Source of the DNA: an uncultured Planctomycetota bacterium
GTDB taxonomy: Bacteria; Planctomycetota; Planctomycetia; Gemmatales; Gemmataceae
Direction: 5' to 3'
Length of the DNA stretch: 64,000 nt
Assembly: GCA_963849325.1 (NCBI GenBank)
Contig: CAWKHF010000008.1
Coordinates: 1 to 64,000, forward strand
Shown: positions 1-64,000 of the stretch, one piece after another
Numbering within the stretch: the first letter of the stretch is position 1
How the letters are laid out: each line of letters starts with the position of its first letter
Translations under genes and position numbers: made by a program
The notes under the pieces: model-generated
Told to the model about the DNA's origin: nothing
Database searches by the model: none
The model's input: only the letters and a program-made list of their open reading frames with translations

Positions 1-941
1 GTCCGGGTGCTTGACGATGAACTGCGTGGCGAAATGGTGACGCAGGTTGTAGACGATCAAACCGTCCGGCAGCTCGATCCCCTTCTCCTTCAGCCTGATC
101 CTGAGCTTGTACATCGCCATCGTGATGACATCGCCGCTGTACGGCTGGCCGGACCTCCCGCGGAAGATCGGGCCTTCGGGCCATTCCTTGTTCAGCCGCT
201 CGACCATCTCAATCATCTCGGGCGTAAGCCAGACACGCTTGACGTATTTCCGCTTCGACACGCGGTCCTCGTAGAGGTCTTCCACGTCCCAGAGCTTGAG
301 CTTCGGGCGGTAGTGGCGGGCCTCGACGTGGCGAATGGTGGACGGCCTGGCCCCGGTCCAGGCGACCGCCCGAAGGAAGTCGGCGAACCGGTCGTTCACG
401 TTGTCCGTGACGATCTTGAAAATCTCCGGCGTCCAGACGGCGTTGCCGCCCCGGGAGCCGCCCTCGGGCAGGTCGAGCTTGCCACGGAGCGGATTGGCTA
501 CGATCAGCCGTGCCTTGCCCGATGCCGCCCAGTTGAGGCAGGCCAGGATCATCGCCTTGTACAGGCGGCGGGTGCCGTCGCTTTTCACGTCGGGCTTCGA
601 CTTGATCCAGTCCTCGATGTGCCGTGGCCGCATGTCGCGCACCTTGATGTCCTTGCCCAAATAGGCGAGGAACTCGTTGATGCGGGCCTTGCAGAGCCGG
701 AAGCGCTCGGCGTCGTGGATCGTCTCGATGTGCAGGAGCCACGCCTCAGCGACCTCCCCGAAGGTGGGGCTGCTGTTTGTGACTGGCTCGGCCATGTCGT
801 GTTTGGCGAGCAGGAAGCGGAACTGCTTCTCGGCTTCGTCCTTGTCGGTGCCGAGGCGGTGGAGCTTGCCTTCAATGGTGACGGTGTAGTTGTTGAGGGA
901 GGGAGGGGGTCCAGTTGAGCTTTCGCGAGTCGTCCCGTCAT
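1..941 (-). CDS. Tyrosine recombinase/phage-type integrase, 3' end runs off the window; 5' end has small indels (ATG 941 is out of frame, in-frame ATG at 1011)
   Basis: Manual minus-strand translation (not in the ORF track because no stop lies in the window): ...NNYTVTIEGKLHRLGTDKDEAEKQF...ANPLRGKL...AVAWTGARPSTI...GPIFR...LIVYNLRHHFATQF. This contains catalytic Arg box I (TGAR) and a YxLRH box II. Confidence 0.88.
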
Positions 942-1105
942 GGCTGTTGTCCTCGGGCCAGAAGGGGACATCTTTTCGAGTTCTTTTCGCCAACCGACTT
1001 TTTTCTGACATCCTTTCGCCGGTAGTGTATTACAACGAAAAGAAATGCCGGGACAAGTGCATGAAATTGGCTTATTTTGCTGGGTTTTCGGAGATGCGCC
1101 AGAAA

Positions 1106-1159
1106 TCAGGATGGTTTTATGCCCATGAAGCCGATGCCCACCAGTCCGATCCGAATCAT
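1106..1159 (-). pseudogene. 5' stub of a Gfo/Idh/MocA-type NAD-binding oxidoreductase (MIRIGLVGIGFMG, then IKPS*), truncated at the putative att site
   Basis: RBS AGAAGGA just upstream of ATG 1159; Rossmann GxGxxG beta1 start typical of Gfo/Idh/MocA; stops after 17 codons. Confidence 0.7.
1113..1132. mobile_element. Putative attachment core of the integrative element extending leftward
   Basis: Minus strand GGCTTCAT-GGGC-ATAAAACC is an imperfect inverted repeat (6/8) exactly where oxidoreductase similarity stops. TC(T/C)TTTCG direct repeats at ~971, 982 and 1011 lie between it and int. Confidence 0.55.
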
Positions 1160-1393
1160 TGGCGAGTCCTTCTCTCGCTATTTCCCGGACCCATCGGATA
1201 ATGTTCGGGACAGCATACGCGGCGGCCCCGGGGGCGGAAAGAAGCCCTTGGCTGGCCGCCCGCGGCGCCTACGCTCCTTGCATCGTCCCTAAACTCGCAT
1301 TACCTTGATAACCGAGATGCCCCGCTTCGATGCGCGGAGACGCCGCCGGGCAAGCGGGGCGAGGGGCTAATGCGAGCAGCCGGAGGAAGCATC

Positions 1394-1771
1394 ATGACCC
1401 AGCGGACTTTGTGGGACTACGCCGAGGACAGATGCGGAGAGCAACGAGACGGAGAGGAGGGAGAAGATCTCGCCGAGGAGGAAGACAAGGATCGTTCGCG
1501 GCGTCGGACCTTCAAGCAACTACGAGCCAGCGGCCATTGGCTGACGTTGCTACGGGTCGCGCGCTCCATGCCGCAGCCTTTCACCCTCAACGACCTCTCG
1601 GTGGCGGTGTGGAAAGTCTGCCCGGAGTTCTTCGGGATGAAGGGCTATCCCTACCCGGACAATCACCGCGTCCATTACATTCTTTACGGCAGCCGCGGAC
1701 TCATCGCCAAGGGCATCCTCCACAGGGTCCGTCAAGGTCTCTTCCGCATCCCCGAGGAGACGGCGACGTAG
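1394..1771 (+). CDS. Hypothetical protein, possible winged-helix domain
   Basis: ORF with PFTLNDLSVAVWK..FGMKGY.YPDNHRV...GLIAKG..RVRQGLFRI pattern; acidic N-terminus. Confidence 0.6.
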   Translation: MTQRTLWDYAEDRCGEQRDGEEGEDLAEEEDKDRSRRRTFKQLRASGHWLTLLRVARSMPQPFTLNDLSVAVWKVCPEFFGMKGYPYPDNHRVHYILYGSRGLIAKGILHRVRQGLFRIPEETAT

Positions 1772-1829
1772 GACCTCTCCATCCCGTTCTCCTCGTTTCG
1801 CCGCGCGCTGCGGAGAGCGCCGCGCGTCC

Positions 1830-2999
1830 TCAATCCCGACAAGGTTTCCCCTCCGCGTAGAGCGGCAGGCGCTGGCGAGCGGCCGACGTGCTCGCGGAGT
1901 CGCCGTATCCGAACTCGAGCGCTTTTTGTTGCCAGCGGACGGCGTCGGCGAAACCGCCGCACTCGGCGTAGGCGGCGGCCAGCGCCTCCAGCGCGCGGGC
2001 ATCGCGCCAGGCGCTGAGCCGGCAAGCTCGTGTCGCCCATTGCATCGCGGCTGCGCCATCGCGCCATTTCCTCTCGACGGCCGTGGCCCGGACCCAGGCG
2101 AGATGCGTGTACGCGGCCCGATCGTTGGGGGCGAGGCGGATGGCCGTCTCGAAGTCCTGGATGGCCGATTCGTATTCCCTCCGGCCCAGCAGCACCAGGC
2201 CGCGGTTGACGTGGCTGCGGGGAAACGTGGGATCGAGACGGATGGCCTCGTGGTAGTCGCACAAGGCCCGGCTGGTATCGCCCTTTTGGGCCGAGGCGGC
2301 GGCCCGGCCATGGTAGAGGGCCGGATCGTGCGGGTCGAGGTAGATGGCCTCGTCGTAATCGCGGATGGCCTGGTCGTAGTCGCCTCGCGCTGCGTGGGCG
2401 AACGCACGGCTGCGCAGGGCCACGGCGCTCTTGGGACAGAGGCGGACGGCCGCGTCGAAGTCGGCGATGGCCCGCTCGTAGTCCTTTTTTTCCAGGTAGA
2501 GGACGCCGCGGTTGCTGAACAACCCCGCGTTGTCCGGCCGCAGTCGGATGGCCTCGGTGTAATCGGCGACGGCAGCGTCCCATTGCCGCTTTTCGTGCCA
2601 GGCCTCGGCACGCAGCACGTGGGCGAACGGATCGCCGGGGTTGGCGCGGATCTTCTCGGTGAAGTACGCGACGGCGTCGTCCAGCAAAACCGCGTCTTGC
2701 CGGGCAAACCAGGCATCCTGCCCCCGATGCCGCACCTCGATCCATTCGCCGCGCTCGGCGAGGACCGGCACAACCATGTCCTCGAAGGGACCGATGCGGA
2801 CGTCGCGCCACGGATCGTCGGTGTACCAGACGCGGACACCCGACTGCCGGGGCATGACCTGCTTGCCGATCCACGATCCCTCGGCGGCGGAAAGTCGAGC
2901 GGCAAGCCCGAAGGATGCGACGACGGCCAACCCACACAACAGCAGGGCCGACAGCCGGCGACATGCGCCGCTCCGGTTGGAAGCATGCGCGTCCGACAT
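1830..2999 (-). CDS. Secreted tetratricopeptide repeat protein
   Basis: Signal-like hydrophobic N-terminus; multiple TPRs (AIADFDAAVRL, AIRDYDEAIYLDP); planctomycete-type RDG..A..WAT.AC C-terminal cap. Confidence 0.9.
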   Translation of the reverse strand: MSDAHASNRSGACRRLSALLLCGLAVVASFGLAARLSAAEGSWIGKQVMPRQSGVRVWYTDDPWRDVRIGPFEDMVVPVLAERGEWIEVRHRGQDAWFARQDAVLLDDAVAYFTEKIRANPGDPFAHVLRAEAWHEKRQWDAAVADYTEAIRLRPDNAGLFSNRGVLYLEKKDYERAIADFDAAVRLCPKSAVALRSRAFAHAARGDYDQAIRDYDEAIYLDPHDPALYHGRAAASAQKGDTSRALCDYHEAIRLDPTFPRSHVNRGLVLLGRREYESAIQDFETAIRLAPNDRAAYTHLAWVRATAVERKWRDGAAAMQWATRACRLSAWRDARALEALAAAYAECGGFADAVRWQQKALEFGYGDSASTSAARQRLPLYAEGKPCRD

Positions 3000-3040
3000 T
3001 TCTCCCTCGGATCAAGGGCACCGACGCGCGGACGCCGCGC

Positions 3041-3248
3041 TCAGTTGTTGGCGCAGTGGGCCGCGACGGCGGCCCGTTCGTCCTGGATGAGCGTGCGGAT
3101 TCTCCAAGCGCGTTTGCCGCAAGAGCAGACCGAGCAGGCTGTCCTCGCCGACGACGGCGATGAGCATGCCGAGAACGCCGGCCACCCATTTCGCGTGCGC
3201 CAGGTTGAAGAAACAGGATTCGTTCGATGACGTGTTCGTCCTTGCCAT
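3041..3248 (-). CDS. Small hypothetical protein (one probable frameshift near 3100)
   Basis: GGAGG RBS before ATG 3248; MARTNT...LLRQTRLE continues as IRTLIQDERAA in the adjacent frame. Confidence 0.45.
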
Positions 3249-3322
3249 TGGGGAACCTCCATGTTCCTAACGGGTCGGCCCATGATAGCCTCGACCCGGT
3301 AAAGCAGGCAAGAGCAGTCCCG

Positions 3323-3721
3323 TCAATTCGCCGGCTTCGTCGCCCCAGCGGGAGCAGAGGTTTTCGGCGGAGGCGAGGCGGCGGCTGGCTTGCGACTGAC
3401 GTTGGCGGCGCTGCCGGGGCCGCCCCAGAGGGCGACGGGGACGGTGATGGGCAGCGTCAACGTGTCCGCGATGGCCGACAGCGGCACGTCCAGACCGATC
3501 AAACCGACGCCGACGACTGTGCCGACATCGTGCATCAGGTCCGTTTGGGCGGAGATGGGATTGTCCTCGATCCATTGTTCGGTGGATTTCACGTCGCGCT
3601 GAACGCCGCCGTAGATTCGGCTGTTCTGCCAGCCGCGGTCGCCGAAGTTGGCGATGGTGCCGCAGCCGGCCAGGACGACGGCGGCCAGCGCCGGTGCAAC
3701 GGCGAGCGATGCTCTCCTCAT
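3323..3721 (-). CDS. YceK/YidQ family lipoprotein
   Basis: Lipobox LAGC-GT, IYGGV and DVPLSAIADTLTLP motifs. Confidence 0.85.
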   Translation of the reverse strand: MRRASLAVAPALAAVVLAGCGTIANFGDRGWQNSRIYGGVQRDVKSTEQWIEDNPISAQTDLMHDVGTVVGVGLIGLDVPLSAIADTLTLPITVPVALWGGPGSAANVSRKPAAASPPPKTSAPAGATKPAN

Positions 3722-3841
3722 CTCGGTCCTCCCCGGACAAAGGGGCGGCATCTTACTGCCGGGCCGGAGGAGGTCAAGGGCAACTGCCGCGCGATCGATG
3801 AAATGGATGCCTGCGTGGCTTCGAGGAGTGGTCGGTATGGC

Positions 3842-3937
3842 CCCCTCTCCCCCGCTTCGGGGGAGAGGGGTTGGGGGTGAGGGGGCGGCTCCTCCCCCTC
3901 ACCCCCAACCCCTCTCCCCCGAAGCGGGGGAGAGGGG
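3842..3937. repeat. REP/REPIN-type palindrome (CCCCTCTCCCCCGCTTCGGGGGAGAGGGG type)
   Basis: ~44-bp arms in inverted orientation, each arm itself a hairpin. Confidence 0.85.
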
Positions 3938-4042
3938 AGAAAGACGCCCGTACTACCCGAAACGATGCGCGCGACCGATGAAACATTGCCGGCCCCTTTC
4001 GGGTAGAATATCCCAGTACCGGAGACATCGGGGTCTGTCATC

Positions 4043-5653
4043 ATGTGGCTGCGAAACGTATTCTTCCTCGGCTTGGTCGGCGGCGGCGTCTTTGCCCTCG
4101 GCGTCGGCCTGATGCCGCCGCGCGAGCCGAAGCCGCTGACGCGCTTCGACGCCGACGCCTACCGGCGCCGGAGTTTCGCGCCGCCGTCGCTCGCGTCGAT
4201 GCTTCCTTCAACCATCAATGGACCGAGCAGGGCTTGCCTCCGGCCGCCGTCGCGCCGGACCTGACCATCGCCCGCCGTCTGGCGCTGGGCCTGATGGGCA
4301 CCATCCCGTCGCTGGAAGAGGTCCGCCAGTTTGAATATCTGCCGACCGACGAGCGCCTGGCCTGGTGGCTCGACCACGTTCTGCAAGATCGCCGCTTCGC
4401 CGACCACTTCGCGGAGCGCTTCGCTCGTGCCTTCGTCGGCACCGAGGACGGCCAGCTCCATCCTCTACCGCCGCCGCCGCTTCGTCGCCTGGCTGGCCGA
4501 CCAGCTGGCCCAGAACCGGCCCTACGACCAACTCGTCCGCGAACTGATCGCCTCCGAGGGTCTGTGGACCAACAAGCCCGCCACCAACTTCCTCAGCGTC
4601 ACCGTCCAGACCGACAGCAAGAACCAGCCCGACCCGGTGCGGCTGGCCGGCCGCGTCACGCGGGCTTTTCTGGGCTTGCGCCTCGACTGTGCTCAGTGCC
4701 ACAATCACCCCTACGCCGAGTGGAAGCAGTCGGATTTCCAGGGCTTTGTCCGCTTTCTTCGGGCAGACGCACCTCGGTTTCACCGGCATCTACGACGGGC
4801 CGGGCGAGTACGAGGTGAAGGACCGTAAGACCCAGGCGACGCACACGGTCGAGCCGCGCGTGCCTTTCGCTCCGGAGTTGCTCCCCGAGAGCGGCAGCCG
4901 GCGCTGGCGGTTGGCCTGCTGGGTCACGGACCCGAAAAATCCGTATTTCGCCCGTGCCGCCGTCAACCGCGTCTGGGCGCTGATGCTGGGCCGGCCGCTG
5001 GTCGAGCCGGTCGATAACCTGGAGTCCGACACGGCCGCTCCGCCGGCGCTGCGATCTGCTGGCCGACGACTTCGTCTCCCATCGACTTCGACCTGCGCCG
5101 CCTTGTTCGTGTCATCGCCTTCGGCCGCGTTTTCCAGCTCGACAGCGCCGCCGACCACGAGATCGGCGAGACCGAGGAGCAGGCCTGGGCCGTCTTTCCC
5201 CTGACGCGGCTGCGGCCCGAGCAGGTCGTCGGCAGCGTCTTGCAGGCGTCGTCCGTTTCCACCGTCGATTCGCAGTCGCACGTGCTGGCCCGCTTCGCTC
5301 GCCTGGGTCAGCGGAACGAGTTCGTCACGCGCTACGGCGACAGCGGCGAGGACGAGTTCGACGGCCGCGGCGGCACCATCCCGCAGCGGCTGCTGATGAT
5401 GAACGGCAAGCTGCTGCACGAGAAGATCGAGGACAGCCCGTTCAACGCCTCGACGCGCATCGCCTGGATGGCTCCCGACGACGCCCGCGCGGTCGAGGCG
5501 GCTTACCTGGCCGTGCTGACGCGCCGGCCGACGCCCGAGGAAGCCGAGTACTTCGAGCAAGCCCTCGCCGACCCGAGCCTGAAGCGAGCGCAGCGGATGG
5601 AAGACCTGTACTGGGCCCTCGTCAACTCCACGGAGTTCTCATGGAACTACTGA
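4043..5653 (+). CDS. DUF1549/DUF1553 (PSD1/PSCyt) planctomycete protein, several frameshifts
   Basis: Pieces across frames: RRLALGLMGTIPS, GLRLDCAQCHNHP, NPYFARAAVNRVW, EDLYWALVNSTEFSWNY. Confidence 0.9.
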
Positions 5654-6924
5654 GTTCGCACGCCCCGCTGCCTCGACGGGGGTTCCTGCGCCTGGCCGGG
5701 CTGGCCGGCGTATCCTGGCTGACGCCCATCGGCCATCTGCTGGCCCGCGCCGCCGAGGCGCCGGCCGAACGGCACCTCCCGGCCCAGTCGATCATTCTGC
5801 TCTGGCTGCAAGGCGGACCCAGCCAGCTGGAGACGTTCGACCCTCATCCCGGCACCGCCATCGCCGGCGGGACCGGCGCCCTCGACACGGCCGTCAAGGG
5901 CGTGCAGCTGGCCCCCGGCCTGGAGCGCACGGCCGAGGAGATGCACTCCGTCGCCCTGGTCCGCTCGATGGTCAGCAAGGAGGGCGATCACGAACGCGGC
6001 ACCTACACGATGAAGACCGGCTTTCGGCCTGACCCGACGGTGATCCATCCTTCCATCGGGGCCGTCTGCTGTCACGAGCTGCCCGCCGCCGGCACCGACA
6101 TCCCGCGTCACGTCAGCATCCTGCCCGGCCGATGGCCGGCTCGCGGCGGCTATCTCGGCGAGAGCTACGACGCCTTCAAAACCGGCGATCCGGCCGGCGA
6201 GGTGCCCGACACGGTTTCGCGCCTGACGCCGCAGCGCGACGAGCAGCGCCTGCACCATCTCGACGTGGTCGAACGCGCCTTCGCGCGCGGCCGGGAGCGG
6301 CGCGTCGAGGCAACGCGGCACCGCGAGACGCTGACGCGGGCGCGGAAGATGATGAGTTCGGAGCAGCTGCGGGCCTTCGACGTGTTGCGCGAGCCGTTGG
6401 CCCTGCGCCGCGCTTACGGCGAGACGCCGTTCGGCCGCGGCTGCCTGGCGGCGCGGCGGCTGATCGAGGTCGGCGTCCGCTGCGTCGAGGTGACGCTGGT
6501 CGGCTGGGACACGCACGCCAACAATCACGCTCTCCACCGCGATCTGCTCGCCGTCCTCGATCCCGCCTTCAGCGCCCTGCTGCGCGACCTGCGCGAGCGC
6601 GGCCTGCTGGAGCGAACGGTCGTGCTGTGCGCCGGCGAGTTCGGGCGGACGCCGGCGATCAATCCGCTGGGCGGCCGCGATCACTGGCCCACCGGCTTCA
6701 GCGTCGCCCTGGCCGGCGGCGGCATTCGCGGCGGCCGGGTCGTCGGCGAAACCGACCCCGACGGCAAGAAAGGACCGACCCATCCCGTGACCGTCGGCGA
6801 TCTGCATGCGACCGTCCTGACCGCCGTGGGCATCGATCCCAAGAAGGTCAACCAGACGCCGATTGGCCGCACGGTGCGCTTCAGCGAGGGCCAGCCGATC
6901 GCGGCACTGCTGGGAAATCGATAA
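5641..6924 (+). CDS. DUF1501 domain protein
   Basis: Tat-like RRGFL; LQGGPSQLETFDP, GWDTH, GEFGRTP, GRDHW motifs. Confidence 0.93.
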   Translation: MELLSSHAPLPRRGFLRLAGLAGVSWLTPIGHLLARAAEAPAERHLPAQSIILLWLQGGPSQLETFDPHPGTAIAGGTGALDTAVKGVQLAPGLERTAEEMHSVALVRSMVSKEGDHERGTYTMKTGFRPDPTVIHPSIGAVCCHELPAAGTDIPRHVSILPGRWPARGGYLGESYDAFKTGDPAGEVPDTVSRLTPQRDEQRLHHLDVVERAFARGRERRVEATRHRETLTRARKMMSSEQLRAFDVLREPLALRRAYGETPFGRGCLAARRLIEVGVRCVEVTLVGWDTHANNHALHRDLLAVLDPAFSALLRDLRERGLLERTVVLCAGEFGRTPAINPLGGRDHWPTGFSVALAGGGIRGGRVVGETDPDGKKGPTHPVTVGDLHATVLTAVGIDPKKVNQTPIGRTVRFSEGQPIAALLGNR

Positions 6925-6931
6925 CCAGTCA

Positions 6932-7010
6932 TTCCCCTATAACAAGTCCGGAGCGTCCGCGACGGCTCGAAGAGACCCGTCGCGGACGCTCCGGGCTTGT
7001 TATAGGGGAA
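6932..7010. repeat. REP-type palindrome
   Basis: 34-bp arms TTCCCCTATAACAAGTCCGGAGCGTCCGCGACGG and near-perfect reverse complement. Confidence 0.85.
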
Positions 7011-7015
7011 ATGCC

Positions 7016-8002
7016 ATGCTCTCCTCCGATCCTCGTTCTCTGCCTCTCGTTCTCGCCGACGTTCCCCTTTCCCCGGTCCTCGCCGAGATGCTGGCGGGCC
7101 GCGTCGAACTGCTGCCCTGGTCGTCCGCGCTCGCGGCCGGGGCGGAGCGCATCGAGGCGATCTACACCTACGGACATCCGATCGTGGACGCGGCGTTGCT
7201 CGACCGTCTGCCGGCGGTTCGCGTCATCAGCAATTTCGGCGTTGGCGTCGATCACATCGACGTGGCGGCGGCGATGGCCCGCGGCCTCGCGGTCGGCAAC
7301 ACGCCGCGTATCCTCGACGGCGCCACCGCGGACCTGGCCTTCGCCCTGCTCCTGGCGGCCGGGAGGCGGCTGGTCGAGGGCGACCGCTACGCTCGTGGCC
7401 CGAATTTCCGGCACTACGACCCGTCCTACATGCTCGGCCGCGAGGTACACGGCAGCACGCTCGGCATCCTCGGCATGGGCCGCATCGGCGAGCAGGTGGC
7501 TCGCCGCGCTCGCGCCTTCGACATGACGGTGCTGTATCACAACCGCCAGCGCCGGCCCGCGACCGAAGAAGCGCTGGGGGTACGCTACGTCGCGCGGGAC
7601 GAGCTGCTCGCCACCTCGGATTACGTCGTGCTCACCGTGCCGCTGACGCCAGAGACGCACCGCCTGATCGGCCGGGCGGAGATCGCCCGCATGAAAGCGA
7701 CCGCCATCCTGATCAACGTCGCCCGTGGGCCGGTCCTCGACACCGAGGCGCTGACGGAGGCGCTGACCGCTCGCCGAATCTACGCCGCCGCCCTGGACGT
7801 GACCGATCCCGAACCGTTGCCGCGCGATCATCCGCTCTTGCGGCTGGATAACGTCGTCCTCACGCCGCACCTGGGCAGCGCCACCGAGCAGACACGGCGG
7901 CGCATGGCCGAGCTTTCCGTGGAGAACCTGCTCGCCGGGCTGTCGGGACGGCCCCTTCCCTTTCCGGTGCTTCCGCCCGCTGTCCCGAAGACGAGGGTTT
8001 AA
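7016..8002 (+). CDS. D-2-hydroxyacid dehydrogenase (glyoxylate reductase/D-glycerate dehydrogenase family)
   Basis: GVGVDHID, GILGMGRIG, INVARG, LDVTDPEP, TPHLGSAT motifs. Confidence 0.93.
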   Translation: MLSSDPRSLPLVLADVPLSPVLAEMLAGRVELLPWSSALAAGAERIEAIYTYGHPIVDAALLDRLPAVRVISNFGVGVDHIDVAAAMARGLAVGNTPRILDGATADLAFALLLAAGRRLVEGDRYARGPNFRHYDPSYMLGREVHGSTLGILGMGRIGEQVARRARAFDMTVLYHNRQRRPATEEALGVRYVARDELLATSDYVVLTVPLTPETHRLIGRAEIARMKATAILINVARGPVLDTEALTEALTARRIYAAALDVTDPEPLPRDHPLLRLDNVVLTPHLGSATEQTRRRMAELSVENLLAGLSGRPLPFPVLPPAVPKTRV

Positions 8003-8063
8003 CGGCGGCTATTGAACCGCAAAATGGCCTCACGTCTTGCGCTGGTTTTTCCCGAACCTACTA

Positions 8064-8092
8064 TTGAACTGTACCATCCTATGGTATATCTT
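8064..8092 (+). promoter_or_regulatory. Sigma70 promoter of the higBA-like operon with palindromic operator in the spacer
   Basis: TTGAAC-17 nt-TATCTT; TACCAT-cct-ATGGTA inverted repeat at 8072-8086. Confidence 0.6.
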
Positions 8093-8141
8093 GCCCTGGG
8101 AGGGACACCACGAGGAGGAGTGCCCACGGACAGAGCTTGCC

Positions 8142-8567
8142 ATGAGCGAGAAGAACCCCCAGCGGCGGGAGGCGAGGCTTTGTTATCCGGGTCATCTGTT
8201 GGAGCCGGAAGACTTGCTATCCTTCATTGAATCTTCGGTCTTCCGCCGTGCTTGGAAAGCGTGCGACCTGACGGATGACGATCTTTTTGCATTGCAACTT
8301 CTCATCATGGCTCACCCGAAGTCGGCCCCCGTAGTCAAGGGAACGGGCGGTCTTCGGAAGATTCGTTTCAGCCCAACCGGGACACCACAGGGGAAAAGCG
8401 GTTCCCACCGAGCCTGCTACGTTTACTACGAAGAGTTCGGCCTTATACTCCTCGTTACGGTGTATCCCAAGAGCAAAAAGGATGACCTTTCGGCAGCGGC
8501 CCGGAAGGCCATCCAAACGATGATCGAGGCACAAAACAAGCTGCTCGCCCGAGGGCCGGTACCATGA
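8142..8567 (+). CDS. higB: RelE/HigB family toxin
   Basis: FIESSVF, GTGGLRKIRF, GKSGSHRACY, LVTVYPKSKKDDLS motifs; toxin-first order. Confidence 0.85.
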   Translation: MSEKNPQRREARLCYPGHLLEPEDLLSFIESSVFRRAWKACDLTDDDLFALQLLIMAHPKSAPVVKGTGGLRKIRFSPTGTPQGKSGSHRACYVYYEEFGLILLVTVYPKSKKDDLSAAARKAIQTMIEAQNKLLARGPVP

Positions 8568-8971
8568 ACACACGAAAGGATCTGAATAACTTGGCAAAGA
8601 GTAAGGTAGGAAACACCTCCGTAGAAATCGAAATCCTGGAGGCCCTGGAAGACTTCACGGATGCTTTGGAGAAAGGGGAGGTGTTGGAGCGGTTCACTTG
8701 CCGGCAGATCAAACTCCAACTTGAGCCGACGCATTACAATTCGGAACTCGTCAAGAAAACCCGGAAGGTCTTGGGAGTTAGCCAGACGCTGTTCGCCCGA
8801 TTTCTTGGCGTGTCTCCGAAGACGGTACGTGCCTGGGAACAGGGCATTAACATTCCTCATCCCATGGCCTGCCGGTTCATGGATGAGATTCGTCAAGCTC
8901 CGAGCCACTGGGCTGAACGGCTGCGGGAACTCACCGTCATGAAGAATGACTGCGCGGGGCTCTCGCTGTGA
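8564..8971 (+). CDS. higA: HigA-type HTH-XRE antitoxin
   Basis: RKVLGVSQTLFARFLGVSPKTVRAWEQG HTH; ATGA overlap with the toxin. Confidence 0.85.
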   Translation: MNTRKDLNNLAKSKVGNTSVEIEILEALEDFTDALEKGEVLERFTCRQIKLQLEPTHYNSELVKKTRKVLGVSQTLFARFLGVSPKTVRAWEQGINIPHPMACRFMDEIRQAPSHWAERLRELTVMKNDCAGLSL

Positions 8972-9132
8972 CCGAATGAAGTACCCCTCCACACGTTCGA
9001 GCGAGCGCCTCAGCTTATCCGCCGGGGCGTTCGTGTTTCCACCTGTTGATTCGGCGGCGTTTGGGATAGAACCAGAAGAAGAGAACGAAAGGCGTTGGTT
9101 TTCCGTCTCGCATCAACCGGAGAGATCCTCGC

Positions 9133-9876
9133 ATGTACAAGCTGACGACGATGGTATTGTTTCTCGCGGGGCTGATCGGCTTGGCCGCAGCAGATGCTCC
9201 GGCGCCCGTGGTGCAAACGGAAGCCGGCAAAAAGGCCCTGGCGCGCATCCGCCAGCTCGGCGGCCTAGCCCTGGAGCTGGCCCAGAACGATCCGCACCTG
9301 GAGGTGTCCTATCTGCAGACCGACGGCAAATGGAGCGATGAGCACCTCGCCCTGCTCAAGGATCTCAAAGGTCTCGTTCGTCTCAATCTACGCGGCCAGC
9401 CGGTGACGGACGCTCAGCTCGTCTACCTCAAGCCGCTGACCGATCTGACGGAGCTGCACCTGGAGAAGACGAAGATTACCGACAAGGGGCTGGCGAACCT
9501 CAAGGGACTGGTCAACCTCGAATACCTGAACCTGTACGGCACCAACGTCAGCGACGCCGGGCTGGCCAACCTCGAAGGGATGAAGAAGCTCAAACATCTT
9601 TACGTGTGGCAGACGAAAGTGACGGAGAGCGGTGCGGCCAAGCTGAAGAAGTCGGTCCCGGCCGCGGACGTCAACCGCGGTTTCGAGGAACCGCCCGAAC
9701 CGAAGAAGGACGAGAAGAAGCCCGAACCGAAGAAGGGTGAGAAGAAAGACAAGAAGGTCGAGACCAAGAAGGACGCCAAGAAACCCGAACCGAAGAAGGA
9801 GGACAAGAAGCCGGAGCCGAAAAAGGACGAGAAGAAGAAACCGGAGCCGAAAAAAGAGGACAAGAAGAAGCCCTAA
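9133..9876 (+). CDS. Secreted leucine-rich-repeat protein with Lys/Glu/Pro-rich repeat tail
   Basis: Signal peptide; LxxLxLxxTxxTDxGL repeats; (KPEPKKDEK)n tail at ~9690-9873. Confidence 0.85.
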   Translation: MYKLTTMVLFLAGLIGLAAADAPAPVVQTEAGKKALARIRQLGGLALELAQNDPHLEVSYLQTDGKWSDEHLALLKDLKGLVRLNLRGQPVTDAQLVYLKPLTDLTELHLEKTKITDKGLANLKGLVNLEYLNLYGTNVSDAGLANLEGMKKLKHLYVWQTKVTESGAAKLKKSVPAADVNRGFEEPPEPKKDEKKPEPKKGEKKDKKVETKKDAKKPEPKKEDKKPEPKKDEKKKPEPKKEDKKKP

Positions 9877-9912
9877 CCCTACGAAGAAGGGCGAACGTCA
9901 TCGGATTCCTCG

Positions 9913-9961
9913 GAGCCCGCAGCGTCAGCGAGGGAACGTCCCTCGCTGACGCTGCGGGCTC
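9913..9961. repeat. REP-type palindrome overlapping the 3' end of the glycosyltransferase gene
   Basis: GAGCCCGCAGCGTCAGCGAGGGA-acg-TCCCTCGCTGACGCTGCGGGCTC. Confidence 0.88.
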
Positions 9962-11388
9962 GGTAGGTTTCGTGGCGCATAGAGGACGACTTCCAGTCCC
10001 TTGAAGCGCCGGCGGGCCAGGACCGTGCAGGGTGCGGCGCGGACGCGGGCCACCGTTGCGGCGGCGGTGAGCCGTTCGCCCGAGCCGGCGACGGCGCCGA
10101 CCATCCACAGCCGCCCCGCCCGCGCCGTCCGCTCGACTACTTCCGGCGGCGCATAGGCGCTGAGGTCCGGCGGCCGGCCGTGATAAACCTCGTAGACCTG
10201 CGGATGCGACACCCACACCGCGTCATCCGGCGCGCGGTGCTGCTCGACGTAGGCGAACGCCTCGCGGAACTGACATCGAGGTGTCACCACAACGAGGAGG
10301 CGTCCCGCCCACAGCACGGCAGGGACCAGCAGCGCGAGGGGCAGTACCCGACCCGGCCAGGCACGCAGCGCGGGCAGGCACCGGGCCAACTCGCCAATGC
10401 CCCGCGCCGCCAACAGCCACAGGCACGGCACCAGGAAGAACAGCAGACGACCGCCGAGCGGATAGCGGCGCAGCGCCGAGGCGATCAACGCCAGCAACAG
10501 CGGCCCGGCCAGCAGGACCAGCCGCGACGGGCGGCGGGCCAGCGATGCCGCGCCGACGAGCGCCAGCGCCAACAGCGGCAGACCCATCTCGCGCGTGCCG
10601 TAATTGCCGATCTCGATGAGGCAACGTCCCGTCCACGCCAGGGCGGCGCTCGGCGACGACAGGTCGAGAAACGACGACGCCCAGAAGGCACTCAGGGCGG
10701 GCGTCGCCTGATGGCGCGCGACCGTCTGCCACAACACGAACGCGGAGGCCAGGGACAGCCCGGTCGGCATCATCCCGAAGACGAGTCGGCGAGAGGAGCG
10801 GCGGCGCAGGGCGTCCAGCGGCAGGGCCAGGCTCGCGGCGCCGAGGACGAACACGGCCGGATACGACACCCACGGCGCCAGCACCGCCAACAGACACAGG
10901 GCGATCCGCGAGCAGGAGACCTCGGCACGCCTCAGACATCCAAGCGCGGCCAGCACAATCAACTCGGTCAGGAGGAAATCGAGCGTGTACGGCTTGACCT
11001 CGCCGGCATGGGCCGCGGCGTGATGGCCGAGGGCGCAAAAGGCGACGGTCCACAGTCCGCCGCGCCGGCCGGCCAGGCGCCGGGCCAGCGGCACCATCAC
11101 GAACAGGCCGGTCACGCTCGCCGCCAGTGCCGGCAGACGCATCCACCCTTCGCCGCCGCCCGCCAGCCGATACAGGCCGCGCAACGCCCACAAGAACAAC
11201 GGCGGAGCGGCCTGGTCCTCGCGCAAGGGTCCGAGCAGTTCGGCAAACGAGTAGTGGAAGACGTTCACGAGCAGATAGGCTTCGTCGTACCAGTACGACG
11301 GACAGGCGGCGTACTGGCGGACGCGCAGCACGACCCCGAGGGCCAGCAAGGAAAGCAGTATCGTTCGATGTCGGCGAGGACGACCCAC
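9925..11388 (-). CDS. Multi-pass membrane glycosyltransferase (GT39/PMT-like, GT-C)
   Basis: SYWYDEAY loop motif, PPLF, GEVKPYTLD; many TM segments. Confidence 0.8.
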   Translation of the reverse strand: MGRPRRHRTILLSLLALGVVLRVRQYAACPSYWYDEAYLLVNVFHYSFAELLGPLREDQAAPPLFLWALRGLYRLAGGGEGWMRLPALAASVTGLFVMVPLARRLAGRRGGLWTVAFCALGHHAAAHAGEVKPYTLDFLLTELIVLAALGCLRRAEVSCSRIALCLLAVLAPWVSYPAVFVLGAASLALPLDALRRRSSRRLVFGMMPTGLSLASAFVLWQTVARHQATPALSAFWASSFLDLSSPSAALAWTGRCLIEIGNYGTREMGLPLLALALVGAASLARRPSRLVLLAGPLLLALIASALRRYPLGGRLLFFLVPCLWLLAARGIGELARCLPALRAWPGRVLPLALLVPAVLWAGRLLVVVTPRCQFREAFAYVEQHRAPDDAVWVSHPQVYEVYHGRPPDLSAYAPPEVVERTARAGRLWMVGAVAGSGERLTAAATVARVRAAPCTVLARRRFKGLEVVLYAPRNLPSPQRQRGTFPR

Positions 11389-11555
11389 GCGGCCCTCCAG
11401 GGTTTTCCGAGGGCAACTTTACCAGCGCGGCCGGCCTCGGGTAAATCGCAAGCCGATGTCTCGTTGTCGTTGTCGCGGCCGCGGCCGGATCGTAGAAGAA
11501 TCCCTGGAGCCAGCGACCGCCGGGCCGCCCGCGCTCCACGAGGAGAATGTGCCGC

Positions 11556-12143
11556 ATGACGACCTTCGATCCGACCACCTACGCCCCCAGCATCGCCAAG
11601 CTGCTGCCTGAGTCGTGCTTGGCCCCGCTCGACGCCGGCCAGCCCAACTCGGCCGTCCGCGCCCAGCTCGAAGCCTTGAGCAAGGACGAGGCCTTCGCGC
11701 CGCCCCGGCTGCGCGACCGAGGCATGGCCGACGCCTGCCGAGCCGGCCTGTGGTTGTATCACAACTTCCTCGACGAATCGCACGCCATCAGCCAGGAGCT
11801 GCACACGCCGACCGGCAGCTACTGGCACGCGCTGATGCACCGCCGCGAGCCGGACTTCGACAACGCCAAGTACTGGTTCCGCCGCGTCGGCGTCCATCCC
11901 GTCTACGAATCGCTGTGCTCCGACGCCGCCGAACTGTCCACCGCAGCGCCGTCGGCCGCCGCCTTTCTCCGCAGTCAGACTGCCTGGGAGCCGTTCGCCT
12001 TCGTCGATCTGTGCGCCGCCTCCCTGGCTGGTCGGGCGCCGTGCGCGGAGTTGTGCCAGCAGATTCAGAAACGCGAGTGGGAACTGCTCTTCGACTGGTG
12101 CTATCGCCAGGCGGTAGGAAGCACAAGCTCGATCCGAGCCTGA
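11556..12143 (+). CDS. Conserved hypothetical protein
   Basis: GLWLYHNFLDESHAISQ..GSYWHALMHRREPDFDNAKYWFRRVG; GGAG RBS. Confidence 0.8.
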   Translation: MTTFDPTTYAPSIAKLLPESCLAPLDAGQPNSAVRAQLEALSKDEAFAPPRLRDRGMADACRAGLWLYHNFLDESHAISQELHTPTGSYWHALMHRREPDFDNAKYWFRRVGVHPVYESLCSDAAELSTAAPSAAAFLRSQTAWEPFAFVDLCAASLAGRAPCAELCQQIQKREWELLFDWCYRQAVGSTSSIRA

Positions 12144-12186
12144 AGCGTAAGCGAAGAGTGCTCTTCGCTGACGCTTCAGGCTCGGA
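12133..12186. repeat. REP palindrome family A (CCGAGCCTGAAGCGTAAGCGAAG)
   Basis: 26-bp arms with one mismatch; provides the TGA stop of the upstream gene. Confidence 0.9.
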
Positions 12187-12211
12187 CGAAATCGTTATTC
12201 CGCCAGCCTTC

Positions 12212-13523
12212 TTAAAAGAACCAGTAGGCCACGGCGGCGGTGACGACGAAGAGGGCGAAGAAGAATAACCACTTCAGGACTTCCATGCTCGCCGAAGGTG
12301 GGATGTCGTCGAGGCTGATGTGCGGTTTGCGGGTCGCGGTCGCGGCGGCGTTCGCCGCCACCGGCGCGGCCAACTCCGGCTTGGGCCGCGGATAGTTCGG
12401 CGCCGCCTCGCCTGTCGAGGTGGACGGCCGCGGCGAGGGCGACTGCGGCGGCGTCAACGGCGCCGCCTCGATCACCATGTCGCGGAACTCCGGGTAGCCA
12501 CGCAGCGGCTCGAACGGCCCCGCCTTGGTCCGCGCCGCCCGCACGTTCACGGCGTCGCCGAGCAGGCCGTCCTTGAGCGAGCGCCGCACCGCCGACACCG
12601 TGCCCTTGACCGTGTGCGCCATGCCGGTCTCGTCCTTGTACACCAGATACCACAGGTCCTGCTGGGCAACGCTGCTGTCCACCGTCGGCAGGCGCCGTGT
12701 GCTGTGGCCGGTCAGGTCCTCGATGAACTCGCGGCACGTCGTCGGCCGTTTCTCCGGGTCGGCGCTCATGGCCCGGCGAATGGCCCAATCGACGCGCTCC
12801 GACAGCTCCGGCACCAGCTGACGCGGCGGTGTCAGGTCATTTTGAATCTTCTTCATCCAGGCGTCGAGCGGGCCGTTGGAGCGGAAGGGCAGCTCGCCCG
12901 TGATCATCTGATACAGGGTGGCGCCCAGGCTGTAAATGTCGCAGCGAACGTCGGCGTTCTTGGCGTTGCGGAACTGCTCGGGAGCCATGAAGTGCGGCGT
13001 GCCCAGGCCGCGGCCGGTCTTGGTCAGGTTCAGGTCCGTCTCGGTCTCCTTGACCAGGCCGAGGTCGGCCAGCTTGGCGATGCCGTCGGTCGTCACCAAC
13101 ACGTTGTCGGGCTTGACGTCGCGGTGGACCAGGTTTTGCTTGTGCGCCCGGTGCAGCCCCTGGGCCACCTGGGCAATGATGACGAATGGCCTCCGACTCG
13201 GACATCCGGCCCTCGCGCTCGATGCGCTGGCCCAGCGATTCGCCCTCGACGAACTCCATGACCAGGTAGGGCATGTTGCCGTTGTCGCTGTAGTCGAGGG
13301 CGCGGACGATGTTGGGATGGTCGAGCCGGCTGGCCGCCCGGAACTCCTGCTCGAAACGCTTGAGCAGGACAGGGTTCTGCGCCATGTGCGGCGGCATGAT
13401 CTTGATGGCGACGACCTGGCCGCTGTCGCGGTGTCGGCCTCGATAGATGGCACCCATGCCGCCCTCGGCGATCTTCTCCAGAAGATCGTAACTGCCGACG
13501 GACTTGATGGTGTCCAGCCCCAT
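12212..13523 (-). CDS. Hanks-type Ser/Thr protein kinase with C-terminal TM anchor (frameshift ~13185)
   Basis: IAEGGMGAIY, VAIK, HRDVKPDN, DLG, GTPHFMAPE, DIYSLG. Confidence 0.92.
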
Positions 13524-13845
13524 TCTCGAGGTCCTCAACGGCCGTCCGCTTCCCCAGCTTGTCGCACGGGACCGCCGAGGTAATTCTATCTTGCTACCGG
13601 AATCGACGCATGGCAAATTTTGGGAAAACAGCGGACGGGCCGATCGCGTCGATTGTGCCGGTCCTGCCGATCTCAACGGCGCTGTCGAACGATCTCTCGG
13701 TTCGGGGCATCTGGATAAAGCGGACGACTTCTGCCTGACATGCCGAAGCGAAGGGCAAAGCGGCTAAATTCCTCTGGCATCCGTCGATTCGATCCGCCAG
13801 AATTTACTTGTCCCTTCGTTCCGCGCGCATCCAGGGAACCGCACC

Positions 13846-15110
13846 ATGTCGTTATTCGGGAAACTCCTGGCCATCTTGAACGTCTTCGCCGTTCTGGGGG
13901 CCGTGGCCGTGATCGCCCAGGATTACGCCAAGCGCCGCGCCTGGGAGTACGCCGTCTTCCGTCAAGACCTGATGATCGACGGTCTGCCGCTGGACGAGGA
14001 AGAGCGCGACGGACAGGGCCAACCGCTGGTGGACAACATCGGGCCGCAGACCGAGAAGGAGCTGTTCGGCGGCATTTCTCCCGTGCAAACGCAGCGGGCC
14101 GAGGTCGAGCGCGTGCGGAACGAGCTGGGCGGCAAGCTCCAGAGCGCCGGCGACAAGAAGAAGCAGATGGTCCTCTACGCCCGCGTCCTGATGCCGCTGG
14201 CCGCTGACCAGCGAGCAGCGGCAGCGAATGCTCGCCTATCAGGCTTTCTTGCGCGACGAGCCGACGTTTGCCGCGCTCAAGAAGCGGCTCCAGCAGGCGG
14301 ACGAGGCGGCGGCGAATCGGCCCGAAGGACAAGTCCTACGACGAGGCTTTCCATAACGCCCTTGCCCTGCAATACACCGATCCGCCCGGCCCGCTGGCCG
14401 AGGCGTACCTGGCCGCCAAGAACGCCGATCCGCAGGCGACGTTCGACAAGGCGCTGGATCAATCGCTCGACGCTCAGTTGGCGCAACTGCAAGCTCAACT
14501 CGACCAGGCTTTTCAGGACGCCCTGGATCGGCGGCAGTCGCCGGAGAAGATCGGCGGGCCGCCGTCGCAGCGCAAACGGGCCATCGCTCGCCTGCTGTTC
14601 AACTTGGTCGATGCCTTGCCGAGCGAGTCGCCCGGCGGCGCGGCACCGAAGCTCGACCTGATGGAGAACCCCGGTTACAAGCGGTTCATCCTCGTGGTGG
14701 GCGTGCGCGAGGCCGTCCACGCCGTCAACGATGCGGCCGGCGTGCTGGACGAGGTCGCCGACGAGACGCAGGTGGAACGCAAGCGTCTGCGCGGCATCTT
14801 CGCCGGGGAACACGGTAAGGTCGTCCAGGTCATCCAGGACAAGACGGTCGCGGTCGAAATGCACGACCTTCTGTTGAAACTCAAGCAAAAGGAGCTGGGC
14901 GAGCACGAAGAGGCGCTCAAAAAGCGCCGCCTCGACGTGGACAATTATCAGAAGCAGCTGGAGGCGGCGCGGCAGGAGACCGCCGGCCACTTGAAGGAGC
15001 TGCGCCTCATGAGCGAGAACCTGTTCCGCGAGCGCGTCAAGCTCCGCGACGCGACCCTCGACAATCAGAAGCTCGAAAAAACGATCCGCCGCCTGGAAGA
15101 AGGGCTTTAG
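13846..15110 (+). CDS. Membrane-anchored coiled-coil hypothetical protein (frameshifted)
   Basis: MSLFGKLLAILN TM start; helical/coiled-coil body continues in ORF 14268..15110. Confidence 0.7.
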
Positions 15111-15115
15111 ACATT

Positions 15116-15178
15116 GTTTAGCCGCGACGCGCAGCGGAGCGCGTCAGTCCCGCGCTCCGCTGCGCGTCGCGGCTAAAC
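15116..15178. repeat. REP-type palindrome
   Basis: GTTTAGCCGCGACGCGCAGCGGAGCGCG and perfect reverse complement around a 7-nt loop. Confidence 0.88.
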
Positions 15179-15194
15179 TTGGAAGGGTCTTACC

Positions 15195-15954
15195 ATGACG
15201 CGGTTGGGCAAGGTGCTGGTGTTTTTCAATCTGGCCTTCGGCCTGCTGTTGGCGGGCTGGGCCTTCAACCTGTATGCTAACGGCATCGACTGGTCCGACC
15301 GCAAGGCGGGTCCGGTCCCCGTCGGCGAGTACGCGCGTCGCGAGGCCCAGCTGGCGGAGCTGTGGGAGGGCGTACCCAAGGCCCAGGCCAACTGGCTGGC
15401 CCGGCGCCGCCAACTGCTGGACGACGAATCGCGCCTCGTGGCCGACCGCGTCTGGTACGATAAGGAGATGCAGCATCTGTTCAAGGACGCCAACAAGGAT
15501 AAACCTGTCGAAGAGATTCTTATCGCCGACAAGGATGACGACAAGACCGGCGTTCGTAAAGGGCAAATCCTCCTGGACGACAAGGGGCTGCCGAAGAGGA
15601 AGCCGCTCGTGGACCGGGCGAACAAACCTCTGCAAGCGTTGGCCGAGTACAATAAACAGGACGACGACCTGCTCAAATCGCTCCGCGAAGTCCTGGAGAA
15701 TCACGAGAAGCAGATCGTCGAGGCCAACGCAGCTCACCGATCGGATCATCGGGGACAAGGACAAGGGCATCCGGGGCTTGCAGCAGCGCATCCGCGACGA
15801 GCAGGCCAAGGACGCCGATGTGCGGGCCGAGCAGAAGCTGGTTCGGCCGCAGCTCATCAACACCGTGGTCGAGGCGGAGCTGATTCTCAAACGCAAGAAT
15901 CAGATGGAAAAACGGATCGAGGAATTGAAGAAGATAAACATCGCCAGCAAGTGA
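15195..15954 (+). CDS. Membrane-anchored coiled-coil hypothetical protein (frameshift ~15730)
   Basis: MTRLGKVLVFFN TM start; ends ...QMEKRIEELKKINIASK. Confidence 0.7.
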
Positions 15955-16020
15955 GGCGAGCGGGGGGCGTAAGCCCCCTGTTGGGAAGAAGCAACAGGGG
16001 GCTTACGCCCCCCGCTCGCC
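15955..16020. repeat. REP-type palindrome
   Basis: GGCGAGCGGGGGGCGTAAGCCCCCTGTTG / CAACAGGGGGCTTACGCCCCCCGCTCGCC. Confidence 0.88.
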
Positions 16021-16032
16021 CCAGAAGTGATG

Positions 16033-16061
16033 TTGACACGGATCGAGGGTGAGGGCATAGT
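16033..16061 (+). promoter_or_regulatory. Near-consensus sigma70 promoter upstream of the 16183 gene
   Basis: TTGACA-17 nt-CATAGT. Confidence 0.7.
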
Positions 16062-16182
16062 GCCGCCCCCACTCGCTTCGGGGGAACACACGCGAGTCGG
16101 GGTCACCGCACAGGTACACGGGGAGTTGTGGGCCTGCGGTGTTGGCCGTTGGCGCTGGGCCGCGCCATAAGGGGGATGGATC

Positions 16183-17053
16183 ATGACCGCCGTCGGGAAA
16201 ATTCTCGTCTTCCTCAATCTGGTTTTCAGCCTGGTCGTCGGGGCCTTCGTCATCATGATTTACCTGGCCCGCACGCACTGGGTCGAGGAGTACAACAAGC
16301 TCGGCGCCCAGAACAAGGTGCTGGCGGCCAGCGAGCAGACCTACAAGAGCGAGGCCGACAAGGCCCAGCAGGACGCCGCCGCCAAGATCAAGAAGGTCCA
16401 GGCCGACATCACGAACGTCCAGAAGGACCTGCAAGCCGCGCTGGCCGAGAACAAGCAGCTCAGCAAAGACCTGGAAGAAGAGAAGAAGAAGAGCACTCAG
16501 CAGAACGCGCTGGCCTCGTCGGCCGTGGTCGAGACGCAGAAGCGGCAGGCGGACGTGGCCCTGCTGCGCGAATCGCTCAAGAAGGAAACCGACCTCAACA
16601 CGACGCTGGTGAAGAAGAACAACGAATTGCAGGACCAGGCGACGGCGGCCGTCATCGAGCGCAAGTCGGTGCAGGACCAGAACAGCCGCCTGGAGGCGCA
16701 GTTGCAGCAGATGGCGCGGGACATGGCGCGCATGCAGGTCCAACGTCGGCGGCACGGCGACGGCCCGCGCCGGCGGCAAGAACCCGCCGCCCGAGAGCGT
16801 CGAAGGACTGGTCAAGGCCACCGATCCCAGCGGCCTGATGACCATCACCATCGGCAGCGACGCTGGGCTGACCAAGGGTCATACGCTGGAGTTGTTCCGT
16901 CTCAATCCGGCGTCGCCGACGCAGTCGAGATACCTGGGCACGGTGCGCATTCTGGAGGCGACGGCGACGCAAGCGGTGGCGCAGCCGGTCGGTCGTCTGG
17001 CCGCTCCGCCGCAGACGGGCGACCGGGTCGCCAGCCGTATTTTGGGCAGTTGA
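16183..17053 (+). CDS. Membrane-anchored coiled-coil protein with C-terminal beta domain (FlgT-C-like); frameshift ~16740
   Basis: MTAVGKILVFLN TM; long coiled coil; C-terminus VEGLV...ITIGSDAGLTKGHTLELFR...YLGTVRIL...GDRVASRI. Confidence 0.75.
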
Positions 17054-17095
17054 TTCCGCCGTTGGCGGTTCCGCATTCACGGGAGACAGAGAACC

Positions 17096-17392
17096 ATGCC
17101 GGCTGCTCGATCGCGCGCGGATCGCGCTGCTCCGAAGACGGCGGGGGCGCGCTCGGACGCTTACGTTGGCCTGCTCGCCGTTTCGCTGCTGGCCCTGATC
17201 GCGGCCATGCTGTTCGCGTTCCTCAACTGGAACTCGTATCCGGAAGGGAAGCCGAAACCGATCCAGATTGCTCCGCGCGCCGCGGCCCCTCCACCCACCG
17301 CGGCCCCGGTGATGAATCCGCAACCCGCTCCCGCTCAACCGCAGCCCGTCGCTCCCGCGCCCGGCGGACAACCGCAACCGAAGAAGCAATAA
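17096..17392 (+). CDS. Small single-TM protein with Pro/Gln-rich tail
   Basis: SDAYVGLLAVSLLALIAAMLFAFLNWNSY TM segment. Confidence 0.7.
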   Translation: MPAARSRADRAAPKTAGARSDAYVGLLAVSLLALIAAMLFAFLNWNSYPEGKPKPIQIAPRAAAPPPTAAPVMNPQPAPAQPQPVAPAPGGQPQPKKQ

Positions 17393-17407
17393 GAGTGGAC
17401 AAAACCC

Positions 17408-17463
17408 GTCCGAGCCTGAAGCGTAAGCGAAGAGCACTCTTCGCTTACGCTTCAGGCTCGGAC
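17408..17463. repeat. REP palindrome family A
   Basis: GTCCGAGCCTGAAGCGTAAGCGAAGAG-ca-CTCTTCGCTTACGCTTCAGGCTCGGAC, perfect. Confidence 0.9.
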
Positions 17464-17503
17464 CAAAACGCTTTGTCCGCTGCTCACATCCAGAGGTGAC
17501 AGC

Positions 17504-18573
17504 ATGGCGGCCCGGGTCGTCCTGGCCATGAGCGGCGGCGTCGATAGTTCCGTGGCGGCGTACCTGCTGCGCCGGCAGGGCTACGACGTCATCGGCCTGT
17601 TCATGCGCACCGGCGCCCACGGCGACGACGACGGCCGCGCCGACCACAAGAAGGGCTGTTGCAGCGCCGTCGATGCCGGCGACGCTCGCCGCGTCGCCGA
17701 CCGCCTCGACATCCCCTTTTACGCCCTCGATTTCGAGAGCGATTTCAACCGCATCATCGATTACTTCGCCGACGAATATCTCGCCGGCCGCACGCCCAAT
17801 CCGTGCGTGGTGTGCAACAACTGGCTGAAGTTCGGCCAGCTGTGGAGCTATGGCCGCCAGCTCGAAGCCGACTTCATCGCCACCGGCCATTACGCTCGCA
17901 CCGTCCGCACCGAGGCCGGCGTCGAACTGCACCGCGCCGCCGACGCGAACAAGGACCAGTCCTACGTGCTGTACGGTCTGCGCCGCGAGGTGCTGCCGCA
18001 CTTGCTGTTTCCGATCGGCGGTTATCGCAAGGACGAGGTGCGCGCTCTGCGCGCGAGGCGGGCCTGGGCGTGGCCGACAAGCCGGACAGCGTCGAGATCT
18101 GTTTCGTGCCCGACGGCGATCACGCCGAGTTGATCCGTCGCCGTCGGCCGCAGCACGCCACGGCTGGACACATCGTCGATACGTCCGGCAACGTGCTGGC
18201 CGAGCACGACGGCATCGAGCGCTTCACGGTCGGTCAGCGCAAGGGGCTGGGCTTCGCGGCCGGACAGCGGCGGTATGTGTTGCGCATCGTGCCGGGCGAG
18301 AACGATGTGGTGGTCGGCGAGCGCGAGGAACTCTTGGCGTCGGGGTTGGAGGCGTCGCAGGTCAACTGGCTGCTGGAGGCGCCGCCGCAAGGGCCGCTGG
18401 CGTGTCAGGCGAAGATTCGCTATCGGCACACGCCGGCGGCGGCGCGAGTGACGGCGCTGTCCGGCAAGAGGGCGAAAGTGGAGTTTGATACTCCGCAAAG
18501 TGCGGTGACGCCAGGGCAGGCGGTGGTGTTCTACGAGGGTTCGCGGGTGCTGGGCGGCGGTTGGATCTGTTAG
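17504..18573 (+). CDS. mnmA: tRNA 2-thiouridine(34) synthase MnmA (frameshift ~18050)
   Basis: AMSGGVDSS, GRTPNPCVVCN, ATGHY, KDQSY, KPDSVEICF, TVGQRKGLG, TPGQAVVFY...LGGG. Confidence 0.95.
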
Positions 18574-18635
18574 CCGCTTGCGGCTTACGCGTCGCGCCGG
18601 AGAGGGGCATTCCATGGCCATGCCAGGAAACGACA

Positions 18636-19007
18636 ATGCCAAAGGACAATATGGGAGCGTCCCTTTCGTTTCAGTTCGTCGATGAGAAACTGAATCAGCG
18701 CCTTGCCGCCCTCTTCGACAAGCACAAGATCGCTTACAGCGTTGACGAGAAGGGCGCCCTCCACTATGCGCCCGAAGACGAAGAGTTCATTGAGAACAAT
18801 GTCATCGCTTCGATACGAGATCAGATATTTCCCATCTGGCAAGTGTTATCCTGTCCGCGTGACTGGAGCGAGCGCTACCGGGACTACATGACCCGTCAGA
18901 ATGTCCCTTTCATCGAGGAACGGATCGACGGACAATTGTGTTTTCTGCTTCCGCGAAGGTATCGCCCGCATTCCTGGAAGTTGGCAGCTGCGGGGGCGAC
19001 GCGGTAA
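18636..19007 (+). CDS. Hypothetical protein
   Basis: Lower-GC ORF with globular composition. Confidence 0.6.
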   Translation: MPKDNMGASLSFQFVDEKLNQRLAALFDKHKIAYSVDEKGALHYAPEDEEFIENNVIASIRDQIFPIWQVLSCPRDWSERYRDYMTRQNVPFIEERIDGQLCFLLPRRYRPHSWKLAAAGATR

Positions 19008-19076
19008 CAGCTAGTCCGGAGCGCGGCGACGGATTCTATCAACCCATCGCCGGCGCTCCGGGCTTGTCGGGTTCTC

Positions 19077-20318
19077 TCACTTGCCCAGGATGCGACTGGC
19101 GACCCGGTCCCCCGCCTTCGGCGGCGCGGCCAGGCGGCCGACCGGCTGGCCGACCGCCTCCGTCGCCTTCACGTCGAGGATACGAAGGGTGCCGAGATAT
19201 TTCGATTGCGAGGGGTTCTCCGCATGAAGGCGGAACAATTCCAGCGTGTGCCCCTTGGCCAGTCCCGCATCACTGCCGATGTTGATGGTCACCAATCCGC
19301 TGGCATCCACAGATTTGACCATTCCTTCCACGCTCTCCGCCGGCGGATTCTTCCCGCCGATAGTCTGGCGGCCAGGCTCGTTCCCCGGTTTCTGTCGCAG
19401 GAACTCTTGCACCGTGAGCGCTCCGGGGGCGCATTCTTCGATGCGATCGCCAGGATGCCGTATTCCCGGACAACGAACGTGCATCCGGTTTCATCCGCCA
19501 GCGCTTGCAAGATCGCCGACACGGGCAAGGCTTGGTCAAACAGGAGGTTCATCTTCTCTTTCGAGGGGCCGCCGCTTCTCTCAAATAGATTGCGGAACGA
19601 AAGTCCTTCCACTTTCTTCGCCAGATCCTTCAGAATGGCGTCGAAGGTCATGTCTTTGTAATCCACCTTGATCGGCACTTGCAGTGCCTTGCGGATCTTG
19701 TCGGCCAGCGGCCCCGCTTCCAGCCGGCCATGAACTATCATTTGGGCCGAACTAAGATCCACTTTGGAATACTCGACGATCTTCAATTCTCCAGCTAGGT
19801 ATTTTCGGACTCGGATAACATCGCCTTCGGCAGCATGGGCCACCTTGCCGAGCAGGCCCGGTATTTGCGCTTCCAGTTCGGCCAGCTTCGCCTTGGCGAT
19901 GGCGAGCCTTTGCTGCGCCTCGTCCAATATCTCCGAGCTAATCGACCTTTCCTTCTCCAATTGCTTAAATCGCTCGTATTGTTTTTGCCGGTAAGTCACC
20001 TCGGCCGTCTGCGACTGCAAAGCATGATGCAGGTCGGTGATCTTTTGCATCACTTGCAGACGAGTGCGACTCAACTCGGCCTCGGCCGTGGCTAAGTGGG
20101 CGGAAGCAACGCGGATGTCGGGATTGTTTTTCGAGCGCCTCGGCCAACATCTCTTCCAGCTTCGATTTAACCGGCGGCGGCTCCTTCTTGGAAGGCAGGC
20201 CTGGAAGCCGCGGCTGAGGCGAGCCTGGCGGCTGACCAGGTTGCGGTTGCCCCAGGCCCAGACTCCCAACACCCAGAACCAGTGCCAGTGCCAGCGATTC
20301 AACCACCAGTCTCCGCAT
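19077..20318 (-). CDS. Secreted coiled-coil protein with C-terminal domain paralogous to the 16183 gene (two frameshifts)
   Basis: Signal MRRLVVESLALALVLG; NNPDIRVA..AEAELSRTRL coiled coil; IRKAL..PIKVDY; C-terminal IGSDAGLAKGHTLELFR. Confidence 0.7.
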
Positions 20319-20848
20319 GTTTGTTCTCCTTCTGTCGGGCGTCCTTGATCGCCATGAGCAGCCAGTTATCATCTGCCGAGATGGCCCGGTCCTGTTCCGA
20401 CCCGTTATCGAGAGCGTTCGTGTAACAGCGCAGCGCCGAAAGCGGATCGTTTTCCTCAGTCAAGTAGCGATCGCCGGCCCGGCGATACAGTTCGCCACGT
20501 TGATCACTGCTGTCAAACGCGCGCCATTCCTGAGCGAGCGCCGGTGCCTCCGCTGGGGGCGTCGGCGGGCTAACGGGAGGTTGCGGTTCGTCCTTGTTGG
20601 CGCTGTGGGCTTGCACGTCGAGGGTTGGGGCCGGCCGCATGGCGACGTGCATGACCAGCAGGCCGGCGGCGAACGACGCGGCCAGGCCGGCGCTGTAAGC
20701 GAGCTGCCGCAGGAAACGACGACGACGGAGCACACGTCGCGTCCGGGCGTACACCCGTTGTCGCAGTACGTCGGCGTCTGGCGGCGGCGACGGCGGGGCG
20801 AGCAGGCGGTCGAGCGGGTCCGGCTCACGCGAGAAGATGTCGTACACG
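20299..20848 (-). CDS. Putative single-TM anti-sigma factor
   Basis: Immediately downstream of the ECF sigma; RRRR followed by TM (AGLAASFAAGLLV); start approximate. Confidence 0.6.
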
Positions 20849-20851
20849 AGG

Positions 20852-21400
20852 TCACTCCGATTCGAGATAGACTTCACGGAACGCTTGCCGAGCACGGGTC
20901 AGCAGCGATTCGACGGCCTTGGGCGATTCGCCGCGCACCTCGGCGATGGCGGCGACGCTCTGCCCGTCGAGATACTTGGCTCGCAAGACGGCCTCGTAAT
21001 GCTCCGGCAAGGCGGCGAGGGTGCGGGCGATGCGCTCGGCCTCTTCGCGCGGCCCGGCGGCATCCGCGACGGCCGGTTCGTGGTCGAGCGGCTGCGTGCG
21101 GCGAGCGCGGCGCGTCTCGCGGCGAAAGTGGTTGCGCAGCAGGTTGGCCGCGATGCCGCGCAGCCACGAGGCGAAGGCGCCGGACGACGGATCGAACGTC
21201 CGCAGTCGCCGCACCGCCGTCAGCCAGGTCTCTTGCACCACCTCGTCGGCCCGGTCGCGCAGACCGCCGCAGCGCCACAGCACATAGGCATGCAAGCCGG
21301 AGAACGCCTCGTCGTACAGCGTCCGCCAGGCGTACTCCTCGCCGGCCAGGACGGCGCGGCGCAACTCCCGTTCGCGCGCGACGCGCTCGTCGGGTTGCAT
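20852..21400 (-). CDS. ECF RNA polymerase sigma-70 factor
   Basis: DEVVQETWL..FDP..F.SWLRGIAAN (region 2); LPEHYEAVL..KY..G.SV..IA...KAVESLLTRAR (region 4). Confidence 0.92.
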   Translation of the reverse strand: MQPDERVARERELRRAVLAGEEYAWRTLYDEAFSGLHAYVLWRCGGLRDRADEVVQETWLTAVRRLRTFDPSSGAFASWLRGIAANLLRNHFRRETRRARRTQPLDHEPAVADAAGPREEAERIARTLAALPEHYEAVLRAKYLDGQSVAAIAEVRGESPKAVESLLTRARQAFREVYLESE

Positions 21401-21519
21401 GACGTGCCTCCGGGCCGTGGGCTATCGGCAATCTATTGTCTCCATGACGCGCGATCCTTCGACACAAGATTTTTTCTTAGAATAACTCCAAGGGAAGCCG
21501 TATCTCCTGGAGATCGAGC

Positions 21520-22244
21520 ATGCGCACGCTGCTGGCCATCCTGATCGGGTTCGCTTCGCTGACGTATGGCACCGTCCGCGCCGCGGAGGAGGAAAAGCTG
21601 CCGGGACCGGGGACGAGCGTGGTCAACAAGGAACGCGGCGAGCTGATTCTGCGGGCCGTGGTGCGACATCCGAGGGACAAGCCGTGCATCGACGACTGGG
21701 GCCAGCGCATCCAGGCGTTCGTCGGTTGCGGCAAAGCAGCCGGCGGCGACGCCAAGATGCTCGGCTATTTCGTGTTCGTCGTCGATGTGCCGACCGAGAC
21801 GGTTTACGACGGCCTGGTGCGGCTCGGCGCCGAAACGCGCGTTCACTACAGCATGGAGGAGGGCCACAAGCACAGCGGCCTGAAAGCGACCACGAAGCCG
21901 GAAGATTACTTGCAGGGCGATCCCGTCGCCCTGTCGATCTTCTGGAAGGACGGCGAACGCTGGGTCGAGCGCCCTATCAGGATTTCGTGCGCGAGCGCGT
22001 CGTGGTGGACGGCAAGCCGGTCGAGAAGCCGTGGACGCCGAGCTTCGTATTTCACGGCAGCGGAGCGATACACAAGTCCGGCACCGGCTGCATCGCCTGT
22101 CCGTGCGACTGTGCCGGCGGACTCATCGCCGACAATCGCTTTCCGCTCTACGATCCCAAGCCCACCGTTCGCTTCGATTGGAGCCAGGCGCCGAAGGTAG
22201 GAACACAGGTTTACGTGCGAATCCGTCCGCTGGCGAGCCGGTAG
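21520..22244 (+). CDS. YdjY-like secreted protein with CxxCxxxC motif (frameshift ~21975)
   Basis: Signal peptide; VYDGLVRLGA, FVFHGS, GCIACPCDCAGGL. Confidence 0.7.
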
Positions 22245-22279
22245 CCGCTCGCGGCCGCGACCATTCGAGGGCACGCCGG

Positions 22280-23201
22280 ATGATGTTCCTCGCACTGGCC
22301 TTGCTCGGCGCCGGCGAAAAACCGCGTCTGCTGAAGGGCCACGACGACAACGTGTATGCCGTCACCTTCTCGCCCGACGGCGCGACGCTGGCCTCGGCGT
22401 CCGGCGACGACACGGCTCGCTTGTGGGACGTGAAGACAGGCCGGGAGCGGGCCGTCCTGCGCGGGCACGGCATGGCGGTCTACGGCGTGGCCTTCTCGGG
22501 CGACGGTCAAACGGTGGCGACGGCCGGCGGCGATCGAATGGTGCGGCTGTGGGACGCCGCCACCGGCAAGGAGCGGCGCGATTCTGCGCGGGCACGGCGC
22601 GGCGGTCTACGCCGTGGCGTTCGCGCCCGACGGCGCGACGTTGGCCTCGGCGTCGGGCGACGGCACGGCTCGCCTGTGGGACGTGAAGACGGGCCGGCCG
22701 CGCGCGGTACACAAGGGCCACACCCGGCCGATCTACGGTCTGGCCTTTTCGCCGTACGGCACTTTGCTGGCGACCGGGGCGGGAGACCGAACCGTCCGCC
22801 TGTGGGAGCCGGTCGGCGGCCGACTGCGGCAGACGCTCGCCGGGCACACGAGCGACGTGTATCGCCTCGCCTTCTCCCCGGACGGCGCGACCCTGGCGAC
22901 CGCGAGCCAGGACAGGACCATCCGTCTGTGGGACGTGGCGACCGGCGAAACGAAGGTCGTCCTCAAGGGCCACCGCGATCCCGTTTACGGCGTGGCCTTC
23001 GCCCCGGACGGAAAAACGCTGGCCTCCGCCGGCGACGACCGGACGGTGCGGCTGTGGGACGCGGCCACGGGGCGAGAGCGAGCGACGTGGACGGGCCACA
23101 CGGATGCGGTGTACGCCGTGGCCTTCGCGCCGGATGGCCGAACGCTGGCCTCGGCCGGAGCGGACCACATTATCCGGCTCTGGCCGGTCCCTCGGCCGTG
23201 A
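22280..23201 (+). CDS. WD40 repeat protein (7 blades; frameshift ~22580)
   Basis: GH..VYAVAF(S/A)PDG.TLASAS.D.T.RLWD repeats. Confidence 0.92.
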
Positions 23202-23310
23202 GCGCCGCGGCGGCGCACCTTGCCGGATTCGGCCGCGAGCCTTAAAGTACATACTCTTCGCCGAGGCCATCGTAAACCGAAGTCGTAACGAGGAGCGCGA
23301 AAGATTGTCC

Positions 23311-24442
23311 ATGCCTGAGGTGCTCGACTGGCGGCGCATCGCCGATCCGCATGCCGTCATCCATTATGCCGTGCAGTCGCTCCGCCTGGGGCGAACCGTC
23401 GCCTTGCCCACGCCAACCGGCTACGCCCTGGCCGCCAGCGGTCTGATGCCCGAAGCGGTCGGCCAGCTGCCGCCCGGCGACAGCGACGAACCGCTGACGT
23501 TGGCCGTGCGCGGCGCGGCCGAGGCGCGCGACTGGGCGCCGACGATGAGTCCGCTGGCCCAGCGTCTGGCTCGCCGCCTGTGGCCGGCCCCGGTGACGCT
23601 GGTCGTCGGCGGCGGCGTCGAGCACGGCCTGGCCAGTCGATTGTCCGAGGACGTGCGCAGCCGCCTTTGCCGCGAGGGAACGCTGCGCCTGTCGGCGGCC
23701 AGTCACGAAGTTATGCGCGAGGTGCTGCGCCACCTGCCCGGCCCGCTGCTGCTCGCCTCCCTGTCCGCCGACGGCGTCGAAGCCGCCGACGCGGAAGCGG
23801 TGATGCGCCGGCCCGGCGCGGGTGGACGTGGTAATCGACGACGGACCTTGCCCGCACGTGCAACCGGCCACGGTCCTCGCGGTCAACGGCGGTGCCTGGC
23901 AGGTGCTGCGCCCCGGCATCGTGTCGGCCGAGCAGGTCCGCCAACAAACGGCGTGCCTGGTCCTGTTCGTCTGCACCGGCAACACCTGTCGCAGTCCGCT
24001 GGCCGAGGCGTTGTGCAAGAAACGCCTAGCCGACCGTCTCGGCTGTGCCGTCGGCGAACTGCCGGCGCGCGGGTTTCACATCCTGTCGGCGGGGCTGTCG
24101 GCGGCGACGGGAAGTCCGGCAGCGGTGGAAGCCGAACAGGTGGCTCGCACCTTCGGCGCCGATCTGTCCGCGCACCGCAGTCAAACCTTGACGCCGGAGC
24201 TGGCCGCCCGTGCTGACTATCTCCTCGGCATGACGCGCAGCCATTTGCACGCTTTGACGGACCACTTCGGCAGTCTGGCGGCCGCGCCGCGTCTGCTCGA
24301 CCCGGCCGGCGACATCGCCGACCCCATCGGCTGCGATCGGCCCGTCTACGAAGAGTGCGGGCAGCAGATCGGACGTTGCCTGGAAACCCTCATCGCCGAA
24401 ATCGCCAACCAGGCGGAAAGCGGAATGCGAAATGCAGAATGA
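23311..24442 (+). CDS. Degenerate Sua5/TsaC-like domain fused to a low-molecular-weight protein-arginine phosphatase (YwlE-like); frameshift ~23810
   Basis: VALPTPTGY, LARRLWPAPVTLV, DVVIDDGP..PATV; C-terminal LFVCTGNTCRSPLAE and DIADPIG. Confidence 0.85.
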
Positions 24443-24472
24443 CAGACAGGAACGGGTGAAGGAGTATTGGCC

Positions 24473-24928
24473 ATGAAGATTGCCATCGGCAGCGACCACC
24501 GCGGCTTCGACGCCAAGGCACGCATCCTCACCGTCCTGCACCAGTTCGGCCACGAGGTCTACGACGCCGGGCCGCACGCTCGGGAGAGCGTGGACTATCC
24601 CGACTTCGCTTTCGAGGTGGCCCGCGCCGTCGGCGAGGGCCGCGCTGAGCGCGGCATCCTCATTTGCGGCACCGGCATCGGCATGTGCATCGCCGCCAAC
24701 AAGGTGCGCCACGTCCGCGCCGCCCCCTGTCACGACTGCGTCACCGCCGAGATGAGCCGGCGGCACAACGACGCCAACGTGCTGTGTCTGTCCGCCGACC
24801 TGCTCGGCGAAGACCTCATCGAGCGCATGGTGCGCATCTGGCTGGAAACACCGTTCGAGGGCGGCCGGCACGCGAGGCGCACGGAAAAAATCATGCAATT
24901 TGAGCGACAAGGCGGCCACAGCTCCTAG
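24473..24928 (+). CDS. rpiB: Ribose-5-phosphate isomerase B
   Basis: IGSDHRG, VDYPD, GILICGTGIGM, HNDANVL, FEGGRHARR. Confidence 0.96.
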   Translation: MKIAIGSDHRGFDAKARILTVLHQFGHEVYDAGPHARESVDYPDFAFEVARAVGEGRAERGILICGTGIGMCIAANKVRHVRAAPCHDCVTAEMSRRHNDANVLCLSADLLGEDLIERMVRIWLETPFEGGRHARRTEKIMQFERQGGHSS

Positions 24929-24953
24929 GCCTGGACGGACTTAGGAGCTGTGG
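24916..24953 (+). terminator. Hairpin overlapping the rpiB stop
   Basis: CCACAGCTCCTA...TAGGAGCTGTGG; no U-tract. Confidence 0.4.
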
Positions 24954-25141
24954 ATAGTGCCCTTGGAAGGCGGCCGACACGGTAGCCGCGTCGAGCTTCC
25001 TTCAATTCGGCCACAGTTTAGGAACCGTGGAGAGGGATCCAGGTTGCCGCCCGTAACGCAGCCAGGGCATGCAGCCAGTATGGCCATTTCCGGCGTCGAT
25101 TCAAGACCTGCGGACGTGTCCCGCAACAAATTCCTCTGCCC

Positions 25142-25576
25142 CTAAAGGGACAGCTGCTTGGTGATCCCCGTCACCGCCGGCTCTTGGGGAAACGCCGGTC
25201 GTTCGGGCGGGTTGTCCGCCGTGGTGCGGCCGCGACGGACGCTGGTCATGAGAAAGCTGGCGAGAAGCGCGGCCGTACTCACCAGAGCGCAGGCGCCCCA
25301 GGCCAGGGCCAGGGCGGCAACCTGGCTGTTGGAGGTCAAGTTGCCTCCTCCCTGAGGACCAAGGACCGAGAAGGAAGTGACCGCCGCCGCCCCGGCCATG
25401 ACGCACGGCACGGTGACGCCGACCAGCCTGCCTGTCTTCTGACGCGCCGTCTCGGGATTGTAATGGGCGTTGATCGTCGCCAACAGGTGGCGTAGCTCGT
25501 CCATGCTGGCCACCTTCAGATTCAGTTTCTTGAGCACCGTCAGCAGTTCGTCCGTGCTCTCAATCATCACGCTCAT
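25142..25576 (-). CDS. Hypothetical membrane protein (2 TM)
   Basis: GAGGTG RBS; two hydrophobic segments. Confidence 0.6.
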   Translation of the reverse strand: MSVMIESTDELLTVLKKLNLKVASMDELRHLLATINAHYNPETARQKTGRLVGVTVPCVMAGAAAVTSFSVLGPQGGGNLTSNSQVAALALAWGACALVSTAALLASFLMTSVRRGRTTADNPPERPAFPQEPAVTGITKQLSL

Positions 25577-25737
25577 ACTCACCTCGCGAGTACAGAGGAA
25601 GGGAACGCGAACCTTTCGAGTAATTCGCCGGCCAACCGCCTTTCTTGTCCGCCGATGTCCCGGACGGTTGGCGGACGCCTTCGTTGGCGGTTTATAGGAC
25701 AGTACAGGATAATTCGTGTCCCTGCGAGTGTTTTCCG

Positions 25738-26628
25738 ATGTTTCGCGCCGTGCGATCGCTTCTGGAGCTGATTCGCTTCAGCCATACCGTCTTCGCGCTG
25801 CCGTTCGCCCTGACCAGCGCCGCGTTGGCCTGGAAGCTGTCCGGCTTCCATTGGCTCCAGCTGATGGGCATTCTGCTGGGCATGGTGTTGGCCCGCAGCG
25901 CCGCCATGTCGTTCAACCGCCTCGCCGATCGCCGCTTCGACGCGCTCAACCCGCGCACGGCCGGGCGTCATCTGCCGGCCGGCCGGTTGTCGGTCGCCGC
26001 CGTCTGGCTGTTCACGCTTGTCTGCGCCGCCGGCTTCCTCGCCTCGACGATGATTTTCCTCGCCTTCGACAACCCCTGGCCGTTGTACCTGTCGCTGCCG
26101 GTCTTGCTGTTCGTCGGTGCGTATTCGTACACGAAGCGGTTCACGTCGCTGTCGCACGTGTGGTTGGGCGCATCGCTCGGCCTGGCGCCGTTGGCGACGT
26201 GGATTGCCATCCGTGGCGTTGTCGGTCTGACGGACCTGGCCGCGCCGCTGGTGCTGGGCGGGTCCGTCCTCTTCTGGGTCGCCGGCTTCGACATCTTCTA
26301 CGCCTGCCAGGACATCGACTTCGACCGCAAGGCTCGTCTGCACAGCATCCCAGCGACCCTGGGCGTCCGCGCCAGTCTGCGCGTGGCGCTAGGGTGTCAT
26401 CTCGTCATGCTCGGTTTGCTGGCGGGTCTCTACTGGGCGGCCGCGCCGAACCTGGGCGCCATCTATCTCGCTGGCGTCGCGGCCGTGGCGCTGCTATTGA
26501 TCTACGAACACTGGCTAGTCCGGCCCGACGATCTCCGCCGCGTCAACCAGGCCTTTTTCCAGGTCAACGGCGTCATCAGTATCGGCCTGTTCGTCGTGGT
26601 CGTGGTGCAACTCGCCTGCGGTGCCTGA
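25738..26628 (+). CDS. ubiA: UbiA-family 4-hydroxybenzoate polyprenyltransferase (MqnP-like subfamily)
   Basis: IRFSHTVFALPFA, ARSAAMSFNRLADRRFDALNPRT, YSYTKRFT, GFDIFYACQD, VNQAFF. Confidence 0.9.
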   Translation: MFRAVRSLLELIRFSHTVFALPFALTSAALAWKLSGFHWLQLMGILLGMVLARSAAMSFNRLADRRFDALNPRTAGRHLPAGRLSVAAVWLFTLVCAAGFLASTMIFLAFDNPWPLYLSLPVLLFVGAYSYTKRFTSLSHVWLGASLGLAPLATWIAIRGVVGLTDLAAPLVLGGSVLFWVAGFDIFYACQDIDFDRKARLHSIPATLGVRASLRVALGCHLVMLGLLAGLYWAAAPNLGAIYLAGVAAVALLLIYEHWLVRPDDLRRVNQAFFQVNGVISIGLFVVVVVQLACGA

Positions 26629-26657
26629 GTCGGCAGCCGCATCCTTCCTCCGCGCCA

Positions 26658-27401
26658 TCACACGTCGTCGGGATTCATGCCCAACTCCCGCAGCCGTGCC
26701 GCCATCCGCTCGGCGCGTTGCTGCGCCGCCTCGGCGCGTTGCTGCGCCGCTTCGATTTTTTCCTGGCTCGTCAACAAGAGTTGCCCGCTGGCATCCCAGC
26801 AGCGCAGCCAGGGTAGGTGTGTGCCCAGATAGGTCCCTTCCCAAATGCCCAGCTCGATACCCAACGGCGCGATGGAATAGCGGCCGCGTTCGTTGGCGGC
26901 CAGCGGTTGGAAGTTCCAGCCCATCATCTGATAGACCTCAAGGCGACCCGGCTCGAACTCCTGGATGACATAATAGGCGGGACGAATGCGGCGTTCGTAG
27001 ATCCAGAATTTGCCCTCCTCTGGAGTGCGGTCGCGTTCCACGCTGCCATCGCCGGAGGCCATCTCGATGAGCAACAACGGCGGAATCATCTCTCGCCAGA
27101 GCACATACGAGCGGCGGACGCGACCCTCCAGCATTTGCGGTACGCCCGGAACGCAGTACCAATCGGGCGACAGGCAGCCGCGCAGCGGCGGGTCGGTGTG
27201 TCGCCAGTAAATGCCGCTATTTTGGCCGATGGCGAACTGCCCGTCCGGGTAGAGCTGTTGCAGTACCGGATAGAGGCAATCCGTCAGCAGGATACTCTGT
27301 GGATGTTCCTGAAAGTTTTCCACGGGAAGGCCATCCGTGTCCGGGAGCTGGGTGTGGTCCGGCAGCGCGGGCGGCACCGGCACCGGCGGAATGAGATTCA
27401 T
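26658..27401 (-). CDS. Uma2 family PD-(D/E)xK endonuclease-like protein
   Basis: PDHTQLPDTDG, SPDW, RRSYVLW, IEMASGDG, KFWIYE; coiled tail. Confidence 0.9.
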   Translation of the reverse strand: MNLIPPVPVPPALPDHTQLPDTDGLPVENFQEHPQSILLTDCLYPVLQQLYPDGQFAIGQNSGIYWRHTDPPLRGCLSPDWYCVPGVPQMLEGRVRRSYVLWREMIPPLLLIEMASGDGSVERDRTPEEGKFWIYERRIRPAYYVIQEFEPGRLEVYQMMGWNFQPLAANERGRYSIAPLGIELGIWEGTYLGTHLPWLRCWDASGQLLLTSQEKIEAAQQRAEAAQQRAERMAARLRELGMNPDDV

Positions 27402-27566
27402 GACTAAATTCTCTCCTCATTGGAGGGTAATTAGGCGCGGACCCTCTTGTCCCTAGTTTCCCGGACGATGCCGGGACCGTCAATCGCATTTCCGCGACGA
27501 TGGGCTACAATGAACGAACCGATTGGTTTGGTGACACGATCCACGGTGAACAGAAGGACTGTTCCA

Positions 27567-28328
27567 ATGGCCCCACTGGTCCCCGATCCGGCCGCAGTGA
27601 ACCCGTCCGAGGCCACCCATCGTCCCGGCAACGGCGAACTGCCCTGCTATCTCGATCCCGACGACATCCCCATCCCCGATCTGGACACGCTGATCACCGA
27701 CGATGGTGCGCCCGTGGATAATTTGTTCGTGGAAAAGCAGTATCGGTTATTGACGGAGCCGTTGAACAACTCCTGGACGCCGCCGGGCGAGGACAAGCGG
27801 TTCCTCGTGGCCAGTGACGTAGGGGTCTTTTCCAAGGCCGCCCTGCCGCCTCTGGCGCCGGACTGCTTTCTCAGCCTGGGCGTGGCTCCCGGCGCGGATC
27901 TGCACGCCAAGGAGAACCGTTCGTATTTCATTTGGCTCGTCGGTAAGCCGCCCGACGTGGTGATCGAGATCGTCTCGGACAGACGCGGCGGCGAAGAGGA
28001 CTTCAAAAGGGATGCCTACGCCCGCATGGGCGTCCTCTTTTACGCTATTTTCGATCCGGTCAATCGTCTGAAAAACGGCGTGCTGCGTTGTGGGGCACTC
28101 AGTCGCGGCAAATTTGAACCGATCGATCCGCGCTGGTTCGCCGAGGTCGGCGTGGGCCTGACACTCTGGGAAGGCGCGTTTGAAGGCTGTTCGGCCACCT
28201 GGCTGCGCTGGTGCGGTCAGGACGGTCGCGTCATTCCCACAAGTGCCGAGCGTGCCGAAGAAGCGAAGCAGACCATCGAGCGCCTAGCGGCCCAGGTGCG
28301 CGCCCTGGGCGGCAAACCCGAAATCTGA
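27567..28328 (+). CDS. Uma2 family endonuclease-like protein
   Basis: ITDDGAPVDN..EKQ, PDCFLSL, GKPPDVVIEIVS, YAIFDP, WLRW. Confidence 0.9.
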   Translation: MAPLVPDPAAVNPSEATHRPGNGELPCYLDPDDIPIPDLDTLITDDGAPVDNLFVEKQYRLLTEPLNNSWTPPGEDKRFLVASDVGVFSKAALPPLAPDCFLSLGVAPGADLHAKENRSYFIWLVGKPPDVVIEIVSDRRGGEEDFKRDAYARMGVLFYAIFDPVNRLKNGVLRCGALSRGKFEPIDPRWFAEVGVGLTLWEGAFEGCSATWLRWCGQDGRVIPTSAERAEEAKQTIERLAAQVRALGGKPEI

Positions 28329-28360
28329 TCGAACCTCCGCAGAACGGTACGAGAGCTCTC

Positions 28361-30337
28361 ATGACCATACCGCGTCCCTTCCCACGCCGCTCCTTCCTGA
28401 AGACCTCGGCTGACGCAGCGGGTAGTGCCGCTGCTTTCGCCGCCCTCGGGAGCGGAGGACCGGACAGGACCAACAAGTTCCTTTCGGCGGCCTTTGTCCT
28501 TCTGGCTTGCCTCGCTCCTTGCCGCGCCGCCGAGACTTTGTACGCCGGCAAACCGTTGGCCTTCTGGCTGGAGGAGTTGAAGAACAGCGACCCGCTCATC
28601 CGCGACGAGGCCATCGCGGTACTGTCCGACGCCGGCCCGGCGGCGCGAGCGGCGCTGCCGCGGCTGGAGGCGCTTCGCAAGGACCAACAACGCCCTGTCC
28701 GCATTCAGGCGGCGTTGGCGCTGTGGCGCATCGCGGGACAGACCGAACCGGCGATCGCGGCGCTGACCGAGGCCCTGCGCGATCCGGCCGCGCCCCATCG
28801 TGCGGAAATGCTGAATCAGCTCGGCCAGCTCGGTAGCGCGGCGGCCGGCAGCACGCCCGTCGTGATCGAACTGCTCCGCGATGCCGACCCCTCCGTGCGA
28901 TCGCAGGCGGGGATGGTGTTGCAGCGCTTCGGCGCGGCGGCCGTGCCCGCGCTTGGGCCTCTGTTGGACAACACGGACCCCCACGTCCGCCGCGACGCCT
29001 GTCAGGCGCTGGGCCTGCTCGGTCTGTCCGCCAAGGACGCCGTGCCGAAACTAACGCTCTGTCTCCAGGACAGCGACCTCAACGTCCGTCAGGAGGCGCT
29101 CGTCACGCTGGGCCGTATCGGCATCTCCGCGCGGGAAGCGGCGCCGGCGATCCTCTCGTTGACGCACGACCCGAACGTCGCGCTCCGCGCCGCCAGCCTC
29201 CAGGCGCTGCGCGAAGTCTTCGCCGACCCCAAGCTGGTGCGGCCGGTTGTACTGGACATCCTCGAAAAAGAAGACGAGGACATCCTCGTGCGCTGCCGAG
29301 CCGTCCGCCTGCTCGCCCACGTCGCCCCGAAGCACCCGGACATCCTGCCGCACGTCCGTGAGCTGCTCAAGCAGCCGGTCGGCCGAACCGATCTGCTCGA
29401 TCTGCTCGCCTCGATGGGACCGGCCGCCGCCCGCGCCGTGCCGGAGTTGACGAAACTGCTGGCCGAAGGCGATCCCCCGCTGCGCCGCCGCGTCATTCAG
29501 GTGCTCGGCGTCATCGGTCCGGCCGCTCGGCCCGCCGTGCCGGCGTTGCTCGAACAGCTGCGTTCCCCGGACTTCTCCACTCGGCAAACCGTGGTGATCG
29601 CGCTGCGAGCCATCGGCGGCGACAGCGAACGGATCGTGCCGGCCGTTCTGGCGGTGGCCAAGCAGGACATGACAACGCGCTCGATGTGCCTGCCGCTGTT
29701 GGCCGACCAAGGACGTAAGGCCGCCGTCGCCGTCCCCTGGCTCGTCGAGGAATTGCGCCGTCCGCCGTCGTATGTCACGGTGCAGATGGCCGAGACGCTG
29801 CACCAAATCGACCCCGAGCGCGCCCGCAAGGACGCGGTGCCCGTCTTGCAAGCCATGCTCAAACCGGCCGGACCCTGGCGCGTGTACGCGGCCATGGCGC
29901 TGCGGCGAATGAAGCCGGACAGCGATGAGGCGCTGAAGACGCTGATCGAGTGCGTCAATGGCTCCGACGTGTACGCCCGCCAGCAAGCCAGCCAGTTCCT
30001 GGGGACGCTGGGTCGATCGGCCCGCGACGCCGTTCCCGCGCTGCGTCGCGCCCTCCGCGATGCGGCGCCGACCAACCGCTTCGCCGCCGCCGTCGCCCTG
30101 TGGAAAATCAGCGGCGAAACCGAGACGACCGTTCCCGTACTGCTGGAAGCGCTCAAGCCGATGCCCGGCAACTATTGGCGGCATCAGGCCGCGCTGCAGC
30201 TGGGCGAGATGGGACCGGCCGTCAAGACGGCGGCGCTGCCGGCGCTGCGGAAGTACCGCGACGACCCCGATCCAGCCGTCCGCAGCAATGTTCTCCAGGC
30301 GATCCAGCGAATCGGGGGGTCCGTCAACAAGGAATGA
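28361..30337 (+). CDS. HEAT/PBS-lyase repeat protein, exported
   Basis: YAGKPLAFW cap; many LG..G.AA..AVP.L...L.D repeats. Confidence 0.9.
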   Translation: MTIPRPFPRRSFLKTSADAAGSAAAFAALGSGGPDRTNKFLSAAFVLLACLAPCRAAETLYAGKPLAFWLEELKNSDPLIRDEAIAVLSDAGPAARAALPRLEALRKDQQRPVRIQAALALWRIAGQTEPAIAALTEALRDPAAPHRAEMLNQLGQLGSAAAGSTPVVIELLRDADPSVRSQAGMVLQRFGAAAVPALGPLLDNTDPHVRRDACQALGLLGLSAKDAVPKLTLCLQDSDLNVRQEALVTLGRIGISAREAAPAILSLTHDPNVALRAASLQALREVFADPKLVRPVVLDILEKEDEDILVRCRAVRLLAHVAPKHPDILPHVRELLKQPVGRTDLLDLLASMGPAAARAVPELTKLLAEGDPPLRRRVIQVLGVIGPAARPAVPALLEQLRSPDFSTRQTVVIALRAIGGDSERIVPAVLAVAKQDMTTRSMCLPLLADQGRKAAVAVPWLVEELRRPPSYVTVQMAETLHQIDPERARKDAVPVLQAMLKPAGPWRVYAAMALRRMKPDSDEALKTLIECVNGSDVYARQQASQFLGTLGRSARDAVPALRRALRDAAPTNRFAAAVALWKISGETETTVPVLLEALKPMPGNYWRHQAALQLGEMGPAVKTAALPALRKYRDDPDPAVRSNVLQAIQRIGGSVNKE

Positions 30338-30352
30338 TGCGAAAATGGATCT

Positions 30353-30404
30353 GAGCCTGAAGCGTTAGCGAAGGAACGATAACCTTCGCTAACGCTTCAG
30401 GCTC
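30353..30404. repeat. REP palindrome family A
   Basis: GAGCCTGAAGCGTTAGCGAAGG / CCTTCGCTAACGCTTCAGGCTC. Confidence 0.9.
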
Positions 30405-30426
30405 GGAAGAGTTTCGTGAGGTACCC

Positions 30427-32887
30427 ATGTACGCGTCCTCGCGCCTTTTGTCGCTGCTCTTGCTTTCCCTTGGCTGCACGTCGCTGGCGGCCGAGCCGGC
30501 TCGCGATCGCTTTGGCGATCCGCTGCCCGACGGCGCCGTCGCCCGCCTGGGCAGTCTGCGTCTGCGCAACGAGTACCCCATCCTCCACGGCGCCTTCTCC
30601 GCGGACGGCAAGACGCTGATCGTCTGCGATAGCAATGGCCTCAGCGTTTGGGATCCGGCCACCGGCAAGGCGGTGCGGCGCGTGGCGATCCAAAATGTCG
30701 TCGCCGTGAGGCACCGGCGTTTTAGCGCCGACGGCCAAACGCTGATCCAGAGCGGCTACGATAACGTCCTCCGCTTCCTGGATACCGCCACCGGCGCCGA
30801 GCGGCACACGTTCAACCATGCGTCGCACGGCCCCATCCAGGCGCTGGACGTGTCGCGCGACGGCAAGAGGCTGGTTGCCATTCATCAGGCGTCGATCGCT
30901 CTCTGGGACGTGCCGAGCGGGAAACTCCTGCATGAGTTCAAGGGACCGCGAATCGTGCCGCTGTCGCCCTATGGACTCGTGGCCCTGACGCCGGACGGCA
31001 AACAGCTGGTCTTGCCGCACTCGGATGGTTCGCTGCACCTGATAGATACCGCATCCGGCAAGGAGGTTGTAACCTTCGAGATGCCGCCGAATCGGCCCGG
31101 TGTCCCGGCGTCTCTCCGCGTGCAGCGCCTGGCCCTGTCCCCGGACGGCCGTTACCTGGCCTATGGCGGCGGGAGCAGTCCCCTCACCGTATGCGAACTG
31201 AATACCGGCAAGCGTGTGCGCGAGCTGACACGGAGCGCAGGCCTTCTTGCGGGCCTGGCCTTCACCCCCAACGGCCGCTTTCTCGCCGTGGAAGACTACA
31301 CGGGAATGCATCTGTTCGGCGTCCTCTCCGGCAAAGAAATCCGCAAGCTGTCCCGACCGCCCGGCGCGAGCCGTACGCTGATCTTTTCTCCCGACGGCCG
31401 AACGCTGGCCGCGCTCGGAGGCGGCCACACGATCGACCTGTGGGACGTGGCCGACGACCGCCAGCCCTATCCGCCCATTGGCCATCCGTCATTGCTCCAA
31501 ACGCTGGTCTTTTTCCCCGACGGCAAACGCCTGGTCGCCACCGATGGCAGCGGCGGAATGATCGTATGGGACATCGCCTCGGGCCGCGACCTCGCCCACC
31601 TGCGGAACGGCAGCCCTTCTCTGTTTCCCGTGGTGGACGAGGACGGCGAGCGCTTGCGCTTTCTCAGTTCCACGACCGTTTTTCGCTGGGATCCGCTTAC
31701 GGGCCGCCAAGTGGGGCAGACGTTCCTCGCCGGACAGGCCCTGAACGCGCTGGCCCTGTCGCCGGACGGCCGCAGCGTGGCCTCGATGACCTTCCAGCCC
31801 ACACCACCCAGGCGACAATTGCACCTGTCCGACCTCCAGGACGGCAAGGCGAGGCGACTGCCGGGACTGCCGGAGCAGGCGTGGGTATCGCAGGTCGTCT
31901 TCGCGTCGGACAGCCGGCGCCTGGCGGCGGCTTCCAGCGATGGCGGCCTGCACGTGTGGGACCGCGACACAGGCCAACTCGTGCGCCAGTGGAAAGCGGA
32001 CATGCCGGGGCGTCGATCGGGACAGCTGGCCTTCGCCGCCGATGGCCGCAGTCTCGCCGATTTCGACGGCGTGATTCGCCTCCGCGAGATCGCCAGCGGC
32101 GGCTCGCGCCTGCAAATCGCCGTACCCGCCGGCCTGCTCTCCCTGGCGTATTCGCCGGATGGTCGCTTCCTGGCCTGTGGGCAGGGCGATGGCATGGTCC
32201 GCATCTATGGCGCCGTCACCGGCAAGGAGTTGGCGCAATGGCAGGGAAAGCAGGGCGGCATCCGTGCCCTGGCTTTCCGCCGCGACGGCCACTTGCTGGC
32301 CTCCGGCGGCGAAAATGGCACCATCCTCATCTGGAATGTGCCCGCCGGCGAGGATGTGCCGGCGACGCGGACGGCGGAACAGGCCGATGACCCTGTGGCA
32401 GACGCTGGCCAACCCCGACGCCGTCCCCAGCGGCCGCGCCCTCGCCGAACTGGTCGCCGCCCCGGCGCAGGCCGTACCGCTCATCCGCGAACGCTTTCGC
32501 GGCACCCGTCAGCGGCCGGAGCCGGAACAACTGGCGAAACTCCTCGCCGAGTTGGATGACGACTCCTTCAAGGTCCGCGAGCGCGCCATGCGCGAACTGC
32601 TCGCCGCCGGCGCGGACGCCGCCGACGCCCTCCGCAAAGCGCTGGCCAACGACCCCTCCACGGAGGCGCGGCGGCGCATCGAGAGTTTGTTGAATCGACT
32701 GGACAAGGGCGGCGACCCGGAGCATTTGCGGGCGCTGCGGGCCATCGAGGTGCTGGAGCGCATCGGCACGCCGCAAGCAAGGGACGTGTTGCGCCAGTTG
32801 GCCCGCAAGCCGCTGCCGACGGACCTCGACAACGAGGTCCACGCCAGCTTGCGCCGGCTGGAGCCGCGACGCGAACCACTCCCCTAA
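30427..32887 (+). CDS. Secreted WD40 double-propeller protein with C-terminal HEAT-like domain (frameshift ~32385)
   Basis: DRFGDPLPDGAVARLGS cap; SPDG repeats; LDDDSFKVRE..RAIEVLERIG tail. Confidence 0.9.
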
Positions 32888-32899
32888 CGGAAGACCGAC

Positions 32900-35473
32900 A
32901 TGATCTCGTCTTCTCGATCTCTGTCCCTCGCCGCGCTGCTGGCGCTGTGCGGGGCGGTGGCCGCCGAGCCGGCGCGCGACCGCTTCGGCGATCCACTGCC
33001 GGAGGGGGCCATCGCTCGCCTGGGCAGTCTGGGACTTCGACACAATAGTTCTGTCTCTGTCGTTGGTTTCTCCCCGGATGGCAGGATCTTGGCCGCTTAC
33101 GATGGGGGTAGTCATCTCGTCTACTGGGATACGACCCGTGGACGCGAAGTACGGCGAGTCCCGGTCAACCTCCACGGTTTGCTGAAATACGTTCGCTTTT
33201 CTCCTGACGGCAAGTCGCTGATTCTGTTCGACGATTCCAGCAACTTTCGCGTCATCGATGCCCTCACCGGCGCCGAGCGGCGCAAGGTGGAGTTGTCCAA
33301 GCAGGGATACCCCTACATGGACCTTCGCGCCGTTGCTGTTTCGCGGGACGGGAATGCGGCGGTCACACTCTACGCGGAGGGAGCGATGATCGTCTGGGAC
33401 CTGGCTAAAGGCAAGCGTCTCGGCGAGTATAAAACGCAAACAGAGATCGAGAGATTTTCCTCCCATCCGATCGCCCTGACGCCGGACGGCAAACAATTGG
33501 TGTTGCCCCACAAGGACGGCTCTCTTCATCTTCTGGATGCGGCATCCGGCAAGGAAGTGCTCGCTTTCGAGATGCCGTCCCATCGCCCGGAAAAGCCACA
33601 AAAAGGCTATCCGATCGTCACGGTTTCTCCGAACGGGCGTTACCTTGCCTACGGCGGCTCATCCAACCGCGCCGGCAGTGACCCATCTCATTTCGTCACG
33701 CTCTGTGACCTAAAGACGGGGAAGCGTTTGCGTGAGTTGTCGTCGAAGGAGAACATCCACCAGTGGGTCTTCACGCCCGATAATCGTTCGCTCGCGGTTT
33801 CCGATGCCGAAACCATTCGCTTTTTCGACGTTTCTTCCGGCAAGGAGACAAAAACCCTCCGCAAACCACGGGGTGGTGGACTGGTTTTTTCGCTCGATGG
33901 TCGAAAGATGGCCACTGCCTGGGGCACCTGCATCCACTTGTGGGATGCCGAGGCCGGTCGGCCCCTGCACTCTCTCATCGGTCATGACTGGTTTATCCGG
34001 ACGATCCATTTTTTCCCGGACGGCAAACGGCTGGTCTCCAATACCAGCGCGGAGATGATCGTTTGGGACGTCGCTGGGAGCCGACCTCTCGCCATTCACC
34101 GAACCGGGCAACTCCAGCAATGGATTTCGGTCCCGGCGGAGGGCGATACCGTCCGATTTCTCGACTGGAAACCGAGGCCGTCGCCAAGGAGAAGGAAGGA
34201 GCGTAGACTTAACGAAAAAGGACTGGAAGAGGGAGAGGAACCCCGACCTTCGGGGATGGAAATTCAGCAAATCTATCGCTGGGACTTGGCCACGGATCGA
34301 AAGGAGCAACAAACCGTCTTTTCGACTCCGGCGGCGTGCGATTGGTTCGCTCTGTCGCCGGATGGTCAGCGCATGGCCACCGTGACACTCCGCGCCGAGC
34401 CGAAGGTTTCTCTGGGCGACGTGAAGGGCGGCAAGCCCGCGGTGTCGGCAGCGCTGCCGGACAGTAGTCGAGTGATCGAAGTCGTGTTCGCGCCGGCCGG
34501 CCGGCGGCTCTTCGTCCGATCGTGGTATGGCGCCGTGCGCGTGTTAGATGGCGCTACAGGCCAACGGGTGCGCGATTTGAAGCCCGATACGTCGGGGCGA
34601 CGAATAGCCTCGACGCCGGCTTTCGCTCCCGACGGGCGCAGCGTTGTCTTGAACGATGGCCGACTGTGCATCCGGGAGATAGCCAGCGGCAAAGATCGCC
34701 TTCAGATCTCTCCGTCGAGTCAAACCGATGATCTGACCTTCTCGCCGAACGGGCGCTACCTGGCCTGGAACTCTCACAATGGCAACGATGGTAGCACTCG
34801 TGTCCTCAGCACGGCGACGGGCAAGCTGCTGGCGCGCTGGAAGGGAAATCAAGGCACCGCTACCGCCTTGGCCTTCAGCCCCGACAGCCGATTGTTGGCG
34901 ACCGGCGGCTATAATGGGACTATTTTACTCTGGAAAATCACCGAAGACGACGGATTGTCGGCTACCCTCACCAAGGAAGAAGCGGTCGCCTTGTGGCAAG
35001 GGCTAGCCGATGACGACGCCGCTCGTGCTCATCGTGCCCTCGCTGGACTTGCCGCCGCGCCGGAGCAGGCGGTCCCGCTCATCAAGGAACGATTTCCCAC
35101 CGCATGGAAGAAGCCAGATGCCAAGCAACTGATGCGGTGGATCGCCGAGTTGGATGACGATTCCTTCAAGGTCCGCGAGCAGGCCACACGCGAACTGCTC
35201 GCCGCCGGCACGGATGCCGCCGACGCGCTCCGCAAAGCATTGGCCCATAATCCCTCCACGGAGGAACGGCGGCGCATGGAAGTTCTGTTGCATCGTCTGG
35301 ACCAGGGCGGCGGCCCGGAGCACCTGCGGGCGCTGCGGGCCATCGAAGTGCTGGAGCGCATCGGCACGCCGCCAGCGAAAGACGTGCTGCGCCAGTTGTC
35401 CCGTAAGCCGCTGCCGACGGACCTCGACGACGAGATCCACGCCAGTCTGCGGCGGCTGGACGAGGGCCGGTGA
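32900..35473 (+). CDS. Tandem paralog: secreted WD40 protein with HEAT-like tail
   Basis: Same cap and tail motifs as the 30427 gene; intact 857-aa ORF. Confidence 0.92.
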   Translation: MISSSRSLSLAALLALCGAVAAEPARDRFGDPLPEGAIARLGSLGLRHNSSVSVVGFSPDGRILAAYDGGSHLVYWDTTRGREVRRVPVNLHGLLKYVRFSPDGKSLILFDDSSNFRVIDALTGAERRKVELSKQGYPYMDLRAVAVSRDGNAAVTLYAEGAMIVWDLAKGKRLGEYKTQTEIERFSSHPIALTPDGKQLVLPHKDGSLHLLDAASGKEVLAFEMPSHRPEKPQKGYPIVTVSPNGRYLAYGGSSNRAGSDPSHFVTLCDLKTGKRLRELSSKENIHQWVFTPDNRSLAVSDAETIRFFDVSSGKETKTLRKPRGGGLVFSLDGRKMATAWGTCIHLWDAEAGRPLHSLIGHDWFIRTIHFFPDGKRLVSNTSAEMIVWDVAGSRPLAIHRTGQLQQWISVPAEGDTVRFLDWKPRPSPRRRKERRLNEKGLEEGEEPRPSGMEIQQIYRWDLATDRKEQQTVFSTPAACDWFALSPDGQRMATVTLRAEPKVSLGDVKGGKPAVSAALPDSSRVIEVVFAPAGRRLFVRSWYGAVRVLDGATGQRVRDLKPDTSGRRIASTPAFAPDGRSVVLNDGRLCIREIASGKDRLQISPSSQTDDLTFSPNGRYLAWNSHNGNDGSTRVLSTATGKLLARWKGNQGTATALAFSPDSRLLATGGYNGTILLWKITEDDGLSATLTKEEAVALWQGLADDDAARAHRALAGLAAAPEQAVPLIKERFPTAWKKPDAKQLMRWIAELDDDSFKVREQATRELLAAGTDAADALRKALAHNPSTEERRRMEVLLHRLDQGGGPEHLRALRAIEVLERIGTPPAKDVLRQLSRKPLPTDLDDEIHASLRRLDEGR

Positions 35474-35623
35474 GGGCGGTGCTCTGCTCGCGCGGTCGGC
35501 CGTCGTCTCCGCCGCCCGAAAACTTCCGAATTGCCTTTCAGTGCCGTCCGGTTAAACTGGATCGGTTAATGAAGCTGGGGATTCGTGAGAAACCCAGGAT
35601 CCCATCGCCCGAGTATCACGCCC

Positions 35624-37597
35624 ATGAACTCACCTTTTTCCTCCACCGATGTCGTCGCCGCCCGCGATGCCTTCGCGCGCGCCTGGAAGGCCGGCTCGCG
35701 CCCGCGCATCGAGGATTACTTGCCGCGCCAAGACGGACCGGACCGCGAGGCCCTGGTCCGCGAGTTGATCGCCCTCGACATCCGGCAACGGCAGAACCTT
35801 GGCGACCGGCCGTCGGCGGAAGACTATGGCCGGCGCTTCCCCGATCAGGCGGAGTGGCTGGGACGCGAGATGGCCGCCCTGCTCGAATCGGCCAATCTCT
35901 CGCAGAACCCGACGACCCCCTATGGGGCGTCTTCGCCGGCCCGGCGCGAGGAAGGAACGCCCACCGCTTCCGACTCGCCGCCGACTGTCGGCCGCTATCG
36001 ACTGGAGGCGCGGTTGGGACGAGGAGGGTTCGGCGAAGTGTGGCGCGGCTTCGATCCCGAACTGCGCCGCGCCGTGGCGGTCAAGCTGCCCCGCCTGGAC
36101 CATCCCTCCGCCCAGGCGGCGCGGGAGCTGTTCCTGGCCGAGGCCCGCAAAGTGGCCGCTCTGGACCTGCCCGGTATCGTGCCCGTCTACGATGTCGGCT
36201 GGCAGGGCGAGCGCGGCTACATCGTTTCCAAGTACATCGACGGCGGTTCGCTGGCCGACCTCCTGAAGCAGCGGCGCCTGACGCCGGCGGAGTCGGCTCG
36301 TCTGGTGGCCGACGTGGCCGCCGCCCTGCATCAGGCCCATTTGCGCAACATCGTCCATCGCGACCTCAAACCCGACAACATTCTCCTCGACCGCCAAGGC
36401 ACTCCCTACGTCGCCGATTTCGGACTCGCCGTCAGCGAGGAGGAGCAGCTGCGCGAACCGCGCGGAGCGGCCGGCACCTTCGCCTACATGTCTCCCGAGC
36501 AGGTCGAGGGACGCAGTCATCACCTGGACGCTCGCTCCGACGTGTACAGCCTGGGCGTTGTCCTCTATCAATTGCTGACCGCCCGACTGCCGTTCCTGGC
36601 CCACGTTCCGCATGAATACGCGGAACAGATCCGGACCCGCGAGCCGCGACCACCGCGGACCATCGACGATACCATTCCGCCCGAACTGGAGCGGATTTGC
36701 CTCAAATGCCTGGCCAAGTCGGTCTCCGGCCGGTACTCCACGGCGGCGGACCTGGCCGCCGACTTGCGGGCGTTTGGCCGCGAAGGCGCGCTGCCGAAGC
36801 GATGGCGTCATCTCGTCGCCGGAGCGGCCCTCGTTGCCGCGCTGGCGATGGCTGTGCTCGTCGCCTGGCGCCTCGGACGCCCCGGCGGCCAAGCGAACGA
36901 CAAGGGAGAAGACGGAGGGCGATCGGCCGAGCCGGAAGTTCACTCCCGCGTCCCCGGCTTCCCGCCCAGCTGGCGGCAGCGTTTGGGGCAGGAACCCGAG
37001 GAGTTGATCTGGCCCGGCTATCGAGGGACGAGCAGTTATGACTATGACATGGAGATAAGGGCGTTGCGCCTCAGCACCGATTCGCTCCGCCTCATCAAGC
37101 TGGGAGAGTTGCCGGACAAGCCCTATACCGTATCGGTGGCGCTGCGGCAGATGATCTGGGGAGGCTCCGCAGGGATCTTCCTGGGCTACCGCGTCGAGAT
37201 CTTCAAGGGGCGGCCCCGTGCCTGCTTCCAATCGCTGTTCCTGGCCAAGAAGCACACCGGCCCGGCGGGCCCCATCGTTCTGGCCGTGTACCGCACCCTC
37301 TGCGCGATCGACTCGTCCGAAGGTTTGGCCGTCACGCGGAAAGACCTGGGCCATGACCAGGTTCCCTGGCCGGCCGCCGGTGTCCTCCCGCGCCTCGAAC
37401 TCCAGATCGAGGGGGGGAAGCTGGTCTCGGCGCGCTGGGGCGGCCAGGAACTGCCGGGGATAACGAGGAAGGTCAACAACGATCGGACGACGCGCGAAGA
37501 GTACGTCGGTCCCTGGGGGATTACCGACCAGTGGGAAACCACGTGGTTCCGCGACCCCAGCGCGATCGTCCATCTCGAAAAAGGAGATCCGAAATGA
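35624..37597 (+). CDS. Membrane Ser/Thr protein kinase
   Basis: N-terminal AW..G.RPRIEDYL domain; LGRGGFGEVW, HRDLKPDN, DFG, GTFAYMSPE; TM; extracytoplasmic beta domain. Confidence 0.93.
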   Translation: MNSPFSSTDVVAARDAFARAWKAGSRPRIEDYLPRQDGPDREALVRELIALDIRQRQNLGDRPSAEDYGRRFPDQAEWLGREMAALLESANLSQNPTTPYGASSPARREEGTPTASDSPPTVGRYRLEARLGRGGFGEVWRGFDPELRRAVAVKLPRLDHPSAQAARELFLAEARKVAALDLPGIVPVYDVGWQGERGYIVSKYIDGGSLADLLKQRRLTPAESARLVADVAAALHQAHLRNIVHRDLKPDNILLDRQGTPYVADFGLAVSEEEQLREPRGAAGTFAYMSPEQVEGRSHHLDARSDVYSLGVVLYQLLTARLPFLAHVPHEYAEQIRTREPRPPRTIDDTIPPELERICLKCLAKSVSGRYSTAADLAADLRAFGREGALPKRWRHLVAGAALVAALAMAVLVAWRLGRPGGQANDKGEDGGRSAEPEVHSRVPGFPPSWRQRLGQEPEELIWPGYRGTSSYDYDMEIRALRLSTDSLRLIKLGELPDKPYTVSVALRQMIWGGSAGIFLGYRVEIFKGRPRACFQSLFLAKKHTGPAGPIVLAVYRTLCAIDSSEGLAVTRKDLGHDQVPWPAAGVLPRLELQIEGGKLVSARWGGQELPGITRKVNNDRTTREEYVGPWGITDQWETTWFRDPSAIVHLEKGDPK

Positions 37598-38400
37598 GGC
37601 CGTCCTCGCCCCACCACCCCAAAGTACACAGCCTGCCCGCGGTCGTGATCTACCAACCTCCTCCTCCGGGCAGCAGCGGCCCCTTGCCCTACCCCATCGG
37701 CGATCCGAATGGTTGTACCATCTCCGCCAACGGTGCGGTGGTGGATCCGCACGCCACCGAGATCACGTCGGTGGTCGGCTGGGTGAACGACGAAGACTTC
37801 GCCGAGGAGGGCGACTGGGACGGCCTGGACTGGAGCGTCACCGCGGGCAAAGCCACATCCGGGGCCGTCAATACCTTCACCGTCGAGGTCACCTACAACC
37901 GGGACGATGGCACGAGCACGACGCAATCGGCCTCGGTCGACTTCCGTGCCACGGGTTTTTCCGGCAGCTGCTCGGGCAGCTCGTTGCACGCGGGCCATCG
38001 CCGGCCGATTGCTCGCCTCATGCCACGTTATTACAAGCTCCTGGTAGACGTTCACTCCCTGCCCCCGTCGGCGCAGGGCGAAAGCCTGCTGCTGGGCGGA
38101 TTGCTCGGTCGAACGCCCGTCTACCTGGCGTATGACGTGGCCCTGTCCACGCCGACGGAGCCGGTCTGGCGCGACATCAACCTGCCGTCCTCGGCGGGGC
38201 AATGGACGTTGCGCGTCCGGGCGTCGGGCTGTGGCCTCGCTGGCGAACTCGTGCTGCAACGGCTTACGGAGACCGAGGTGTTGCCGCCGCTGATCTTCCG
38301 CTGTGCGTCGTGGTCGTTCACGAGGCTCAATTTCCTGGCCCCGGACACCGCGCGGACGGGGGCAGGGCCGGCCGTGGCCGTGGTGGCGGAGCCGGCATGA
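37594..38400 (+). CDS. Hypothetical protein (Pro/Ser/Thr-rich, beta-sandwich-like N-terminal half)
   Basis: AAGGAG RBS; ATGA overlaps at both ends. Confidence 0.7.
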   Translation: MRPSSPHHPKVHSLPAVVIYQPPPPGSSGPLPYPIGDPNGCTISANGAVVDPHATEITSVVGWVNDEDFAEEGDWDGLDWSVTAGKATSGAVNTFTVEVTYNRDDGTSTTQSASVDFRATGFSGSCSGSSLHAGHRRPIARLMPRYYKLLVDVHSLPPSAQGESLLLGGLLGRTPVYLAYDVALSTPTEPVWRDINLPSSAGQWTLRVRASGCGLAGELVLQRLTETEVLPPLIFRCASWSFTRLNFLAPDTARTGAGPAVAVVAEPA

Positions 38401-40827
38401 ACACGCTCGCCCTGCCCATTTGTCGTCATCGCGGCGAGCAGTTCACTCCGGGCCAATGGGTCTGCTCGTCGCCGCGGCTGGTGATCCCCGGCGGCATCGT
38501 CACGGCGGAGGTGTGCCGGCACGAGTGCCCCTACGCCGACCACGACGACGACCTTCCGCCCGGCTGCCTGCCGTCCGACGCCGCCGAGGAGACGGCGCAG
38601 GCGGCGACCCCCCTTGCCGTCGCCGCCGACCCCGAATCGATCGCCGTCGCCATGATTACGGCGCCGCGGCCGGTGCCGACCGTCGAGCGCAGCTTGCACG
38701 AATTGCGCCGCGCCGGCTTCGCGCAGACGATTTGTGTCTTCGAGGAGCCGGGCACCGACCTGGCGCTGCGGCCGGGAGTCCGTCTCTTTTCCAACGCCGA
38801 GCGTCTCGGCCCGTGGCCCAACTGGCGACGAGCGGCCGCGTCTCTGCTGGAGTTGACGGACACTCCCTTCCTCCTCATCTGCGAGGATGACATTTGCCTG
38901 CGGCCGGACGCCGCCCTGGGACTGCTGTACGCCGTGCAGACCCTGCCTCGGGACGATTGGGGCTACGTCTCGCTGTATACGCCCTGGCACAATGTTCGCG
39001 GGCAGACGTTGGTTTCCGGCTGGCAGGCGCTGCCGGTGGGCGACAACGGCTGGGGAGCGCTGGCCTACTGCTTCACGCGCGATTCGCTGCAAGCGCTCCT
39101 GACGTTTACCGCGCCGTTGGCGGCGTGCGCCGAGGGCCACACGGATTTGTTCGTCTCCTCGGCGCTGGGCCAGCTGGGACGGTCGTGTTACTTTCACGTG
39201 CCCAGCCTGGGCGACCACACCGGCGAGGGCATCTCCAGCCTGGGACATCGCCATCTCCCCGAGATGGCGGCGGTCGATTATCAGCCGAATGCCCATGCCT
39301 ACGTGCGCGATCTCGCGCCGCCTCGGACGGTCGAACGGCCAGCTTCTCTCCCGCGGGTCGGACAGATTTCGGTATCGGGAGCGTCCGTGGCGGTCATCGT
39401 TCCCACCTACAATTGTGCGGCCTACCTCGGCGATTGCGTGCGCAGCCTACGGCGACAAACGGTCCCCTGCGAGATCGTGGTCGTGGACGACGGCAGCACG
39501 GATGAGACCGCCGGCGTCCTGGCCGAACTGGGCGGCGCGGTGCGCGTGCTCCACCACGAGCGGAACGAGGGGGCCAACGCGGCGCGGAATACGGGCCTGC
39601 GGGCCACGGACTCGGACTGGGTGGTCCTGGCCGACGCCGACGCCGTTTACGCCCCTCATTTCCTGGAGACCTTGCTGGATCGGGCCGCCGCCGGGGTATC
39701 GCTGGTCTATGGGCCGTACCAGCTGCAAGACGCTGCCTCCGGGACCGTCACGCGCATCCCCGCCCAGCCGTGGGATGCCGAAGCGCTGTGGTGGTCGAAT
39801 TACATTTCCATGTGTTCACTCATCCGCCGGGAGGCGCTGCCGGCCCAATTGCCGTCGCAAGACCACTTCGACGATTGGGCGCTGTGGCTGGACCTGGCCG
39901 AGCGCGGCCACCGGGGGGCGCGCGTCGCCGAGGTGACGTTCACGGCCTTTTTGCGCCGCGACGGCAAAACGTCCCGGTTACGCAACGATCCGCACGTCCT
40001 GCGAAGGGAGGTCGCCCATTATCGCCGGAAATACGCACACTTGATCGCGGCCGTGGAACCGATTGCCGTGGTCATCCCCGCGCGGGAGTGCCTCGACCTG
40101 ACGTTGCGCTGCCTCGACCATCTGAGTTGGTATGCCGGACTGCCGGTCGAGGTGATCTATGTGGACAACGGCAGTCCGGTTTCTGTTCCCGCCGCGGTCG
40201 AGGCAGCGGCCGCGCGGCTGGGCCTACCGTTCACGGTCCTGCGCAACGACAGCCGCGCCCAGTTCACGCAGGCCGTCAACCAGGGCATCCGGCTGGCCGA
40301 TGGCCGGCACGTCCTGGTGCTGAACAACGATTGCTTTGTCGGCCCGGATTGCCTGGAGCGGCTGTACTGGCACCTGACGCGCAGTCCGCACCGAGTCGGC
40401 GCCGTCGGTCCCTTGACCGGAGACGGCGAAAACCAATCGTTGCGACACGCCGCGCGTCGGTTCCAGGCGGGGATCGCCCCGGACCTGGAACTGGATTACC
40501 AGGATGCGCTCGCCGGCGCAAGTGCTGCACGGCCCCTTTCGCTGCATCGACACGCCGATGCTGGCCTTCTTTTGCACTCTGCTCCACCGCGACGCCCTGC
40601 GCCAGTGCGGCCCCCTGGACGAAACGACGTCCGCCTTCGCCGCCGGGTTGGGCGCCGACGACGAATGGTGCTGGCGCGTCTGGCGTCGGGGCTGGGCCTT
40701 GAAGCTCGCCCTGGACGCCTACGCCGTCCATCTCGGCAGTCAGACCTTCCGGCGCCTGGGCATCGATCGCCCCGCCCTGTCTCGGGTGGCCCTGGACGAG
40801 CTGGGGAGGATGTGCCGGGAGGACTGA
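38397..40827 (+). CDS. Multi-domain glycosyltransferase: Cys-rich N-terminus plus three GT-A domains (frameshift ~40520)
   Basis: Domain 1 MITAPR..LICEDD..VPSL.DH; domain 2 IVPTYN..VDDGSTD..AARN..DAD; domain 3 VIPA..VDNGS..AVNQG..LNND..DDEWCWR. Confidence 0.85.
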
Positions 40828-40831
40828 GGAC

Positions 40832-41583
40832 GTGATCCACGTCTACACGGTCTGCTGGAACGAGGAGCGCATTCTGCCCTATTTTCTGCGCCACTACGGC
40901 CGCTTCGCCGAGCGCATCATCGTTTACGACAATTATTCCACGGACGGTTCTCGGCAGGATTCTCGCCTCCGATCCTGCGCACCGAGGTCCGAGCGTTCGG
41001 CGTTCCGGAGGGACCGTGGAGCGAATGGAGCCGGGTGTCCTGGAGACGCCATGCGTGGAAGGAGAGCCGCGGCCGGTGTCACTGGGTCATCGTGGTTGAC
41101 TGCGATGAATTGCTCTGGCATCCCCACCTGGGGGACTATCTGAACGCTTGCCGCAAGCGGGGCATCACGATCCCCAAGCCTCAAGGCTACGAGATGGTAT
41201 CCGAGACCTTCCCCGTGGGTGCGGGGCAGATTTACGACACGGTGACGAGAGGTTCCCCTTTTTCCCGGCTGAGCAAATGCGTGGTCTTTGACCCCGAGGC
41301 CATCGAGGAGATCGACTACGAACCGGGTGCGCACGCGGCGCACCCGCGCGGCCGGGTCGTAAGGGACGAGCCTCCGGCCCTGAAACTGCTGCACTTCAAG
41401 CACCTGGGTCTGCCGTACCTCCTGCGGCGCTATCATCAACTCGCGGATCGGCTGACCGACCTGGACCGCCGGATGAATTGGGGGCATCATTACGGACAAT
41501 CGGAGGAGCATATTCGGACGAACTTTGATGCCTTGCTCCAATGCGCGCGGCCGGTTCGTTGCCTATCCGAGCCGGAAGCGTGA
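40832..41583 (+). CDS. GT2-like glycosyltransferase (frameshifts ~40960-41040)
   Basis: WNEERILPYFLRHY, YDNYSTDGS, WVIVVDCDE, LLHFKHLG. Confidence 0.85.
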
Positions 41584-41625
41584 GTGAGGGGAGACGTTCT
41601 CCCGCGCTTACACTTCCGGCTCGGA
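41566..41625. repeat. REP palindrome variant supplying the stop codon of the GT2 gene
   Basis: TCCGAGCCGGAAGCG...CACTTCCGGCTCGGA. Confidence 0.8.
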
Positions 41626-41726
41626 CCAATTATTTTGGAAAAAATGGTACTGCGCCGAGCGGTCGGCGGGCAATAAGAAGGGGAGGACAAGGCGGTTGCG
41701 TGCGTGGATTCTGGAAGCGTTGGGTT

Positions 41727-41887
41727 TGTTTCGTTAGCCCAGCCCTTCAGGGCTGGGAAGAGGGGCGGGACGAAACGGCTTCGGGGCTTTAGCCCCTCCG
41801 GCATGGAGGCGCGGCGGAGGGCCTAAAGGCCCCATTCTCTCTCTTTCCCCGCATTCCCCAGCCCTGAAGGGCTGGGCTAACGAAACA
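41727..41887. mobile_element. REPIN/MITE-like non-autonomous element
   Basis: 31-bp perfect terminal IR TGTTTCGTTAGCCCAGCCCTTCAGGGCTGGG plus an internal IR (GGGGCTTTAGCCCC...). Confidence 0.75.
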
Positions 41888-41935
41888 GACCATACCAGAA
41901 GCCATTCGTGCGCCCGGGTTACGGAATCCCACGCC

Positions 41936-43777
41936 ATGACGACGAGTCGGAAGGCAAATCTCCTGGATCACCTGCGCGGCGTTTTCCGGCAGCGAGAATG
42001 GAACGCGGCCTCCGACGCTCAGCTCCTAACCGGCTATCTCGTCCACCGTGAGGAAGCCGCGTTCGAGGCCATCCTGCGCCGGCACGGCGGTATGGTGCTC
42101 GGCGTCTGCCGCCGCATCCTGGGCGACGAGCACGATGCCGAGGACGCCTTCCAGGCCACCTTCCTGGTCCTGGTGCGCAAGGCGGCGGCGATTGTGCCGC
42201 GCGATCGGCTCGGCGCTTGGCTGCATGGCGTCGCCCAGCGCACCGCCTTGAAAGCCCGAACGGCGCGGGCGCGCCGGGCGGCGCGAGGACGACATGCGAT
42301 GGCCAAACCTTCTCCCTCAACCGATGAGGAAACCGCCTGGCTGGACCTTCAGCCCATCCTGGATGCGGAACTGGCGGCGCTGGCCGAGAATTATCGTCTG
42401 CCCATCATCCTGTGCGATCTGGAGGGCAAGAGCCGTAAGGAAGCGGCGGAGCAGCTCGGCTGGAAAGAGGGAACGCTTTCGGGGAGACTGGCCCGTGGCC
42501 GGCGCTTGCTGGCCGCTCGTCTGACACGCCGCGGCGTCGCCCTGTCCGCCGCGGCGCTGACCGCCCGGCTCACCTCGGCGGCGCGGGCCGTCGAACCGCC
42601 GGTCGCCCTCCTGAGATCCACAAGCAAGACGGCCACCCTGGTCGCGGCGGGAGTGATGACGGGCGTGGCCGCTCCCGTTCACGTTTTAATGCGAAAGGTG
42701 CTGCAAACCATGCTGATCGAAAAACTGAAATCACTGTCGGTAGTGCTGGCTGTCGCTCTGCTCGGCGTCGGCGTCGTTCTCGGCTTCTCCCACGTTCGCG
42801 GCGGCGACGAACCGCCGACGGAGCCGCCGGCCAGGAAGGAGAAACCGTCTCCGCGAACGGAGAAGCTCGCTCCGGCGAACCTCGGCAAGCTCTACTTGCA
42901 TCGCGGACACGAGTTCACCATTTACGACCTGCGGCGAAAAAAGTTCCTCGAACTGCCCAAGCGGGATGAGGGACCCGGACGCGGAGTGGAGGAGATCGGC
43001 GACCTCTTGGTTATCGGCAGAACGTATCAACCGGGTTCGGCTCGGCTCTCGCCCGATGGGCGATTCCTGGCCTTCGGCCTGGCCACGGGCACGCCGCCCA
43101 AGGAGATCCAGGTCCGCGACGCGACCAAAGAGGGTCCGTCCCGGGTCGTGGTCCACATGCCGAAGAAAGAGCTATCCAGCTGGTGCTGGTCGCCCGACGG
43201 CAAGCAAATCCTTTTCTCCGTTTGGCCGGGAGAGGACGACGACAAATATCACCCGTATGTCGTCGAGGTGGCCACGGGGAAAGTGCAAAAGGTGAAGGTG
43301 CCGGCGCTGAAGGGAAAAGGCCCGGAGGGCTGGGGCGTGTGGATTCACGCCTGGTCGCCCGATGGACTGTGGCTGGCCTTCGCCAAGGGGAGTTACTACC
43401 TCATCGATCCGCAAAGCCAGGACGTGCGCCAGGTGACCAGCGAGGCGCCCGGCTTCCTCGCCGGCAGCTGCCGCTTTTCGCCCGATGGCAAGAAGGTCGT
43501 GTTCATCGGCGGTTGGAAGGAGAAAGAGTACAATCTGTACATTCTCGATCTTTTGCTGGGTAAAACGAAATTGCTGGCGAAGCTCCGCGGCAGGTGGGAC
43601 TTCGCGGCCTGCTGGTCGCCGGACAGTCGCCGCATCGCCTTCAGTTCCGTCGAGGCGGACGACGATTTCAAGTCCAAGGGACCGTATCGCGTCGAAATCT
43701 ACGACGCCGACGGCAAGGGACGGCCGCAGCGGTTGCTGGAAGAGAAGCAGTGGTTGACCGTGACGGATTGGCGCTGA
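41936..43777 (+). CDS. ECF sigma factor with TM and C-terminal TolB/WD40 propeller extension
   Basis: HDAEDAFQATFLVL, WLHGVA, LCDLEGKSRKEAA..GTLSGRLARGR; WSPDG repeats. Confidence 0.93.
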   Translation: MTTSRKANLLDHLRGVFRQREWNAASDAQLLTGYLVHREEAAFEAILRRHGGMVLGVCRRILGDEHDAEDAFQATFLVLVRKAAAIVPRDRLGAWLHGVAQRTALKARTARARRAARGRHAMAKPSPSTDEETAWLDLQPILDAELAALAENYRLPIILCDLEGKSRKEAAEQLGWKEGTLSGRLARGRRLLAARLTRRGVALSAAALTARLTSAARAVEPPVALLRSTSKTATLVAAGVMTGVAAPVHVLMRKVLQTMLIEKLKSLSVVLAVALLGVGVVLGFSHVRGGDEPPTEPPARKEKPSPRTEKLAPANLGKLYLHRGHEFTIYDLRRKKFLELPKRDEGPGRGVEEIGDLLVIGRTYQPGSARLSPDGRFLAFGLATGTPPKEIQVRDATKEGPSRVVVHMPKKELSSWCWSPDGKQILFSVWPGEDDDKYHPYVVEVATGKVQKVKVPALKGKGPEGWGVWIHAWSPDGLWLAFAKGSYYLIDPQSQDVRQVTSEAPGFLAGSCRFSPDGKKVVFIGGWKEKEYNLYILDLLLGKTKLLAKLRGRWDFAACWSPDSRRIAFSSVEADDDFKSKGPYRVEIYDADGKGRPQRLLEEKQWLTVTDWR

Positions 43778-43785
43778 CGGAAGCA

Positions 43786-43862
43786 TTCGGAGCCTGAAGC
43801 GTAAGCGAAGAGCGCGACAACCGAAGGTTGTCGCGCTCTTCGCTTACGCTTCAGGCTCCGAA
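43786..43862. repeat. REP palindrome family A (37-bp perfect arms) between convergent genes
   Basis: TTCGGAGCCTGAAGCGTAAGCGAAGAGCGCGACAACC-gaa-reverse complement. Confidence 0.92.
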
Positions 43863-43869
43863 AGAGGGT

Positions 43870-46033
43870 CTACGCCTCCGCATAGAAGCCCTTGCCCTCC
43901 GCCGCCAGCTGGCGCATCTGCTCCGTCGGCTGGAAGCGCGGCCCCAGGCGCTCGTAACTCTTCAGCTTCTCCAGCACCTTCGCCAGCCCCAGCGTGTCGG
44001 CCCAGCGCAGGATGCCGCCGCGGAACGGCGGGAAGCCGATGCCCAGGATCAGGCCCATGTCCACGTCGCCCGGCTCGCGCACGATGCCCTCCGCCAGCAC
44101 CCGGCTCGCCTCCGTCAGCATCGGCAGGAACAGCCGATCCGTAATCTCCTCCGTGCCGATTTCGCGCTGTCCGGTGCGGCACTTCGCCAGGATGGCCGTC
44201 GAAGGCCGGGTCGTCGGCGCCGCGCGAGCCCTTGGCGTAGCTGTAGAAGCCGGCCCCCGACTTCTGGCCCAGCCGGCCGGCCGCGACCAGCTCGTCGAGG
44301 ATGCGCGTCGGCGCCGCCCGGTCGGCGAAGGCCGTGTTGATGACGCGGCCGGCGTACAGCGACGTGTCCAGGCCGACCAGGTCGTTGAGCGTGATCGGCC
44401 CCATCGGCATGCCGAAGGCCGTCGCCGCCTTGTCGATGGCCCGCGGCGACGCCCCTTCCTCCAGCAGCACCAGCGACTCGTTGAGGTAGGGGAAGAGGAT
44501 GCGGTTGACCAGGAAGCCGGGGCAGTCGCGGACCACGATCGGCGTCTTGCCGATGCGCTTGGCCAGGGCGACCAGCGTGACCACCGTGGCGTCGCCGGTC
44601 TTGCTCGCCGCGGATGACCTCGACCAGCTGCATGCGGTCGACCGGGTTGAAGAAGTGCAGGCCGGCGAAGTTCTCCGGGATGCGTCGACCGACTTCGCCA
44701 TGCGCGTGATGGAGATGGTGGAGGTGTTCGAGGCCAGGATCGCGCCCGGCCGCAAGACCTTTTGCACCTCGCGATAGAGCTTCACCTTGGCCTCCTCGTT
44801 CTCGACGATGGCCTCGATGACCACGTCGCGGTCGGCCAGGGCGTTGAGCGTCGGTGCTGGTGCTCAGGCGAGCCAGGGCGCCGGCCGCCTCGGCGGGCGT
44901 CATGCGGCCGATCTCGACGCGGCCCTGCAGGCTCTTGGTGATGGCGCCGACGCCCTTCTCCAGGGCCGCCGGCGCGTTGTCGAGCAGCAGAGCCGGGATG
45001 CCGCGGCGGACGTGGGCGCCGGCGATGCCGGCACCCATGATGCCGGCGCCGAGGACGCCGACCTGGTCGACCGTCCGCGGCTGGACGTGCGGCGTCGGCG
45101 ACGCCGGGGTCTTTCTGCAAGCGCTGGCGTCATGAAGAAGACGGCGATGAGGTTGCGCGAGATCGGGCTGCCGACCAGCGGCACGAACTGCGTCGGTCTC
45201 GACCTTCAGGCCGTCCTCCAGCGGCAGGTTGCAGCCCTTGGCGATGGCGTCCAGGGCGGCCAGCGGCGCCGGATACTGGCCGCCGGTCTTGGCCATGCAC
45301 CTGGGCGCGGGCCACGGCGAAGGTGAACGCTTGCTGCTCTTCGCTCAGGCCGACCGGCTGCTGCTTGCGCCGGCGGGCCTCCTGCCAGTCGTCCGGACTG
45401 TCTGCGCCCAGCTGCAGCAGCCGCACGCGCCTCGTCGAGCAGATGCTCGGCCGGCACGGCGTCGAAGACGAGGCCGAGCTGGCGGGCGCGCGTCGGCCTT
45501 GGCCGCCTCGCCGGCGCAGATCATCTCGGCGGCCAGCGACGGGCCGATCAGCCGCGTCAGCCGCTGCGTGCCGCCCCAGCCGGGGATGAGGCCGATCTTC
45601 GTCTCCGGCAGGCCGATCTCGGTCTTCGGGTGCGTGCTGGCCAGGCGATAGTCGAAGCCCAGCGCCAGCTCCAGGCCGCCGCCCATGCAGGCGCCGTCGA
45701 TGGCGGCCACGGTGGGGTACGGCAGCGCCTCGAAGACGGCGATGAGGTCGAGGCCGCGCTGCACCAGCTTGCGGGCCGTGTCCGGCGTCCGGCGGGGCGC
45801 TGCCCAGCTCGCGCAGGTCGGCGCCGGCGATGAACATGCCCGGCTTGCCGCTGCGGAAGATCAGGCCGCGCAGGTCGGTGCGAGCCTTCAGCTGCGCCGA
45901 CCATCGCCTCCAGTTCGCCGAGGACGGCCTGGCCGAGCGTGTTGGCCCGGCTGCCGGGCTGGTCGAGCGTCAGCAGGGCGAGGTCGCCGTCGAGGATTTC
46001 CAGCCGCAGGGCCGACTGCGCGGGTTGACTCAT
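43870..46033 (-). CDS. Fatty-acid oxidation multifunctional enzyme (enoyl-CoA hydratase + 3-hydroxyacyl-CoA dehydrogenase, FadB/FadJ family); many frameshifts
   Basis: [77 protein letters not shown] across frames. Confidence 0.9.
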
Positions 46034-46171
46034 AGTCGCGTCCTTTCGTGAGTTCGCGGGGAGGTTCGCGGACGAAAGATGAGTGTATCCGAAATGCGGG
46101 CGGCTGCAAAGGATGGGGTTGGCCGTCCCTTCGCTTACGCTCCCAAGGGCATTGCTTTTCCTGACGTTCGC

Positions 46172-46558
46172 TTACCAGAGGCGGGTTACGCCGTAGCGAT
46201 CCAGAGCAGAATCCATGCTGACGAGGGGAATGTTCTCGATCATCGCCTGAGCGATCAGCAGTCGGTCGAAGGGATCCTTGTGGTGGAACGGCATGCCGGC
46301 GACTGCCGACAGGTGGGCGTCGGTAATAAGTAACCACTCGAAGTAGGTTCGCAGCATGTGCTGAGGGAAGAAACCTCGGAACGGACCGCCGAGGTCGAGT
46401 TTCTTCAGACTGACCTTAATGGCGACTTCCCACGGGGTCGCCAGGCTGACGAGCTTGCGGTTGGTCGGGTCGCGGATCAGGGCTTTGGCCGTCGCACTCA
46501 ACTGAGGGTCGTCCCACCAGAACCAGAGTACGGTGTGCGTGTCGAGCAGCAGAGTCAT
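46172..46558 (-). CDS. vapC: VapC PIN-domain toxin
   Basis: LLLDTHTVLW, WEVAIK, HKDPFDRLLIAQA. Confidence 0.92.
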   Translation of the reverse strand: MTLLLDTHTVLWFWWDDPQLSATAKALIRDPTNRKLVSLATPWEVAIKVSLKKLDLGGPFRGFFPQHMLRTYFEWLLITDAHLSAVAGMPFHHKDPFDRLLIAQAMIENIPLVSMDSALDRYGVTRLW

Positions 46559-46788
46559 TCCATGTACTCCGCAAAGTCTTCCAGTGGGGCGTCGAAGTCC
46601 GGCGCCATCCACAGGGATCGATCCTTTGCCGTCCCCGGTTGACTTGGCCAACTCGTCCGGGCCGGTCGTGTGACGACCGCGACCGGCTCGCCGTTGCTGG
46701 TCAGCACCAGTTCTTCGCCGGGCACCATGCCGGCCACAATTTCCGACAAGTGCGGCCCGGCGGCGGCAAGCGGCAGTGTGCGGGACAT
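46555..46788 (-). CDS. Phd/DUF2281-type antitoxin
   Basis: LSEIV..GEELVLT.NGEPVA; G.AK...MAPDFDAPLEDFAEYM. Confidence 0.88.
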   Translation of the reverse strand: MSRTLPLAAAGPHLSEIVAGMVPGEELVLTSNGEPVAVVTRPARTSWPSQPGTAKDRSLWMAPDFDAPLEDFAEYME

Positions 46789-46861
46789 GGGGTACTCCTT
46801 CGACCGGAATGGTTGGGGTGGTCGGCGGCCTCGCCGGGTTCGGGCCGATCTCGCTTGCTCT

Positions 46862-46870
46862 ATTGTACCA
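46862..46870 (-). promoter_or_regulatory. Extended -10 promoter for the vapBC pair
   Basis: TGGTACAAT on the minus strand ~75 nt upstream of the antitoxin start. Confidence 0.45.
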
Positions 46871-47021
46871 CCCCCTCGCCCGAGTTTGATCCGCTCCAAC
46901 CGTCCGAATGCTTGATGGAACGACTCCTTGCACGCCGACAGCGGCCCTTTTACTATAAAGACAGTTCGTAATCCTCCCGATGCCGACAGGCATCTCCGCC
47001 CGCCCACGCTGCGAGACGTTC

Positions 47022-49283
47022 ATGAATTCATCGAAGACATGCGGCTGCCACGGCCGGCACCGGCCGTGGGCGCTCCACACGGCCTGCACTCTTCTCCTGC
47101 TCGTCGCACGGCCGGCCGTCCCGGTACGGGCGGCGCCGGTCAGCTTCCGCAACGAGGTCATGGCCGTGCTGTCGCGCGGCGGCTGCAACCAGGGGGCGTG
47201 CCACGGCAATCAGAACGGTAAGAACGGCTTCAAACTGTCGCTGCGCGGCCAGGATGCCGATTTCGACCTCGACGCCCTAACGCGCGACACGCTCGGTCGC
47301 CGCACCGATCGCTTGCACCCCGCCGATAGTCTGGTCCTCAGCAAGGCGACGAGCAGCGTGCCGCACGAGGGCGGTCCGCGCTTCGACCGCGCTTCGCTGG
47401 AATATCGACTGCTCTTCCGCTGGATCGCCGAGGGCGCGCGGCCTGACTCGCCGGACGCCCCCGTCCTGCGCCGCCTCGACGTGACGCCGCGCGAACAGGT
47501 GCTGGTCGAGCCGGCCGATAGCGTATCCTTGAACGTGCGGGCTGTCTTCTCCGACGGCAGCGTCCGCGACGTGACGCGCCTGGCCGTCTTCGAGACGTCG
47601 AACCTGATCGTCCGCGTCGATGCCGAGGGCATGGCGCGGCGGCAGGACCGCGGCGAAACGACGATCCTCGTGCGCTACCTCGACCGACAGGCGGCGGTGC
47701 AGCTGGCGTTCGTGCCGGCGCGGCCCGGCTTCGCCTGGCCCGAAACGCCCGAGTCCAACTACATCGATCACCACGTCTTAGCCAAACTGCGGACGCTGCG
47801 CATGGCCCCCTCGGCCCTCGCTCCCGATGCCGTGTTCCTGCGCCGCGTCTATCTCGACACGCTCGGCATCCTACCGACGCCGGAGGAAACGCGGACGTTC
47901 CTGGCCGACACGCATCCCGACAAGCGGGCGCGGCGGATCGACGCCCTGCTGCAACGGCCGGAGTTCGCCGACTTCTGGTCCCTCAAATGGTCGGATTTAC
48001 TGCACTGCGAGGAGAAGACGCTCGACCGCAAGGGCGTGCAGGTGTTCCACGATTGGATTCGCCGGAGCATCGCCGACGGCAAGCCGCTCAACGAGTTCGC
48101 CCGCGAATTGGTCGCCGGCCGCGGCAGCACCTACAGTCAGCCGGCGGCCAACTGGTATCGCGCCCTGCGCGATCCGCAGGCTCGCGCCGAGTCCTGCGCC
48201 CAGGTGTTTCTCGGCATTCGCATGCAGTGCGCCCGCTGCCACAATCACCCGTTCGACCGCTGGACGCAGACCGACTATCACAGTTTGTCGGCCTTCTTCG
48301 GCCGCGTGCAATACCGCATCCTCGAAAACAACCGCCGCGACCGCCTCGACAAGCACGAGTTCGACGGCGAACAGGTGGTGTGGATGGACCGCGCCGGCGA
48401 GATCAAGCATCCGCGCAGCGGCGAGGTACTGCGGCCGCTGTTCCTGGGTGCCGAGACACCGGCGTTCGCCCCGGAGTCCGATCGCTTGCTGGCCCTGGCC
48501 GATTGGATTGCCAGCCCGGACAATCCGTTCTTCGCCCGCGCCCAGGCCAACCGTGTTTGGTATCACCTGCTCGGCCGCGGCCTCGTCGAGCCGAACGACG
48601 ACTTCCGCGCCTCCAATCCTCCGGTCAACGGCCCGCTACTCGACGCCCTGGCCCGCGACCTCGCCGCGCACCGCTTCGACCTGCGTTCCCTGGTGCGAAC
48701 GATCCTGAACTCGCGCACCTATCAGCTATCCGCTGTGCCCAACGAGAGCAACGGCGACGATGAGGCCAACTTCGCCCGCGCTCTGGTGCGGCCGTTGCAG
48801 GCGGAACAACTGCTCGATGCGCTGGCGCAGGTGACGGGCGTGGCGCCGGATTTCCCCGGTTATCCGGCGGGCACGCGCGCCGGCCAGCTGCCGGGCGTCG
48901 GCGGCAATCGCGGTCGGCGGCGGCAGGCCAGCGACGGCGAGAAGTTCCTCACCTCGTTCGGCAAACCGATCCGCTTGCTCAGCTGTGAGTGCGAACGCTC
49001 CGAGGACACGACGCTGGCGCGGGCGTTCCAGCTCATCACCGGGCCGCTCGTCAACCAGATACTCAGCGACGCGGACAACCGCATTGGCCGTCTGCTCCAA
49101 GCCGGCAAGACGGACGCGGAGATCATCGAGGAATGTTACCTGGCGGCGCTGTGCCGGCCGCCGTCGCCACAAGAGAGACAGCGGGCGCGAGAGATGATCG
49201 AGCGGTCGAAGGATCGGCGGGCGGCGCTGGAAGACCTGGTTTGGGGATTGGTCAACGCCAAGGAGTTTCTACTGCGGCGGTGA
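47022..49283 (+). CDS. DUF1549/DUF1553 protein with Ig-like domain
   Basis: GCNQGACHG..GFKLSLRG, FLRRVYLD, MQCARCHNHPFDRW, CECER, WGLVNAKEF. Confidence 0.93.
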   Translation: MNSSKTCGCHGRHRPWALHTACTLLLLVARPAVPVRAAPVSFRNEVMAVLSRGGCNQGACHGNQNGKNGFKLSLRGQDADFDLDALTRDTLGRRTDRLHPADSLVLSKATSSVPHEGGPRFDRASLEYRLLFRWIAEGARPDSPDAPVLRRLDVTPREQVLVEPADSVSLNVRAVFSDGSVRDVTRLAVFETSNLIVRVDAEGMARRQDRGETTILVRYLDRQAAVQLAFVPARPGFAWPETPESNYIDHHVLAKLRTLRMAPSALAPDAVFLRRVYLDTLGILPTPEETRTFLADTHPDKRARRIDALLQRPEFADFWSLKWSDLLHCEEKTLDRKGVQVFHDWIRRSIADGKPLNEFARELVAGRGSTYSQPAANWYRALRDPQARAESCAQVFLGIRMQCARCHNHPFDRWTQTDYHSLSAFFGRVQYRILENNRRDRLDKHEFDGEQVVWMDRAGEIKHPRSGEVLRPLFLGAETPAFAPESDRLLALADWIASPDNPFFARAQANRVWYHLLGRGLVEPNDDFRASNPPVNGPLLDALARDLAAHRFDLRSLVRTILNSRTYQLSAVPNESNGDDEANFARALVRPLQAEQLLDALAQVTGVAPDFPGYPAGTRAGQLPGVGGNRGRRRQASDGEKFLTSFGKPIRLLSCECERSEDTTLARAFQLITGPLVNQILSDADNRIGRLLQAGKTDAEIIEECYLAALCRPPSPQERQRAREMIERSKDRRAALEDLVWGLVNAKEFLLRR

Positions 49284-49334
49284 AGTAGACTGCGCGGTAG
49301 AATGCTAGGAGGTGAAATCGAGAGGAGGACTCCC

Positions 49335-49637
49335 ATGCAAATCCCCGTGCTGATTGAGCGGGTACACGAAAATGGGTTTCGGGCCAGCGGGGCAGTTCCG
49401 TTCACGTTTACGGTGGAAGGAACGACTCGTGAGGAGGTAGTTCAGAAGTTCCAGCAGTTGATCGCGAGCAAGCTGGAGGCTGGCTCCGAGTTAGTTCCCG
49501 TGGACGTTCCGGAACAAGACAATCCCTGGCTGAAGATGGCCGGCATGTGGGACAAAGACGATCCCCTCGTGCAAGAATGGAAAGAGATCATGCGCGAGAA
49601 TCGACTCAAGGACGAGGAAGACTCGGAGAGTCTATGA
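49335..49637 (+). CDS. Antitoxin (HicB-like N-terminus)
   Basis: MQIPVLIE..NGFRA, EGTTREE, NPWLKMAGMW; ATGA overlap with the PIN gene. Confidence 0.75.
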   Translation: MQIPVLIERVHENGFRASGAVPFTFTVEGTTREEVVQKFQQLIASKLEAGSELVPVDVPEQDNPWLKMAGMWDKDDPLVQEWKEIMRENRLKDEEDSESL

Positions 49638-50053
49638 GCTTCTACATTCTGGATACGGACATCCTGACCCTGCTCCAGGATGGAGATCCGACCGTACGAC
49701 AACACGTTGCCAGTCATCCGAAGCAAGAAGTAGCGATAACTGTCATCAGTGTGGAGGAACAGTTAACCGGATGGTATACCAAGCTTCGCCGCGCCAAAAA
49801 GTCAGACCTATTGGCACAGGCATACGAACGTCTAACACGAAATGTACGATACCTCGCCCAATTAACGATTTTGACCTTCTCGGAGCCGTCTATCTTGCGC
49901 TCGGAGCAATTGAGGGCGCTCAAATTGAATGTGGCGCGCAAGGATTTATGTATCGCGGCCATCACACTCGAGTATGGAGGCATTCTGGTCACGCGGAACC
50001 TGCGCGATTTCCAGCGTGTTCCGAATCTCGTGGTGGAAGACTGGTCGGTCTGA
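49634..50053 (+). CDS. vapC: VapC PIN-domain toxin
   Basis: YILDTDIL, ISVEEQL.GW, DLCIAAI, LVTRNLRDF. Confidence 0.92.
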   Translation: MSFYILDTDILTLLQDGDPTVRQHVASHPKQEVAITVISVEEQLTGWYTKLRRAKKSDLLAQAYERLTRNVRYLAQLTILTFSEPSILRSEQLRALKLNVARKDLCIAAITLEYGGILVTRNLRDFQRVPNLVVEDWSV

Positions 50054-50065
50054 CGGAGCATGGTG

Positions 50066-51457
50066 ATGAAGAATCGAAATTTGACCAACGGCTGTCACGC
50101 CTTCTCTCCTCGCATGACGCGCCGTCATCTGCTGCAAGTCGGCGGCCTAAGCCTGCTCGGCCTGAGCCTGCCGGAGCTGCTGCGCGCCGCCGAACGCGGC
50201 GGTAAACACAAACCCCGGGCTCGCGCCGTGATCTTCCTCCATCAATGGGGCGGCCCCAGTCATCACGATACCTTTGATATGAAGCCCGCCGCTCCCGACG
50301 CCATTCGCGGTGAGTTCAAACCCATCTCGACCAACCTTCCCGGCGTGCCGGTGTGCGAACGGCTGCCGGACCTGACGCGCGTGATGAACAAGGTGACGCT
50401 GGTGCGCACCCTGCACCACACCATGAAGAACCACAATTCGGCCGGTTATTACAGCCTGAGCGGCTATGCTCCGCCGACCGATGATCAGCGGCTGCGCGAT
50501 TCCAACGACCTGTTTCCGGCCTACGGCTCCATCGTCGATCGCCTGGCTCCGGCGAAGGCCGGCGTGCCGACCTTCGTCGCCTATCCGCACACCATCAGCG
50601 ACGGCTCGATCACGCCCGGACAGCACGCCAGCTTCCTCGGCAAGGGCCACGATCCCCTGTTCATCAACCAGGACCCCAACAGCGCCGATTTTCGCCTGCC
50701 CGAGCTGAGCCTGCCCGCCAACCTGTCGGCCGAACGACTCGGCAACCGCCGCGAGATGCTGCGCCTGATCGACCGGCAAACGGAGCTGCTCGACTTTTCG
50801 GCCAAGGCGCGCGGCATCGATGCCCATTATCAGCGAGCTATGACCATGTTGTCGTCGCCGGCCGTCAAGAAAGCCTTCGACCTGTCGGCCGAGCCGAGTT
50901 CCGTGCGCGACCGCTATGGTCGGACCACCTATGGCCAGGGGTGTTTGCTGGCGCGGCGGCTGGTCGAGGCGGGGGCGCGCTTCGTCAACGTGTATTTCTC
51001 GCGCTCCATCGGCGGCTGCGAAGGCGGCTGGGACACGCACGGCTTCAACGACAAGCCGATGTATCCCATCCTCAAAAACTATCTTCTGCCCATGACCAAT
51101 CAAACGCTGCCGACATTGTTGGAAGACCTCGAACAGCGCGGTCTGTTCGACGAGACGCTGGTCGTCTGGGTAGGCGAGTTCGGCCGCTCGCCGCGCATCA
51201 ACAAACTGGCGGGCCGCGATCACTGGCCGCAGTGCTACACCGCGCTGCTGGCCGGCGGCGGCGTCAAGCGCGGCCACGTCCACGGCGCTTCCGATCGTCT
51301 CGGCGCCTACCCCGTCAGCGATCCGGTACGGCCGGACGATTTGTCGGCGACGATGTTCCATCTGCTCGGCATCGATCCGGCGACCGAGATCCACGACGCG
51401 CTCAACCGGCCGCTGCCCATCAGCGCCGGTGAGGTCGTCGGCGGCGTCCTGGCGTGA
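50066..51457 (+). CDS. DUF1501 domain protein
   Basis: TRRHLL, GGPSHHDTFDMKP, GWDTH, GEFGRSP, GRDHWP. Confidence 0.93.
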   Translation: MKNRNLTNGCHAFSPRMTRRHLLQVGGLSLLGLSLPELLRAAERGGKHKPRARAVIFLHQWGGPSHHDTFDMKPAAPDAIRGEFKPISTNLPGVPVCERLPDLTRVMNKVTLVRTLHHTMKNHNSAGYYSLSGYAPPTDDQRLRDSNDLFPAYGSIVDRLAPAKAGVPTFVAYPHTISDGSITPGQHASFLGKGHDPLFINQDPNSADFRLPELSLPANLSAERLGNRREMLRLIDRQTELLDFSAKARGIDAHYQRAMTMLSSPAVKKAFDLSAEPSSVRDRYGRTTYGQGCLLARRLVEAGARFVNVYFSRSIGGCEGGWDTHGFNDKPMYPILKNYLLPMTNQTLPTLLEDLEQRGLFDETLVVWVGEFGRSPRINKLAGRDHWPQCYTALLAGGGVKRGHVHGASDRLGAYPVSDPVRPDDLSATMFHLLGIDPATEIHDALNRPLPISAGEVVGGVLA

Positions 51458-51486
51458 ACGGCACACCGTTTGCTGCCCGGAAAGGA

Positions 51487-51556
51487 TGAGTTGACGAGCC
51501 GCGAGCGTCCGCGAGCGAACTAGCCCGCTCGCGGACGCTCGCGGCTCATCAACTCA
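51487..51556. repeat. REP-type palindrome
   Basis: TGAGTTGACGAGCCGCGAGCGTCCGCGAGCG / CGCTCGCGGACGCTCGCGGCTCATCAACTCA. Confidence 0.88.
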
Positions 51557-51571
51557 GGAGCTACTGCCTTG

Positions 51572-52771
51572 ATGGACTTCGGCGACCTGTTGAAGAAGGC
51601 TTTCAGCCGCAGGACCGACAATCCCGTGCAGGCGATTGTCGAGGAGCTGGGCCGTCGTCTCCAGGAGATGGAGTCCGCCTCGGTGCGCATCGGCTTCATC
51701 GGTGAAGCGGGCGTCGGCAAGTCCAGCCTCATCAACGCCATCCTTGGCCGCGACGTCGCCCCCGTCGGCGCCACCACCATCACCCACAATCCCGAGGGCG
51801 AGGCGTATCCGTACGACGGCGTCACCCTCGTCGATCTGCCCGGCACCGGCGTACCGGAACGACCGTTCAAAAGCTATGTGGACGATCTGAAATTGCTGGA
51901 ACCGGGCCGATATGACGCCTTCGTGCTGGTCAGTTCGCACCGGCTGCGCGAGAATGAGGTGACGCTGTTCGACGTGCTGCACCAGAAGGGCGGCAAGCCG
52001 TTCTTCGTCGTCCGCAGCCACTTCGACGCGGCGGTGCGGGCGGAGGGCGACGAGGCCACGGCACGGCGGAAGATCGAAGAGGCGTTTCGCAAACACCTGG
52101 GCCAGCCCAACCTCCGCGTTTACATGGTGTCGTCGCCTAACCCAACGCAGTACGACCTGCCGGCATTGCTGCACGACCTGGTTTCGTCGCTGTCGGAACC
52201 GAAACAGGTGCGTCTTCTAGCGGCGATACCCGCCTACACCCGCGAGTTGGTCCAGAAGAAACGCGAGGCGGCCGAAGCGATCGTCTTCGTCTACGCCGGC
52301 CTGGCCGCGGCCAACGGCTTGAATCCCATACCGGGTACGGACATTTTGCTCGACCTGGGCCTGATGCAGAAGATGACGCGGCAAGTCATTGGCGAATTCG
52401 GCCTGCAGCGCGAGCAGCTGGAAAAATTGTCGATGGCCCGCGTGGGTCCGGTGAGTCTCGACTTCATGCTCGATGCCGCCCGCACCGTGCTGGCCCGACT
52501 GGTCGAGGGCAGCATCACCGCCTTCCTCAAGGAAGCCGGCAACGAAGCCGCCAAACAGGTGACGCACAAGGCCGTCGGCACGCAGGTGAAAAAGAAGACC
52601 GGACAGACGGTCGCCCGCTACAGCAGCAAGTACGTCCCCTTCATCGGCCAGCTCGTCTCCGCGGGCATCGGCTTCGGCACCGCCTATTCCTACGGACGAT
52701 TCCTGCTCAACGACTGCGAGGAAGCGCTGGGCCGGATCGTGCAGCGGATCGGCGAACGGACGGTCGGTTAG
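51572..52771 (+). CDS. IRG/IIGP-like (p47 immunity-related) GTPase
   Basis: G1 GEAGVGKSS, G3 DLPG.G, YDAFVLVSS.R..ENE, FFVVRSHFD (G4), YDLP.L, KKRE, PIPG..D..L..FGL helical C-terminus. Confidence 0.8.
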   Translation: MDFGDLLKKAFSRRTDNPVQAIVEELGRRLQEMESASVRIGFIGEAGVGKSSLINAILGRDVAPVGATTITHNPEGEAYPYDGVTLVDLPGTGVPERPFKSYVDDLKLLEPGRYDAFVLVSSHRLRENEVTLFDVLHQKGGKPFFVVRSHFDAAVRAEGDEATARRKIEEAFRKHLGQPNLRVYMVSSPNPTQYDLPALLHDLVSSLSEPKQVRLLAAIPAYTRELVQKKREAAEAIVFVYAGLAAANGLNPIPGTDILLDLGLMQKMTRQVIGEFGLQREQLEKLSMARVGPVSLDFMLDAARTVLARLVEGSITAFLKEAGNEAAKQVTHKAVGTQVKKKTGQTVARYSSKYVPFIGQLVSAGIGFGTAYSYGRFLLNDCEEALGRIVQRIGERTVG

Positions 52772-53041
52772 CTATTCCTCCTCTTCGCGGCGCGTCAGCT
52801 CGCGTAGGATGCGTTCGACCTGTTCGACGTCCTCATCGCTGACGCCCTCGCGGCGGCGATAGCGGCGCTGGAGGCTGTCGAGGACGTGCTCCCACATGGC
52901 GCGCGTCGGCTCCAGACCCTTCGTCCAGTCGCCGCGGCGCTGCAACTTCCACTTGAAACGCCAGACGCCGGCGAAGCGTTCGGCACAGAGGAAACGCCGC
53001 TGCCCGCTATCGGGGTCCGTGTCTGTCCATTTAATCTGCAT
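52772..53041 (-). CDS. Small conserved hypothetical protein
   Basis: MQIKWTDTDP..RF..AERFAG.W.F..WE.VL..L.RRY.RREG. Confidence 0.7.
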   Translation of the reverse strand: MQIKWTDTDPDSGQRRFLCAERFAGVWRFKWKLQRRGDWTKGLEPTRAMWEHVLDSLQRRYRRREGVSDEDVEQVERILRELTRREEEE

Positions 53042-54015
53042 GGTCGTCTCGTCCGGCCGCGCAGGCGAGCTAAAAACGCCTGCAAGTCCGGCGGCAGCGG
53101 CATCTCCCAGTGCAGCTCCTGGTGCGTCAGCGGATGCAGGAAACCCAGTTCGACCGCGTGCAAGGCCAGCCGCGGCGCCCGGCTGCGGTCGGGCCGTTCG
53201 CCGCCGCCGGCCAAGTGATGATACACCTTGTCGCCGCAGACCGGGTGGCCTAACTCGGCGAGATGAATGCGGATCTGGTGCGTGCGGCCGGTCTCCAGCC
53301 GGCAGGCCAGTAGCGTGTAAGCGGGCAGCCGTTCGACCACGTCCACGTGGGTGATCGCTTCCTTGCCGGCGCCGGGCTGGTCGGTACTGCCGCGTCGGCC
53401 ATCGCCGCGGTCGCGGACGAAGCGCGTGGCGATGCGCTGCGGCGCTACGAAGCCGGACACGATGGCGAGATAGCGGCGAATGACGGTGTGGGCGTGGAAT
53501 TGCTTGCCCAGCCCGCGCTCGGCGGCCACGCCGCGGGCGAACACGACCAGGCCGCTCGTCTCCTTGTCGAGGCGATGCACGACGCGCAGGCGCGGCAGCG
53601 GTCCCTTGCGGACGCGGCCCTCTCGGCGCGCGATGATCTTCGGTACGAGGTCTTCCAGTGTCGGCGATAGGGCCTTGCGCCGCTCGGTCCAGTCACGCTC
53701 GACGGGATGGCGCACCGTGGCGACGCCGGAGGGTTTCTCGACGACGACCAGGTGCTCGTCGAGATGCCGCAGGACGATCTCTTCTTCTTGACGCGGCTTT
53801 GTTGCGGGCCGTCCCAGCAGCTCGACGGTTTCGCCCTCCTTGAGACGACGCGCGGGATCGAGACACAGTTCGCCGTTGACACGGACGCGGCGGGTCTCGA
53901 TGAGTCGGCGCACCTGGTTCCAGGATTGGCCGGGCAGCCGCTGGCGCAGCAAGGCGGCCAGCGTCAGACCGGCTTGCTCGGCGGGCAGGGTGAAGGGAGC
54001 CAGGGATTCACTCAT
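52795..54015 (-). CDS. RluA/RluD family pseudouridine synthase (true 3' end probably near 53030-53060)
   Basis: S4 domain, VVEKPSG, VHRLDKETSG, LETGRTHQIRIH, LALHA..LGF.HP. Confidence 0.92.
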   Translation of the reverse strand: MSESLAPFTLPAEQAGLTLAALLRQRLPGQSWNQVRRLIETRRVRVNGELCLDPARRLKEGETVELLGRPATKPRQEEEIVLRHLDEHLVVVEKPSGVATVRHPVERDWTERRKALSPTLEDLVPKIIARREGRVRKGPLPRLRVVHRLDKETSGLVVFARGVAAERGLGKQFHAHTVIRRYLAIVSGFVAPQRIATRFVRDRGDGRRGSTDQPGAGKEAITHVDVVERLPAYTLLACRLETGRTHQIRIHLAELGHPVCGDKVYHHLAGGGERPDRSRAPRLALHAVELGFLHPLTHQELHWEMPLPPDLQAFLARLRGRTRRPCRLNGQTRTPIAGSGVSSVPNASPASGVSSGSCSAAATGRRVWSRRAPCGSTSSTASSAAIAAARASAMRTSNRSNASYAS

Positions 54016-54257
54016 GTCAGCTCAGATAACCAACGTTCGATTTTCGATACGATTTCGGGTTGTTCCTGGCGGAACTGTTCCGACAGCACCAAACACTCGC
54101 CACAGGTCACGACGACTCCGGTATGATGCGGAACTCCGACCAGCCCCATTTCTACCAGTATTTTGCGACCGCACCTCTGACAGGCCGTAAGGTGCCCGAG
54201 GACCGCCAAACCGTGATCGCTGTCGATGGTATAGGTGTCGTCTACTTTATCTGTCAT
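54012..54257 (-). CDS. Small CxxC...CxxC (zinc-ribbon-like) protein
   Basis: CQRC and CGEC; ATGA overlap with the pseudouridine synthase start. Confidence 0.55.
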   Translation of the reverse strand: MTDKVDDTYTIDSDHGLAVLGHLTACQRCGRKILVEMGLVGVPHHTGVVVTCGECLVLSEQFRQEQPEIVSKIERWLSELT

Positions 54258-54310
54258 GATGTCCTGTGTCTCCTTCGCCTTTGCTTGCGGCTCGCGCTCG
54301 GTGTCGGGAA

Positions 54311-56636
<2,326 letters not shown>

Positions 56637-56859
56637 TCAACGAGCGCTAGTTTCCCATTCGCTACGGTCGAAACCGCGCGTCTGTGTCGGACGTGTGTCG
56701 GGACCGAAGTGCGTGAACCCGAACTGTCGAGAGTTCGAGTCTTTCAGGGAGATCCGTCCATTTCTGGACACGATCCGAATCGCGATTCCTCGCCTGCAAG
56801 CTGTTTTTCGGACGATAGTTGTCGGCGGCTTCCCGTCAAAAGTAGCGGGAGGTCCGGGA

Positions 56860-57876
56860 TCATTTCATCAGCGCAAGATTTCGCCAAAGGCTCGCCAGAC
56901 TGTCCGTACCGCCGAAGAGCGTGGTGAAGTGGGTGGAGTCGATGAGCAAGATGTCACCGGCTCGTTGTTCGGTGGACGGCATCCACAGCAGGCAGTTGAA
57001 CTCCTTGTTGCCCGCAGCTGTGAAGGGGTGCGGGCGGTCGGGGTCGATGGCCTGCCGGCCCAGGACATGCACTGAATTCGCGTCCTGGGCGGTCACTTCG
57101 TAATGCGGCAAGTGCAGGTGGAAGTTGAATGTGGTGACGTTATTCAACAACCCCAACTTGTCGAGGTCGCGGAAGGCAGTCAGCGGCGCGATCTCCTTCG
57201 TCCCTTTCACGACTGCGGGACGGAGTCCCCATTGATTGATGACCGGGACGTTGAGCGCCTTCATCAGCGAGCGCGTGTATTGGCTGAATCGCTGCTGGCG
57301 AGGCACGAGTTCGTCGCCGTGGTGGCGATATTCCACCTGCCGCTGCTTCGCGTCGTTGGTGAAACCGACGTCGTGGTGGGGGGCGAGCAGCAGACAGGTC
57401 CCTTCACGTTTGAGCCACTCGCGGATCGCGTTAATTTCGCCCGGCTCCGCTTCCTGTTCGGCGACGAGGTGGTCCAGGCCGAACACCATCAACGTGTCTG
57501 TGTCGGCCAGCACTCGTTCGTCAATCGGCAGCTTGTAACCGGCCTGGTCGATGCGCTGAAACACGGCGACGGGATGCCCGGTCGCCTCACCGACGATCTT
57601 CTGGAATGAAAGCGTAGACCGATGGAACAACTCCAAGGTTCCGCCGATGCCTTGTAGGAAATTCATCTTGTCCCACTCGGAGGCTTCGAAAGCCGGCCAA
57701 GCGACCCGGCGAACTTCGGTCATCGAGGAAAACCGATTGTCCATCTCGGTGAGATCGCGGTTCGTTTCCCACGGATAGCTCCAGGTCCAGTAGATGCTCA
57801 CGCGGCGTTTGCCGGGCGTGTGTTTACGGGCGATGTGGTCCTGGTTGTAAGTGCGAGCGCGTTGAGGTGTGATCAT
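56860..57876 (-). CDS. Conserved hypothetical protein of the DyP-associated cluster
   Basis: ARTYNQDH..RRVSIYWTWSYPWE, FQRIDQAG, LLLAPHHDVG, FNFHLHLPHY. Confidence 0.8.
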   Translation of the reverse strand: MITPQRARTYNQDHIARKHTPGKRRVSIYWTWSYPWETNRDLTEMDNRFSSMTEVRRVAWPAFEASEWDKMNFLQGIGGTLELFHRSTLSFQKIVGEATGHPVAVFQRIDQAGYKLPIDERVLADTDTLMVFGLDHLVAEQEAEPGEINAIREWLKREGTCLLLAPHHDVGFTNDAKQRQVEYRHHGDELVPRQQRFSQYTRSLMKALNVPVINQWGLRPAVVKGTKEIAPLTAFRDLDKLGLLNNVTTFNFHLHLPHYEVTAQDANSVHVLGRQAIDPDRPHPFTAAGNKEFNCLLWMPSTEQRAGDILLIDSTHFTTLFGGTDSLASLWRNLALMK

Positions 57877-59304
57877 GATTTCCTTCTGATGTTGGAGTTC
57901 GTTCAAAGCTCGTTTGCCAAGAGTCTTGTCGATTAAGCTGCCGTGTCACACTGGCCGCCACGCGGCCGAGAATGCCGGCATACGTCGGAAACGAAAGCGG
58001 AATGTGAGCCAGCTCATCGACTCGCATTCCAGCGGTGATGGCGATCGCCGCAACCTGCGTGATCTCGACCGCCCGTTCACCGACGACGTGGCAACCGAGA
58101 ATCTTGTGCGTCGCGCGATCGACAATCAGCTTGCAAAAACCGAACGTGCGACCGTCGATGATCGTGCGCGTGGTCGCGTCGCAGTGGATCGTCGAGGCCA
58201 GGACATCGTGGGCCGCCCGGGCCTGCGATTCGGTCAGACCCACCTGGGCGTATTCCGGATCCGTGAAGCTGCCGATCGGGTTCACCGCTTCGTCCAGCGT
58301 CATTGTCGCACCGCGAACCGCGTTGGTCGCCGCCAGGTAGCCGTCTTGAATCGCTGGCGGGACCAACAGCAGGCGACCAGTGACATCGCCCGCGGCAAAA
58401 ATGTGCGGCGTGGACGTTCGCAGATACGGATCGACGCGCACAAAGCCCCTCGCATCGGTCTCGACGCCCGCCGCCGTGAGGTTCAGCCCGGCCGTGTTCG
58501 CCTGCCAGCCGACGGCCACGACCGCGAGCGACGCTGCCGCGCTGGTGCGATCGCCGTCTTGGCAATAGTTCATGCGCACGCCGCTTGGCGTTTTCTCGAA
58601 CGATTCGATCTCGCCGAAGTTCTCTTGCACAACGATCCCCGCGCTGCGGAACGCGGAGGCGACGGTCGCCGAAATGTCTACGTCTTCCGTCGGCAGAATG
58701 CGCGGGCCGCGATGGAACAGTTGCACTCGCGAGCCGAAGGCGTTGAAGACCGAAGCGACCTGCGCCCTGTGGCGCCGCCGCCAATCACCAACATTGACGG
58801 CGGCACCGAGGTCAGGCTCCAGGCGTCGCTGTGCGTGTTCGTGAACTCGAATCCGGGGACATCGAGCCGCCGACTGATTCCTCCCGTGCAAAGGATGAGT
58901 TTTTCCGCCTGCAGCCGCAGGCCGGTGGCCGTTTCGATGGTTCGCGAATCGACGAAATTCGCGATGCCGGCGTGTTCGTGCACGGACACGCCCAGCGAAT
59001 CGATCTGCTCGCGCCATGTCGAACTGGCACGCACATCGTGGACGACCTCGCGGACGTGCGCGAGCAGTCTAGAGTAATCGAGTAGCGGCTCGCTCACCGC
59101 AATGCCGTATTGTCCGAGTTGCCGCGCCTCACGCATCAACCGCGCCGCATGAGCCAACGTCCGCACGGGAACAGGACCGTCATTGGCCGCCATGCCGCCG
59201 AATGCGTCGCGGGTCACCAACGCCGTGCGAGCGCCCAGGTCCGCGGCGCGCAACGCCGCCACTACCCCGGCCGGTCCCGCGCCAATGATGATGACGTCGA
59301 TCAT
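57824..59304 (-). CDS. Class-I pyridine nucleotide-disulphide oxidoreductase family flavoprotein lacking the redox cysteines (frameshift ~58770)
   Basis: IIGAGPAG, GGMAANDGPVP, IGGGATG, FAAGDV, SFTDPEYAQVG, SFPTY. Confidence 0.85.
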
Positions 59305-59385
59305 TTACCGTTCGTCCACATTCCGTAGCTGAAGTCATGAGATTTCAACCTGGATTCTTTCGCGACTGACAGGTGTCTCACAACT

Positions 59386-60708
59386 CTAGCGACGCCCTAG
59401 TCCTGCAAGGTAACGAAGTGCCTTGAGGCCCGGCAGGAAAAAGTACGCACCGCCTCGAACCGTCGTGAATGCTGGCAGACTCTTGATCGTCTTGCGGATC
59501 GGCCGCTTCGGAATCTTGAATTCCAGCGTGCCGTCTTGGTTGCCGATGATCGGGTCGCGCTCGTTGCCGAGTTCGTGAAAAGTCCGATCATTGGTCCACA
59601 CGTTTTGCGCAAACTCGAACTGGCGGACGAGGCTGGCGCAACCGATGAAGGCAGCGATCCCTCGTTCCACACCGTCCTCGGGCATGCCCTCGGGCAGCGG
59701 CGGGCCGTAGGTGCCGCCACGGCGAATCATCTGCCGCCGATTCATGTTGGCGGCCGTGTCACGCGGATTCATGCGCCGGATGTGGGCGCCGAGTGGAACG
59801 GCATACCCGTGCGGGTCCATATCCTTGTAGTTGAAGTTGTTGTTTCGCTGCATGTCTGCCCCGAGCGCGGGGTCGTCCTTGTCCGGCGCCAGGACCAGCG
59901 GAGCACCGCTGCGCCAGCGTCCCATGAGCTTCGCCGCGATCAGCTCCTGCCCCCCCGGCGTCTCGCCGTGCTGCCGCAGGAAGTCGCGGAACGCGCCGAC
60001 GTGCTGCTGGAATCGCCGGTAGGCCAGGAAACTGCCGTTCCGGGACAGGATCTCGGGCTGCGGCAGTCCGGGCGTGACGCCGCTCTCGTCCGGGTAACCG
60101 AGAAAGAACTCGCCGGCCTTGAGGGGAGGGCCGGAGCCAGGGGTGGCCACGTCCCCGATCCCCTCGATGGTCGGCGTGGTCAGTCGGTCTCGATAGCCGA
60201 AGTGTTCGTGCGCGTGCCCCAGCGGCGGGATCGCCTCCAGGTCCAGCGTCGAGAGGGCGGTCACGTCGGGAAACTGCGCGGCGTATTGCTGGTGCTCCCG
60301 GACGCAGCGCTCGCGCTCCGCGACGTCGCGGGCGAAGAGGATGACGATGGCGTGGAGGTCCGGACTGGCCAGGCCGCCGACCCAGTGGTCGGGGTGGTTG
60401 GCTCCCGTGTCTCCGAGGACCTCCGCCCGAGCTGCCATGCCCTGCCGAAACTCTTCGGGAAAGGTGGCGAGCGAAGCCTCGGGGACACCGAGGGCCCGCA
60501 GCCCGTTCCAGGTGAAGGCGACGGTCACCCACCGGGAGTCGGTCGCGCCGCCCGACCCAACGACCCGACCGGTGCCTACCTTGTCAAGGATGCCTGAGAG
60601 CCAGGCCCGGCCGCCCGCGGGCTGCCGGAAGGTGAGGAACCCGTACCGCGCCGCCAGGGCGCGGGGCCGGGCCAGGAGGAAATGCTGGATGTCGTCGAGT
60701 TCGAGCAT
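59386..60708 (-). CDS. DyP-type (dye-decolourising) heme peroxidase, cytoplasmic
   Basis: DDIQ, EHFGYRD, GEFFLGY, NGSFLAYR, KLMGRWRSG, AHIRRMNPRD, IRRG, QFEF, GGAYFFLP. Confidence 0.92.
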   Translation of the reverse strand: MLELDDIQHFLLARPRALAARYGFLTFRQPAGGRAWLSGILDKVGTGRVVGSGGATDSRWVTVAFTWNGLRALGVPEASLATFPEEFRQGMAARAEVLGDTGANHPDHWVGGLASPDLHAIVILFARDVAERERCVREHQQYAAQFPDVTALSTLDLEAIPPLGHAHEHFGYRDRLTTPTIEGIGDVATPGSGPPLKAGEFFLGYPDESGVTPGLPQPEILSRNGSFLAYRRFQQHVGAFRDFLRQHGETPGGQELIAAKLMGRWRSGAPLVLAPDKDDPALGADMQRNNNFNYKDMDPHGYAVPLGAHIRRMNPRDTAANMNRRQMIRRGGTYGPPLPEGMPEDGVERGIAAFIGCASLVRQFEFAQNVWTNDRTFHELGNERDPIIGNQDGTLEFKIPKRPIRKTIKSLPAFTTVRGGAYFFLPGLKALRYLAGLGRR

Positions 60709-61139
60709 CAGGGGTTGTCCCGGTTGATGGCGTCGATTTGCGTGCCCTTCGCCCATGCCCAGGCAGCGAGGCGCCAGCCGGCGCCGAGCCGGCGCAGCGC
60801 CACCGTGAGCACCGATCCGGATTGCTTCAGCCGCTTGCCGTGGACCGTGAACGACATGGTCGTCGGGACCGCCACGTAGGCGTGCTCGCCGGTGACGATG
60901 ACATGCCAGGGCTCGCCCAGCGCAACGAAGTAGTCGGAGGCACCTTCGCGCTCACCGGTGATGAGCACGTCCCGGTACCAGTCCTGACTGGCAGCCGGGC
61001 CATGCCAGACATGCGGCGGCATGCCGTCCAGGATGGACATCGGGACCGCGCAGGTCGCCGCCATCTCCGCGCTGTCGCCCCGGTTGAAGCAGTCAAGGTA
61101 ATGCCGCACTGCCGCCATTGGGTCGGTCGCCTCAGCCAT
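60708..61139 (-). CDS. SnoaL/NTF2-like protein
   Basis: VRHYLDCFNRGD, HVWHG, AYVAVP, GWRLAAWAW; TGATG coupling to DyP. Confidence 0.8.
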   Translation of the reverse strand: MAEATDPMAAVRHYLDCFNRGDSAEMAATCAVPMSILDGMPPHVWHGPAASQDWYRDVLITGEREGASDYFVALGEPWHVIVTGEHAYVAVPTTMSFTVHGKRLKQSGSVLTVALRRLGAGWRLAAWAWAKGTQIDAINRDNP

Positions 61140-61191
61140 GCGGTTGTCCTTCCTTCGGTTGATGTTTCATGACGCTGCGAGGAACCGAGGA

Positions 61192-61749
61192 TTATTGCAT
61201 CTGGTCCAGCATGCCGGAAAACGCCGCCTTGAGCTTGAGCGCCTTCTTGATTTCGTCGGCGCTCACATAAGGGTACTCGCCGTATTCCAGGAAGCTGGGG
61301 CACTGGTGCTCGCGCACGAACTTGATGAACGCAGCGGGGTTCGTCTGCCAGTCCTCAGGGAACCCTTCGAGGTTCTCAAAGACCGTCCGCAGGCCGGTCG
61401 CCGAGAAGATGCTTACCGCGTCTTCGGTGTACTTGTCGAAGTCGGTGTCGAAGATGCCCTGGTACATGAAGTAGCTGTCCTTGCCGATATCGAAGAGGAC
61501 CCAGCGCAGGTAGTGGAGCTTCAGCACGGCGAGGCAGTCGGGCGTGGCGGCCACTGCCTGCTCGAGCTTCCTGGCATACGCGTAGAAGTTCTGCTTGGTG
61601 CCGGGCTTGATCCTGGCAAGGATGCTGAAGCCGTAGCAGGCAGGAGTCTTGGGGTAGATCGGGCCGTAGCGTCCCTGCTCTACCTTATCCGGGAAGAATC
61701 CCCCTTCGGGGATCGCCAGGGCAGCGGGTTTCGTCCAGTCGTTCTGCAT
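61192..61749 (-). CDS. Conserved hypothetical protein of the DyP-associated cluster
   Basis: GRYGP.YPKTPACYGF, LKLHYLRW, YQGIFDTDFDKYTEDA, FLEYGEYPY. Confidence 0.8.
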   Translation of the reverse strand: MQNDWTKPAALAIPEGGFFPDKVEQGRYGPIYPKTPACYGFSILARIKPGTKQNFYAYARKLEQAVAATPDCLAVLKLHYLRWVLFDIGKDSYFMYQGIFDTDFDKYTEDAVSIFSATGLRTVFENLEGFPEDWQTNPAAFIKFVREHQCPSFLEYGEYPYVSADEIKKALKLKAAFSGMLDQMQ

Positions 61750-61771
61750 ATCAATCTTCCTTTCTTTCTTG

Positions 61772-62266
61772 TTACTTGTCTTCGCGGAGTCCGACCGGGT
61801 TGTCGTGATGATGAGCGATCTCGGGCTCGCTACTTTTGTCTGTCGAGTCAGCGCACGACGCTTCCTTGTTTTCCGCTGACTGCCTCCGGTGTGCTATGGC
61901 CACAATGCGATTCCCGACAGCCCGAACAACTATGCACGGAACAAGTGCGAGCAGCGTGGCCACGATCAGGGTCTGGACTGGATAGATCCAATGAAGGACG
62001 ATAATCTGGTAAATTGCATCTAGCACAAGCGCGACGAGAAATACCTTGCCGGCAATTCTCCACAGGTTTCTGAGCATGAGGCGCGTTTGAGTCGGGTCGC
62101 GTGCAAGGGTCCAGAAGAAGATCGGCCGACCTTCACGGGCATCCGTCCATCCCGCTCGAATCGCAAGAAATGTCGCAACAAAGGGCTGGATAATCAGCCG
62201 GAAGCTCATCGGTCCATCTACCCGACCGAAGAAATTATCCCACGCTTGCCTGAGTGCCTCTTCCAT
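61772..62266 (-). CDS. Hypothetical membrane protein
   Basis: GRVDGPMSFRLIIQP, DAREGRP, three hydrophobic segments. Confidence 0.75.
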   Translation of the reverse strand: MEEALRQAWDNFFGRVDGPMSFRLIIQPFVATFLAIRAGWTDAREGRPIFFWTLARDPTQTRLMLRNLWRIAGKVFLVALVLDAIYQIIVLHWIYPVQTLIVATLLALVPCIVVRAVGNRIVAIAHRRQSAENKEASCADSTDKSSEPEIAHHHDNPVGLREDK

Positions 62267-62539
62267 GGAACGACCACGCTCTGTTACTGGAGGAATCCAT
62301 CAGCATCGTTAAGCACATCCATGAAAGCCGGGAGCCAGTCCATGGCGGTGGGCGGTGATCCGCTTGAGCACAAACCAGGCCACGCCCGCCCACCGCATGG
62401 TAACGCAGACCAGCTTGCCCACAAATGAGCACCTGTTAAACTACTCCGTCTTCCGCCGCCTGGCCAGCCCCTGCCGGTTCTCGCGCCTTGCCCGGTCGCC
62501 GACTGTCGCCGCTGGGGAGGCATTCCCCGTGACCGCTGG

Positions 62540-64000
62540 CTAAGGCCGCAGGCCTGGATCCCTGCCGTTCCTCTTTCGCCGTTTCGCCGACTTTCGCCCC
62601 GGCCGGTAGCCCTTGTTCGGCAGGCCCCGCTCCCCAGGTTTCTCGCCCTTGGCCGGGTTGGCCACCGTGTGGTAGTGGTCCGGGTCGTTGGCCCGCCGCC
62701 TGCGCGCCTCGATGGCTTCCTTCGGCGGCTGGGCCGGGATCAGGCAGTCGCAGCCGCTGCCGATCAGGTCCTGCCGCCCGGCCTGGATCAGTGCCTCCCG
62801 CACGGTAAACCAGTTCTCCGGCTTGAAAAACTGCATCAAGCGCCCGCTGCATCTTCCGGTCCCGAAGTCCCTTGGCGACGTACACTTCCTGCTTCGTGAA
62901 CGGGTCGATGCCCGTGTAGTAAATGCACGTGGCGATGTCGAACGGCGCCGGGAATGAAGTCCTGCACCTGATCGGGGCGGTAGCCGTTGCGCTTGAGGAA
63001 GACGGCCAGGTCGATCATCGCGTGCAGGTCGCGAGCCGGGATGGCTGGCGATGTAGTAGGGCACCAGGTACTGCTTCGGCTTGCCGGCCTCGCTGCGACG
63101 CCTGCCTGAAGTCGCGCGGCGAAGCTCTCGAAGTTGTCGTTCTCCGGCTTCTTCATCAGCGCCAGCACGTGCGGGTCGGTGTGCTCCGGCGCCACCTTGA
63201 GATGGCCGCCGACGTGATGCTCGGCCAGCTCGCGCATGTACTCCGGCGACAGCTGGGCCAGGTCCATGCGGATGCCGCTGGCGACCAGCACCTTGCGGAT
63301 GCCCGGCTCGGTGCGGGCACGGCGCATCAGTTCGACCAGCGGGCCGTGGTCGGTGCCGAGCAGCTTGCAGATGGTCGGATGGACGCACGACAGCCGCTTG
63401 CACTTCGCCTCGACCTCCGGCCGCGTGCAGCGCATCTGGTACATGTTGGCCGTCGGGCCGCCGATGTCGCTGATGACGCCGGCGAACTCCGGGTCGGCGG
63501 CCAGCTTGCGCACCTCTTGCAGGACCGACTCTTGCGAGCGCGATTGGATGATGCGGCCCTGGTGGGCGGTGATCGAGCAGAAGGTGCAGCCGCCGAAGCA
63601 GCCGCGCATGATCGTCACCGAGTCCTTAATCATCTCGTAAGCGGGGATCGGCTCGGTGTACGACGGGTGCGGCCGGCGCGTGTAGGGCAGGTCGTAGACG
63701 CGGTCCATCTCCGCCTCGCGACAGCGGCAGGGCCGGCGGATTGACGACGACGGCCTGGCGGTCGTGGAACTGCACGAGCGTCTTGGCGTTGAACGGGTTG
63801 GTGTTGATGTGGATGAGGCGCGTCGCCTCGACGAAGGCGAGCTTGTCGGCTTTCACTTCCTCGAAGCTGGGGAGAACGATGACGCTACCAGCCCGGAGCG
63901 CCAGCGACGGGTCGGACCCGTCGCTGGCGCTCCGGGCTGGTAATGCTTCCGACTCCTTCGCCCCCAGCACATAGGCCACGCCGCGCAGGTCGCGCAGGTC
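62540..64000 (-). CDS. ygiQ: YgiQ family radical SAM protein (5' part outside the window; several frameshifts)
   Basis: IMRGCFGGCTFCSITAHQGR, SDIGGPTANMY, SGIRMDLA, LKVAPEH, PYYIASHPG, QVQDFIP. Confidence 0.93.
63886..63942. repeat. REP-type perfect palindrome inserted in frame within ygiQ
   Basis: 28-bp arms around 1 nt, 57 bp in total; reads LPARSASDGSDPSLALRAG on both strands. Confidence 0.9.

Follow-up and report, generated by a model that had tools for sequence, protein, structure and literature searches.

The attachment site attP of phage lambda has a core flanked by arm-type sites, which are bound by the N-terminal domain of the integrase. Regulatory switches based on integration have precedents in active lysogeny at comK and in the sigK skin element, and the accretion and decay of islands of the ICESt1/ICESt3 type were reportedly described by Pavlovic et al. 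in 2004. Two well-studied systems target the 5' end of a gene. In the dusA islands, an integrase family was reported at one site, the 5' end of dusA, in more than 200 bacteria, with rarer noncognate sites, and the element was described as providing a new 5' end (Farrugia et al. 2015, PMC4482086); experiments on dusA showed an element-supplied promoter and an altered N-terminus (Durand et al. 2021, PMC8409611). The SXT/R391 ICEs are reported to occupy the 5' end of prfC, to use secondary sites, and to form tandem arrays of different members (PMC5812530, PMC8409611). For planctomycetes, a preprint reports chromosomal MobF relaxases, often with coupling proteins (T4CPs) and without complete mating-pair formation (MPF), and states that these chromosomal relaxases and T4CPs lack a described context; according to the same preprint, no planctomycete conjugation has been reported (10.1101/2024.01.22.576637).

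The window, that is, the whole stretch of 64,000 nucleotides that was analysed, carried at positions 1 to 1128 what we read, with a probability of roughly 80%, as the int-proximal end of a site-specific element inserted in the start of a Gfo/Idh/MocA gene, belonging to an ICE/IME family that is common among Planctomycetota. The family appears to work like the prfC and dusA elements and differs from them in phylum and target gene. As in the dusA elements described in PMC4482086 and PMC8409611, a tyrosine integrase clade was found at one 5'-coding site in many genomes with variable cargo, and noncognate sites occurred at low frequency (here 3 of 23 junctions). Unlike the dusA elements of those accounts, which lie in Proteobacteria and in the beta-1 strand of dusA, the present ones lie in Planctomycetota and in the Rossmann motif of a Gfo/Idh/MocA gene; an HTH_17 excisionase-type gene adjoins int, whereas the RDF described for the dusA islands is the PrtN-like rdfN; and gene restoration, reported for dusA with an element-supplied 5' end and promoter, is something that we infer here. 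The integrase lineage may differ from those of dusA and SXT: NCBIfam named no specific family for integrase P0001 and gave weak XerC/XerA matches only (the best, XerC, reached 25.5 bits, with the cut-off at 335). With the SXT/R391 elements, as far as these sources describe them, the family shares conjugative elements that sit where the coding part of a housekeeping-type gene begins, at its 5' end, on an unrelated backbone with a MobF relaxase, a VirD4-type T4CP, and no MPF genes in 10 kb; a far end and tandem arrays are suggested here by attP-like junctions only, in contrast to the arrays reported for SXT/R391. No prior description of an att site in an oxidoreductase start was found in the literature searched. 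Elements that select the opening codons of a conserved gene are described for prfC and dusA; the family would add a third, independent example, and its target would be the nucleotide-binding GxGxxG motif, which is conserved for protein-structural reasons.

In the proposed model, the integrase of this clade would recombine at TCATGG (Phe-Met-Gly) within GxGxxG, at the very start of an oxidoreductase gene of ~345 aa, so that the host junction in the window would lie at 1123-1128 and the remainder of the element to the left of the window. After integration, a stub directed into int would remain, made up of the host promoter, the RBS, and the first 13 codons and ended by a stop a few codons further on. 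Between stub and int there would be a lambda-like arm, with one inverted and two to three direct sites around a -10-like element. The integrated element would re-create the oxidoreductase gene with a new start from its far arm, and the far junction would have a second TTCATGGGC core followed by the remaining ~330 oxidoreductase codons (MIHYLAYQKV...-type). Sequence comparison showed the junction with its conservation, the identity of the target, the architecture of the arm, and conjugation genes in relatives. The features assigned in the window are collected in Table 1.

Table 1. Features at the int-proximal junction of the window
Feature	Position	Strand	Remarks
Tyrosine integrase	1..941	-	Native ATG 941-939 to window edge; PHROG_1, 101 homologues
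Two frameshifting insertions	895..928	-	+1 T at 928; +4 in C/T run ~895-909
P' arm, putatively element-derived, crossover to integrase start	942..1122	-	91% identical to L001
Two direct arm-type sites CGAAAAGA	978-971, 989-982	-	Starts 11 nt apart
Third direct arm-type site CGAAAGGA	1011..1018	-	+113 from core; direct-repeat family
Spacer with -10-like TAATAC	1019..1035	-	Between inverted and direct arm copies; position conserved
Inverted arm-type copy, CGAAAGAA-type	1036..1044	+	9 nt, 100% complementary to 981-989; kept in relatives
Truncated Gfo/Idh/MocA gene start	1106..1159	-	13 host codons, 4 element-encoded codons, and stop
TCATGG, proposed crossover	1123..1128	-	Inside Phe11-Met12-Gly13 codons; in 23/23 junctions
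Host flank, presumed native promoter and RBS	1160..1369	-	Divergent from ORF 1370-1771 (+); L001 similarity ends 1161

Relatives were collected by one integrase-alignment scan of a genome collection, which returned 33 loci, the source genome not among them: 22 close loci with 43 to 90% identical integrases (L001-L022), five distant loci with 24 to 29% identity (L023-L027), and six weak clostridial matches (L028-L033). The close loci came from Planctomycetota records (Pirellulales, Gemmataceae, and others), save one contig labelled Alcaligenaceae; L017 is from a cultured Gemmata isolate (HG799467.1). On the minus strand of the window, at 1159-1106, the frame from an ATG at 1159, preceded by a GAAGGA RBS at 1172-1167, encoded MIRIGLVGIGFMGIKPS and ended at a TGA at 1108-1106. 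The earlier note had drawn attention to this gene start with a good RBS and an early stop upstream of int, and 19 of the 22 close loci had the same stub 120 to 330 nt upstream of int, which with the window made 20 of 23 junctions; it was absent from all five distant loci. The stubs encoded M-V/I/L-R/N-I/V-G-I/L-V/A-G-I/V-G-F-M/I-G after a purine-rich, RBS-like run. Stops came after 16 to 27 codons in 17 of the 19 locus stubs, after 42 in L001, and after 81 in L009.

The long stub of L009 gave access to the gene itself. In a homologue search, its 81-aa ORF led to one protein, P0102, whose first 18 residues were identical to those of the stub and which carried the domains PF01408 and PF22725, also present on P0102 homologues among the matches listed. 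P0102 belonged to a tight orthologue group of ~344 to 348 aa, 58 to 82% identical to it and named Gfo/Idh/MocA oxidoreductase or predicted dehydrogenase in the source records, and 114 of its best 120 orthologues began with M[VIL][RN]VGI[VA]GIGFMGMIHYLAYQKV (written out, M[VIL][RN]VGI[VA]GIGFMGMIHY). By these alignments, the stub represents the genuine N-terminal end of a conserved orthologue of the Gfo/Idh/MocA family, ~345 aa long, to which no NCBIfam equivalog above cut-off, and hence no substrate, was assigned. P0102 could come from a genome closely related to L009 and be the uninterrupted allele there, or it could mark the far junction in the genome of L009 itself. In the window, the stub had no arm-type motif upstream and appears to be the native host start. 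A tRNA or noncoding RNA gene as the integration target was rejected, with no tRNA gene in positions 1 to 6000 and no Rfam match at E ≤ 1 in positions 1 to 3000.

An anchored comparison of the 23 junctions, including the three non-Gfo sites, left TCATGG as the only block common to all of them. In 20 of the 23, the putative crossover fell in codons 11 to 13 of the conserved orthologue, of which Gly13 is the last Gly of GxGxxG; the junctions without a stub (L005/L022 and L006) had other sequences and kept TCATGG only. A 17-nt block (1132-1116) was identical in the window, L001, and L002. All 114 intact orthologues in the alignment had M, W, or L as residue 14, whereas eight stubs had either Ile (window, L001, and L002) or Arg (L013, L014, L017, L019, and L020) there. 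Because Ile14 is absent from the intact orthologues, element DNA would begin at codon 14 at the latest, which places the probable host/element boundary at codon 13/14; the exact position of the crossover is one that we infer from the shared block. The proposal that the GxGxxG codons at the 5' end of a Gfo/Idh/MocA gene serve as attB, made in the earlier note, agrees in location with the shared block and was supported by these stub-bearing junctions, by the unrelated flanks upstream of the stubs, by the match of the stub to an orthologue N-terminus, and by conjugation genes on the int side in relatives. One part of it was given up: the imperfect palindrome at 1113-1132, inside which the note placed the break, pairs at 6 of 8 positions and was not reported by the repeat search, and 8-4-8 palindromes in 900-1200 stood at chance level (1 observed against 1.13 ± 1.04 in 500 shuffles), so that it was rejected as evidence for a core.

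The two sides of the junction behaved differently among the loci. DNA of the window was 91% identical to that of L001 up to 1161, where the similarity ended, and aligned with L002 only over 1-860 and a 41-nt block at 1101-1141. ORFs downstream of int were common to many loci; those upstream of the stubs were unshared, except in the syntenic pair L005/L022. When the 600-nt flanks on the upstream side of the stubs were compared with one another by blastn-short, nothing matched at E ≤ 1e-3, and the P arms thus cannot be aligned across the family except in short motifs. The 133-aa ORF at 1370-1771 (+), on the host side in the window, matched no Pfam or NCBIfam family.

Below the stub, on the same strand and running off the left edge of the window, lay the tyrosine integrase already named in the earlier note, whose ORF matched the PHROG_1 integrase with an E value of 9e-25. 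It had 101 homologues of 352 to 355 aa at E ≤ 1e-5, the best of them 93% identical and from a Pirellulales MAG. The clade is compact as judged from clustering at 50%, with 22 representatives at E ≤ 1e-30 against 953 at E ≤ 1e-10. About 50 C-terminal codons, including that of the catalytic Tyr, are missing because the window ends there, and the fragment had no Pfam match at E ≤ 0.001, PF00589 included; the full-length L001 integrase scored 26.7 bits against PF00589 (cut-off, 27.1), and most of the 101 homologues carry PF00589 as a precomputed annotation. Both TGARPS (box I) and the LRH motif were invariant in the alignment and present in the window copy, and the conserved GH...Y segment of the homologues would fall beyond the window edge; we take the residues of these three motifs to have the catalytic roles usually given to them.

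Homologues of the integrase begin with M(P)AGRxPKLNWTPSL.QYT.TI.GK, and the native start of the family corresponds to the ATG at 941. The long frame of the window aligned with them from PSLNNYTV onward only. DNA alignment with L001 and L002, together with three-frame translation, defined two insertions that split the native N-terminus over three frames (MTGRLAK, KLNWTPSL, and NNYTV); they could reflect either genuine decay or an error in the assembly. The start chosen by the ORF finder, ATG 1011, was rejected, since a 1-nt indel between L001 and the window just after it changes the frame, and the stretch that follows is for this reason taken as noncoding. This ATG sits inside an arm-type site. 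With the native start at 941, the arm repeats lie upstream of the integrase coding sequence and not inside it.

The arm between stub and int had the same layout in every family member: going from the core, an inverted copy of an 8- to 10-nt motif at 75 to 90 nt; a TAcAAT-like element; two to three direct copies 11 to 12 nt apart; and 40 to 60 nt to the int start. The TC(T/C)TTTCG copies of the window, at 971-978, 982-989, and 1011-1018, had been likened to arm-type sites in the earlier note (at ~971, 982, and 1011), and the comparison supported this, as the sites were conserved and their sequence covaried between subfamilies: the window shares CGAAAAGA with L001 and L008, eight loci have GCGCAAAGAA, and other loci have CACAAAGAA. 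The TAATAC of the window was TAcAAT in most relatives. The tandem pair kept its spacing and its position, +95 to +143 from the core, in 16 of 23 junctions, and the same pattern occurred in 3 other places in 452 kb (both strands). The repeats and the stub exceed chance. The arm sites probably bind the N-terminal domain of the integrase and are probably also operators of the int promoter, for which the -10-like spacer is the likely candidate. A consensus scan of 850-1450 scored 0 sigma-70-like promoters and 0 terminators. As the earlier note says, the host promoter points into int, and no terminator-like site lay between them. The organisation resembles that of lambda attP: direct and inverted arm repeats lie 95 to 145 nt from the core on the int side, and the attP-like junctions described below have a further site 110 to 129 nt away on the other side. 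Here the sites bracket a -10-like element, which suggests an operator role.

The genes behind int in relatives indicated the kind of element. Clusters of a small, convergent ORF of the excisionase type (HTH_17/TIGR01764) directly behind int covered 19 of the 22 close loci; HTH_17 was found by Pfam in all five such ORFs tested, and TIGR01764 was just above cut-off in L001. A VirD4/TraG coupling protein (T4CP) was found within 10 kb of int in 8 of the 22 loci (seven in one cluster, plus L021 by Pfam), a ParB-like protein behind int in six loci, and a MobF/TrwC relaxase-helicase behind int in L021. In L001, L004, L010, L016, and L021, whose elements extend further, the ORFs scanned over 10 kb behind int included no mating-pair-formation gene, and tblastn with the L001 integrase gave no match in plasmid records. 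The part of the element in the window holds the integrase only, with no cargo or conjugation gene of its own visible. Because excisionase-type, T4CP, ParB-like, and MobF relaxase genes lie behind int in relatives, the family is judged conjugative or mobilisable; by these genes of its relatives, it is taken as an ICE or IME and not a phage.

The remainder of the window element would lie to the left of position 1, and in every locus the far junction was beyond 10 kb. A regex search of both strands in the 22 loci and the window detected no second G.GFMG start with a long ORF within 10 kb of int, and the elements would thus exceed ~11 kb; the matches to G.GFMG were stubs only, plus one unrelated dehydrogenase-like motif in the window. 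The upstream side of the junctions gave indirect information on the far end. In six of the 20 stub-bearing junctions (L001, L004, L010, L013, L016, and L021), an arm-type 10-mer occurred in same-strand orientation at positions -110 to -129 relative to the core, upstream of the RBS and ATG of the stub; the background of this 10-mer, ~1 per 19 kb per strand, predicts ~0.02 loci. These six junctions look like attP, with far arm, core, and near arm in order. The upstream motif was unlike that of the resident element in five of the six, and in L001 the upstream side had a full tandem arm pair of a subfamily different from its resident. Such junctions would be tandem insertions or remnants of an earlier element, similar to the remnant of one element's end beside a resident at the same att site reported for islands of the ICESt1/ICESt3 type, the likeness here being drawn from short motifs. 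They could be remnants of older elements and would then be no proof of the form of an intact far end. In L004 and L021, host-like genes were seen within 1 kb upstream of the attP-like junction.

Several other explanations of the locus were weighed. An ORF that arose by chance, next to an integrase that happens to lie between genes, is hardly credible as an account of the stub: the stubs of 20 to 25 aa went unscored by Pfam (0 of 5 matched), being too short, but 20 of 23 junctions kept a stub, each one with a purine run resembling an RBS, and 18 residues were identical to the start of a real Gfo/Idh/MocA protein, and on this conservation and identity the chance-ORF reading was rejected. It is very improbable that the locus is a prophage, or a recombinase switch of a domesticated or invertible kind, and not a conjugative element, even though the integrase matches a phage-integrase PHROG and is the sole element gene visible in the window. 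The L001 integrase had no tblastn match in 50,697 phage records, the ORFs tested behind int in relatives included no phage family beside the T4CP, relaxase, and ParB-like genes, and no inverted copy of the core was found within 10 kb on either strand, on which ground phase-variation inversion was rejected.

For a conjugative or mobilisable element in the oxidoreductase start, there are further alternatives concerning the fate of the gene and of this copy. Integration might inactivate the oxidoreductase with no start supplied from the far end, so that the gene works only after excision. The stubs are indeed cut from the gene body, stopping at a median of 5 codons past Gly13 (20 stubs), no far junction was seen in the 10 kb next to int, and the host promoter directed into int could couple excision to regulation of the gene; yet six junctions have, upstream of the core, an arm site together with an RBS, an ATG, and 13 codons, and both well-studied 5'-end-targeting systems restore their gene according to PMC8409611 and PMC4482086. 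We consider such a regulatory switch unlikely. Because of what stands upstream of the core in the six attP-like junctions, the comparison indirectly points to a replacement start more than to a switch that only turns the gene on and off, and it seems somewhat probable that the far arm brings a new RBS, an ATG, and the first 13 codons and that the oxidoreductase stays expressed. Whether the copy in the window is still mobile is doubtful, since the 5' end of its integrase is frameshifted, and we would put mobility at rather less than an even chance. That it is a dead remnant, a decaying integrase and junction from which excision can no longer occur, is also less likely than not. The +1 and +4 insertions remove the nearly invariant KLNWT N-terminus, and the neighbouring PSCyt2/PSD1 gene is likewise frameshifted, whereas the integrase ORF otherwise stays open over 300 codons with a GC3 of 0.86, the in-frame upstream ATG 1011 could yield a variant protein, the indels, which fall in a C/T run, could have arisen in the assembly, and the element interior is outside the window.

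A more far-reaching possibility, which we regard as quite improbable, is a promoter swap in both directions, in which the native oxidoreductase promoter drives int and the far arm controls the oxidoreductase. The native promoter would then presumably be substrate-regulated and would drive excision and transfer, and planctomycete conjugation would be coupled to a host metabolic signal. Apart from this, the comparison defines a candidate att site, arm architecture, and gene module for a conjugative or mobilisable element family of the Planctomycetota, and annotators can recognise the 16- to 27-codon stubs and, with them, element boundaries. The int gene and an attP of ~350 bp would be a candidate integration vector for planctomycetes, a phylum that is hard to engineer.

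The window as a whole had 65% G+C and carried Planctomycetota-typical genes, namely, those for DUF1501, PSCyt2/PSD1, Ser/Thr kinase, WD40, and HEAT repeat proteins. Many of its genes of 600 to 900 codons were intact, and a neighbouring PSCyt2/PSD1 gene changed frame twice.

Three members of the element family, at loci L005, L022 and L006, were inserted in sequences other than the Gfo/Idh/MocA gene, and the sole match of these sequences to the usual site was TCATGG(GC); these are likely secondary attachment sites. One contig held two elements, L005 and L007.

At the usual site, the GIVGI codons of the L003 stub (8799-8864) were duplicated in tandem over 12 nt (MIRIGIVGIGIVGIGFMG...), exactly at the attachment site. 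Among 20 stubs, which are not independent copies and come from the window (1120-1106) and the loci, the median distance from Gly13 to the end of the reading frame was 5 codons, far less than G+C-rich DNA would predict. An early end of translation may have been selected for in the near arm.

Features at the related loci and in the window
Feature	Locus	Position	Strand	Remarks
Non-Gfo junction	L005 and L022	about 9816-9830
Non-Gfo junction	L006	about 9870-9885
Arm sites GCG(T/C)AAAGAATGG, tandem pair	L001	9752-9776		upstream of stub
VirD4/TraG-like ORFs, two	L007	12235-13644 and 14658-16550
VirD4/TraG-like ORFs, two	L022	11367-12587 and 13913-15760
PSCyt2/PSD1 (DUF1549/DUF1553) gene	window	4480-5640	+	match to intact paralogue
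IIGP-family protein, 400 aa	window	51569-52771	+	PF05049, E 4.8e-30

The GCG(T/C)AAAGAATGG pair of L001 represented the arm-site type of another subfamily, and none of the nine ORFs upstream in this locus had a Pfam family; L001 possibly contains a second element in tandem. In L007 and L022, one coupling-protein-like ORF of each pair was shorter and lacked part of the C-terminal domain.

L016 lies on contig CAYUHJ010000132.1, which is labeled Alcaligenaceae. The near arm of L016, on the integrase side, was almost the same in sequence as the arm of L015 (Planctomycetia), and its integrase gene was followed by MerC-like and P-type ATPase genes. The label could reflect either mis-binning or cross-phylum transfer.

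Within the window, the PSCyt2/PSD1 gene aligned to its intact paralogue (46980-49283) in frames 1, 2, and 1, and its N-terminal third was missing; this points either to a pseudogene or to assembly indel errors. Separately, a window product matched interferon-inducible GTPase (IIGP), a dynamin-like GTPase type that is unusual in bacteria.
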